Shown here one piece after another: positions 1-64,000 of a stretch of 64,000 nt of DNA (position 1 is the stretch's first letter; each line of letters opens with the position of its first letter). This stretch comes from Owenia fusiformis (Eukaryota), in NCBI GenBank assembly GCA_903813345.2, contig CAIIXF020000001.1, positions 6,200,001-6,264,000 on the forward strand. Direction: 5' to 3'. A program made the position numbers and the translations under genes. The notes under the pieces were generated by a model. The model searched no databases. It saw only the letters and a program-made list of their open reading frames with translations, and had not been told where the DNA came from.

Positions 1-512
1 TTAATTTATGAAAATGAACTCACTATTGATTCTCAGAAAATCCTGATAGATATAGTGATGCAATTTGTACAGCCCTGTTATAAGTTTCCAACAAATTAAT
101 GTTATTATCATTTGTATCTTGTGACAACCCCCCTCCCTCCCAACCTCTCACATTACCAATAACCATCTATGATTACTGTAATTAATCCTCTATTGTAATT
201 TAAACTACCTAGAATGCCTATGGCGATTGGTAGTAGATATTTTGTGTATTTTCTGATTATGAAATAAATAAATAATATGTTTAAAAAACTTTAAGTACAA
301 GTAGATGCAAGGTATTAAAGTATTCTAGATCTTGAGACCCTGTGACAGAGGGTACGTTTTAAGAAGACATACGACTAGTAGCATGCAAAAGCCATCGAAA
401 CCTTTTAATTATAAAAGCAAATTGGCTTAATCTCTATCATAATATTACTTCATGTTCGATGATCATGTCTAACGTTATCTTTATGCTCCAGCGATAGTCT
501 AACTGTCCTTAC

Positions 513-3500
513 CTTTTCCTCATCCTCTTTTTCTTCTCCATCAACTGCGTCCTGTAACAACAAGACAAAAATGTACTTTAATGTACAGTATGACCAGCTA
601 AAGATGTCATTCAATGAATGCTTCCTCGTACAAACTTAGTTAACACAAAATGAAAGTCCACTTGTCCACGTGATATACGAATACGTATGAGATTCATTTT
701 CCATGAGTATTTAAGTCATATGTTATATCTAATTCAGTACTGTTCATCATTATTGAAATTTGAAAGTATCAGAATGTTTATAATTATCTTTCTAACAACT
801 CAAAGCCAAAAATAGTCTTCCACATATCCTATACAGGTACAGATTTTAAGACTTTTGGGCAGTTAATTATGTAATGATCGAGACTCTAATCTAAACAGCT
901 AAGGAGACAAGACACATACAACACTGACGGATCAAGCCCCTCCCCTTGGTGGGCCCAAAAAATGTTAGGGCCCCAGAAATATTTGGGACCAAATAAAATT
1001 GTAGGGCCTCAAAAAAGGGCCTTTTTGGTCATCATTTTTTCCTGACTCAAAATCTGTCCCCCCCCCTCCCCTCCCTCTTGTTGGCTTTTTGGATCCGCCA
1101 GTGTATTGCAAAAACAGCAATTGAAATACATGCATCACACAATTATCTTCTACCTTTTCCTCCCCATCTTCTTCCTTTTCCTCCTTTGCCTTAAACACAA
1201 TTTGTATTATATAAATAACGTTTGACAAAATGATTATGCATAACAAGCGTAATATTAATTAGTTTCTTTTTTCTGTCATCCATGTAAATAAGATATGATG
1301 ACAAGTATGGTTATGTCGCATTGACATTGGCACTGATTGCTGGGGGCAATTTACATACTGTATAATTGCAAATTGCCATTTACCAGTTTAAATAAACATT
1401 TTCTTGATAGTTGCATCAGCTGGTGGGTGAATTGTTAGTGTCTATTACCTGCTCGTGAGTTGATTTCTGAATTAGCCCCGAATCATGATATTATTCCTAT
1501 AGTCACTTTCGATGATACAATTAATGCGTATGGTTATATCACGAGAAGGTCAACAAAATATATTCATTTACCTATTCGTTCATAGTCAACATTAGTCTTG
1601 AAAAAGCTTGATGGGAATTTCTAGTAATTGGAGCTTGTTAATCCCAAGCAAAGAAGTATTTTTTCAAGTTTTGACACTTGGGGGAAGGTTGGCACCAAAG
1701 TTTATTGATGGGTCAAGTTATATTTCTTAATGCTATATAGGGCCAGGATTACAGAGAAAGACTTTTTAATCACTGTTCCACAGCAGGAGGACTCTAACAG
1801 CAGTTAGCGTCATTCAAGATGGTTGCCGAAATTCTTTTAGTTTTCGATAAACCTCCGACTTCAGTTAAACCAAGCTGAATCTGGATTCCAAAAGTTTCGC
1901 CATGCAAACTACTAAAGTTATGATTTTAAACAATCACAAATAAAGGCTCAAACACCCGCAATATTGGAGAATTTTAAAGAATGACTCTAACTGAAATTGG
2001 TAATGACGTAGGAATGACGCTTACTAAAATGGGGAATGAAGCTAGCTCTATGGGATGAATCATGAAAGCCCATGGATGAATACATGCAATCTCCATTCAG
2101 TTATATTCATCAATGGAGAATATCATGTTTGCGTTAGCGGCATCATCAACTTCAGTTAGAGTCATTCTAAGTGAAGCCGTTTTCTTTAAAATTTTCCAAT
2201 ATCGCGGGCGTTTGAACCTTTATTTGTGGTTGTTTACAATCTGAGCTTTATTATTAAATATTAAATCCAGATTCAGTTTTGAATATATTTCTATCTAAGA
2301 GGCTTACATGTTTGTAAACTGTGGTATTTTGGCAACTCAAGATTTTAAAATAGACTAGGAGAAGTGGACAGATTCATAGTCAGATGCGATTTGTAGCATT
2401 ACCTACTATTATGGGTGACGTCTGTGCTATAAAGTAGGTCATTGCTCAAAAAGACGTAAAAAAATTTAAGGTGATATAATTCAGTCTATTGACAGACGGG
2501 ATATATCTTATTCCTGAAAATTACTTGTTTAAAAAAGGACTTTTGGTATTCTAAAATCTCATTTGTTGAGTGTGCCCAGCTTTACAATAAAAAGATTAGA
2601 TCGGAGACTCGGAGGTAGATATACAAAAGTCTGGCATGTGGATGATAATTAGTAGATATAAAATGACAATGTCGTTTTTGTAGTATGCAAGATTATAGCA
2701 TCTTGGATTTCTAAGGTATGATTTTCCAAGGTTTGTTTTCATGATTGAAAATCAAACTGGGAAACGAGTATGAGATTATAGAGCTTATACAGCTGTAAGC
2801 ATGTTTTAAAAGCCGTGCATTTTGCTTACCTCTTCTGCTGGTGGTTCTGGTTCTGGTACTCTGTGAAAGACAGCTTCTTCTTCTGGAATAGGTAACTTCA
2901 GGAATTTATATAGATGTTGGGTTTCCACCGCTTCAAAGAAGGCTTCGAAATTCTGAAAACATGTTTAAAAATGAATGATAGCATATATCAAGTGTCCCAA
3001 ATATGAATCACTTTTTAACAAGTGGTTCATCAAAACCATTGAAAATTTGCCTAGGGGTATTTCCAATAAATCGGAGTAGTCAATTGCTGAGAAAACACTT
3101 GTCAAAAAGCAATTCATTTTTAGGACACCCGATATAAACCGTAGACGAGTAGCATTAAAGGAGCGTATTTCATTCGAAATGAGCTATAACCTGAAATAGT
3201 TAAATGTGTTTTCATGCAGAATTTACGCTAATTTGTACTAAGTGTAACGTGTCAGAAACATATTTGGTTCTTACATTTGGACACTTTTGAGTGAATAAGT
3301 TACTTACTCCAACAAAATGTTCTCCATTGAAGATCTGTGGAGGGAGGGGGATTTTTCCTTCGCCGGGGGCTGGCGCATTGCGCCTCATGAACTTCCTCTG
3401 GTCGGCCATACTTGGATCACTAATGTCTATCATTTCAAATTCAATATTTTTCGCTTCCAACAAGCCTTGAATTATTGTCTGTTGATTCCGCATCTAAAAT

Positions 3501-6406
3501 GAACATGATATTCTTTTAATTCATCGACAAAATGGAGTCAAAGTTGACATCGAACAAGACACCCAACATACCAATAACCTTGACAAATCTCGCATTGACC
3601 TTGACCTTATTTCTAAGTCAGCTAGACGGACATTAGGAATTTGAGAAATTCCAGAAATACAAACAAAGGCATAGAGCATTTCAGTTCTATGCCCATGCTT
3701 GATCTATACTGCATTTGACCGACGACGGGAGTAAGTGAATTGCATGTACTCAAAAATGAATTTTACAGTAACTGAATAATAGCATGGATATCCTTTCTGT
3801 ACATACTTATCAAAAATACAAGTTCTGGGCAAGGATTAAGTGCACAGCAGCACTCCACTGGAAATGTATTCTGAGTCGGATTAACCTAATGACCCGAATT
3901 ATGAAGTACTCGATCAATTGTACTTTCATTCGAAAGTAGCATACGAAGGTTGATCATAAAGTTCTCATAATACGAGGGGTGATCAATAAGTAATGGACGC
4001 TTTTTTACACAGATACTTTTTATAGACCAATCCCTTTGATTTTCCTACCAGTGATACATCATTCAATTATCTATCAATTCTGAAGATTTGAAGACAAAAT
4101 ATATAATATATATTGATATATCCTTATTTCCGTGAAGGAGGTACTGGTACCCCGGGACCGACATTTACGTCACATATTCAGTTTTTAGCCAGTTTGGTAT
4201 TTCAGTTAGATTTGAACCTTTTATATGCAACAAGTGTTGTGTTGTTTGACATTTTTGCTGACTGGTAACACATTAACAGACAGTATTGTGATGTCAGAGT
4301 GTTTTATAGAAGTGGTTTGCAGGTCAATTTGAGAAAGCATTGTGGAAGAAAGGGGTGGTGAGAGAAGGGAACACCCTACTCCATATGGACAAAGCACATG
4401 CCCACAGATCTCAAAATCTTCAGAAAACAATATCCCTGGACCTCAATATTGAGCCATTGGCCAATGCACCATATTGTCCAGATCTGCTCACATGTGACTT
4501 GTTTATTTCTATACTACTTATTTCTATAGAGAAAGGACGCAGGTTTATTGACATTGATGAAATGAAACAACCCATGCAACTGCATCTTGCGACCATGTCA
4601 GAGAATGGATTCAGCCTTGTCTCACAATCCTGAGTTAAGACGATGAGGAAATGTGTACATGTAGCACTTGATGGAACCTATTTAGAGGGCCCTGTGGAAT
4701 GAATGTGGCATGAATACCACATAGTGATGATAAAATATTCCAAATCAACTATGGCATTACAAAATGGGGTAATTCATGACCATAATGGTTTGTTTTGTTC
4801 AGCCTGCATTCAACTGCATTGCATGTTAAACAAGCTAAAATAGCTTCAGAATATATGACGTAAATGTCGGTCCCGGGGTACCTGTACCTCCTTCACGGAA
4901 ATATGGATATATCAACATGTATTATTTATTTTGTCTTCAAATCTTCAGAGTTGATAGATAATTGAATGATGTATCACTGGTAAGAAAATCGAAGTGATTG
5001 GTCCATAAAAACTATCTGTGTAAAAAAGCGTCCATTACTTATTGATCACCCCTCGTATCTATATAATTTCTTTATGTTTCAATATAATTTTCACAGAATG
5101 TGCAGCATGAAATGTTTTCTTAATCCAGCAAAACAATAGGACCAATAGATAAGAAACGGTTGCCATAGTAACTCACATCGTAATATTTCAGTTAAAATGA
5201 CATATACTACATCAACCCTATGTATTGCCTCCACCCCTGTACAATCATGCCTAATATACCCAATTCATTCCCTTTTTGACAGAGGCCCAATCAGGTCTAA
5301 ATGATGATCGTCATTTTCGTATTATATGTTCTTCATTATAACGTATACATGTATGTGTTATATTTGCCTGAAGATATTAGAACTAACATATAGTTGAGGT
5401 AGGATAATAGTTAAAGACTGGAGTTACGTTGGATGAAGGTGAGCTCGATATAGAGGAATCCTCGCAGCTGATAACTGAACCTATTTTTGGCGTAATGTTA
5501 TTGCATATTGCCAGTGATGAGGTACGCTTAAATTAAAGAAAACTATATCGTACATTATGTGAATTGTGCATTCGTTGGTATAAAAGGTTCAATAAATAAT
5601 TGGAATTTGATTTTAATTATCTAAAGATAATTGATTTTATCATAGTCTTGCTTAAAATACCCTGTACTCCCCCTTTATCCTTCTCTCTAGTATATTGCCA
5701 GGTAAAGAGAGTGAAGGTGACGGGGGTGGATATAGTCTTTGAGCAAGACTAATTTTATCATGATTAATGCATAATGGACCGGAACCTAACAATGAAGCGG
5801 TCATCATTGCATTTTTTATTTATACCTTCTTAGCATATCTATCCCAGACTACATCCAGCTCTCCCAGTTTTGGTGCATTTTATATATATATAGAAACATG
5901 CTATCAGAGTAACCTTAACTTGATCAGTCAGTTATCTCGAAAAGATACAAAGCTGTGTATGCACACCAAATTATAAGTCAGTCCAGGTAAACCTTTTATC
6001 CGCATAATCCGGATATAGACATACACCGGGCTTCTTGGTATTTGGTTATTTACATTCTCAAATCTTGAATATATAAAAGCTAGAGACTCAAATCGGATCA
6101 CAAGGCTTTTTCTATAAAAAGCCGAGTTTTATGGACTGTTATATGTCCCAAGTCGGTAATTAGCCTGCATTGGAATGGCTCTGAATAAGTATCCTTGAAC
6201 ATGGATCGGTACTTAAACGAATTGCATTATCAAGGATATGGTGAAAACTCATATTAATTTCCCAAAAATGCATCTCAATTTAAAATTGAAAGTACCTCCA
6301 TGTTTCCAGTGGTCAACGATATGAACACTTTTAGACCACCCTTTTCTGCGCCTTGATCGGGAACCGTCTCCTCCGGAGTACTCGGACTTTCTTCAACCTC
6401 CCCCAT
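513..6406 (-). CDS. SH3BGRL: SH3 domain-binding glutamic acid-rich protein (SH3BGR/SH3BGRL family, thioredoxin-like fold); probably 3'-partial. Exons 6296-6406, 3308-3493, 2830-2952, 1154-1189, 513-551
   Basis: Spliced translation MGEVEE...GGLKVFISLTTGNME|MRNQQTIIQGLLEAKNIEFEMIDISDP...RKFMRRNAP...PLPPQIFNGEHFVG|NFEAFFEAVETQHLYKFLKLP...PEPEPPAEE|AKEEKEEDGEEK|DAVDGEEKEDEEK matches the family motifs (KVFIS, IEFEMIDIS, LPPQIFN, FFEAVE...FLKL). All introns are GT-AG and phase 0. The last exon ends in a GTAAGG donor, so the gene likely continues left of the window. Confidence 0.9.
921..1104. mobile_element. Short MITE, PIF/Harbinger-like
   Basis: Terminal inverted repeats (TIRs) ACACTGACGGATC / GGATCCGCCAGTGT, with G/C-run-rich interior; lies in an SH3BGRL intron. 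Confidence 0.6.
1820..2340. mobile_element. Degenerate palindromic MITE
   Basis: Inverted arms, e.g. 1932-1980 aatcacaaataaaggctcaaacacccgcaatattgg versus about 2197-2230 ccaatatcgcgggcgtttgaacctttatttgtggtt; boundaries approximate. Confidence 0.5.
3973..5055 (+). mobile_element. Non-autonomous mariner element with long TIRs and a transposase remnant
   Basis: TA|CGAGGGGTGATCAATAAGTAATGGACG...CGTCCATTACTTATTGATCACCCCTCG|TA, with TIRs of about 210 bp. ORF 4340-4633 LLHMDKAHAH...APYCPDLLTCDLF is a decayed mariner LHDNARPH / PPYSPDLAPCDF motif. Confidence 0.9.
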
Positions 6407-6610
6407 TCTGAAGACGTCTGAGTACAGGTATATCCAAAATAGTTGCTTCCTTCCTATATGTGTTAGACGATTCTTGTAAGATTTATTTATTTTTGTTACT
6501 CCAGTTGATTATACTTGTACACGAAATATGTTATTTACCAAACTCAGAGGATTGCAACCCGGCTGTTCTTTCAGTGGAAACCTTCCAAATGCAACCAGCT
6601 TTACGATTTC

Positions 6611-6622
6611 CGTGACGTCACG
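6611..6622. promoter_or_regulatory. CRE/ATF site (TGACGTCA) within the 12-bp palindrome CGTGACGTCACG
   Basis: Perfect palindrome about 205 bp upstream of the SH3BGRL ATG; function inferred from position only. Confidence 0.45.
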
Positions 6623-7065
6623 CAGCTATTTGTGTACCTTGGTTTTGGCAAGTAAAGTGATATCTCGGGTTAACTGACGATTTTAGTACCATCTATTTTA
6701 CCGTAATGAAAAGAATGTTTTGTCTTATCTTATGATGAAATGGTATGTATGATCAAAAGGGTTACCAACTATTTGATCACAATTGCAAAGTTCTCTGAGG
6801 TACAAAGCCTTTTCATTAATAATTATCATGAAGAAAGACTAAACGTAACAATCTACAAGGAAAAATAATCAAAACTATTGAATCAAAAGGATAACAACTT
6901 CCCGGAAAATAAACATATTAATTTTACTTCAAAAATGTTGGTTCTCCAATGATTATTTATGTTATAAACTGAATAAATTGAAAACTTATAGCTTCCCCTG
7001 GTTGATCCCTGATCCATATTTTTCAAATATATCGTGCAGTAAGTACAATCACACAATTGTCAGTC

Positions 7066-7504
7066 ACATTTGCTACGGCGATCATACGATCTATCGATTC
7101 TACGGCAAATGGCAATACTACGGCTGCCGTGAAAAGTCTACGACGGGATACCTTAGCAGTCACATTTGCTGTGGTAGCCGTTAGGCGTATTTTGATTTTG
7201 AAGAGATACATTTTACTGCGGTTGCCATACGACCTTTGAAATAATGACACATGGTCAGCATAGGGCTTTCTTACGACGGGCGTAGTTTCTTTAACAAACA
7301 TACCAAGGCAGGCACAAGACGGCCCCAGAGGGGCCATTGCGTCGATCAGTGCGGTTCTCAAATGTCTCTTTTTAGACTCAAAATCCAAGGGAAGCCGCAA
7401 GTCGACCGTATGTCCGACCTACAGTACGGCCACATTGGAATTTACCGGTTTAAGGAAACCACGGTCGACGTACGTTCACCGTAGAACAAATGTTGTACTT
7501 TGGG
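7066..7504. mobile_element. Probable degenerate MITE with CpG-rich internal motifs
   Basis: Left end acatttgctacggcgatcatacg resembles the reverse complement of the right end (acatttgttctacggtgaacgtacg); ctacg/tacgacgg motifs recur inside. Confidence 0.35.
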
Positions 7505-7531
7505 ACTTCAACAGTCGCCTTTGTTCATGTA

Positions 7532-8942
7532 CAGGGTGGCCCAAAAAATGCAACCCTCCATTTCTTCAATATTTTTCTTAAATGGAGATAAATTGCTCTG
7601 AGATTTGGCACCCAAGGACTTCATTCAATGTGGGATCCTCTGGCAAAGTTTTAATTATCATAGACTTATATTGATAGAGTTATGGTTGTTTCAAAATATG
7701 CTCCAGATGTCGTCAATTTCGCTGAAAATAAACTTACAATGTTCAAGGAAAACTGTTCATAACACGGATGCATTCTTCCCATGGGTATATAATGGCTCAA
7801 ATTTTTGCAGACATTGCTTATTGGAGTTCTGCAATAGACTAGATGCGAATAGAAATAATCTTGATTTACGTCATTAAATGTTCAAAATTCAGTCAAAGTG
7901 ATGTCATATTTGAAATCTACATGTAAAAGTACATCTAGAAAAATAGTTTCGAAACTTGTTTATCAACTTTGAAAATTTAATTTTTTTTGAAAATGTAACT
8001 TCTAGCTCGGGTTGATTCCTCATAGACCCCATGTTACAAAATCACAAAAAGTGAAATATCTTTTCTTGTATTGGACAGATAACATTTTCTTTTACTGGAC
8101 ATATTTTAATTTGCATAACTATTAGATGCATAAGGGTTATACAAAAATTGAACCACCAAAACAGATGTAATTTAAGTTAAAGGGAACTTTCTACTATACC
8201 CGCCATGTTATCTGACCCGAACGAGCCACCTGGTGACGAAACTGGTAACTACTTACTCGCATCTGCGTTATTGCGGTAGGGTTATTTTCATACACATTAT
8301 CCTTTAAATAACCCCATATATAGAAGTCGGGGGCATTGGGATCAAGACTGGGATGACCATGGAGTCTCCGTCCTAGGAGAGATCATCTTCTCCTAGAAAT
8401 GACTAGTGAGCCAGGCTATGTTATCATCAATAGTGTGAGGAGAAGCTCCATCCTTCTAGAAACACTGTTCTTGTCTATTGAAGCCTCTGTACCACTCTAG
8501 AACTGCCTAGAACTTCCTGGGAACGCAAATATTGCGCTGTGTGTTAACATTAACAGTGTTGGCATTATCAACCTCAAACCAAAAGGGGCTGATGATTTCA
8601 TGTTTGGAAATTCGCAGCCAAAGCTGTGCATTTAACAGAATGAAAGGGCCTTTGAAGCACTTCATTTGGAATTTGTGATCCCAGAACACATTATTTCTTG
8701 AGTTTACATGTTCAGAAAGAAGGGAATGTGATCCATCTGAAAACCTAACATTGGAAATGAACGACATTTGGAGCATATTTTGGAACGTCAATAGCTCTAT
8801 CAATATAAGACTATGGTTGTTGAAACTTTGCCAGAGGATCCCACATTGAATGAAGTCCTTGTGTGCCAAATTTCAGAGCAATTAATCTCCATTTAAGAAA
8901 AATATTGAAGAAATGGAGGGTTGCATTTTTTGGGTCACCCTG
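7532..8942 (-). mobile_element. Tc1-family element with about 200-bp TIRs and a decayed DDE transposase
   Basis: TA|CAGGGTGGCCCAAAAAATGCAACC...GGTTGCATTTTTTGGGTCACCCTG|TA. Minus-strand remnants RFSDGSH...HVNSRNNVFW, IISPFWFE...TVNVNTQR and F*KDGASPH correspond to Tc1 FSDE, GPFFFE and QQDGAPPH motifs. Confidence 0.88.
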
Positions 8943-9075
8943 TACAAAACTTGACCTCTCCGTTAACTAGCAAGGTATAAACCATGGGCGATAATTAGAA
9001 CTAAATAACAAGAATTATATGCTCCAGTATCTTTTTTTATATTTTTTTCTCTACAAAATAAAATCAATCAGGCCA

Positions 9076-12000
9076 TTATCTATTTCTAGCCTCCCAATTT
9101 TGTTTTTCTTGTCTCCATTGTTTTAACATGTGACCAGGGACACAGTGTTCTTCTAAACAGGCTTCACAGAGGCATCGTCCCATTCTTGTTACAGTTGAAG
9201 GCCACTGTGGGACCTGTCAACAGTAAATTGATGCATTTAATACATCAAAACTACTTGCAATATATAACAACCTCATTTCAAAGGGCAACATAGTGAAATC
9301 TTGGCCCAGAAGTTATACAAAATATGAGTTTAAGTGTCTCATAACTAAGCATATTGACATCACATTAACATTGTATAAGACCTTGGCTTGGAACATACCA
9401 TTCCGACTAGGTGCACACGCCATTTGTTCCATCTGATGCCCTCGTGAAAGGTGCGATCACACCCACAACATTTTCTGTCGGCGACATCACAAGCACTCCC
9501 CATCAACTGGCAAGTTTTCGTATCTCCTTCTTTAAAGAAACCTCTAGGACATATTTTGTTTGGCACAGTAGATGGAATCCCTGAAGTTTAAGGTAGCCTT
9601 CCATTCAATAAAAACGAAGGAGAATGTTTATATAGTCTCGTTTAGTATCCATAAAATAGAGCCTTTCTAACTTTAAACAACATGTAAAAATGCGTTTAAT
9701 AGTAAATAAACAGATTGCATACGTGTTTCACAATTCAGACCAGTAAATCCCTCACGGCAATTACAAGAATACGTAAGCGTGGACTTGGACTTTACATCTC
9801 TCTCATTGCAGAATTTAAGCAAGTCATAATCACATTCTGGGGTTGGTCCATTGGGAACAATCTCCCGAGTGTTAACCGTTGGAAATGCTTCACATATATC
9901 ATCATTTGTTTCACAAAGTGGTATTGCAAATTTATTTATCACGTTTTCACATACAGATCCTTTGGGACAGGGATTAATATGGTGGCAAAGATCTATAATA
10001 GAAGGATATCGAATGGAGTTCATTGCAGCTTTTCTGTACTATATTCTGTAAAGCATTCCCTACCATCGAACGCAAATTCAGATTATCGGCCGGGTATCGA
10101 ATGTTTTGTCCTTAATATTCTCCAAATGTTACCTTCTCCTTGGCACCTTCCGCCTACCCATCCAGTAGGACAGTCACATCTGTATTCACCTATGAGGTCA
10201 ATACACTCTCCACCATTGTTACAAGGTGAGCTCACACATTCATCTGATGTAATATTAAGAATGTTAATCCAGCAAGTTGACTATCAAGCGCTTGAATTAT
10301 GAATTGTCTTAAACAGGCAATGCGCCTATTTTTGAAGGAAAAAGGACAAAATATTATTCCAGACATGTTACTCACACACTCAATCAAATATGATAAAAAC
10401 TTTAGATTGGATCAATATTGTTTATTCGGATTATTTTCTCGGATTAAAAGATGGCGTATGGTTGAAAATCCTATCAAAAATGAATGGATACTAAATACAA
10501 ACAACAATGCCATCATTCAATGGCATTGTTAAAAACTTGAAATATATAAATTGATAGATCGAAAATATTTTTTCATGATCTAGTGTCAACTCTGATGTGA
10601 TCTGTTTGAGCTGTTTTTCGTGTCAAATGAAGGATCAGGTATTTGTTAATCCATTGGAAATACTATGAAGATCAAATGTGAAACTTCATTTACGCATTTT
10701 GTTTCTTTAATACAATGATAAATGTTGCTCATTGAGCGTTCTGAGACATAGCTTGAACGTAAATTGACTGGTGGTGTTTTCCGTCGGAATGCAGGATGTT
10801 TTATCAAAAATATAGCATATTGTACCTATATCTATTTCACAGAACTGACCGGTGTAACCATACTCGCAAACACATGTAAAGTAGCCAGGCCCATCTATAC
10901 ATTCTGATTGGTGCTTACAAGTAACTCCCCGGCATTCATCTGGAAAAATATGTAGAAAGATTTCTGATATCTTCTCTAGATCTGTGGAGTGAAATGTATA
11001 AATTACTTTTTACGTTTTACGTTTTACTAGCAATGGGATAAAATGAAAAGAGTGAATACCAAATGCCAAAACACAAAATGTGTCTTCCCCGTCCCAGTTG
11101 CCATTAATACACATCCGAACCTTTGGACCTCCAAGCTCATACCCTGCGCCACAGTCTAATGTATATGTTGACCCATTTACCATTTCCGTCGGTGTATAGA
11201 CGAAAAAACCATGGTCTGGAGGTTGAAGGTGAACACAACCCCAGCCTATACGAGTAAAGTAAATGTTTATAATATTCACACGCTCTTCCACGCAGAAACA
11301 TTCAAAATATTTGTATACACTTTTACAATTGTACTATTGCTTATATTATTGCTTATATTATTTTGATTTTTCATGACAATCCTAAATAGATGCGCATAAC
11401 AAATAGAGTATCATTGATTTTTCAAAAATAGATCAAGAGACGTACTGCAGGTTCCATCTCCCACAGAAGGATCGCATGTGCTGCCCATATTATATTCGAT
11501 ACATTCCGCATCGGAACGACATACGCATCTGCAGTTTGAGCAGGTGGATCGTCCTGGCAAACCAACACAATCGTTGTCTTTACCACATTCAACTCTTGCT
11601 GAAAAAAACCATTCAATCTACATATCTGTTTAAGAGTTCTGTTTACAGGGTGACCCAAAATATGGTCAACGAAAATCTTTTGAAAGCCTTTTAAAGAAAA
11701 ATAGTGTCAACTTAATCATTTTGTTGCATAATTTACATTGTGTGTGCGACAAAGTAGTCTTTGGATGTTTCTGTGAGAGTCAAATAAAATACTCATATTT
11801 ATTCAAAAGATCAAATTAAATTAATACTACCGCTACTACACTTTCGGTTGTACGACGTGTTGAGAATGCATTGGGAATGGGGTGTGACAATATATATATT
11901 ATTCAAGTTATTCATGCTATCAAGAAAAATTGAAAAGATGGATGCTTATTTATTGTTACATGTGTATTTTATTTATTTCATAAAGCACGTAAATTATGAA

Positions 12001-15000
12001 ATCGATACCATGTAGTGTGATATGTATGGTTTGAAAGCAATTTGAATAGTTCGAGCCTGCTTCACCCTGTACATAATTCAAGAATACTTAGTATTTACGA
12101 AAGACATGGCACTTGTTCATTTTCCTTGAAAATATTAACATTTGCCTCAAATGATTATATCATGTGTGGCTGACCTGTGATATGCTCTCGTCTTTATTAT
12201 TCTGTTTTGATCATTTCAAATAATAGTGAAACTGCAAATACTGAGAATGCCATTATGTTCCAAGTGTATACATCATTCGGGAATATACAGAACGCTGATG
12301 TCAAAATAAGTTCTATCATGATTCAAGTGGGATTCGTCAACCAATTTTCTGCACCAACAATTCCATTAAAAATATATCGATGTAGAGTATGGTTCAATGC
12401 GTTTTATGCCAGTAGTACACTTGTCTTTTGGTCTACTCACGATCAATGATGCATGAAGTTGAGAAATCTTCTTCCCATTTGTTCTTTACACATTTTCTTG
12501 AAGTTTCTCCCTGTAGGATGTAGCACCGGTCACATGTAATTTTTGCGCTACATCTATCCTCATTCTTGCACGTCACCCTGTTAAAGCAATCACATTGTTT
12601 AGTACCCAACCCAAAAAAATCAGTAAACCAAAGGCAGTGCCAAATGTGTAACTCAAATGATAATGTAAATGAATCACGTTTTGTATTTAAATGTGCACTT
12701 GGTATTCATCAGAAGCTAGAAAGTTTTTTCTTAAAGAAAACAAAGACATTTTTCATTTAAACATGTTTTTAAAAATAAAAAATAAATACATTAAATGTTT
12801 TGGAAAATATTTGCAAAAAATATTTTATATGAGAAAAAAGTGTTTAATTCAGAAAACTGAATTGCACTTATTATTGCAAGTTTGTATGAATGAATAAATA
12901 AATAAATAAACAAATAAATAAATAAATATATAATAGTACTCTTATAGTTTGTTTTATTAAGTGGTCGATTTATTCGATTTATTGATCGATCGCTCCGTTG
13001 ATATTTTCAGATTGATCAATCAAACTGTTCTAATGTTTTATAAAACTAACTCACGTATAAGAACCTCCGTCGATTTCAAACGCCGGACAATTGTGCGATA
13101 TATTTTTTGGATTATACCCGCTACAACTTTGAATCTTGGGTGTGTGTTCACACTCTGCACAAGGCTTAACTACAAAAAATGGTTAATATTATCAATTAAG
13201 ATTGAAATCCCCTGTGAATTGGACGTCTGTTTGAATAGTCTTAACTGCTCCGCTTGAATGATTTTATTTATTTATATATTCAGTAGGCTATGTTTTAAAT
13301 TACCGACAATGAGCGGGTGACACGGATCGTGTGTATTCCCGACGACAGGGTGGTAAGTTGCCTACATAGAAACAGAGGGGGATCTGTTTGTGAACAAATG
13401 CTTATAATGGGTGGTAAATGAATGGTGTGTCATAGAGCCCAAAGAGTATAAGAATGATATTCAATTATCAACAAAAGTACTTTTTCAGCAGCTCTCTTTT
13501 CAAGATGGGAACACTTCGAGAAGATTGAACCTTATTTGGTAATCGATTCCAAATTGTTGGTGCTGTTAAACTTAACATTGAAATGAAATTCGTCCGTATC
13601 TTGGGTTTATCATAAGTATCCGTGTTACTAGTATTGTGTTCATGTCTCGCCTGAACCATTTTGAAAAAGTTAGGACATTTTTTAACTATATTAACTATAT
13701 AGAACAATGCGGCGCACGGTGCAATGTGTTGCAGTACAGTACATACGCAGTACGGGTGTGAAGTATACATTACCCATCACAAATAACCTGATGATGGAGA
13801 GAAAATCCGTGAAAGATGCATCGGCGAATAAAGCATTATCATTGGATAGGTGCTGACCAACGATGGACTGACGTTCCTTACAGTATATCCCCACCTTAAA
13901 GTATATATATACGATCTTTATTAAGTTGCTAATAACCCCGTCACACAAAACTTTGTTGTTGACGAACTAGTCTAAACGGCTTAAAAGAATTGCGAGAGAG
14001 TTGGATAATAACCAGGGGCGTCAGACCATATTCGAAAAAGAGGGAGCGTTTTCCCCCAGAATATAGGTGGTGCGGCAAGTGAATGCGTGACCAAAGGCCG
14101 CTCATATCGTCGGGGGGGCTGATGCTTTTTCCACCGAAAACGTTACCTTATTTTTAACATGTATCAATATCTTTTCTGAACAGCATTTTTGAAATTTCAC
14201 AGGAATCTCACAAAAGGAATTTCTGGCCAGTATGAGAGCACCCCCCCCCCCCCCTCTGACGCTCATGACAACCTTTCCTCATCTTTGATAAATTAGATAT
14301 GTACAAGTAGCAATGTATCATATAGGGTCAAAAAATATACACTTACCAAGCAAGGAGTTTTACCATGCCCTTTAACAACCAATGAACCGCCATCGTATGC
14401 GTTACTTGGTAACGCTGGTTTTGAGCAAATGTGATTCGGAACAGACAAGTTTCGAAGGACTGCTTTACATTTTTCTGTTTCCACGGTCATCTCATGGCTA
14501 ACTGAGAAGAAGCAAAATATGAAGGATTACTTTGGAAAGCATAATTAATCTTAATGTTAAATAAAGAATTTACGACCAACACTGCGCCCATCAACAGGAC
14601 ACTTTCTGGTTGATACATGCATTATTAAGATAACTTTACAACGATATCCCTCGTGGACTCTCCTCACGTTCAGGAACATATTATTTCCCTCTTACCTATA
14701 CGGTTAGGTCCTGTAAATCCAGACCACGTAACTAACGTACCATCAGCCACTGTATATTCACCGAAATTTATAGGTCCCGCATCGTCTCCAGACGTGTCCA
14801 AACATCTTTTTAGCTTGAATATTGTAACACCCAATGCTATAACGTCAATCTTGATAAGTTGGTCATTCTCAGTGTTTGCTTTGACCTCTTGTACGTTTGC
14901 CTTGCTTTTGTGCCCAGCAATCACACTGCAACACATGTACTCAAAAATAAATAATAAATGATCTATGATAATCAAAAAAATGAAATATCCACGGGAAATC

Positions 15001-15444
15001 AATCGAACTGAATCTTGATGCGCATTGTAATAGTGATTCCTTTAATTTACTCATATTAAATGAGATGGCAACACAAATAAACAATAACATTAAATCCGAT
15101 TTATATTGATTCATTGTACTATTTCATCTATTTTTATACTCACGTTATACGCTTATTCATTTTACTCTTCAACTGGTTTTGGACACATTTAGACGGTGCC
15201 AAAATATGACATTTTGTAACAATGATGCCAGTGCACATTCTGTTGCCATTCTTAACACGAACCAACCAATGATTGGTCAAACGCGAATCGTCTTCTCTTT
15301 TCTCTGTTTGTGTTGAGGTGCGATGGATATCTTTGCCTGGCTCAGATGAATTAGATATATGAACCCCTTTGTCCTTTTGAGTCACTTGCTCTTTAGGCTT
15401 ACACATTTGTACTGATGGACTGTCACAGTTTGTGCATGGGTTAG
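9076..15444 (-). CDS. Mosaic extracellular protein: inactive trypsin-like domain, Sushi/CCP, Cys-rich module, Sushi, 3 EGF, Cys-rich C-terminus; 5' end unresolved. Exons 15144-15444, 14696-14925, 14347-14501, 13304-13361, 13055-13169, 12441-12577, 11446-11598, 11060-11245, 10826-10939, 10133-10243, 9723-9992, 9399-9580, 9076-9213
   Basis: 13 GT-AG exons join with compatible phases into one open frame of about 716 codons ending in TAA at 9076-9078. Motifs: HWLVRV...[17 protein letters not shown] and AYDGGSLV (trypsin fold); [20 protein letters not shown] and [20 protein letters not shown] (Sushi); DECRGVTC...[14 protein letters not shown] and [34 protein letters not shown] (calcium-binding-type EGF). 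Confidence 0.85.
13468..13660 (-). mobile_element. LINE (CR1/L2 group) ORF2 3' fragment in an intron
   Basis: HEHNT...PKIRTNF...[25 protein letters not shown] matches the typical CR1/L2 C-terminal pattern HNTR..P..RT..P.LWN.LP..S..FK..L. Confidence 0.65.
14014..14266. mobile_element. Short Harbinger-like MITE
   Basis: Termini AGGGGCGTCAGA and (C)n-TCTGACGCTCAT are inverted. Confidence 0.45.
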
Positions 15445-16678
15445 CTGTCAAAGTATTAAGAAATGAATAATATATTTAAATTATGGATATACAATGTATT
15501 TGGTTATTATATTCTTCCAAGCCCGGGATGCAGGGAAATGTTGAACTCGTGAAAGATGCACATTTATCGTATCATTGATAGAAATCGTGGCAATATATAA
15601 GTATAAAAATCATTGAAAGATGAACAGATATTGCCCTCCAGAGAATGAAATATTTGCTTATTATTTCATAGTCTCATGTAGGACATAGACCAATACAGAA
15701 AGTGAGGAATATGAGTACAGTGATGTAATTCATGATAATAGAATTGATTTTTCTGTAGTTTACTTTTTTGTGACTACAGAAACGTAAAATAAATTTAATT
15801 GGAATAGTGTTATTTTCGTAAATGCATATAATGCATCGACCTACTTGCTGACCATGATTGATATGTCATTATGTTTGTCAAACATGTTTGTCCAAAGTAG
15901 AATATTTACTTCATAATAGTGCATTAAAGTACTTTACATCAATTTTATTTGAAACGATTTCCCTTGGAATATTTAAAAATATTATGCTTACCGTTAATGA
16001 ACCGAAACAACATGTCCTTTGCAATCTTGTTCACAGTAACATCGATGTATATTGCCACTGATTTTTTCTCCCCTCTTTTATTAGTGATATCTTTACTTTC
16101 ACTTGCCAACCCTACCTTGATCAATACATATGAGACATATATCAAATAGACCAATCCACAATAGAAAGTGATCTCACCTTCGAATTCCAATTAATTCCAA
16201 TAATTATTATATATATAATTATTATATGATTGTAATAAAAAGCGGGTCTTCGAAGTTGAACGATTGTGTCTTAGATTGACTTAAAGTTTATTGAAACTGT
16301 AATATATGGTATGATTAATTACTACATCAACCAATGGTGTATAATGCTTTTCTTAATCGATAGCTCAAAATGGATTTAAAGTGAGATTTTTCAGTTCTGA
16401 ATTACTCAGAGTACAGCCTTCAACCCTTGACAGATCATATCAAAAGGGAAAACACAGTGCTTAGGAGATGACAGACACAATTATGTCTCTTGTTCACAAC
16501 ATTCGTTTGTTGCAATTTTCACTGGCTAGTTTCCGAATAGCAAACGTCGTCATGATGTTTTGGGTTATACTTCATCATCATTATGATGTCAAAAAGATTT
16601 GAACTAATAGCTAGATAGTTTTATTTTAAAAATCTATTAATTTTTTTAAAATATATGAATTTGAACACAAACTATTAC

Positions 16679-17468
16679 CATACAAGGTTGGCCATCTTTA
16701 GCCGTTGCAACCATTGCTCCCCCATAATCCACCTTCTTCACAGTGTAACCATGTACACATAAGACACCCCGTTTATTTCCATCTGGACAGTTAGTTGTTA
16801 CTGTCACACGATGTGTTTTAATCTGATTACGTCTTCTATCATCAGGCGAAGACTCCAATGAACGGACGGTTGTTACCATGCCAACATTTACTCCCCTGCT
16901 TGTAATTTGAACGGGTGCTACATATTTAGTGATTTCAACACATTCTGCAAGTTGTGTTATTATCGCTCCTGTAGCCCGATTTGATTTGTATGTCCTTGGT
17001 GTTTTTTCAAACGCTATTTGTACATCATCTTTGTTTAGTGTTCCTTCACCAAGATACATTCTACAGATATAATCAAATTTTGTTAATGATTTTTGACGAT
17101 CATTTATCGGCAGGTGATTTTATACTTTAAAGTGACGGTCGTTCACTTTCTTATGTTTCCCTTATATAATAGTTGATGGTCGCTGATTGACGATTAAGTG
17201 CAATTCCTTTGGCTCACCTTATCCCATTGTCTTTTTGAATGCACCAACTCGTCGACAGGACATGACATGGTGTCACCAAGGTTCCAGTACAATTTTTCTT
17301 GCCATTTGTAATTCTAACAGCCCAATGCGCAAAATCATCTTCTTTATACTCTAATGATGTTGACACTGAGACCAACAATGTAACCAATAGTACGTTGTCT
17401 AACCCACATACTAAACTTTGTGAGGAAGAAAAGATATTTAGTTGCTCGTGTATCCCATATTTGATCAT
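16679..17468 (-). CDS. Second (upstream) inactive trypsin-like domain preceded by a signal-peptide-like stretch. Exons 17218 to about 17415 (or to ATG 17468) and 16679-17060. Either the 5' part of the mosaic gene or a separate paralogue
   Basis: VLLVTLLVSVSTS, then HWAVRITNGKKNCTGTLVTPCHVLSTSWCI...R|MYLG...QLAECVEITKYVAPV...VLCVHG...VDYGGAMV...QPCM|gt. The phase-2 intron after the His-region exon and the phase-0 intron after PCM/PCL are at the same positions as in the downstream domain. Confidence 0.75.
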
Positions 17469-18729
17469 GGGGTTCTAGTTGAAAGCCCATGATTTGATCT
17501 AAGGATAATTAGATAACAGCAACGCCAAGACGTAGCAATGTAATCCCCTCGAACAGCCATGATTGCCATTTTTACAAAATCCTTCCCCTGCTTGTCAGTT
17601 AGACCAAAGATCGTAAAATAACACAAATAAAATGCCACGAATTTTCGAAATGGTCACTCCCTAGCCAAATTGTCATAAAAAAGTGTAATGTCCTCCTCAG
17701 TAGACATGATATAATATTTTAACAACATTGCTTCATTATTTTTAAGTTATAGTAAAAAAAAAAGTTAAACATCACACTTTATACATGACGGCCATTTTCA
17801 ATAGGTATTTAGCGTGACAATCCGAATTAGACGTTTAGTATTTCATATTTTGGTTGAATTTTCTCGTGCACAATCAAAAGTCCTTGGGCCTGATATTTCT
17901 GTCACTTAGTCTAGTTTCTATAAATGGAACCATACCGAAAGGAATGGTATCGATATGGAGCACTTTTTGAACACACGTCTCTCTTAAAGATATGCTATAC
18001 AGATATGTAGGTCAGTATTACATAATCGTGAAATGAATATGTCTGAAAATATCATTGGTCAGAAAACACTAAAGCCTGCTTGAAACTGTAAAAGTTTATA
18101 CACTCTATTCCACACTGTATAGAAATAAAATAACTTACACTATTAGTAACTGTTAGCCAATCATTGCATAGAAAAAACTTTATGCACTGTTTATAAGATT
18201 CACTGAGACAAGTGGGTCAATACTCCGTGTACTTTATGTGCTCTCACACAATTACCTTCCCTTGCATAAAGTTGCTGTACAGTTATATGTAACTGAATAT
18301 TGTATATTCATCACAAACAACCTTAGCAAAATGATGGTTCGACGAAATGGACGGTTCGCTAAAACCAATAAACCAGGCAATTCAGGCCAATTTGGAAAAA
18401 AAACTAGATAGTGTGATAGCGAATGAGGATAGTAAGTGAAATATATTTTGCAAAGGTCAGCTTGTAAACTACTGGGTAACCCTAAATGATGAGAAATATG
18501 TACAAAATATGTTTTGCATGATTTATTCATATCCCAATGATTTAACTCCTTCACTGCATCTAATAAGGTATATAGATACTAATTACGGGACATTTAGGAA
18601 TTAATTAAGTGACTAGACCAAAGCAAGCATGTTTGAGATTTTAATGATTTTAAATAAATTACCACTTCATTATTTGCTTTTAGACATTCAATCAGTTTTA
18701 TTTGTCCAACAAACCATATTCACAATTGT

Positions 18730-19290
18730 TCAATCCAACGAAGATTAGGGGGATAAGCTATAGAGACCCCTCCATTTGTCCGTCCATCCATCCTTCAACT
18801 GGACAACAGCAACACCAAAGTGTAGCAAATCTCATCGAACAGCCATGGCTGACATTTTTTTTACAAACAAAGTATACAGCAAAAATGGCAGCCATTTTTC
18901 AAAATGGCCTCCTTCTACCAAAAGTGTCATTAGACAGTGTGCCACGCTTATAGTATTCACGCATCAAATATGAACAAAATCGCTCTACTACTTTTCGAGT
19001 TATAGTAAAATACGTTAAAATGACGGCCATTTTTCAAAATGGCTGCCTTCTACCAAAAGTGTCATTAGACAGTGTGCCATACTTATAGTATTCACATACC
19101 AAATATGAACAAAATCGCTCCACTACTTTTCGTGTTATAGTAAAATACGTTAAAATGGCCGCCTTCTACCAGAAGAGTCATTAGACAGTGTGCCATGCTT
19201 ATAGTATTCATATACCAAATATGAACAAAATCGCTCGACTACTTTTCAAGTTACAGCAAAAATCGTAAAATAACGAGTAAAGGCCGCCAT
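18730..19290. mobile_element. HINE/DINE-1-like element with an internal tandem array (about 3 units of 116-135 bp)
   Basis: A GTCC/ATCC microsatellite at about 18776-18795 is followed by repeats of aaaatggc(c/t)gccttctaccaaaagtgtcattagacagtgtgcc...atatgaacaaaatcgctc. Confidence 0.5.
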
Positions 19291-20342
19291 AGTTCAATTC
19301 TTAGAAGCAAATGATTCTAAAAGTACAACATATCTCTGAAAAAATATCATTCTGTTAAGTGAAATTGTAAAAAATATTTTGCAATGTGTGAAATTGAATT
19401 AAAGCACCTGATTCAATGAATAGTGGATGCTTCAATTCACGTATGTCTTCTAGTCTAGGCTTTGAATTTGGACTACCACCCTCGTTCATAGTCTAGAATC
19501 AGGACATATGTTAAACTTAATCATCTACAATGCATTGAGTCATTGGCTTAAATCCTATAATATAATATGCCTATCAATATAATATGTAATTATTTAAGTA
19601 TCATCTCAATGCTTTAATTTTAATAGAATTATTTTAATATTTTACTAACTGTATAATATGTAGTTTGCATTACTGTTGATAAATAAATAAATGATTGCAC
19701 TGTTCAGTAAAGAAATATAGCAATTGTATTATTTAAACTGACTATACACTATAGAAATGATTTTCATTGAAAAATCAAATCAGTACCAAAATTATGGTTA
19801 CCCTGTAGTAGTGAAAGGCACATTAGAAATGAATATCACCCCCTTCAATCTATTTTTACAGGTTTTTATGATTATTTCAGATTTTTCTATAGTTTGCGTA
19901 ACCAGGACGGTGAATTTTCTTCATTTTTCATCAAACATTTCGTCTTACCAATATTTATTATATCTGTCAATTTTATCAAAATCGCGCCGCTACGTTTGAA
20001 AATAATTCAAATTATGTAGTTTTTCCCATGAGCTCCATTATAAAAATGGAATTTTCAAACTTAATATTTTAAAATTCTACGTGGTGAAAAGTTGCATATT
20101 GAGTAGTTAGTTAATGTTATGGTGTTAAAAATTCAAAACAAAAAGGAATAAAGAAAAAATGCCACAGAGAAGTCTCAATAGAGTATCTTTAAACCAGTCA
20201 TAAAAAAATCTGAAAATTTAACACATCGTCAATTTAATGGTCATCTTTTTGAAATATATATATATAATTTCATCTATATTGTTTTAGAAAACACATCAAA
20301 CACTTGTTTTGTTCTTGGTATCATGTCCAGAGTGAATGTACA

Positions 20343-20682
20343 TCTTTCCGAACCTCATTAGAACAAAACGACCTAAACACAGCATGTTTAGGTCTCTCAA
20401 TATTGTAATTGTACAAAGGAAATTTTGGTTGATTTTAAAAAAGTATCTTGTTAATGATCGAAATAGGACAGACGGACGCGCCTAGGCCGACAATATGGCC
20501 CAACACTATGTGGTGGGGACATAAAAAAGGTTTATCTTGGTTTTTATCTATTTTGGGGGGATTTTGTTTTAATTTTTTGAATACTTTTTTAAAATCAACC
20601 AAAAATTCCTTTGTATAACTATAATATTGAGAGGTCTAAAAACATGTTGTATGCTATTTTGTTCCAACAAGGTTCGGAAAGA
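20343..20682. repeat. Inverted repeat with arms of about 100 bp
   Basis: 20343-20446 versus 20581-20682 (aaaggaaattttggttgattttaaaaaagtat / atacttttttaaaatcaaccaaaaattccttt); a ggacagacggac HINE-like end lies in the spacer. Confidence 0.65.
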
Positions 20683-22619
20683 CATTTTATTTCATTCTCA
20701 AGAATTCGTAGAAAGGAGCAAAAACAATTGAACAAAAACAAAAAATGTTAACAAAAACAGTTATATAAAATATTTCTAAATAATTTTCGCATTAAATTGT
20801 TGTCAATCAGTCTGCATGACATAAAATGCCGTGTTTTTACAGAATGTTTTCAATGATTGGTTTAAGAGAAAAACATTGTTGAATTCAGTTCTCCATATCG
20901 ATACCAATCCTTTCGGAGAACATCGCATAGATGTTTTTGAAGTTATAAGATGAAAATGGGAAACGTTTCTTCGCTCGATCATGCATAACATTTCATGCCA
21001 AACCATTACTATGAATACGTCCTTGCTAATCTTAAGGTCATTTTGATTTGCCAATATAAAGTGACTTATTAGATATGTGATACGTGACGTATTAGAATTG
21101 ATTCAGCATGTCCCTCTTGTCAACTTACATATTAATCATAAATGTCAATATGATTATCGACTTTAAGTTGACACCTACTTTTCAGCCAGTGTAATATAAT
21201 TGAAATTGGACATTTCTTTTGTACATGTCTGGCTACGGCCTGTTAATTTCGACGGTGACCAAACAAATGAAAAAAAATATAAATCCAGGTTATAATTTCT
21301 ACGGCGAGCCTATGGCCTGTAAAAACTGGATACACCGTGCAGAGACCTCAACCTCCACATTAAGAATAGCGTGTCTGTTTGATATAAATCGAATAAGTTA
21401 TAACTAATCATCAAGTATGTAAAGTTGTCAAACTCAGTGAGGGGCGTGTATGTTTGAGTTATCTATATCATAATTTAAGTTCACCGGATCAATATTCGGA
21501 TAATTTGTTTGTTTGTGACTTATATACGACGGAAATGATAATTCTGGGTCGAAGTAATTAATTTACATTGCTTTTCATGGTTGATCAAACGAAAACCCTT
21601 ACCTAACAAGTACTGATGAATTGTGTTGCTTATCCTCCTTTGAATATATTGAAGCCAGGAAACGTGAAATCATTTGTTAAATGAACGCCTATAATAATTT
21701 GTGATATCGTATGCTCGAATACCAGTGAATATTCGACCCATTTCTCTATATCTAATTACTAAATGTTGAATGTTGTCCATTTTGGCTCCCCTCTCCGTTG
21801 AGAAACCATAGTCCCCTTTACACCAACCTCATTTTGAATAAATACAAATTTTAAATGTTTTACTTTACCTGGTCTGCATTGTTGATGATATCTTTACACG
21901 TAAGATATATCTGTTCCAACATGCTTGGTTGCTTTTTAATCCTATCTAACTGAAACATATTAAATTTGTGTACACTGAAGTATGATTGATTAAAACAACT
22001 GAGGTGAGAAAACACAGGATATATTAAGACATGGATGTTATTTAGATGGGGCAAACATTGCGATGATGGTCTGCTATAAGTATCTTATTGAAGTTATTAA
22101 AGGGGCAGCAAATGCCAAGGACGAGTTAAAGGTGAGTTAATAATACCATATCCTCACCGTTTAGTCACCGTTTGATTTGTGAAACATGGTTTTAATATCA
22201 AAATAATAGTATGCTGTTGAAAGGACAAGTCTCGGTTTGGAGAACAGTTTCCTGGTTTTAAAGTAACTGCAATGAAACATCAACTCTTTCTACTGTCACA
22301 ATAATCATCTATTGCGTATTAATTCGAGTTTAGATATAAATAGATGGCTGTGCAATCAGCTCAGAAATGACATCAACATCACATCTCTTAATTGTTTACT
22401 GCCTTCATTTGTCCGAATTTCCTCCATCTAGTTTCTTAATAGCTCAAGTCGATGTAATTTTAATCCATGTTAACATATTCCTTGCGATGTATTTCTTACA
22501 TCTTTATCTTGATTTGGAATAATGATAAATAGTGTTAGATACGCCAGAAATGAACACAATGTTCTTAAAAGTTTGGATTCACATAAAACAGTTTAAAATA
22601 GTCTGTGCCAATGCAGGTT

Positions 22620-23390
22620 TAAAGCTACATGCATTTCTTTCTGTATAACAAACACGCTCGGTAATCGGAAGAAATGAACGCAGCGAGGGGGGAGTAGCCC
22701 CAAGAAGAATCCTAAAAGACCCAACATATTTCCCCGTGCCGTGCGCCTATTCATTTAGCAATTCAATCGTAAACTTTCTCTTGTATAAATAAATCTTCAA
22801 GGTTTGTTGAATTTTCTATCAAAAATCAGCTACTCCCTCACCTCTGTTCATTTTTTCCGTTCACCGGGTGTGACAAATACTGGAGAGGTTAAGCTTTGCA
22901 TATATAATCGAAACTGAACCTGTACGTATCACTCGACCATATACAAAGCATGTAGCCTTCTCATATAAATAGCCGTTCAAATCCAGTGTTTGTTTAGACT
23001 ACACCATAGCGTGTAATGAATCTATAGTATGTCATTGATGCGGTTTTATAGCTGGTTTTCTAATACATATTTTAAACGAGTTCGTTTCGTAAGATTTTTG
23101 GCGCTAAATCATGCATGACATACATCATCGTGTTCAGCAAGAATTCAACTGTGCATCGAAATCAAAATTGACAGCATAGTGTTCAATAGACACGAGTAAA
23201 ATGGTTCCCGTTGACCCAACGTCAAATTTCAAATCTCCCGTTCTAAACCCGAAACTCTGAAGCTGAAAGAGTATCTGAAGTAGACTAAGCGCGCATAAAA
23301 CTATGAGCGCTCGATACATTCCTTTGTTAATTTTTGTACTTTGCGTTCACGGTTACGTTGTGAAAAACATCGTTAGCTTAACCTCTCCAC
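22620..23390. mobile_element. Overlapping degenerate MITEs
   Basis: Inverted pairs gaaatgaacgcagcgaggggggagtagc / gctactccctcacctctgttcatttt, and tggagaggttaagct (22881) / agcttaacctctcca (ending 23389). Confidence 0.4.
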
Positions 23391-23949
23391 TGTTAAAAAA
23401 CAACAGCGGCATCGGCTTAGGATAGACCAATAAATATGTATCTTATTGAGTAGCATTGATTGATTCATATTCGTTTTTATTTAGTAAACTTGAGGAAGAT
23501 AAGCATAAATCAGGAAATTGGAATTACTTTTCATTTATCAACCGGGTATTGTCAGTACGATAGTGGTATTGACATAGAAAAAGTCAAATGTGATACTTAG
23601 AAATACAATTACTTTGGAAAGAGAAACGAAATTATTCGTTCAAGATATTAATCGACCAGATGATGCTCCGGGTAAATTTAAGAGTTGATAATAATTAATA
23701 AAACACTCACATAAAAGGGAATGTTATCTTAACTTAGAAAATCATACTCCCAGATAAACTATTTCAAAGATTCTGTTTCCGGGGGTCGATGCCATGGAGT
23801 GAAAAATGTTAAGTTGTTATTTTTGTTATTCGAGTAATATAATTAGTGATGAAGAACGTGCTCTTTTTTGCTGTTCTCAATCAAAATTAGAATTTGCTTA
23901 AACGCAAATAGCTTGCCTTCATCATACTCTTTGTGGCACATGGCAATAG

Positions 23950-24430
23950 TATAAACTGAGACTAGTCTCAGGTATAATGTAAAACATGTAAAACCACGGC
24001 CAAAACCTGAATATGAAAGATTATGTAACTTTTGTGGGAAAATAGAAAATGAGGTTCATTTCATGATTAAATGCCATTTACATAGAGAAAATAGAAAAAT
24101 ATTGTTTGACAACATCACTAGCAAAATTAATGTTGATCAACATGATCCTGAAAATACATTCATTATGTTAATATCTTCAAAAAATAAATATGTGCAAAAG
24201 CAAGTTGGAAGTTTTATTACAAAATCATTCAAAAACTTAAACTTGCCTGGAGATTAACATTTTGGATGCATCACACCTAAAGTATATTATAACATATGTA
24301 AATAACAAGTTTTTTGTATAAATTGTATATATTAGTGTAGTGTAGTGTAGTGTAGTTTTGTGAAATTTCATTTTGTAATGACTAATATGTCAGGTCATGA
24401 CATCTAAAGAGTCAATAAAAGATATATATA
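23950..24430 (+). mobile_element. LINE ORF2 3' end (CCHC zinc-knuckle type) with 3' UTR and poly(A) signal
   Basis: KPEYERLCNFCGKIENEVHFMIKCHLHRENRKILF fits the R.C..C...E.E.HF...C motif of LINE C-termini; followed by (TAGTG)n and caataaaa. Confidence 0.7.
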
Positions 24431-25526
24431 CAGGGTGGTCCAAAAAAAATTGGAACATTTGATAATTGAACTCAAAATCTCTATATTTTCTCTAAAATGC
24501 ACCAAAATTTTACTGAGTATTGTTCAATCACTTATTTATCTGATGTAAAGTTTATAGGTGCAAACAACAAAGTTAATGCATTAAACTAGAGAATGGATGA
24601 TATGACCCCTTTTCTCCTGAATTACAAGTTGAAGCCTGGGACTCAGTTTTGAAATGATTCATTCACTTTGCCGTTCGTTTGATTTTGTCCAAGCCAGCTT
24701 GATTAAAAGTTCAGCTTGAACAAACTACTTATATGTTTGCCTTGGAAGATCAAATATAGGAACATATTCAACATTTTTTTTATCCAAATTGATGGGTATC
24801 AAGCATATTTTGATGGCTATTGTAGGATATATTACTGATTGAATATTCTCCAGAAAGAGACCAGGGCAGTCTGTTTTTACTGGTAAATGAACCCCCTCCC
24901 CTTTCTTGTTCTAATATGAATAATATTCATTGAATATAACAATATATGTATATCAATATCATAAAGGAGTTTCCCAGAACACAAATGACATATTATATTA
25001 TGTGTGCTTAGAGGTGGTCTTTAATAAAGCCTTGTAAATAACTAGTCAGTTTCCCCTCTACTGAAAAGTGGAAACATTTGTCAGTTTAGTAGCTGTACGG
25101 GTTATGCAATCACACACCTCTGACATGTTCTTTCTTTCCTACTCTTAAATAAAAATAATGATTTGGGGTATTTTTAAGCTGACAATAACACAATAGTTTT
25201 CCAGTAAACCATAGATGTTAATACCTCATGTCAACTAAATATGATTTTATAAAATGTGTATAGCAATCAATTGTTCATTAAAGCTTTGAAATAAGGAATA
25301 CTTGAAAAGGTAGCTTCGAAATTGACAAGTGTATATTTAAGAAAAGGGGGTCATATCAAACATTGACTAGTTTAATGCATTACCTTTGTGGTTTGCACCT
25401 ATAAACTTTACACCAGAGAGATAAGTGACTGAACTATGCTCAGTGATATTTTGGTGCATTTTAGAGGAAAAATAAAGGTTTTGTGTTCAATTAACAAATG
25501 TTCCAATTTTTTTTTGGACCACCCTG
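24431..25526. mobile_element. Tc1-type MITE
   Basis: TA|CAGGGTGGTCCAAAAAAAATTGGAACATTTG...CAAATGTTCCAATTTTTTTTTGGACCACCCTG|TA, TIRs of about 190 bp. Confidence 0.88.
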
Positions 25527-25538
25527 TATATATATATA

Positions 25539-25816
25539 AACAAGGCATTAACCTGACAAAATGTCACCACCTAGCTGCTCATAATGTTATGAGTTCAAAG
25601 TCAGATTTGAACTTCTGAGAACTTGAAGATGATTTTGGAAAAAATTGAAAAAATACCTTTTTGACCTTGAGAAGGTCATTGAAGGTCATTTTTTTAATCC
25701 TTGAGTATGTCATCGAGGGTCAAATCTATAGTCAGACTTGGACTTTTGAGAATTTATAGATGATTTTGAAGAGAATTTGGTCAATATGTCACCACTTGTT
25801 GGTGGTGACATAATAA
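25539..25816. mobile_element. Short HINE-like element (related fragment at about 33360-33450)
   Basis: aaatgtcaccacc near the left end, a terminal hairpin atgtcaccac-ttgttg-gtggtgacat, and tgaccttga/aaggtca motifs. Confidence 0.4.
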
Positions 25817-25951
25817 ATGACATAAATGGTGACTATTTTACAAACGACAATGATATTGCCATGTAAAATTGATGTCAAAAAGTGTTGTTCTTGCTGCTAA
25901 TTGATTGAGCACTTTTAGATTGTTCAGTGATGTAAATTGTAATTATGACGT

Positions 25952-26845
25952 GCACGGACCTGGGGACAATTCGGGAAATAAGGGCTAATCTCAGCTTTGA
26001 GCGTTAATCTCTGCCTTATTTAAAAAGCTAACTATGTGTTTTATATATCATTTTAAAGTATTATTTATTCGCATTTCAGTGAAATTATTTTTCCTTCAAA
26101 ATTTTGATGGGATCCAACATTTTTTTAAAGTTAAAAATATCCAGACATCGTCAAATACGCTGTAAGACGTAACACTTTACGCTTATAGGGCTCGTTGAAA
26201 TTGAGATAACTTTTGAAATAATGATCAAAATCCCACTAAAATTTCACAATTTATTCAATGGAACATATTCATTTATGACGTCACAATTGCTTAACGGCTC
26301 CCGCTCAAATTATCGTATATGAACGCTTTTAAAATTTTCAAAATTGTGTAAGGTTTTGAAGGCGAATGGGACGAGCAATAAGTTTACCTTTATTTAACCT
26401 TCTAATTTAAGTCTGATTTGAAAGAAAAATTAACTGCACAATATTGTTATGGCGAAATTTACAAAACAATAATCAGTTTGTTTATTTTGCAAATAATATT
26501 AAAATAAGAGCTAGTTTTCGAGACTTGAAAAAAATGTGACGCATCGATTTTTTACCACAAATTCCATACATATCAATTTTTACCAACGCCCCGAGTGGAT
26601 TTCTTGACCGTTTTTCAAAATTCAAAAACATTTTAGAAATATTGTCCTCGAGATCTTGCTACCCTGTGAATTTCGTCATGATTAGATAAGGATAAAGTAT
26701 TTTATTTTTAGGTTGACTAAACTTGAAAAAAATTGTGACGCTTGTCGTTTTTGACGTTGTAAGGCTGTTTGCGCCCTATGCTGCTCATTGTTTTGTCTTA
26801 GTTTTTGACGCCATAATGTTACGCTAATTGTCCCCAGTTTCGTGC
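25952..26845. mobile_element. TIR element with a 5-bp TSD (GACGT), possibly Transib-related
   Basis: GACGT|GCACGGACCTGGGGACAATT...AATTGTCCCCAGTTTCGTGC|GACGT. Confidence 0.75.
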
Positions 26846-28352
26846 GACGTGTAAATGCATATGTGTTATACGTATAATTTGTACTTTTGTTTTATTGATA
26901 GTTCGCTTTATTGGATCAATTTTAATGAAAATTGATTGTTTTTAAGAGACCAATAAACGAATAATTATTCGAAGCAATTTTACAGAATTCTAAATCCGCC
27001 ATTTTGTTTTCGATAGTTTCTATATCATTTGACCATGCAATCGGCGATGAGGGCCATCTCTAAATAAAGTCCATTGTAATTGAGCCCAGTCTTGAACTCT
27101 GGGGATTTCCTTCGTTGGATAAGTTGATGCATAAGACACCCCTGACATTTTATTAATTTGGCTTCACCTATCACAAGAATGCTAATGGTAATCGCCATAA
27201 TGGGGATACTATTTCACTTGATTGTTACTTATTGAATGACATTCGCGACTTAGATTATAGTATTGTTCTGAAAATTAACTATCCATTTGAGAACATTATC
27301 CTATTATGTTGATGTTTGAATGAAGTAACTCGAGAGATTATTATCTGCTGGGATGTGTTGAACCTTACTTTAATATCGCCAATCGTTCCCATTCATTTGC
27401 TTTTGATATTTTTATTCAATTCAATTCACCATTGCTATAAGTTTTGTTATTCAGTCCAATATTTCGTTCATATTTTCTGTCGTAAGACCTTACTTTATAT
27501 TCCTTTGATTCTAGTCGTTTTCACGCAGATGATATTTCGAAATTCCTACCGATACACAACAATTATTGCATACTCGTGATATTACGTTGGGGTTTGTTGC
27601 AATTTTAACACTTTGCACCATTTCATGCGAATTCCATGTTTGGAAATTCCTAAGAACACCTTTAGTAGAGGGTGGTCATTCATTTAATAAGTAATCTGAC
27701 TTAACATAAGAAAGAATAAGGCGTAATCGGGACCGTAAACCTTGACATACTACTTGCAACTCCAGCCGAGAACGTTAATGTATGTACGTAACTGTGTCTA
27801 CTATTCATCTGCATACTGCCATGTTTCAAATATCACGGATTATGCATCGGTAGCTGAATGACTTTTTCTGAAAAAATTAATACAGATATGTGTATTATAC
27901 TAATTTGGCCACTGTATGCTGTTATATAGGAACCGTATCATTTTTACAGCATCAATATTTCATTTCTACAATTTGAGTTAAGTTCCAGATAAAATCATTT
28001 TACAATTCGTTATGGCTTCAATGTGTGTAACGACATTATGAAATACAAGTCATTAGCTATTGAGTACGGGGAAATCATAAATTAATTGGCTTGCATGGAA
28101 GGAAGGTGCTCGTTCATGAATATTATCCAAGAGCTCAAGCAAAGTCAGGTATGTCTATTAATATTTTTATGTTCCATGACTAAAATGAAACAGTAAATGC
28201 AAGTTTATGTACTGTGTTTCAGTTAATACTTATTAAATATCTTTGTGAGATTAACATTTCCATTAGTTTGATGAACGTCTCATCGATGGTGAAAGACGGA
28301 AATGATATTTCAATTAACTTGTATGGCATTACATGTCCGTCCCTAGGGAACC

Positions 28353-28425
28353 CTTTGCATTCGTTTGACTTCACTTCTTAAAAGAGAGCTCCGTTTTCCA
28401 TAACTAGACTCTGCGCGCAGGGTAC
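28353..28425. repeat. Short interspersed repeat of about 70 bp; other copies at about 57037-57115 and 58457-58495
   Basis: Shared ctttgcattcgtt(t/c)gacttca(c/t)ttcttaaaagagagct...taactagac(t/a)ctg(c/t)gcgcagggta. Confidence 0.6.
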
Positions 28426-29492
28426 CCCTTGGGGTAATACAGGGCGTCCACAAAAGGGTATACCAAACTTCAAAACCAAATTACCAGAATCCTGAGCAAT
28501 TCTTTAAAAATACAAAGGTAGCAGTGAAAAGCCTGATTTGTGTTCTATCAAATGGTACCTAGATCATTATGTAACTGTCATGTACGACTGAGCAATCATG
28601 ACCATTATCCGAGGTGGTGAAATAAGCACTGTGCCAAGTTATCTTTCTGTGTGGCAATTAGCTTAGTATTCTTTTTCTGTTAAATTATGTAAGAGAACAG
28701 GCCTTTCATACTGAACTGGACTGGTGACTGAGTAACTCTCTTGTGAAAAAATGGCATTTGTAGGCCTGAAAAATGGTTCAACTGACACCTGTTGAGCAGT
28801 AAAGCCAACAAAAAGTCCTAAAAAGGCAAATGAAATAAACTATTTGCCTCACATGCGTATTTTCAACATTTTATGGCAAAATAAAGATTTACTAGTGAAC
28901 TTTATAGTATTTCCAATGGATTGACAAGTACTTTATCTTTCATTAGACATCAAAAATAGCCCACACGGGCCACATCAAAGTTGTTTGCAGTACATGAGTC
29001 ATTAATTTCTATAGAGGTGTCACCATCTTTTAAATCAAGAGTACTTTAAAAACATGCACTTTGTAAAAATGTGCATGCACAACTTTAGATTTCTGAACTT
29101 CAAATGCTGTTTTCTACGTGAGTTATTTTTTTCTCGGTTCAATATTATTGCAAATCAAGCTTTGTATCATATTTGATTCAGTGTGTAACTAACATGTTTC
29201 AATGATTATTTTATCTTTTTCTTTCTAAATTAAGCATAATGGGCCTTTACTTTTAAAAATGGAGTCTAGCAATACTGTCCCACATGAATTTACTTGTTGA
29301 AACTCAATAAACTCGAGTTCTTCTGAGAAGATAAGGATTTTAGCAAGTGTGTTTTGACTTTTGATACAATTGACTTTAACCCTAGGAGTCCTCAGACAAA
29401 AAAGTTACACGAACGCCTAAGGGTGAGGTAAATCGTCATTAATAAAGCTAGGCTGTTCAAACTTCCCCAAATAAACTACGATATGATGTAAT

Positions 29493-31475
29493 CACTAGGG
29501 CAGAGCATTTGTACTGAAAGGAGCGTTTTCAGTACAAATATGTACTGAAAAATGTACTGAATTTTTAAGTATATTTTTCAGTATAAATATGTACTGAAAA
29601 ATATACTTAAAATTTCAGTGCAAATTTCAGTATAAATATATACTGAAAAATGTACTGAAATTTTAAGTACATTTTTCAGTATATATTTATACTGAAACAT
29701 ATACTGAATTTTAAGTGTGATTTTAAGTGCAAATATGTACTTACAAATATACTGAAATTTAAGTGTGATTTTAAGTGCAAATATGTACTGAAAAATATAC
29801 TGAAATTCAAGGGCATATTTAAGTGTAAATTTATACTGAAAAATATACTTAGATTTTGAATTACGACATCTTCCTGACTTTGACATCTATACCATGGATT
29901 TTGCTATACTCGAACAAATGAGGTTCTATGTTCATGTTATATATTTTAATTTTGATATCAATTAATTAATTTTCTCAAGCTGAATATGAGTGAAAATCTC
30001 ATGAAAAACTTATTTTTAAGACTGAGAAAATGTGTACCTTTAATGTTTTTGAATTTTAGAACTTAATAAGGTAGAATGTATCTAGAAACCTCAAAAGGTA
30101 TGGAATACACATGTTATGTACGATCAGTTTTAAATAAAGGGTTATCCCTCAGGAAATATGGGTATCCAAAACCTCCCAGTACATAACCCTTATATATGCA
30201 TTATATTTGATAGGTTTGATCGGGCTAAAAAGAAATTTATTGATGGAGAAAATGCAATCAGATATTATTACAGGATGCGTCTTAAATAATTAAATCCAAA
30301 AACATAACTTATTAAAAGGAAAACACTTGATTACAGTAAACCTAGCCTCTCCAGTTGGATTAGCGTCTGCTTTAAAGGATGTGTCTGAAGAAACTTTATT
30401 AATCCATTAACAAAACAAAATATTTTGACAAGGCAAAACAAACCTGATTACAGAGAGACTCTTTTAAGTCTGCTGTAAAGGAAGCATCCAAAATAATTTC
30501 ATAATGTAATAGCATTCCTGGGGTGGGGGGGGGTTCAGGGGTCCAAGCGAACCCCCCCCCCCCCCCCCCCCCGGCCAAAAATTCTTTTAAAATCATGGAC
30601 TTTTTCACCATTCTAAGAACTTTTTGAGTGATTTAGGCCGTTTTTAATAAATCCATAAACATAACTTCTAAAAAGGAAATCACTTGATTACAGTAAACCT
30701 AGCCTCTCCAGTTTGATTAGAGTCTGCTTTAAAGGATGTGTCTGAAGAAACTTTATTAATCCACTGACAAAACAAAATATTTTGACAAGGCAAAAAAAAC
30801 TGATTACAGAGAGACTCTTGTAAGTTTGGTTAAAGGCTGCTGTAAAGGAAGCATCCAAAATAATTTCATAATGTAATAGCATTCCTGTTGGGGGGGTTCC
30901 AGGGGTCCAAGCGAACCCCCCACCCCCCCCCCCCCCCCCACCCCCGGCCAAAAATTCTTTTAAAATCATGCACTTTTCACCATTCTAAGAACTTTTTGAG
31001 TGATTTAGAGTTTATAAAGTATGCCTTACATTTACGTTTTCTCTTATTTCCATTATTGGGCACAAATATTTCTCATTGCATATATTTATAGTTAAAATTA
31101 TCCTTAAATTTCAGTATATTTTTCAGTACATTTTTATACTGACTTTTGCACTTAAATTTCAGTACATTTTTCAGTATATATTTGTACTTAAATTTATCCT
31201 TAAATTTTCAGTGCATTTTTCAGTATATTTTTGCACTTAAATTTGTCCTTAAAATTCAGTACATTTTTCAGTACATATTTATACTTAAATTTGTACTTAA
31301 AATTCAGTATATTTTTCAGTACATGAATTTGTACTGAAAAATATACTGAAAAAAATTCAGTGCATTTTTCAGTACAAAAATATACTTAAATTTGTACTGA
31401 AACAAAACTAGTACATTTTTCAGTACATATTTGTACTGAAAACGCTCCTTTCAGTACAAATGCTCTGCCCTAGTG
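29493..31475. mobile_element. CACTA (EnSpm/CMC) non-autonomous element with subterminal repeats, innermost
   Basis: AAT|CACTAGGGCAGAGCATTTGTACTGAAAGGAGCG...CGCTCCTTTCAGTACAAATGCTCTGCCCTAGTG|AAT: perfect TIR of more than 60 bp, 3-bp TSD, and 350-400 bp of roughly 12-bp (gtactgaaaaat) subterminal repeats at each end. Confidence 0.9.
30290..31005. repeat. Tandem duplication (2 units of about 356 bp) inside the CACTA element
   Basis: cacttgattacagtaaacctagcc at about 30325 and 30681; each copy has a G-run/C-run hairpin. Confidence 0.85.
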
Positions 31476-32457
31476 AATAACCGTAACAGTTATCATGATG
31501 TAAGATTGCAGACAACACATGTGGACTGGAATTAGTGTATTATCCAGTTGGTGTCTCTTGGAGCTGATGATTGATTACAACATAACAAATTAATGATAAA
31601 TTATAAAACTAGGATGTTTCAACTTTCCCAAACATACTTCATTCAATTATCTACAACTTGGAGGAATAACTTTAACAACTATGACGATGTAAGATTTCTT
31701 TTTAAAGACAACAGTGGTAGAATTAGTGCTAGCATTTCCGATTTTGTCTTTTGGAGCTGATGATTACACCAATGTAACTATATCGTATAGGAGTGAGGTC
31801 CATGATTACACCATAATAAATTCTGCAGCTCCAGCTGCTGAAAATCCTAGCTGATGCCAATAAAAAGTTATGGGGAAAAACTTAACTGGAGGGTAGTCAT
31901 TTTGACCCCCCTTCCCCTTAGGGCTTCTAAGGTTAAAGTTGCATGTCGTAGAAGTTTCATTGTTGATCAAGAGGCTTTTGGGATTTAACTTCCCGACAGG
32001 GAGGTACCATAAAAAGTTGTTATGCAAAAAAATGTGAAGAACATGGTTGAATTTGAATATTAATAATTTTTTGAACACAAAAAAACACTCACTGTGTCAA
32101 TCCTACTTGAATACTAATCTGGCACAGTGCTGATTTTACCACCTTTCATAATGGTCATGAGTGCTCAGTCATCCACGACAGTTACATCGTGATCTAGGTA
32201 TCCTTTGATGGAGAATAAATCAGGCTTTTTACTGCTACCTTTGTGTTTTATAAAAATGCTCAGAATTCTAGTATCCTGGCTTTGAAGTTGGGTGTACCTT
32301 TTTTGTGGACACCCTGTACGTATAAATGGAGAATAATTATAAAACATAAAGTTAATACATTTCTGAAATGCCAGACGAAATACCGTTACACAATAACGAT
32401 CGATCTGTATACTAACCGTTTCATACATATGTTCATTTGGAAAGTGATATATACCTG

Positions 32458-33277
32458 TAGGGTGTCTCAGAAAATGTACCCAAAAGTATATCAACAGCAT
32501 AGACAAACCAATCGATATTTTCAGACATTTTTTGCATGGTCTTGTAGTAAAAACATATACGTTTTTTTTCCGTATACAAAGTTTTTAAATCATTTTTTCA
32601 TTTTTAATACTTTAACCCTTAACTTTTTACACCACATAATCAATGTAACCTCATATTTCGATGACAGTCTGCATCCTTACTACTTCATTGTTAATCACAT
32701 TTGATAATTTGGTGGTACGTTTTAATTTTTGTTCGGATGCTGGTCTTGTGTTGTTCTAGATCTCTTAGCTTGGGTTTAGCATAAAATGGTCCTTCAAATA
32801 GCCCCAGAGAAAAAAGTATGGGCCGTCAAATCTGGTGAATAGGGAGGTCCTCACAATGTCTTAGCCCCCTTATACAGAGAGCCCAAACGTTCAAGACACT
32901 GCATTGGTTGGGATTTTTTGTAGTATTTGTACATGTTGTGTGTAGAGGGGCTCTATCAGTTTGAGATTCGGATATCATTTGGCCATCGTCATCCTCAAAC
33001 ATCTTTCTCTGTTAGTATTTGAAGGCGTGTTTTAATGCCCATTCCAAGCAAAAAGACCAAGAGCAACTTAGGGGCAACGTCTAAAGAGAAATCCAAAACA
33101 TTCCACCAGAATTATTATAAAATGTGATGAACAATGTAGCAGTAAGGATACAGGCTGTCATCGAAATATGAGGTTACATTGAATATGTGGTGTAAAGGGT
33201 TAAAGCATCAAATAGGCAAGACTGAAATAAAAATGGTATGTTGATATACTTTTGGGTACATTTTTTGAGACACCCTA
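32458..33277. mobile_element. Tc1-derived palindromic element carrying transposase 3' remnants in both arms
   Basis: TAGGGTGTCTCAGAAAATGTACCCAAAAG / CTTTTGGGTACATTTTTTGAGACACCCTA termini; about 32615-32820 and 33005-33205 are inverted copies of a decayed Tc1 C-terminal coding region. Confidence 0.75.
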
Positions 33278-34495
33278 TATATTGGACATAACGCTTCTAT
33301 CAGCATATTTACCTCAATTCTAGAAAAATAAATCTCATGTCCACGCTAATTTGATATTAACACATTAACATAACAAAATGTCACCACCTACATGTCGTTG
33401 CTCACAATATCAAACTTGGAGATGATCTTAAAAATATTGGTCAATTTGAGGCAAGTTGAAAATTTTTCTATGGGATGAATACATGCCTGGTCATCTGACT
33501 GTTAGTGTCATAAATGGTGACTATCATGTTTAAGCTGTTTTCTTTCAAATTCTCTATAGATGCGGGTGTCTGAGCATTTTTTCCTGGCTTTGTACAAATT
33601 GTTACTTTATTAGTTTGCATGGCCAAACATTTGGAATCCAGAGTCGACTAAGTTTAGCCGAAATGTTTAAGTTTATCAAAAACGAAAGGTATTTTGGCCT
33701 ACTGTGCCTATGATATGCTATCTGGCAGCCGCATGCAATGATGGATACACCTCGCCATATTCACCATATATCGAATATATATATATGTTAAACAGTCATC
33801 AAGAGTAGACTGTACGCATACTATATCCTCTACGTTACAAGTGAAAATACATGACCATCACAATAAAATGATAGAATTCATAAATCATCTAATGAATACT
33901 TTGTATAACCGACACAGGTATTCATGAATATTAACATACGGCGACATTGACGTAATACGTATTCACACGAAAGGTTATTATCCCAGGTAACATTATTTAA
34001 TCAACTTAAAGAGAAGCGGTTCTCATAATGTGAGCAATGTATGGTAATAAGTTAAAGGGGTATGTCAGACTAGTGTTTAATTTAGCTCAGTAGTTGAGTT
34101 TGCACAGCTCTTCGTAAACGGGAAATTGAAATAGAATTCTTAATGCTCTATAGCTTATTAAAGAACACTAAAAAGGAATTTTAAGCAACAATAATACAAC
34201 TATAGGTTTATTGCACTAATGGAAACATTAAACCACACCATATCAAATCGGTAATACCATTGGGAACAATCTACTCGTGGTTTAATCTCTGATGAAGAAG
34301 AGTACCACACATTATCTACTCTGTTCAGCTGTATCGCAAATGCACATATATATGTATACGGCATTTGCATGTAAGCATTCAGCCTCAGAATATGTGCATG
34401 TTTCCTTAATCGCAATGGCTTTGCATCTTTTGTCATGATCAATGCGATTTGTGTGACCAAAAACGTTTCACGAAATAATCATATATCGGTATATA

Positions 34496-36132
34496 CGAGG
34501 GGTGATCAATAAGTAATGGACGTTTTTTACACCGATGTTTTTCATATACTAATCCCTTTGATTTTCTCACCAGTGATACATCATTCAATAATCTAGCTAT
34601 CAACTCTGATGATTTGAAAGCAAAACATGTAATAAATTTTGATATATCTTTATTTCCGTGAAGGAGGTATAGGTACCCCGGGACCGACATAACGTCACAC
34701 ATTCTGACGCTATTTTTGCTTGTTTAACAGTCATGCAATGCAGTTGAATGCAGGCTGAACAAAACTAACCATGATGGTCATGAATTACACCATTTTGATA
34801 TGCCATACTTTGAATATGCCATACTTTTGAATATTTTATCATCAAAATGCCACATTCATTCATCCTTGCTGCAAGGGTATTTTACAAGTATATACCCTTG
34901 CTTCTCTCTATTCAATTGTTGGGCTTGTGCAAACAAACTGGACATTAAACAATATTAGCCTACATCACATACCCTGAGAGAACTACTAGACACAGTGTAC
35001 AAGGGTAATTAAAATCCTGTTGAAGGGTCCACAAAGTTGTCTTTATACTATAGCAGTATGCCCTTACATATCTTATGACTTAGAAGTTTGTTATATGTAA
35101 CAAAAAATCATAGGATTTATACAAATATTAGCTTAAGAATAAAACATCATCCGTAGAACATTCTATATGTCCAAAATTAAAATATTTAACCATTTCACGG
35201 AAAACAAAAAGAATATTGCAGAAATAAGGTGGTTTGAAGAGACACAAATGGTAAGATTATTCATAAGTTTCAGGAAATGAGACATGTAATTGGACAATTT
35301 GCACAACGCATTCAGTTTGCGTTGACCACTAGGAAACTCAGGTTATATAAGGCCCCTAAAATGAAACTACCAGGGCTTGAGTGAAGGGCTGAATTTGAGC
35401 ATAAATGAAGTCCTTTGAAGAAGGATGACATTCATTTTACAGGGCCCTCTGCATAGGTTCCATCGAGTGCTAGCTACATGTACACATTTCCTCATCCTCT
35501 TAACCCAAGATTATGAGACAAGGCCGAATCCATTCTCTGACGTGGAAGCAGGATGCAGTGGCACAGCTTGTTTTGCTTCCTTTCTCTTTAGAAATTAGTA
35601 ATACTGGTATATAAATAAATAAGTCACATGTGAGCAGATCTGGACAAAATGGTGCATGGCCAAGGGCTCAGTTGAGGTCCAGGGATATTGTATTCTGAAC
35701 ATTTTGAGATCTTTGGTGCATTGTCCATATGGAGTAGGGTGCTCCTTTCTCTCACCAACCCCTTCTTCCACAATATTTTCTCATATTGACCTGCAAACCC
35801 CAACCATACAACACTTTGACATCAGAATACTATACTGTTTATGTGTTACCAGTCAGCAAAATATTTTCAAACAACACAACACAAATTGCATATCAAAAAA
35901 GTTCAAATCTAACTGAAATATGCCAGACTGGCTAATTAAAACTAAATATGTGACGTTAATGTCAGTCCCTTCATGTAAATAAGGATATATCAACATTCAT
36001 TACATATTTTGTCATCAAATCTTCAGAATTGATAGATAAATGAATGAACTATCACTGGTAAGAAAATCAAAGGGATTCTTCGATAAAAAGTATCTGTGTA
36101 AAAAGCGTCCATTACTTATTGATCACCCCTCG
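34496..36132 (-). mobile_element. Second copy of the mariner element at 3973-5055, inverted, with a nested insertion
   Basis: Same TIR with TA TSD; internal homology, e.g. ORF 35656-35916 CPYGVGCSFLSP versus ORF 4221-4430 CPYGVGCSLLSP. Confidence 0.9.
34861..35427. mobile_element. 567-bp insertion with short TIRs and a 9-bp TSD
   Basis: ACATTCATT|CATCCTTGCTGCAAGGG...CCTTTGAAGAAGGATG|ACATTCATT; absent from the sister copy, which has a single aatgaatgt at about 4698-4706. Confidence 0.8.
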
Positions 36133-38788
36133 TATCGGTCCGAAGTTTCAAAATCGTCAAAATCTCAGCATGATAAAAAGAAAACGCATTATAACAAAAA
36201 CGTAATCTAGACCTAAAAACATCGCTGGATACGAGATGCAGGATTAATCCCATGAAGTCTATTTTACATCTGTCTTATCACTGATTCGTTCAGCCAGAGT
36301 ATACTCCTAGAAATTTAGTAGACCCTGATTGGATTTGTGGTAGGCAGAGTGTATGCTGCTGATTAGATTCAGATGGATAACGTCCAGAGGTTAAATTAAC
36401 TCACAATGCATTTCTGATTTATTATTGATGGAATCACGATAATGTAGGATCGATGATCCATATCTATAGACTCGTAGAGACAATCCGATTGAATAAATGA
36501 TACGGGAAATGGATAAACTCGTATTATTCCCGAACAGCACTAGCAACATGATTTGCAATGATTGCTCACATTCTATTTATAATGACACGTCGACAAATAT
36601 TCAGATCCAAAGGTGTATGTATAGTCAACGGTTAATCTAGGAATCCTTGAAAGGGAAAGGGGGCAAAATTAAAGGTTTTTTCTCAGTTATTTTTGCAGAT
36701 CCTGAAACTGATGGACATAGGATTTGTTTAATTGTGCTTATTGATACAATTCTGAATATTGATTGTGCCGGGATTTATGACTAAAGTCGTAACTACGATA
36801 CAAAGAGACTAAATTATTCATTGAGATAAACCAATTGAACAGACCTTCTTGAGCACTTTTGATAAATCATACGTCACCGCTTACTATTTGTAAATCATTT
36901 GTCAGTAAATTGCAATGTTTGAACCATTTTGATTCTACGGAACACTAGAACATATATTGATCGGTTACTTCAGCATCTCGGACACATCATCGATAAAATT
37001 ATATAAAAACAACACTCCTGTGGAATCAAGTGCAAAGGAAACACAAGTATGATGTATTTTAAAGTGTTTTGTCTTGATACATTACGCTTTTAAATTGAGA
37101 AAAGCACTTAGTAGTCATGAAAAAATCGAATTTTTCACTAATTCAACGTATAATCAGACAATGCAACACTTGTTACTCTAGCTTGTAATTTAGAATTCTT
37201 TTTTGAAATTTTACTTGGGGATTGCACGCCTTTCTAATTGAGAGGGAAGTAACTTTAAATCTGTTCAATAAAACTACTTAATCAACTGATAATACCATTT
37301 GTTGGGAGTTTATGCTCCGTATCTTTATCTTTTACCTTTTTACGTATCTTAATTTCCAGTCTTTTGTGATAAGATAAACAAAAAGTACAATTAATGCCTT
37401 TATTAATCATTAATCAATATTATTAAATTCATTATAAAATATCATTCGGATGTTATTAATCCACCATTTTCTGGGCTTTTAATAACTTGGTGGAAAAGGT
37501 ACAGCGGTTTGTGCAATTACATAAACCTCCAATGGTCTGAATGGTATTAAAGCTGAAGGCAATGTACAAGAGTGTTTATACGTTCATCTAGATGTTTTTG
37601 AGAAGCTTCCAGCTAGAAATCATTTATGCATCGTTATCTGATTCTCCACAGTTGGATTGTTTATTCAGGAGCTTACATGCAAACGTTGAATAAGACTCAT
37701 ACTAATGCTCAAAGTGAGAATTACGGATCTGAATCAATGCTTAACCAGCAATGATTTTAGGTAGAAATTGCATTCAATGAGCTGGGGATTAATGTACAAT
37801 TACTGAAAATAGACGATGGTTTAAGGAATGTCGAGAAAAAAATCAATATTATGGACAATGACTATTCAAAAGATCACATAAATGCTCATAACTGCAAAAA
37901 ATATCACGTTCCGTAAATGTTTTATGCATGATAATGCGTTTTGTCATTTTATTATGATTAAATATAAACGTTTATTTAGCTGTATCTACTTTTCAGATTC
38001 CTCTGCTACTGTGGAACATGTACACATATAAAATATCGTGTATTACACACGGGTGACAAACAGATCTTCACCCCGGGGTTTGAGAATCCACGTAGACACA
38101 GATACCTCGATGTTGTTGTATTGTAATCATCCAAGTTGATAAAATTGACACAGATTTCATCGTCGCTTTCCACCGGGTCTAAAGACGGGTTCAGCAGAAA
38201 ACATATTGGATATCATAAGTCTCTGTTGTACGGATTATGAACACTGAATGGAGTTATGCTTCGTGGCAGAAGAATCTCAGAGAGTTAATCAGGTGATTAA
38301 TCAACTAGAGGATTATATAATTAATCTTACGATATTCGCGGAAGCTAATTCATATATACTTGTCAACGAGCTTGACTTTTTAAAGCTTTAAATGTGACAA
38401 TATTTCGCGATCGGTGACATATCACAGAACTAATATAACAGGGAGATGACAACGTAAAAGTCCTATGCAATGAATGTACAAATAATACACATCGACGTAT
38501 CACAAAAAGTCGCCATCAAAATTATGCTAGAACTATTCTGCTGAATCATTGGCATGATTGATAGTCATTTCTGATAGCCTTGATTTTCTATAAAGTTCCG
38601 TACTACAAAAACTGCAGAGAGTAGTATACCATCCTTTGATTATACATTTATCACCTTTCTTTGCCAATTCTTAACAGAAATTGCATGCTTTATATGCTGT
38701 ACTCTGCAATGAGCTTCAGTCTAAAGGCCCCTAGAGGGACTCATGGACTATAAATTGGATTGTTACTTACACTAACGGCCTCTGTTTT

Positions 38789-39553
38789 ATGTTCAAGCAG
38801 ACCATTCGCAAGTGTATTAATGCTTCAACAATGGTGCAGAAAAGCCATAACCAAAATGGTTATGATGCCGGTACTTTGTTGAAAGTAGAAGGAGTGGATG
38901 TTAATAACACCTTCCTTGCTGTTATTCTGGACAATGGCGAAGTTATTCATCGGAATGTAACGAATAGCTACGATCACGTGGGTGCCTCATATTATGTTAC
39001 CGCTGTTATCATGATATATGGACTCTCGATTGTGTTCATGATTGGATCGTTGGTCAAGAGAAGTAAATCCGACGTTGATAACAGCGTCAACATTTATCTT
39101 AAAGAAGTAGGCCTGGGTAGTAGCAACAAGTTTGAACTGCGCCACAAAAAAGCCAAGGCAAGGGCTAATCTTTCAGCTAAACTGACTCATCAAAATATTT
39201 CATCTGGCCTTAAACTTACTAGTTCTATAGCAACGGTTGCTGATGGTGGTAAAATGGCTGCCGTCGTCAAAGAAGGAAAGCCAAATTACTTCAACAATCC
39301 ATGCATCGACCTCACCAGACTGTCCAATACCCAGTCATTGCTGCAAAATACACCACCGGGGGTGGCGAGTGAAGACGTTCAATTTCCAAAATGTAGTTCG
39401 GAATACGAAGGTGGCGACTCCGAAGGGAGGACGTTCCAAAGACAGTCGTCGTCGTCAACTGTTAAACTAGAGCCTCTCTTTGAAGAAGTTGAGGTTGAAG
39501 ACGACGATGACGATGATTTGTTTCAAACTGAACACGCAGTTCTCATGGTGTAA
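38789..39553 (+). CDS. Single-pass membrane protein, 254 aa (or from ATG 38831), with a KCNE-like TM segment and a disordered acidic C-terminus
   Basis: Long ORF in AT-rich DNA; N-glycosylation sequons (NNT, NVT) before the TM helix ASYYVTAVIMIYGLSIVFMIGSLV, then basic KRSK; no signal peptide; Ser-rich and acidic tail. Confidence 0.8.
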   Translation: MFKQTIRKCINASTMVQKSHNQNGYDAGTLLKVEGVDVNNTFLAVILDNGEVIHRNVTNSYDHVGASYYVTAVIMIYGLSIVFMIGSLVKRSKSDVDNSVNIYLKEVGLGSSNKFELRHKKAKARANLSAKLTHQNISSGLKLTSSIATVADGGKMAAVVKEGKPNYFNNPCIDLTRLSNTQSLLQNTPPGVASEDVQFPKCSSEYEGGDSEGRTFQRQSSSSTVKLEPLFEEVEVEDDDDDDLFQTEHAVLMV

Positions 39554-40504
39554 TGTTTCAAGAAATCGTGGCAGCACATCGATTTACGATTAAAGGTGAC
39601 GCTATATTCTTTCCATAAAATTTGAATACATCCATCTTACAGGTGCGGAACAAATACTCCAGTCGCACGTTAATATGCTTCAAAAACCCATGGCCAACAG
39701 CTAGTATCTTGCATATTTGAACCAACGAGGAGTGGATTATTTTACAAATTCGAGGGCCCTGCAACAATGATATTTTTATGACACAATGTGCAAAAATTAA
39801 TGTAGCCGGCAGCATGTAGCCACAATAGGCCACGATCAGTTGATTACATTTAATAATATAAGAACCACAATCCACACCATTACATTACAGATGCAGTTTC
39901 CAATCAGTTAATTAAGTAAAACACCATGACCTGAAAGAACGCTATACACATTGTGTGTTGCTATAGCTTCGATAATCCATTCAGCAATTACTAATTTCAG
40001 TTGTGGTATTGTTTTCAAGATTTAAGAGACCTGCTGAGGGTGTCATATCATCTTGCTTCATCAAGCTTCGGACCTATCCTCAATAGAACGTAGTGATTGA
40101 GCGTGAGAACCGACGATGGTGTCATATTGAATTAAGTGTTCCAAGGTTGATGTGCCGACATATCTATAATATATACAGAGAATATGTCGGGAGCTATCTT
40201 TTCAATAAACATACCAATGTCTCCCTGATAATCTAAAAAGGGATGTGAAATATCTCTTTAAAACTACAGAAACGTGAATGCCCAAAGGGTGCCCCTTCCC
40301 ATATTGTATTGCAGTATAAAGATACAAAATTAGTTACAACTCTCTGGGCCTTTTAGGAAGTAGGCATTTCCAAGAAATGATGTATGCAAAGATATCGTAA
40401 AATGTTGCCTTTTTGAAACTACACATTGCCCTTATTGGTAATAAATCCCGAAGTTGACATTGGTAAAGCGATTTAGAAAACTGTGGAAACAAACGTATTG
40501 ATGT

Positions 40505-41107
40505 TGTTACGCGGCAAATGGCATATATTTATGGTTGCACGGTATTTGTGATATGGGTGAATATGCTAGACTCTCGCCTGCGGCATATGGCATAGTCTGA
40601 AGGTGAGTATGCCATATTCCGCAGCGAATATTCAAATACATTGATTTCAGTAAATAAACGATACTCACTTGCGAAATAGACAATGCCCACTTGCTGAATA
40701 TGTCATATACCGCAGGTGAATATGACATATACCGCATGTGAAAACGTGATACAGAGATCCTTGATTTGATTCAATTGGTCGACTCTAAATGTAAAACTTT
40801 GCTTGATTGCCAATATAGGTAGTGCTTCGAGTACTAATATATATGAATCCTATATTTATTGAGTAAGTTTAGTACGTGAGATTGCTGGGCTATTCTTCTG
40901 CATCATTTGATTTATTCAGTGCACTGTACTGTTGATTCAGTTGTCATTATAATTATTTATAAACTTTTACCCGTTCGTTCAATCGATGCAATTGACAACT
41001 GTGTGCTTTTTAAATGAGTATGCCATATACCGCAGGTGAATCTGTCATACACCGTAAGTGAATATGCCATATTCGTTGCGGAATATGACATCTTGTGTAG
41101 CGTAACA
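40505..41107. mobile_element. TGT...ACA-ended element with internal repeats of about 23 bp
   Basis: TGTTACGC...GCGTAACA termini, flanks gatgt/aatgt, repeated atatgccatataccgcaggtga. Confidence 0.5.
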
Positions 41108-41359
41108 AATGTGTGTAAATATGGAATATACAAGTCTTTTTTGAATTTCTGCTTTTGTTTACGAAGTGGACATAAATGCTTGTAGCATCATATCTAAGTT
41201 GTTAGAATGACAGTATGACAATTGCCGGTGAATGAGTACATGTGGATTTCCTTTTTATAATCGTCGTATGAGAGTCAGAGTCTCTTTCCATCATATCCCT
41301 TTTTGATTTTCGATCCACTGTTCCCCCATGGAAATATCAGGAAATGATACAATGTATCA

Positions 41360-42024
41360 TTTTTATCACATCATCGGTGGGATATAGTCGTCATAGTCGT
41401 CGCGATCGTGATCGTTATAGTCCCACTTTTTTGTCATCGCCATTTCAGGAAAACCACTCATCAGAATATCGCCAAATTGGCACAAATGATAGAGGATATC
41501 AAGTTCTAGAGCTATTAACTTTTGGGCTGCCATCTTGTTTTCTGGCGGCCATTTTGAAGGTTTTCGGAAAATCTTGTCATCGCCATTTCAGGAATACCGC
41601 TCATCAGATTTTCTCCAAATTCGCACACATGATAGAGGATATCAAGTTCTAGAGCTGATTACCTTCTGGGTGGCCATCTAGCTTCCTGGTGGCCATTTTG
41701 AAGTTTTTTTGGAAATTCTTGTCATCGCCATTTCAGGAAACCCGCTTGTCGGATTGTTTCCAAACTCACACACATAATAGAGGATATCAAGTTCTAGAGC
41801 TAATTTACTTTTGGGCGGCCATCGTGTTTTCTGGTGGCCATTTTGAAGGTTTTCCGATAAATCTTGTCATCGCCATTTCAGGAAAACCACTTGTCGGATT
41901 GTCTCCAAATTCTAACACATGATAGAGGATGTCAAGTTTTAACTTCTGGGCAGCCACTTTTTTCTGGCAGCCATTCTGAAAGTTTTTTTGATGGTGTGAT
42001 CTCGTTCACGTCATGTGCCTTGTT
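41360..42024. mobile_element. HINE/Helentron-like element with 4 tandem units of about 144 bp
   Basis: ttttATCACATCATC at the left and inverted GATGGTGTGAT at about 41990, followed by a short stem and cttgtt; units begin ttgtcatcgccatttcagg at 41431, 41574, 41719 and 41864. Confidence 0.7.
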
Positions 42025-42788
42025 AGAAGAGGCATTAGAGAATAACGGGTGGCTAAATGTGATGAGAGCTCGGTCAAAGGTTATATATTGATATGAAATT
42101 CTCATGGTTCTTACAGTCAGAATAATTATTTGTCACAAACATGATTTAACACCGTAGTTTTGTTTCAAATAATACAAAATGTCAGTCATTAAAATACTCT
42201 TGGCTTGACTTTGTACATAAATTAGTAAAAATTGAAAATGGCCTCAGGGACAATCTACTCATGAGTTTTTTAGAATAGGATAGTTTCTAAATAGCAGAAA
42301 AATCAATGAAATCTCGTGCTGCCATCTTTTATTCAGCTTTTAACTCTGGCTAGAGCTCCATTCATTTACATGCTAAAATCTTGGAAAAGTGGCTTAATTT
42401 CATGATTTATCAAAGTGTGTTTGTTGAATCTGTATAAAACTTGAATGATATACCACATGATGACCCTGTTTATGAACATGTTGTGATTAAACATGCTAAT
42501 GTTGATTGACATACAAATAATCCACGGTTTTAAAGAATTTTAGCATTGCATCTGTGGACATTTGGCCCAACTTTTTTTAAATTGTCATAGAAAATTATTC
42601 AAATTACATAACTGTGTAAATCAAAGCTATTTTAGGAGAAAACATTCCACTGAATTCAAATATACCATTTAAAAGAAGGTAATGTAAGTCATTAGAGGTC
42701 TAATATGCAAGTCTCTTAAAATCCCACGAAAAACGAGATTTAGCGAGATTTCAAAAGCTATATGGAAACTATACTATTGATACTCGTA

Positions 42789-42878
42789 TAACACGGGCAC
42801 TAACCAGACCTCAACATGCATTGAGCATTTGAGGATCTAGGTTGAGCTGATCGAGATCTGGTTAATGTCCGTGAATAA
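42789..42878. repeat. Small imperfect hairpin or mini-MITE
   Basis: cacgggcactaaccagacctc / gagatctggttaatgtccgtg. Confidence 0.4.
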
Positions 42879-43886
42879 GTTGCACTAATAAAACGTTTAG
42901 CTTTTTTATTAGATTAACATGGAGAAATTGTTTTAACCTCATTCAACTTTGCACAATACAAAACACCATGAACATTAAGTATTCTATGGTAAATATCTTA
43001 TGAGAAACATATTTTTCAATAGCATTTTCGACATTTTGTCCCCACCATGCATCAAAATAAACAGTTATAAGTAATTAATTTGACTCTAATAGGCAACAAT
43101 TGATTAATGTAAATTGACAATAAATTGACATGTATATGGAAAAATATGTGTGTACTGTGTCTTTATTTTTATGGAGCTGAAGACATGTGCTGACGTGTCA
43201 CGGTTGTCTGCCTAACCTCAGGAGAAATCATGAAGCATTTTAAGAATCAACCATCCGCGCACAGAGGCAGGCTTGTCTAGATCTAGATCTCTTCTTTTTT
43301 AGAAACATCTTTTCAAACCCAAATTGACCTCAAACTCACACAAATAATAAAGGATCTGTTAATATCATATCTTGCATTTTCCTGCATCAGCCAATCCAAG
43401 TTTCAGGCACAAACGCCCTTAACTTTTGTCTCCTAACAGGATTCTAATAGGGCGGTATATTTTTCATACGATATGACGAGGTGACGAGGATTTGCCCTCC
43501 AATTTTACGGAAATACAGAAATGACATATCGCCATCTATTTTTCCATTGCAATAATCTTAACAGCAATGCCAACAAGAATAAATCTGAAATGATCAATGT
43601 TTTCCATCAATCGCCATCTATATTTTGCAGTACGGACTATTGACGACTCGCACTCTTGATTTGGGTATTATTGCTGAAATACTCTCCGTAGCAAAGCCTA
43701 AATTAGAAACGAACTATTATGAAAAAACAATTCAATTAAACATCACACCGTTAGACAGGAGTCGAATATACCTGTGTCTCGAGTATAAGGATGGGGATGA
43801 AACACTCCCTGTATATCTGGAGTAAACATGCGAGGAATCCATCCAAGTGTATACTTTGACGCTAAAATCTCGTCTGGCCCCGTACC

Positions 43887-43999
43887 TGGGGCAAGGGTGC
43901 AAACATTCTATATGGTGTGGGGCAAGGGTGCAAACATTTAATATTGTGTGGAGCAAGGGTGCAAACATTATATATGGTGTAGGATAAGGGTGCAAACAT
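43887..43999. repeat. Minisatellite, about 31 bp x 3.5
   Basis: Repeats of ggggcaagggtgcaaacatt(c/t/a)tatatggtgt. Confidence 0.8.
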
Positions 44000-44548
44000 G
44001 GATATGTAGATAGATAGATAGACATGGCTCCATCAAAAGCATCATGTTACTCTGAAATTAACAAAATTACAGTAGTCTCGCAATATATTTTTTATGCACT
44101 GTGCAGTAGCTATAATCGCTGTACCTTCATGCAGGGTTTGTTCATGAGAATGAATAATTAATTACAAAAACTCATAAATCACCGAGATGTACATGTACAC
44201 CTGAATATGTGTTTATTTATCCATTGTCGAGTTGTTTTAATTATACTGATTCATTTTTGCATCGATGAAAACTGAGAAAATGTGTTTTTAGATCGCTATG
44301 TCAAACAATTGGTAATATCTAGCCAGGGTTATTAAAATTGTTTACTAAATATCATTTTGTTGTAAATTAAATTATCGTTAACATTATTGTTGGTGTTTTT
44401 GTTAAGAAATAGATATTTTATCAGGAATATTGACTAGGGGGTGTTTTATTACCCACATTGTATATTGACAATAACGTATATTATAATCACCACCTTAATA
44501 ATTGCGAGGCCTGTTCTTTGGGTATTAGCTACAGTAGTTCATGCTCGA

Positions 44549-44674
44549 GTCAGATTTGCTCCGATTCATCTGCCGGCGCCCGTCCGATTGAGTATCTTGT
44601 TCAAAATTGTATTCAGTTTTAAACATAACACTCAATTGGCCGGGCGCCGGCCTGTGAATCGGAGCAAATGTGAC
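44549..44674. mobile_element. Palindromic mini-MITE of about 125 bp
   Basis: gtcagatttgctccgattca...gccggcgcccg.cc.attgagt / actcaattggccgggcgccggc...tgaatcggagcaaatgtgac. Confidence 0.65.
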
Positions 44675-45071
44675 TTATATATTGACTTGAGCAAGAGGTG
44701 AAGCCACCGTGTTTTAATTTGGGCCGTGACTATTCCTCATTATCTTCCAAGGTCCAGGAGAGTGAATAACGAGTTTTCAATAGGTGGTGATGATACTAAT
44801 AACCTCATTATTTCAGCGGGCAAACCAGTGAAATCGTGCTGGGCCCCTACCACCCCCTCCCATGCCCGCCACTGTTAGTAGCCACCTTCTGTACTAAAAA
44901 TAAATCACTGGCTATATAGCAAAATGCTATAATACAAACCAATTGGAAAAAATTGAAACCTTCGGATTAATTATGAAAAAAAACTAAGATTCCCGGTACA
45001 TATATATAATGAGCCGAAAACATTCTAAAATTGAAACAATTTTCTACAAGATGATAGTGAAGATACTGCTG

Positions 45072-46252
45072 CTAACTTGCTAGATCTGTTTCTTCCTTTA
45101 ATCATTGTCACAATTCTAAATGCTTCTTGATCGATCTAACTTGCTAGATCTGATTCTGCTTTTAATCATTGTCACAATTCTAAATGCTTCTTGATCGATC
45201 TAACTTGCTAGATCTGATTCTGCTTTTAATAATTGTCACAATTCTAAATGCTTCTTGATCGATCTAACTTGCTAGATCTGATTCTGCCTTTAATCATTGT
45301 CACAATTCTAAATGCTTCTTGATCGATCTAACTTGCTAGATCTGCTGATTCTGCCTTTAATCATTGTCGCAATTATAAATGCTTCTTGATCGATCTAACT
45401 TACTTGATCTGATTCTGCCTTCAATCATCGTCACAACTCTAAATGCTTCTTGATCGATCTAACTTCCTAGATCTGATTCTGCCTTTAATCATTGTCGCAA
45501 CTCTGAATGCTTCTATATCGATCTAACTTGCTAGATCTGCTGATTCTGCCTTTAATCATTGTCGCAATTATAAATGCTTCTTGATCGGTCTAACTTACTA
45601 GATCTGATTCTGCCTTTAATCATTGTCACAACTCTAAATGCTTCTTGATCGATCTAACTTGCTAGATCTGCCGATTCTGCCTTTAATCATTGTCACAACT
45701 CTAAATGCTTCTTGATCGATCTAACTTGCTAGATCTGCTGATTCTGCCTTTAATCATGATTGTCACAATTCTAAATGCTTCTTGATCGATCTAACTTGCT
45801 AGATCTGCTGATTCTGCCTTTAATCATTGTCACAACTCTAAATGCTTCTTGATCGATCTAACTTGCTAGATCTGCCGATTCTGCCTTTAATCATTGTCGC
45901 AATTCTAAATACTTTTTGATCGATCTATCTTGCTAGATCTGATTCTGCCTTTAATCATTGACACAACTCTAAATGCTTCTTCATCGATCTAACTTGCTAG
46001 ATCTGATTCTGCCTTTAATCATTGTCACAACTCTAAATGCTTCTTCATCGATCTAACTTGCTAGATCTGCTGATTCTGCCTTTAATCATTGTCGCAATTA
46101 TAAATGCTTCTTGATCGATCTAACTTGCTAGATCTGATTCTCCCTTTAATCATTGTCACAACTCTAAATGCTTCTTGATCGATATAACTTGCTAGATCTT
46201 ATTCTGCCTTTAATCATGATTGTCACAATTCTAAATGATTCTTGATCGATCT
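45072..46252. repeat. Minisatellite, 64-bp unit (67/70-bp variants), about 18 copies
   Basis: Unit ctaacttgctagatctgattctgcctttaatcattgtcacaa(t/c)tctaaatgcttcttgatcgat starts at 45072, 45136, 45200, 45264 and so on. Confidence 0.95.
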
Positions 46253-46544
46253 GGTTGACCGAAGTCGCTACACGATTGATAAATTTCCTGGCATTCATTT
46301 AAATTCTACAACAAATATAAACATTCCACATATGGTTTTATAAATAGATTGTGTACGTTTGTTTGCTTTGAATCGAGATTGATTTGACCCCTGGGAATGC
46401 CATGTAACAATCACTTATACAGATGAGTTTTGAATTGCAAATAAGTAATATCAGAAAGTTAACTCATTTCGTATTACTAGAAAAGATAAGATGTATTTTA
46501 TACTTTTTGTAGCTTATTTGCACAAATTAAACGAAACTGTTATA

Positions 46545-47157
46545 CAGGGTGGGCCAAAAAAACGCCACTTTTTTTCAAGACACTACAACTTTTTTATTTT
46601 CCAACCTACATACCTCAAATTTTGTAGTTATATAGTGCCAAGGGTTCTTAGCAATAATATAATGTTACAAGTCATTCAACTTGGATTATATTTGATCTAA
46701 AAGGGGAGTCCGCCACCCTAATTGATGATATATTTTAGATTTAGTCGCCTTGCTGATATTGCAGTATCAATGAAATGTTATAAAGTTTTTTCCAACCTGT
46801 CTAAATTCCTAGCTTTAGTTGAGCAATTTTCTAGATTGGGTGCCTTCATACAATCTCCTTGAGACCTTCCCATACCCTATACTCACTGGGGTTTGCATCA
46901 GGGCTACTAGCTTGGCGATCATCAGGCCGTATCAGTTCAGGAACATTTTGCAAATTATGCTTATTTCTCATGAAAACCACATGTTTAAGTGAGAGAGACG
47001 CTGGTGACATATTTTTTCAAGTAAAACTGTATGATTTATGATCCATGGCTAGATAGCAATCTCAAGTTTCATTTGGTATGCAAATTATGATTTAATATCA
47101 AAAATTAAAAAAGTTATAGCATTTTGAAAAAAAGTGGCGTTTTTTTGGCCCACCCTG
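46545..47157. mobile_element. Tc1-type MITE
   Basis: TA|CAGGGTGGGCCAAAAAAACGCCAC...GTGGCGTTTTTTTGGCCCACCCTG|TA. Confidence 0.88.
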
Positions 47158-47163
47158 TATATA

Positions 47164-48771
47164 CAGGGTGGGCCAAAAAAAAACACCCCCCTAGCCAATA
47201 TTTCTGATAAATATTCAATTTTTAACATGCAAACCTATAATGATATATCATTTTAAAGATAATTTAATTTGCAACAAAATGATATACAATATAACAATTT
47301 TCAACAACTCTGGCTCGAGATATAACCATTTATGTGACATGGGGGTCAAAAAACACCTTTTCAATTTTCGTCGATTTTGCGAACGATTGCCTATTTCTAC
47401 CAAATTTTAGTAGATTACAACATTGTCATGAGTCTTTCATAATTGGATATTATATATTGTTTTCATTCAGTTTTTGAACCTTGCATGCTCAATATACATG
47501 TGTATGCTTATAAAACTAATTCATTTCTTCTTCAGTCTGTCCAAATATGACTCAATAGACTCATCCCCGGACCCAACTTCTGATTTGATTTCTCGCTTAA
47601 AACGCGAAAGCCATTGGTATAATTGATGGACCTCTGCAGAAGTACCATCCAACACCTAATTATTCATTCTTTCAGTTTGTCTACACCCCTGATGGGCTAG
47701 GGATCTCCATAGACCAACTGTTCTAAATGCCCCAAGTTCTATACATGTAATCAAAAGGCTATACTCTATATAAGTAAGCAAGAATAGTGACATTTGCGAT
47801 AAAAGGCTACTCAAATCGAGATGACATTTTTCTGAAAGGTAGATGGTGTCCACTCAGCGTTCCCCAAAAAGGATAGACCATACAGGCTCTGTTTTTTGAA
47901 CCGGGAGCAAAAATATACTCTGAATGTTAATGACATGAGGTGGTAAAAAGGACTCCTCAAGAATATAATAAAAAACATGTGAAAGAAATTTCATTTTCTG
48001 ATAGAACAGTGCTCCATCACACAGGTCCAATGCTACCCTGGAGTTTTTGGAGATTCGAAATGTCACCATCTCCAACCTAGAAAATGGCTTACTGGCAGTC
48101 CAGTTGCCAATAATGTTGATTACCATACCTGGGAGCATCTAGAACAGTTGGTATTTAAATATACCAAGCCTATCAGGGATGTAGAGGAACTAAAATAAAG
48201 AATAACTAGCAGTTGAATGGTACTTCCGCATACATCCATCAATTATGCCATCAACCAATGGCTTCGGCGTCTTAAGCGAATAATCCAATCAGAGGATGGG
48301 TTTGGGGGTGCAGGGGCGGATCTGGGAATCAACAAGGGGGGGGAAATCAAATCAGAAGTTGGGTCCGGGGATGAGTCTATTGAGTCATATTTGGACAGAC
48401 TGAAGAAGAAATGAATTAGTTTTATAAGCATACACATGTATATTGAGCATGCAAGGTTCAAAAACTGAATGAAAACAATATATAATATCCAATTATGAAA
48501 GACTCATGACAATGTTGTAATCTACTAAAATTTGGTAGAAATAGGCAATTGTTCGCAAAACCGACGAAAATTGAAAAGGTGTTTTTTGACCCCCATGTCA
48601 CATAAATGGTTATATTTCTATATGAGGTTGTTGAAAATGGTGCTATTATATATCATTGTGTTGCAAATTAAATTATCTTTAATATGATATATCATTGTTG
48701 GTGTGATTGTTAAAAAATAAATATTTATCAGGAATATTGGTTAGGGGGGTGGTTTTTTTTGGCCCACCCTG
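47164..48771. mobile_element. Tc1-type foldback element with TIRs of about 430-570 bp
   Basis: TA|CAGGGTGGGCCAAAAAAAAACACC...GGCCCACCCTG|TA; about 47330-47593 is a near-perfect reverse complement of about 48343-48614. Confidence 0.9.
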
Positions 48772-48796
48772 TAGTAGTTAAATTGGGTAAAGTGAT

Positions 48797-49982
48797 TTAA
48801 AGGGGGCGCGACAAGCCATGTAGAGAAAAAATAGGAAAAATGTCTGAGCTATCAAGGCATCATTTGGCATACATATTTTCTTTAAACGTACGGATAAACT
48901 ATCAATTTCAGCATTAAGAAGTTCAATTCAAAGCTTCAAAAAGGGGAAATTCACTTTTATAATTTTAAGATTCTCCATGTTTCAAGAGGAGTATCAGCTG
49001 AAATAATGTTTATCTAGGGGGATTTTTTGTAGATAATAAAAATAGATGTACCTCCATAAGTTTGGCAACCTTTTTTCCACCATTGAACTACGTGTTAAAG
49101 CCTCTTTACCTTTGAATTTTTATTTACTTAACCTGCGATGAAAATACTTAAACTATTAATGGAAACGTAATTTGACTTTAATTCCAATACCTCCAAATTT
49201 TCTCAATTTTTTTCCTCAATTACAATAGGTCGAAAATTGATGATAAATTTGATGAATTTTTGAAAATCGACATTCCCATGTTAACCAATGGGAAATGGTA
49301 GGTTTGCCGCAAGTCATACGACAGAATATCCATCCATCCGAGTCCTTGCAAAAAATACGAGTTAGACAGGCAATTGAATTTGCTAACTTTATTTAACAAA
49401 AAATTGATATGTTTCTTCAGGTTCAACAAAGTTATAGGGCTTTAAAGTCAAAATTGTTTTTCAAAAAACCTCTCCCATTGAAATAACACAGGAGGCGAAA
49501 AATTATTTTCAAAATTGACTTTGAAGCGCTGTAACTTTAATATTCATCAAATAAACTAAACACTTAGTGTTCAAAAAAGTTAGACAATTCAATTTTCTAT
49601 ATAAAAATATTTTTTGCTGAATCTTTTACTGAAAAAGTATCCTGATTTCTGATTTGCCCCGAACCCTCCATTTCCCATTGGATTACATGGGAATGACGAT
49701 TTTCAAAAATTCATCAAATTTATCATCAATTTTCGACCTATTGTAATTGAGGAAAAAAATTGAGAAAATTTGGAGGTATTGGAAATAAAGTCAAGTTACG
49801 TTTCCATTAATATTATGAGTTATTTCATCGCCGGTTAAGTAAATAAAAATGCAAACGTAAAGAGGCTTTAACACATAGTTCAATGGGGAAAAAAGGTTGC
49901 CAAACTTATGGAGGGGAGTGTAAGTCGATGAAATATATTTTGACGTTGAATGGCCCCTATGCACTAATTGTTGCACCTTTAA
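48797..49982. mobile_element. Kolobok-like (TTAA-flanked) element with an internal inverted repeat of about 220 bp
   Basis: TTAAAGGGGGCGCGACA...TGTTGCACCTTTAA; 49051-49270 and 49698-49914 are inverted. Confidence 0.55.
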
Positions 49983-50527
49983 GTCTAAACGATTAGATTT
50001 ACATATTGTTTTGATTTGCATACTGAACAAATAATTTGAACAGAATAAGTTACGAAATCCGACTCTTAAGCCAAATTACATTTGAATGACTTAACAATGA
50101 GAAAAGGTTTACTAAACTGATTAATAAAACAATCAATGGACGTTTATTAAAAAGAAAAACCAGTACAAGTCGTTATACAAATATTGTGTTAAACTTATTC
50201 AGAAGATAAGCAGGCTTCACATGTTTTCAGTCACGCCTGCCAAAAATAAACCTAGCCAAACGAGACAAATTGCTTGAAACGCTTGATTCAACTTTTTCCA
50301 ACATTGTACCATTTCGAATAAATATCACATACCTGAAAATTCACCTAATAATAGCATGACGTGCTCCAAGTTAAGATCGATAATTTAACGGTGTACCATA
50401 TGAAGTACAGTATTTATGGTGGACTACTTGCAATAGGACAGATTTTCAGCAAGCACTTTCTCAAAGTAAATGTGCCATAAACTAAAAACACCAGTGGATC
50501 GTCACATACGATAAAAGGGAATAAAAG

Positions 50528-52231
50528 ATGGCCAGGCCGATGAAAGTAAAGAAAATACTGTACATAAGTATCACAATTGTTATGATATTCGTTATACTAT
50601 CATATAAACATACAACAAAAGATACTGTATTAAAACGTCGTGATATTCCTATTGATAGAACCACTGAAATCAAAGAAATATCCTTGGCGACAATGGACGT
50701 TTTTGATAAAGATGATTTGACTTTACCAGATGGCTGGTGGGTTTCGCGCAAAGATATATGGAAAGAGGAGAACGACTGTGGAACTGAAGGACTTCAGTCA
50801 CACTGTGCAAAGGTATTAGTCACAAAGTGTCGACCTAAATCTAAAAACATGAACTTATTCATACCTTTAAAGCAAAATGAGGCACTGAGAGGATTTTATT
50901 TGTCACTTAGAAGCAGTGGAAAGAATCTTGTCATGAACAGAACTCTTTTCAGTGATGATGTATTTTTCTTTGGTGCAATGGTAGCCGTGCGACATTCTGA
51001 CTTTTCTACCCAGATATTGGAGATGAGTCTTCCACCAGGAGGTGAAGGATACACAAAATCTGACCTTCATATTGTCCCATTCGGAAAAGCCAGTGTAACA
51101 AGCATAACAATTGCCTTAACTTGCCATGGATTTGTTGGAAAGGCAAAATTTACGGATATACAACTTAAACCAATTCTTAACACTCAATTGTCCGACATTT
51201 CACCTTCAGATTTTGTTGAATCATGTCCAACTTTGCCTTCACCACTTCCTGATACGCCCAAGTTTAAAATGAAGCATGTTGTCATATCAAAGGGCAAGTT
51301 TGACGTAGAGAATAGTATGTTAACACTAATAACCCAACTGTCATTAGCTCGTTTGGATGCACTAGAACGAGTAATTAAAATATGGGATGGCCCTGTCGCA
51401 GCACTAGTTGTCTACGTACCCTTGGTTGAAGGTGATGACATTGAAGACCAGGAAAAACAGAGACAGCTTGCACACACCAGGATCATGAAAGTTTTAAACT
51501 CAGGAAGGATACGGAACTGTCATATAATATACGTTTATGGTAACCAGCCGGATGAAGAGTATCCGGTGAATCATCTACGAAACATTGGTATACGTACTGT
51601 CAAAACTGAATATATGTTCATTTTAGATGTCGATTTTATTCCCTCTTCAGATTTTCAAAAGTCATTTGAACTTGCCTTCAAAAGACAATATCAAACGGCA
51701 TCTGAAGCAAGATTTAAAAAGGAAGTATATGTTTCCCCGGCGTTTGAATGCGTACAGGCCTGTGGCGAAGGGCATTTACCCCGACAAAAGCGTGATCTCA
51801 TAGATACTGTCAGTAAAAAGAAGCCCGATGTTCAGATTTTTCGAGGACGTGTTGCCCCTGATGCTCATGGGTCAACTGATTATGCACAGTGGTATACTAC
51901 CGACAAGATGTATAGTACCACGAATTATCAAAACAGTTACGAACCGTACATAATAATTCGTAAACATGACAATATCCCTGTTTTCGATGAACGTTTCAGC
52001 GCCTACGGCATGAATAAAGTCGGCTTTATGATGGAATTAAAAGCGTCCGGATATGAGTTTGTTGTCCTACCTGACTGTTGGGTCACGCATGTGCCCCATG
52101 AGAACAGTCCTGACAAAAACAAATTCTTGCATAGTCGTATTGAAAAGCTCAAGAATCGTATACTGAGATTCGAATATTTGTTAGATTTGAGCAGAAAGTA
52201 CAGAATTGGAAAATGTCAAACTCAAACTTAA
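50528..52231 (+). CDS. Type II membrane glycosyltransferase, GT49 family (LARGE C-terminal / B4GAT1-like glucuronyltransferase), with a putative N-terminal jelly-roll module; intronless CDS, 567 aa
   Basis: N-terminal TM ILYISITIVMIFVILSY; GT49 motifs TLITQLSLARL...WDGP, YPVNHLRNIG, YMFILDVDFIP (DxD), VYVSPAFE, YEPYIII, FDERFSAYGMNK, GYEFVVLPDCWVTHVPH. Confidence 0.92.
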   Translation: MARPMKVKKILYISITIVMIFVILSYKHTTKDTVLKRRDIPIDRTTEIKEISLATMDVFDKDDLTLPDGWWVSRKDIWKEENDCGTEGLQSHCAKVLVTKCRPKSKNMNLFIPLKQNEALRGFYLSLRSSGKNLVMNRTLFSDDVFFFGAMVAVRHSDFSTQILEMSLPPGGEGYTKSDLHIVPFGKASVTSITIALTCHGFVGKAKFTDIQLKPILNTQLSDISPSDFVESCPTLPSPLPDTPKFKMKHVVISKGKFDVENSMLTLITQLSLARLDALERVIKIWDGPVAALVVYVPLVEGDDIEDQEKQRQLAHTRIMKVLNSGRIRNCHIIYVYGNQPDEEYPVNHLRNIGIRTVKTEYMFILDVDFIPSSDFQKSFELAFKRQYQTASEARFKKEVYVSPAFECVQACGEGHLPRQKRDLIDTVSKKKPDVQIFRGRVAPDAHGSTDYAQWYTTDKMYSTTNYQNSYEPYIIIRKHDNIPVFDERFSAYGMNKVGFMMELKASGYEFVVLPDCWVTHVPHENSPDKNKFLHSRIEKLKNRILRFEYLLDLSRKYRIGKCQTQT

Positions 52232-53311
52232 GTATCCAAAAGGATTAAGTATTGTTATCCTATATGTATATTATTATTTCACAATGTACAATTACTCTTA
52301 TGGCTTTTATGTATATTCACCCATGGTAAATAGTGTAGTGACCAGTGCAATACATGCCGAGGATATATACGAGGGTCGTTTAATAAGTATTGATACAAAT
52401 GCTCTCATTCTTGAGGAATCAACATGAACTATTCAGGAATTTAATGTACTACGTAGGTTTAAGTGCTGACAATTTGTTATGAATTTATTCCTAGCAGTTA
52501 GTAGGCAACAACACATTTAATATATAAAGATGAGTTAGACTAAGACCAAGACAAAAAGCAGCTTCTTCTTTCCTCGCTTTAACTGCAAGAGGCATGTATG
52601 TATATCATCAGTATCATTCTATGGGACCATTACATTGCAATGTTCTTTGATTTGCGTGCATCGAAATCATGTTCTTTTACAATTGATTCCATTTTGCTCA
52701 AATCATACATTAGTTGTCATCATTTATTAAACAATGTAATCTAAAAAAGTAAACAATTAGGTGCTTTAGTGTATAAATCAATATTGTTCATATAGCGGAT
52801 TTGTTTGTTAGTGTTATACGATGTATGTCGTGGTATGAACAGAAACGGGTCATACTGAAGAATTGGATTAGTATTCGCCAAAGAATTTACATTTGTATGG
52901 TGATTTTATATTAATCTATAAGTGCGTGTAGACTATTGAAACATCCACAGGCGTAACAGGATAACAGCATTGTCAAATTGTCTCTTTTCGTATTTTGTAC
53001 ATCTTTCGATGCTGCTAAGCCTAAATTAAAAATACGAGGGTATATCAATTAATACTCATAAATGTCTCTTAAAGTTTTTTTTCATTAAAACGTTTTTTGT
53101 AATATAGGTGGGCAAAAAAGAGTCCACATTTTTTATTTCGATACAACTTTTTACTATTATAATAATCATGCCTCAAATAACATTTACAGATTGTGATTTT
53201 ATACATTCAACCAGAGGAAAATGTTATGTTAAATGTATATAGACTATTATTACCACCTTGCCGGGCCAGTTCTAGGGGTTTTAGTGCTAGTTTAGAAGGC
53301 GTTTATTTTAC

Positions 53312-53800
53312 TTTATTATATACCTCAAATGTATTCTAGATGCTCATTGGCTTATTCATGGTCACATGACATGGAATAGATGAACTAATTCCCTGGAAAG
53401 TCCTAAATCCCTGCTTTCAGGGAAGATGAATTGTACTAATCACCAGTTAGGTCATGTGACCAGTCAATAGTACGTTTTATCTTCCCCCAAATCTGAGATT
53501 ATAGCAGTTGAAAGGTAAAATGCCTTTAAATGCCAATAGGAACCTGTGAACATTTGATATTGAAATGAAAGACTTCTTATTTTGTTTTTGTTTACAGAGT
53601 ACTTATCAGGTATATAATAAAACAAATAGTGACTGCCACATTTTCGGGAAATAGTGTAAAAAATTTCCTCTCGGGAATATCCTGTCCACTGACTTGTTCC
53701 CTCGGCCTGCAGCCTCGGGAACATGTCATGCAGTGGACAGGATATTCCCTTGAGGAAAATATTTTGCACTATTTCCCTCAATGGCAGTCACTATTTGTAC
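53312..53800. mobile_element. Palindromic non-autonomous element, possibly Crypton-like
   Basis: ttttattatatacct / aggtatataataaaa inverted pair (53312-53621), then a palindrome at 53623-53797 centred on cctcggcctgcagcctcggg. Confidence 0.5.
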
Positions 53801-53951
53801 AATATCGACCTGAGAAATGTGTGACGTCATAGTGGTGGTCCATATGGACCGGTCTAGAATACATTCTGGACCGGCAATTTTCCCCGGGAAATTAGATATC
53901 GTTCAATGCGTAAGATTTTCTTGCTGTTTCAGTCCTGGTCGTTAACGGTGG

Positions 53952-54071
53952 TAATAATACTAATAACGTCAATTCTGCGGGCGATATAGTGAAATATTGG
54001 ACCTTGGGCCTTCGGCCCCCGGTCCAATATTTCACTATATCGCCCTTAGAAATGACGTTATTGTACTATTA
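53952..54071. repeat. Near-perfect hairpin capped by C(TTCG)G
   Basis: GGGCGATATAGTGAAATATTGGACC-ttGGGCC-TTCG-GCCCcc-GGTCCAATATTTCACTATATCGCCC, extended by aataacgtca/tgacgttatt. Confidence 0.85.
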
Positions 54072-54536
54072 TATGGATTGGTTCAACTTCAAGAAAAATG
54101 AAACTGGTAGCTAGGCGAAAGTCCGGATGAAAATGATGATCTCTCATTGCCTTTATATTTATTATTAATTTGAATCTTAAAGGACAATAAAGAAACTGGT
54201 TGTTTAATATGTGGGCTCCATCAAGCACCATGCTGATCTTTCTTGCCACATATAAGATGTCAGAATAAGACACATTTTCCTGAATCACCGTGTTTCCTTG
54301 ATGCTGGATCAGTTTTTCTTAATCTTACTTATTTTTCTAATATTCCATTTTTGTGTGGAATTTATTTCAGAATATACTGAACACCTTACCCCGTGTGTTT
54401 CTCTGCTTGGTTGAATAATATATATGTCAATTTGGTTCTTTAATTTGAGGCATGACTAATATCAGTGTAAAATTGTTTCTTTAAATAACATTCTGAAATC
54501 TGTAATTTTTTAAATAGACCCATAGTGTCTGCACAG

Positions 54537-55003
54537 TTATTGCACAGTTGGATTTAGTGTTTCAGATTTTCAATTTAAGTTATTGCACAGTTGGATTTAG
54601 TTTTTCAGATTTTCAATTTAAGTTATTGCACAGTAAGGTTTTTCAGATTTTCAATTTAAGTTATTGCACAGTTGGATTTAGTTTTTCAGATTTTCAATTT
54701 AAGTTATTGCACAGTTGGATTTAGTTTTTCAGATTTTCAATTTAAGTTATTGCACAGTTGGATTTAGTTTTTCAGATTTTCAATTTAAGTTATTGCACAG
54801 TAAGGTTTTTCAGATTTTCAATTTAAGTTATTGCACAGTTGGATTTAGTTTTTCAGATTTTCAATATAAGTTATTGCACAGTTGGATTTAGTTTTTCAGA
54901 TTTTCAATTTAAGTTATTGCACAGTTGGATTTAGTTTTTCAGATTTTCAATTTAAGTTATTGCACAGTTGGATTTAGTTTTTCAGATTTTCAATTTAAGT
55001 TAT
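54537..55003. repeat. Minisatellite, 43-bp unit, about 11 copies (two 38-bp variants)
   Basis: Unit ttattgcacagttggatttagtttttcagattttcaatttaag. Confidence 0.95.
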
Positions 55004-55044
55004 GACGTCAATATGAGCTCAAATCCTGGACCAAGTACCCCTAC

Positions 55045-56548
55045 CACGCCTAACCATCGCGTAAGCAGGCGTCACCATACAGCGTCAAAAATACAGTAGT
55101 ACAAATTTTTGTACGCTGACGAAAATTAACAGAGTTGAAGTAAAAACTGTAATGAGGGTTTAAAAAATTAATTCGATGAAAATAAATACGATTTCGGGTG
55201 TAATAAAAACAACATTCTCTTAGAAATGGTTTCAACTTTCTAATTATGATTAAAGTTTTTCGAGCACTGCTCGGATTTTTTCTGACTGGATCGGCCCACA
55301 TAGTCGACTCGAAAAAAAGTTGTTTTTCTCACTTTTTGTTTGGTTATTATTTTCCCTGTCGTCTGAGAGTATGGATAATTTTTATGAGAATATGTATTTG
55401 TTACCTACACATTTTAAAACAGATGAAGATTCGGCAAATATACATTCACTGGATATATTTTAAAAAGATCAGATCTGTACGGTGACGCATCTGCTGTACG
55501 GTGACGATTCCTTAGAATTTATGAAGTGTAATATATGAGCTTATTAACGTAAGATTCCATAAGTTTTTGTGTGGAAATTCAAATATTGTATCCCATTCAA
55601 CATTGAAAAATATCAATTCTTATGTTTCCATTCATTCCGGATAACAAGGATTAAATACTGAAACACATTCAACTCGAAGCTTACTGTTCGAACAAGAGGT
55701 AAAGAAGTGTCAGATCTACATGTACATTATCACTGGTAAGTATCAAGCGAAGGTATGCGGCCGTCACCTTCGCATTTAAGATGGCGGACAGGAAGTATTT
55801 ATTTCGATATTTTCAGTTTTCATGGAATTAACTATTTGAAAGTTGACGTAATGCTTTGATATCATTTGAACTAAACCAAGCTTTTCTCATATGACTAACA
55901 AAGATAGCCTAGAGCCATCTTCACCCCATGCAAAATATAGCATCTTTCATCCTAAAAAGTCACACGTGTAAGATGAGATTTAGTTGTGACATCACTTGTT
56001 TAAAAACATCAATAACATAGCAACAAATATACTGAGTTTTTGGTTTCATGATCCTTACCATATCATACATTTCCATTAACCTTCCATTAAGCGTCACCGT
56101 ACAGCTGATGCGTCGCCGCACAAATCTGATCTTTTTTAAATACACACAATGAATGGTTATTTGCTGAATCTTCGCCCGTTCTAAAATGTGTAAGTAACAA
56201 ATACATATTCTCATACAAATAATCCATACTCTCAGACGGTGGGAAAAATAATAACCAAACGAAATGTGGAAAAATCAACTTTTTTCACTTTGGGTCGATT
56301 TTGTGGGCCGATTCACTCAGAAAAAATCCGGACAGTGCTCGTAAAACTTTTATTATGTTTAGAAAGTTAAAACCATTTCTAAGAGAATGCTGTTTTTATT
56401 TCACATGAAATCGTATTTGTTTTCATCAAATTAATTTTATTAAAACCTTTGCCATAGTTTTTGCTTCAAAGCAGTCAATTTGCGTCACCGTACAGAAAAC
56501 TGTACTCCGCTATTTTTTGACGCTGTATTGAGACGATGGTTAGGCGTG
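55045..56548. mobile_element. Transib-like non-autonomous element (CAC...GTG ends, 5-bp TSD, TIRs of about 460 bp)
   Basis: CCTAC|CACGCCTAACCATCG...CGATGGTTAGGCGTG|CCTAC; 55045-55506 and 56091-56548 are inverted. Confidence 0.8.
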
Positions 56549-59500
56549 CCTACCACAGGGTAGGAAATGTGTGATTCGAAAGTTCTATCAATAATTCATT
56601 CTGAAAATTCCCTGCTGTATAGGCATATAAATTGTGTAAATTATGATTTCCTTTTCTTAGAAAAAGGTTTTTATCAGAACTTCTGGATCGGCCTTTGTAA
56701 AACAGTTTATATGTCTCTGACTAGTAGCAACCGGCTAAAACGACCAATAGTAATGGAGCAAGCAAAAATCCACTTTTTGATTGCCTTTTTCTGTTTTTGT
56801 CAACCAAAAAACTATGGTTTAAATTACATCATATGACTCCTTAGAGTGAAATATTAAAAATGTAATTCAAGCTGTATATCTTTTTATTGGTACAGCGCAC
56901 CGTACTCCAACGCCTTGCATAAAATTTGATTCGTTAGTGTACCGTGGCGTACTTCGTGTGTTCAATGGTCAAGTTGCTACAGCCCCCATGTCTACATGTA
57001 TGTCAAAGCAAGACCTAAAACCCATAACATCATACCCTTTGCATTCGTTCGACTTCATTTCTTAAAAGAGAGCTTCGTCTTCGGTAGTATATAACTAGAC
57101 ACTGTGCGCAGGGTAATCATACCAAGATATTTCATACAACTGAGAAATACAATAGTTTAACAGTATGCCTTACTTCCTAGCTATACTTAAATCGGTTGGT
57201 TTGCTGCATCAGTGGTTTTAGGTCATTTCTTAAATAAACCTCTTTTCTGTGTTAACTAAAAGTTTCAAATTTTTTTCCATTTGTATGGTAAAATATAAAG
57301 ATGCAAGCAAAGGTTTTGGTAAAAAATAAATATACCGGCTACTGTTATTCTGTAAAATTCTCAGAGATATAAGAAACAACGGGATTTAAATCAACAATTT
57401 CAACTGACTTACCGATAAATAATTCTGTACACCTGAAATATATCATCTCCCAAAAGATCAATGAAATCTTGTTGAATTATTGATCAGTTTATCTAATCGG
57501 TGTACGAAGATGTAAAGATTCTCACAAATAAATGTGGAAACCCTTATTCATAAACAATTAAATGCATGTTATGTATAAATAATGTATGCAAACACCTCGT
57601 TCTCCTTGAGATTATTCAGAAAAATACATAACTTTATGACAAGGAATAAAGAAAATGAGCCAATAAATCAAAGCATACTTTTTGGACGGTGTGCTCGCCA
57701 GGATCATACTGCAAAATGTGTTTCAATGAATACAAATACCATAATTAAAGGGACTCGCATGTCAAATTATTTATTTTGACATGATCTTATGCAATGAGTG
57801 TTCAAATACAATTAAACTATGTATTTCTAAGTTGGCACATTCAACAAGGGGAAAATAGATTCTGATAAAAATTGAAGTTAAAGTATATAACAATTGATCC
57901 ATTCAGTTAGCCAATAGTGCGAAAGTAAGCAAGTCAATTTAAAATGTGATGTTCAAAAGGCTCATATCACGATATAGGCTGCTGCAGGCAATATCTTTGG
58001 TATTTGAATGGCCCACCTTGAAGATGACAAAAGATGTGAGATAAACATTAAATCTAAGCTACTTTAAGCATACAGTCTTCCTTTTGAATCAAAAAGAGTG
58101 GACCTACTTTTACATAATTATTACCGGATAAGATTGTTCGTAGTATCAAAGCATTTTGATGAAATATCCAGAAGCAAGAACTCCTTCAAGAAAATAAGCA
58201 CATTGAATGCTGTTAGCAAAACACCACGCACTTTTAGAAATTAAACCTATAATTTATAAATGTACATTTCAAATTAATCTATGAATTTCTGAGTCGTTCT
58301 TTATAGGTACATTGCATGTTAATATATGACAATTAACTCAGTTGATAATGTCTGTTGAAAGTAATTGTACTTTATTGTATGCTGGTCAATACAAATTCAC
58401 TCTCAGGCATGTAGCCCGCATAGAGCCAGGATTTGACGGTTTTACCTTTTACTCCCCTTTTCATTCGCTTCGCTTCTTAAAAGAGAGTTTCGTCGACGTT
58501 TATAACCATTTGACTACTTTGATCGTAAAAATAAGGAAATAATAGAGAATTTTCGTTATAAGTTTTTTAAAAACTTATACGTATACTTATACTTATAAAC
58601 CCACGCATTTAGTGCAGTCCTATACCCACTAGGTTACAGTATAGTAAAATTCATTTTGAATCAATAACTTTGAGGAATGATAATCAGTCCTCAATGCAGA
58701 GTTCAGGCCTTGAATTCTTAATTATAAGGGATTTGAAATGACGGAGATACAATCAAAGGACTTTTGTGAGAAATAGTATATAGCAATCGACGATTTCTTC
58801 CCCTAGGAAAATTCCAACCGATGTGAATATCTAATGACGTAAATCAAGATTATTTCTACTCGCATCTAGCTATTTAGTTATTTACATGTAAAATTGCATC
58901 TCGAAAGGTGGTTCAAAAAAGTATTTACCAATCTAATCTTCTTTGTTTACATTAACGTAAATCATTAAATGAAATCTGCAGTCTTCCGGGTTTTATCTGG
59001 GTTTGTATTGTCTTATTTGGGCTTTTCGACTTTAAAACAAACCTTACCTAAATGGATTTGTGTCTCGGGAACATTTTTGTAAATAGTTATTGTAAACAAT
59101 TCTGAAAGAATATCACATATTTTTGTCTTCCCGATTTCAGTCATGAATTACGTCAATTTCGCTTGCAAACATTGGGTAGACGTTGTCATTACCGGATGCC
59201 CAAAGGTGCTAGGAACACTTAGAGGGTGCAGATAAATCGTAATTTTACTGAGTGGCTTCACGAAAAAATAAACTGGGTTATATGCCACCTTAAAGTTGTA
59301 TCGATATCGAATGAACTTTTTCCACTATAGCTAATAGTAACTCAGTTAGTATCATCCTGCTGTGGACCACTCCAGTGATAATGAATGAATAGTGTTCCAC
59401 ATTTTTTAATGGAACGTTCATTACAGTAATTATATTGAATGGTAAACAGCAAGTATGAAATACTTGGCACATACAATGATAATAGCAATGTTTGCCTAGA

Positions 59501-62500
59501 TATAACGTAAAATGTGATGTGTCCTAGTATTTTGTTACTGTTCTTGTTCTGGAAATCCCGAGAAATTTTGACCGAGGGTACGAACACCTCGAACCCCCGG
59601 TTGCTACGGGAATACTTCTTCAAAGCATATCTACCTCATTACATTTCTAGTTGTGACTCAAAATATGTGAGGTAAAGTTGGCCACGTAGATTACTTCTGT
59701 CATGACCGTCGATTTAAATTTACGGCATCCGCAACGACGGCTCAGTATGACATTTGAATGAGATAAAATCACAACTTGTTATTACAACAATTTATTTTGG
59801 TACATTCTCAAAAATAATCCACTCGCATACATTCCTAACTGGATCACTTTCAAACCTTGTATTTTGACGCTAGGCATCTGTCCATCTATTATATCTATCG
59901 AGGCATTCGATATTGATCATAAATTGATACAGTGTGCTTTTTCTGAATATGGTAATTGCACAATGAGTGAGCGGTCTATATATAGCGTGACCACTATGCC
60001 AACTGAGATTGAAATAGTATTGAAAAAATATTTGAAATCCATAACCATTTCCATTCGTTTGACTTCGGTTCAATAAGGGTAGCTTCGTCTTACTTGTTTT
60101 AATTGACCTCTACGCTCGACGAGTGAGCTAGAGTGATGCTGATTCGACGAAAAGACTGGCGCTGGTTAGAACTGTCTCTGGTCTTTGCCAGAATAAAGAG
60201 TACCTGACAGTTTTATAAGGGGAACTGTCTACTTTCACATATTAAATTGCATTATCTTACCTGTGGTGTCTCGTGTGAGCTAACTCAATTGAAAAAATGA
60301 AGTTAGAAATCCATGTGGTTACTTAATAAAGTTTTTTAATTCCTAAAGTGATATTTGAAAATTCAAATTCTAATCTTCATCATCGTATTTAGGAGGTATC
60401 ATGTGTTGTCCCCCGTCTGATCATTTGTTAGTTACGTGGATTATCATTGGCAGTTTTTAATTCTCTTCGGTATTTTATTTCCCAAAGACAGATTGTTTAA
60501 TTTAAAAGGAAGAGGTGCGATAATTGGCAAATACCCCCATGGTCAAAATTAACCATTCTTAGATTTAACATGGTGAATAGGATGTCATAAAATATTAAAG
60601 TGCTTGGGCACTCATTGGCTGAGATAGGGCAAGGTTGTATTGACTTACATGGGGCTGTGCATCATTGACTTAACATGTGGATATCATCAGATCCCAATAG
60701 AGGCCATTGGTTTCAATTGATTATCACACAGATACCAAAAATACACTTTGACCTAAATCGATTGCAAACTTAATAATTTCACAATATGATACAAATTGTT
60801 TATCTCATTAAATGTGCAAATATGAAGTTTGCAATCAATTCAGGTCATACTTAATACTAAAAGATTGTACATTTTTCATCATTTTTCCCTACAAGATGGC
60901 TATAGAAAAATGCTCCAAAAACAACTTTTACACTTATCAAATATCATACAACTTTGTAAAACCAAAGATTTTACTATTATATATATATATTTCTTTATTT
61001 AGTAACATATTTGGATAAGATGTAGGGATGTGTAGGATGCAAATGGATTTTGATAGACACAAAAATACGTCCTGGTTTGGAACGTACGCCTCTACACTTC
61101 ATGATTTAATTATTACCCTAATAAGTGGTCTATACATCAATACAGTGCTGGATATAGGTCAACAAGATGCTAGTGTGCATATAAATGTAATAGTAAAAGC
61201 AGTGTATTCATTTTGAAAAATCAGATGAATTATTTTATTTCATGGGGAAATCATAATGGTGAGTGCACTACTTCCTTTGAAACTAAAGCTTATGCACATA
61301 ATACTTACCGCTTGTATTTTTCGCATGTTTACACATTTCTAATGCTCATAAATGTTTTAATGTAATTGTTTTTTAACTAATTGTACTATGCACTTGTCAA
61401 TTGGAGGAAATTATTCATAATTCCAAAGGAAAACACTTACATATTCAGTGAATTCTTTAACATTTTGAGAGCATAAAAATTGTCTTGATATTTCCTCCAG
61501 ATCACGTCATAAACAGTGACCTCTTTTAAACACAACTACTTCTAGAGATCTTCGATTCAAAGCAAAATATCTTCCTACAGGCCAATCCAATGTATAAATT
61601 AAAGAAGGGTGGCTTTCTCATAGGCAGCGATTCATCTTGTAGGGATGATTATAAAATTGTAAATGCAATACTGTTAAAGTCCCCGTCCGAGACGAGATTA
61701 TACTTTTTGACAGTACTGTTTTCGTGGGTCACCCTGTGCAAGAGTCCATGCTTTGACCATGGATGTTCGGTTTCTGTATAACTGGGAGATCCGAGTGATC
61801 ATACTAAATTATTGTTGGCTATCCTGAGCACCTAATGTCCTATACCCTAATAACCTCGATCTCTTATATGAGGAATACAAAAACACACGCATATTGTACA
61901 TTGTATATTGTTATTGTATGACATAATATTACCATAACCTGAGTTATCCAATTTTCAATTGTGACGCCACGTTAATGTCAACCTTAGCAACACATATACT
62001 ATTATGCTAAAAAATAATACTCGGCTCAGCATAATAAAAAGTATAATTAATCAACTTCGGAAGTATTACAAGCAGAAATGGAACTGAAGTTGAGTATTCG
62101 TGTATTTCAATTATTCAAATGTGCCATTTTTCATCTTTGTGTATCTGTTCAATAACATATTGCCTCATATGTCTATCAACGATATAAAGATCTGTTGTTG
62201 ATTTGGGAGTTGGTAAAACATAAAAATAATGCCATATTTTTGCTCAGTTTCTTATTGCAGGGTGGTTAAATTACTAGCTAAGCCCGGGTAGCTAAGCTAC
62301 AACAGCACCATCTAATTAATAGATGGCATGACTTAAGACTTGAAATTAGAAGTTTATCCATGAAGATTAAAGAGCGACATCTATCAATATACATGCCAGC
62401 ATACTATTACTGGTCTGCTAGCGAGGTAGGTTGGAAATATGGAATGTGCGGGGAAATAGCGAGAGTAGACAACATAGAAGGTAAGAATCATTTTTGAACT

Positions 62501-63224
62501 GTAAAGTACTCAAATATTAATTTTTACAAATCCATATAGAGGTGCAAGCGGTTGAAATAAAGATACCATTTACGAAAACATGTAGTTTCAAACGAGATAC
62601 AACAAAGTCTAATACAATTGTTCTGATTTTTGGAAGAACGATTTAATCGAATCAAAATGGCTTGACTTTAGAACGACCTTCATTGAATGTAAAAACTTAT
62701 ATTAAGTATATAGCCCGGGGTATATAGTCGAAATATAGAAAGAAATATAATGTACCGAGACTACTGTAATATACATGCAATACTGAAAATGGGTTATAGT
62801 TGCAATGCATTGGAATCAAAATGCGCAAACCGTAATAGTCGGTTTAATTAACATGGCAACGTATATATTTGATCTAGAATGGGTTAAGAATACTGATTCC
62901 CAAGAGTCTACAAAGAAATCAGACAGTTCCCATATATCTAAGAATATTGATCAGAAGAGTGAAATCATATGCATATATTCGTATGGCCGTCTAGATATGG
63001 ATTGTCACAAATCCACTGTATATGTATGCAGTAATTGGCAATTATTGCAAAATCGACACAATTATTTGTTAGTCGTGGTAGTCTATTCATAAGACAATAG
63101 TCTGGACTAAAATTATCTTGAATACTGATGAGTTCGTGGTCAAGAGAAAGGAGCTATGAATAGAAACTCATTCATTTAATAACTGATAATTTTACAAGAT
63201 TCAATGACTTTAAAGGAAAGCCCG

Positions 63225-63942
63225 TCATGATAAACCTTGACATCTCAAATCTTCTCAGCCCTGAGAAGCCCCATTCTGATACTCATAGCATCTTTCTGTT
63301 TCACCTGAAACATGCTCTGATATTATGAGGCATATTCTGTGATCTGAGCAAATCAGATGGGAAAAGTTATAACTGTCAATAAGTGTGACTGTTATCATGT
63401 AATCATCTACCTTAATGTCAATACATTACATAATAGGCATTGTATTTAACAGCAGATATTACAACAGGCACAGTTACACAAGTTTAATGACCCCAATTAG
63501 ATGAAATATGAGCTGGGATGAAAGATCTCAAAAATCCTCAATTTTGGGCTCTCCTGGATCGCCAAATCAAGCTCATTATATCATGGCATCTCAGGGCTGA
63601 GAAGATTTGAGATGGCATGGTTTATCATGATGGAGAAGCCCTGATATAATGAGCTTGATTTGGCGATCCAGGAGAGCCCAAAATTGAGGATTTTTGAGAT
63701 CTTTCATCCAAGCTCATATTTCATCTAATTGGGGTCATTAAACTTGTGTACCTGTGCCTGTGCTAATTTCTGCTGTTAAATACAATGGCTATTATGTAAT
63801 GTATTGACATAAGGTAAATGATTACATGATAAATATCACACTTATAAATCTTCCCATCTGATGTGCTCAGATCACAGAATATCCCTCATAATATCAGAGC
63901 ATGTTTCAGGTGAAACGGAAAGATGCAATGAGTATCAGAATG
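63225..63942. repeat. Interleaved inverted repeats A-B-A'-B'
   Basis: A 63225-63266 pairs with A' 63589-63630; B 63272-63583 pairs with B' 63642-63942. Confidence 0.9.
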
Positions 63943-64000
63943 AGGAAAGCCATGCGCAGCTATCTATACTGCTTTGCGCACTTCTCACTAATGTCAGTGA

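Follow-up and report, generated by a model that had tools for sequence, protein, structure and literature searches.

In complement and coagulation mosaic proteases such as C1r/s, MASP, factor B and factor C, as in PAMR1 and HGF/MSP, a single S1 domain stands at the C-terminus with the other modules before it, and HGF/MSP and PAMR1 are also inactive. A locus in the tube worm Owenia fusiformis raises the question of whether this order can be turned around and what a protein built in that way would be for. A preliminary description of the window (a 64,000-nucleotide stretch of contig CAIIXF020000001.1, analysed as a whole and numbered from its first letter) had proposed an extracellular, non-enzymatic mosaic protein with dead trypsin domains, possibly doubled, placed ahead of Sushi and EGF modules.

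The gene lies on the minus strand (17468-9076) and consists of 16 in-frame GT-AG exons forming a single open frame of 989 codons with a TAA stop at 9076. It has two annotated isoforms, and our model is identical at 958/959 residues, spanning all 15 junctions, to the public protein CAH1772629.1 (959 aa), in which both S1 domains are carried by a single chain. The chain opens with a pair of trypsin-fold domains, continues with a Cys-rich module between two Sushi modules and closes with three EGF-type units and a Cys-rich tail, distributed over the exons as follows:

Exon 1 (as modelled), 17218..17468, minus strand: signal-like hydrophobic stretch at ~17395-17357, followed by the opening strands of dead S1 domain 1, with C42, C50 and C58 present, H57 = W and no IVGG-type activation terminus
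Exon 2, 16679..17060, minus strand: core of dead S1 domain 1, with D102 = G, S195 = Y and C111, C168, C182 and ~C208
Exon 3, 15992..16115, minus strand: final strands of S1 domain 1 and its C-terminal helix
Exon 4, 15144..15444, minus strand: three-Cys motif closing unit 1, charged linker of ~43 residues, and the beginning of dead S1 domain 2 (H57 = K)
Exon 5, 14696..14925, minus strand: S1 domain 2, with D102 = G
Exon 6, 14347..14501, minus strand: S1 domain 2, with S195 = D
Exon 7, 13774..13894, minus strand: end of S1 domain 2, absent from the preliminary description
Exon 8, 13055..13169, minus strand: three-Cys motif closing unit 2 and the first half of an atypical 7-Cys Sushi-like module
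Exon 9, 12441..12577, minus strand: second half of the Sushi-like module, assigned by its Cys/Trp pattern and its likeness to a paralogue and to the relative that we call the C12 gene
Exon 10, 11446..11598, minus strand: 9-Cys module of no Pfam family
Exon 11, 11060..11245, minus strand: Sushi/CCP domain (Pfam E 1.1e-6)
Exon 12, 10826..10939, minus strand: EGF-like domain (Pfam EGF-clan matches under the cut-off, best E 0.002)
Exon 13, 10133..10243, minus strand: EGF domain (Pfam EGF E 2.8e-10, EGF_CA E 1e-4), with a consensus that we take to be of the calcium-binding type
Exon 14, 9723..9992, minus strand: split EGF with an insertion and 10 Cys
Exon 15, 9399..9580, minus strand: first part of an unnamed 10-Cys C-terminal domain common to Owenia vWA proteins
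Exon 16, 9076..9213, minus strand: second part of the 10-Cys C-terminal domain, and the stop codon

The 13 exons that had been proposed between 15444 and 9076 recur in this model with one exception, and the domain order read from them, trypsin-like, linker, Sushi, Cys-rich, Sushi, three EGFs, Cys-rich, is borne out by the open frame, by CAH1772629.1 and by Pfam. The exception is 13361-13304, to which position 14347 had been joined; the exon after 14347 is most likely 13894-13774 instead. That exon is 121 nt long, begins with VG as does the third exon of 7/7 other dead S1 units of the family (115-127 nt), and is used by both public isoforms, with an alternative donor at 13788 in the partial isoform CAH1772630.1. 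The 58-nt candidate 13361-13304 preserves the reading frame, as do 25 candidates with AG..GT ends in the same intron. Since a profile built from the third exons of the seven other units gave scores that were significant for neither (0.4 bits for 13894-13774 and -1.6 for 13361-13304), the choice rests on the VG start, the length and the public model. Splice junctions of this gene are not among the 15 of 78 junctions listed from four runs, so the evidence for the link from S1 to Sushi comes from the open frame, from the public model and from the paralogue.

At the other end of the gene, an in-frame ATG at 17468 and the TTG at 17378 used by the public model are candidate starts. Among the 11-mers of the protein, the most hydrophobic (2.7) is N-terminal and aligns with the signal peptide of the paralogue; outside this stretch the best 19-residue Kyte-Doolittle window reaches 1.47, in agreement with the earlier statement that there is no membrane helix. 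The start codon and signal peptide are candidates, and the protein is probably secreted. Two other 5' candidates were set aside: the signal-like open reading frame at 23346-23137, the sequence of which recurs in an intron of the paralogue and which sits in a very deep repeat bin, and a possible exon 1 acceptor at 17365, 13 nt upstream of which the public model starts, within a stretch that resembles the signal of the paralogue.

Both N-terminal domains have the peptidase S1A (chymotrypsin/trypsin) fold. Pfam Trypsin matches two stretches of CAH1772629.1 (49.8 bits against a cut-off of 20.6, E 5e-13) alongside Sushi and EGF, and a profile of the core exons retrieves S1 proteases throughout the best 60 of 88 PDB matches. 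The structural comparison that the preliminary description had called for returned trypsin-type matches, with the Atlas model of domain 1 matching trypsins at TM 0.77 and with trypsin, enteropeptidase and chymotrypsin as the top Foldseek matches (E ~1e-11). AlphaFold blocks over both domains are mostly at pLDDT 50-89 with an input alignment that included trypsins, and the C-terminal half of the full model, which had no alignment depth, falls below pLDDT 50. Aligned with the genome's own trypsins, domain 1 reads W/G/Y and domain 2 K/G/D at the triad positions 57/102/195 (0/3 kept in each), and no activation site that would give an I/V-V-G-G N-terminus precedes either domain. In the available text of PMC11172050, a serine protease homologue (SPH) is defined by an S1 fold in which at least one triad residue is replaced, a definition that both domains fit by their sequence. 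Having lost triad and activation terminus, they are predicted to be non-catalytic, as had been surmised. All unit cysteines are nevertheless kept in both (10/10), despite branches of 1.1-2.2 changes per site, and both are basic (pI 9.2 and 9.0). Disulfides are predicted to join C50 with C111, and ~C208 with the three-Cys cap.

The part behind the S1 domains is acidic and mixes familiar with unfamiliar modules. The Sushi-like module of exons 8-9 has no Pfam match; the exon 10 module alone matches the module of the C12 gene at a non-significant E of 0.31, and the two modules together match that gene significantly, with 0/1000 shuffles as good. Their odd cysteine counts, 7 in the Sushi-like and 9 in the Cys-rich module, are conserved. 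The three proposed EGFs are all EGF-type units, but the third, 90 residues long and with 10 Cys, is split. Pro/Thr/Ser make up 28% of the linker and 19% of the whole protein, with no long Pro/Thr/Ser-rich region, and Pfam finds neither CBM_14 nor a vWD polymerisation domain in CAH1772629.1. By sequence the tail is an unnamed Cys-rich domain that matches no family: known Cys-rich domains, including the C-terminal cystine knot (CTCK), gave no significant Pfam or PDB sequence match, the best Atlas match is 0.77, and the tail model (pLDDT 42), too poor to say much, has no structural match at Z >= 2. This domain is present in at least ten loci and also ends Owenia vWA proteins (e.g., CAH1796793.1), mostly after a Thr/Pro-rich stretch; Pfam recognizes vWA in 4/5 of the other proteins that carry it, and the fifth has a partial vWA-like stretch.

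The origin of the S1-first order can be followed within the same genome, where an S1 subfamily shares extra cysteines at ~50, 111 and 208 and a three-Cys cap. Four of its genes have an intact triad, all with S1 first and three with Sushi behind; among these genes, CAH1797146.1 also has the I/V-V-G-G activation terminus, and the C12 gene contains a 1070-residue stretch at 45% Pro/Thr/Ser. A paralogue annotated in pieces (CAH1775725.1/726.1/728.1) carries six dead S1 units on Thr/Pro-rich linkers (57-79% Pro/Thr/Ser), retains a furin-type site and VVGG ahead of the first of them, and has a chitin-binding end (CBM_14, E 8e-7). It and the CAH1772629.1 gene have the Sushi-Cys-rich-Sushi-EGF run in common, and exons of 186, 114 and 111 nt are of the same length in both. 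The relatives thus differ in S1 unit number, catalytic state, Thr-rich stalks and last domain.

The triad is lost in 8/8 dead units (two of this gene, six of the paralogue), which form one clade with support of 100/99 and 99/97 in two trees, the second of which kept 5 of 20 Owenia outgroup trypsins. The dead clade is nested among the four triad-intact relatives, and these 12 rows are set apart from other trypsins with support of 99/97. Because AU tests reject neither W1+W2 (p 0.093) nor P1-P6 (p 0.066) as a clade, two units before gene duplication is the best tree with the order unproven. The S1-first arrangement predates inactivation and is not tied to the loss of catalysis, since the triad-intact relatives already have it. 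Tree and exon structure together suggest a history in which an S1-first Owenia subfamily with a three-Cys cap and a Thr-rich/charged stalk, with Sushi behind in three genes, would have lost catalysis once, after which the dead domain would have doubled. The gene was then probably duplicated, one copy perhaps giving rise to six units with a chitin-binding end and the CAH1772629.1 copy having two units and a vWA-family tail. No close relatives outside Owenia were found in a profile search that did not list CAH1772629.1 itself, nor did a homologue search with exon 2 return a match; such negatives are weak in the searched protein libraries, because the cluster of CAH1772629.1 is represented there by an S1-less isoform. 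As seen so far the family is confined to O. fusiformis, and triad loss, Pfam and these searches support the earlier view of a non-enzymatic, extracellular, lineage-specific mosaic protein.

In one RNA run (6% read), depth over exons 1-14 was at most ~0.5-fold, with no junction among those listed; strand-consistent depth (X13) was confined to the 3' end (3.66 versus 0.13 at 9102-9652, a bin that includes some repeat, and 0.54 versus 0 at 9653-10203). The contigs of runs X1-X3 are unspliced and intron-spanning and behave as DNA. Exonic variants in three contig runs cause replacements in 11/16 codons, none of the 16 creating a stop or removing a Cys; between 10707 and 11435, a hand count among 40 of 503 variants listed gave 10 in 300 nt of exon and 19 in 429 nt of intron.

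Our preferred reading, at a probability of roughly 0.45, is that CAH1772629.1 is secreted, has no catalytic activity and serves for binding or as a scaffold in mucus, in the tube lining or in a comparable extracellular matrix. Among the immune, mucus/tube and gamete roles that had been considered, the relatives point to mucus or matrix through their Pro/Thr/Ser linkers, the long stretch of the C12 gene, CBM_14 and vWA. Neither a mucin stretch nor a chitin-binding domain occurs in CAH1772629.1; the matrix role is borrowed from these relatives. The available text of an annelid tube proteome and genome study reports vWA, ChtBD2 and EGF domains (PMC8476170). In such a protein, the dead, disulfide-locked, basic S1 domains (pI ~9) would attach to partner proteins or to acidic polymers, the Sushi/EGF part, itself acidic, would act as a spacer, and the tail would anchor or polymerise the protein with vWA proteins. 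It is conceivable, though doubtful, that oweniids have more generally made trypsin a repeatable non-enzymatic block, with dead S1 units on glycosylated stalks as multivalent heads of matrix proteins, swappable tails (CBM_14 or the 10-Cys domain) docking onto chitin or a vWA-mucin network, the 10-Cys domain as a new module for polymerisation or anchoring in annelid mucus or tube, and odd Cys counts that could give inter-chain links.

Several of the same observations could be read otherwise. Among insect serine-protease homologues and proteins like azurocidin, binding to the surfaces of microbes or to foreign inhibitors of proteases is known, and basic, fast-evolving S1 domains, replacement-rich variation and the presence of Sushi plus EGF would all suit an immune or defensive recognition protein or decoy in which dead S1 does the same and Sushi/EGF serve as complement-like interaction modules. 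We regard this as unlikely, given that the gene is single copy with no allelic or tandem expansion found, that its closest relatives have Thr-rich stalks, CBM_14 or vWA and not lectin or clip domains, and that Pfam finds no clip, CUB (searched to E 0.1) or C-type lectin domain in CAH1772629.1. Long branches and replacement-rich variation would also fit a gamete-surface or egg-coat protein like acrosin, which puts S1 first, or ovochymase, and one Atlas feature match is named ovochymase-2-like (0.94, an automatic name among trypsin clusters); the lack of Pfam matches to CUB and ZP, and relatives that end in chitin-binding or vWA-family domains, make such a role quite improbable.

Nor is it probable that the protein assists its triad-intact relatives (C10, C11 and C12 genes) as a cofactor or restrains them as a dominant-negative regulator, even though the genome holds four of these with the same cap motif and the furin-type site and VVGG survive in the paralogue. 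A role of this kind has been suggested for SPH domains in polyserases and in the polypeptidases of beetles and is stated for polyserases in the available text of PMC11172050, but CAH1772629.1 has neither an active domain nor an activation site before either S1, and six tandem units on Thr-rich stalks suit multivalent display over stoichiometric control. A duplicate that is fading as selection relaxes and has hardly any function left, or none, could account for the loss of the paralogue's pro-peptide, VVGG and Thr-rich linker, for the about equal variant density of exons and introns in 10707-11435 and for the very low RNA depth in one raw run. This we consider very improbable for a gene with 989 open codons, 16 exons with intact splice sites, every unit cysteine kept, stops or Cys losses in 0/16 variant codons and two annotated isoforms.

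In a literature search with subscription papers mostly outside its reach, we found no paper on Owenia serine proteases in mucus, none linking inactive serine protease, chitin-binding and mucin, and nothing on this Owenia S1 family. A single genome shows the full series, from triad-intact S1-first genes through a single loss of catalysis to two and six units, together with an exchange of last domains between symmetrical phase-1 module exons, and therefore offers a clean, testable case of pseudo-enzymes turning into structural or binding modules. A Cys-rich domain that has no name is delimited as well, and three groups of Owenia genes, all unstudied, are connected as candidate mucus/tube components. 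The wider impact is modest, because neither the parts nor the principle are new, the family is so far found in one species and the function is a proposal.

The preliminary description did not recognize this architecture. Proteins of the kind have precedents in ovochymase, polyserases and beetle Sushi-SPH polypeptidases, and S1 ahead of its modules is itself not without precedent; Nudel has modules behind its SPH domain in the available text of PMC11172050. Ovochymase-2/oviductin (OVCH2), as far as the accessible part of PMC10850435 describes it, carries CUB domains C-terminal to an S1 domain needed for function, and resembles CAH1772629.1 as a secreted S1 protein with C-terminal accessory modules; in the Owenia protein, however, these are Sushi, EGF and a new domain without CUB, and both S1 domains are triad-less. 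Beetle polypeptidases (Sushi(2)-SP(H)-Sushi(2)-SPH, as in Tenebrio pSerP/pSerPH608), in what is available of PMC11172050, are likewise secreted with at least two S1 domains per chain (both inactive in pSerPH608) and Sushi present, but they place Sushi pairs before each S1 and an activation site on each, whereas CAH1772629.1 begins with the S1 pair, lacks activation sites and carries EGF and a new tail behind it; no close sequence link between the two was found. Polyserases (TMPRSS9, polyserase-2) and fish multi-S1 proteins have tandem S1 domains, some inactive, in a layout similar to that of the six-unit paralogue. CAH1772629.1 also has at least two S1 domains in one frame, with neither an activation site nor Sushi upstream of each; polyserases, in contrast, keep active units and activation sites, and a gar domain, the one such multi-S1 domain in our trees, falls outside the Owenia family. 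With complement and coagulation mosaic proteases the protein shares the S1 fold and the Sushi and EGF modules, but it does so without CUB or kringle, without the C122 link cysteine in either S1 domain, and with two S1 domains at its N-terminus.

The window gene is a serine protease homologue (SPH) mosaic, and the preliminary description of it was right about the gene and most likely wrong about one exon. Read on the minus strand, with exon boundaries set by AG/GT context, the gene comprises 16 exons between 17468 and 9076, which splice to 989 codons of uninterrupted reading frame. This model, completed before the comparison, is identical to the public Owenia fusiformis protein CAH1772629.1 (P0007, 959 aa) at 958 of 959 residues, with all 15 junctions spanned; a published Owenia annotation relied on RNA-guided Mikado, Augustus and PASA (PMC9977687). 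One RNA run (6% of reads read) gave thin cover of the last exons alone and no window-gene junction among those listed, and sequencing runs X1-X3 gave unspliced contigs over the gene. The exon previously placed at 13361-13304 (junction 14347 to 13361) is most likely wrong, and 13894-13774 fits better. The former preserves the frame, as do 25 candidates in the same intron, and profile score by itself does not separate the two; the latter opens with VG, as does the third exon in 7/7 other dead units, measures 121 nt (115-127 nt in those units vs 58 nt for 13361-13304), supplies the C-terminal helix of the second S1 (trypsin-type) domain and is present in the public model. The other public isoform, CAH1772630.1, splices from a donor 14 nt earlier, at 13788, a junction that in the S1 frame is a stop; the protein would then end just after domain 2, leaving either a short product with two S1 domains or a transcript subject to NMD. 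In the intron separating exon 12 from exon 13, 398 bp (10309-10706) are missing from the X1-X3 contigs and very deep in those runs, and are probably a polymorphic repeat insertion. Elsewhere the window holds:

50525-52228, plus strand: 568-codon open frame, Glyco_transf_49 (E 4e-43), a B4GAT1/LARGE-type glycosyltransferase
38735-39550, plus strand: 272-codon open frame, one hydrophobic segment, acidic end, no Pfam match
4310-4630, plus strand: DDE_3 transposase remnant (E 0.0016)
45072-46252: minisatellite, 64-bp unit, about 18 copies
54535-55003: minisatellite, 43-bp unit, about 11 copies

Both S1 domains are indeed dead: in an alignment that includes 20 trypsin domains from this genome, positions 57/102/195 read W/G/Y in domain 1 (W1) and K/G/D in domain 2 (W2), with the triad absent from both. 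A trypsin fold was returned by Pfam, PDB profile search, an independent Atlas model and the AlphaFold and Foldseek check proposed earlier, the AlphaFold run being aided by trypsins in its alignment. W1 and W2 share 24% identity (E 3e-19). In each S1 unit C42, C58, C168 and C182 are conserved, C191-C220 and C122 are missing, extra Cys stand at about 50, 111 and 208, and a three-Cys cap closes the unit; the ten Cys, an even number, presumably pair within the unit.

Searching the 499.5 Mb genome, in which the window lies on contig C1, placed the gene within a family that includes a paralogue:

C1:53402000-53443000 (53.40-53.44 Mb; L005-L009): six tandem dead S1 units (P1-P6), Thr/Pro-rich linkers, Sushi, six EGF-type exons, terminal CBM_14

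We infer that this locus is one gene, which public annotation holds solely as partial pieces. Linkers of 57-79% Pro/Thr/Ser precede five of its six dead units, and its S1 pI values are 4.6-5.2 vs 9.2 and 9.0 in the window gene. Behind the S1 units, both genes carry the same run of Sushi-like, Cys-rich, Sushi, EGF, EGF and split-EGF modules, with identical exon lengths (186, 114 and 111 nt) and all module exons in phase 1-1; the paralogue continues with three further EGF exons, Sushi, a Sushi-like exon that has no match in Pfam, and CBM_14. The most hydrophobic stretch of the window protein is at its start and aligns with the paralogue signal peptide, and secretion is likely. The pro-peptide, furin-type site and VVGG that follow in the paralogue are all missing from the window gene, which has an in-frame ATG at 17468; the public model begins at TTG, 17378. 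Downstream of the paralogue (L056, C1:53.453-53.464 Mb, beginning in L055) lie two tandem small genes with a hydrophobic C-terminus, whose Cys spacing and C-terminus we take to resemble Ly6/three-finger GPI proteins.

The two genes end differently. The window gene closes with a 10-Cys tail domain (exons 15-16), for which Pfam, PDB and Atlas gave no match and the structure model was poor. All six database matches are from Owenia, and four of the five other than the window protein carry Pfam vWA; the six-sequence alignment has 24 invariant columns, and in most tail-bearing Owenia proteins the domain is preceded by a Thr/Pro-rich stretch. Loci similar to its first half number nine on contig C10, in two clusters, plus one weak match on C7:

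C10:15.36-15.40 Mb and 21.16-21.21 Mb (L058-L069), C7:27.13 Mb (L020): gene clusters ending in the 10-Cys tail domain

The five annotated genes of the first C10 cluster are vWA proteins, and a vWA-like ORF lies near the C7 locus. Because the paralogue has CBM_14 at the matching place, with acceptor phase 1, the simplest reading is that the last module was swapped by exon shuffling.

Profile searching across 1.84 billion proteins gave 19 matches, three of them the paralogue's own pieces, followed by a multi-S1 protein from gar (E 3e-12) and Owenia CAH1797146.1 (E 2e-11), which has a signal, activation site, intact triad, three-Cys cap and Thr-rich tail. Searching the genome with the latter added three more triad-intact genes, one on C12 and two on C11:

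C10:20.486-20.491 Mb, C12:19.098-19.104 Mb, C11:7.029-7.041 Mb (L088-L093): four triad-intact S1-first genes

The C12 gene runs S1, cap, a 1070-residue Thr-rich stretch, then 7-Cys Sushi-like and 9-Cys modules as in the window gene (0/1000 shuffles as good), and the C11 genes, encoded on opposite strands with about 6 kb between them, have S1, cap, charged linker and two Sushi (Pfam E 1.6e-10 and 6e-11, one copy scanned). C191 is absent from all four, and in the C10 and C12 genes no WG follows residue 214. Since the C12 and C11 genes place S1 ahead of Sushi, that order predates the loss of catalysis. Phylogenetically, the 12 family S1 domains separate from other trypsins (99/97), with the eight dead domains in one clade (100/99 and 99/97 in two trees) and sharing a phase-0 intron absent from the four active genes. 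The best tree joins W1 with P1-P2 (89/83) and W2 with P3-P6 (95/93), alternatives to which topology tests did not reject (p 0.07-0.09). Among 398 candidates in the active-domain search, no non-Owenia protein exceeded 28% identity; the family may thus be confined to Owenia, provisionally, because we assume few close Owenia relatives in the protein libraries searched.

For the window gene the fold, the missing triad and activation site, the order of modules and the family relations are established. We propose a mucus or matrix role, tentatively (probability about 0.45). The protein would be secreted and bind partners through its basic S1 heads, with the Sushi/EGF part as an acidic spacer and the tail as anchor. 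Favouring this role are a mucin-like, chitin-binding paralogue, the long Thr-rich tails of two active relatives and a tail domain shared with vWA proteins, such domains being reported in an annelid tube proteome (PMC8476170). Immune recognition is an unlikely alternative role; regulation of the triad-intact relatives is less probable again, and a place on the gamete surface slightly more doubtful still. Least probable is that the gene is decaying: all ten unit Cys have been retained over branch lengths of 1.1-2.2 changes per site, and this, with the intact frame, points to the S1 fold having been under long-term constraint. The assembly yielded one copy of the stretch and no second. Eleven of 16 variant codons among the rows listed are replacements, and variant density in exons 11-12 is close to that of flanking introns (hand count, 40 of 503 rows); such replacement-rich variation, in small numbers, is compatible with selection on surface residues being either relaxed or diversifying.

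The gene gains interest from its visible evolutionary series and unnamed tail domain. In the literature searched we found no description of the S1-S1-Sushi-X-Sushi-EGF3-X architecture, as the preliminary description had supposed, or of this Owenia S1 family, and the limpet mucus list, in the portion available, includes Sushi, EGF and vWFD proteins and no S1-first Sushi/EGF architecture (PMC7333891). The supposed novelty of the S1-first order, however, gives way to precedent: OVCH2 likewise has S1 ahead of its other modules (PMC10850435), Nudel similarly carries modules behind an inactive S1-type domain, and beetle polypeptidases, like the window protein, combine tandem S1-type (SP/SPH) domains with Sushi (both PMC11172050, in the text available).
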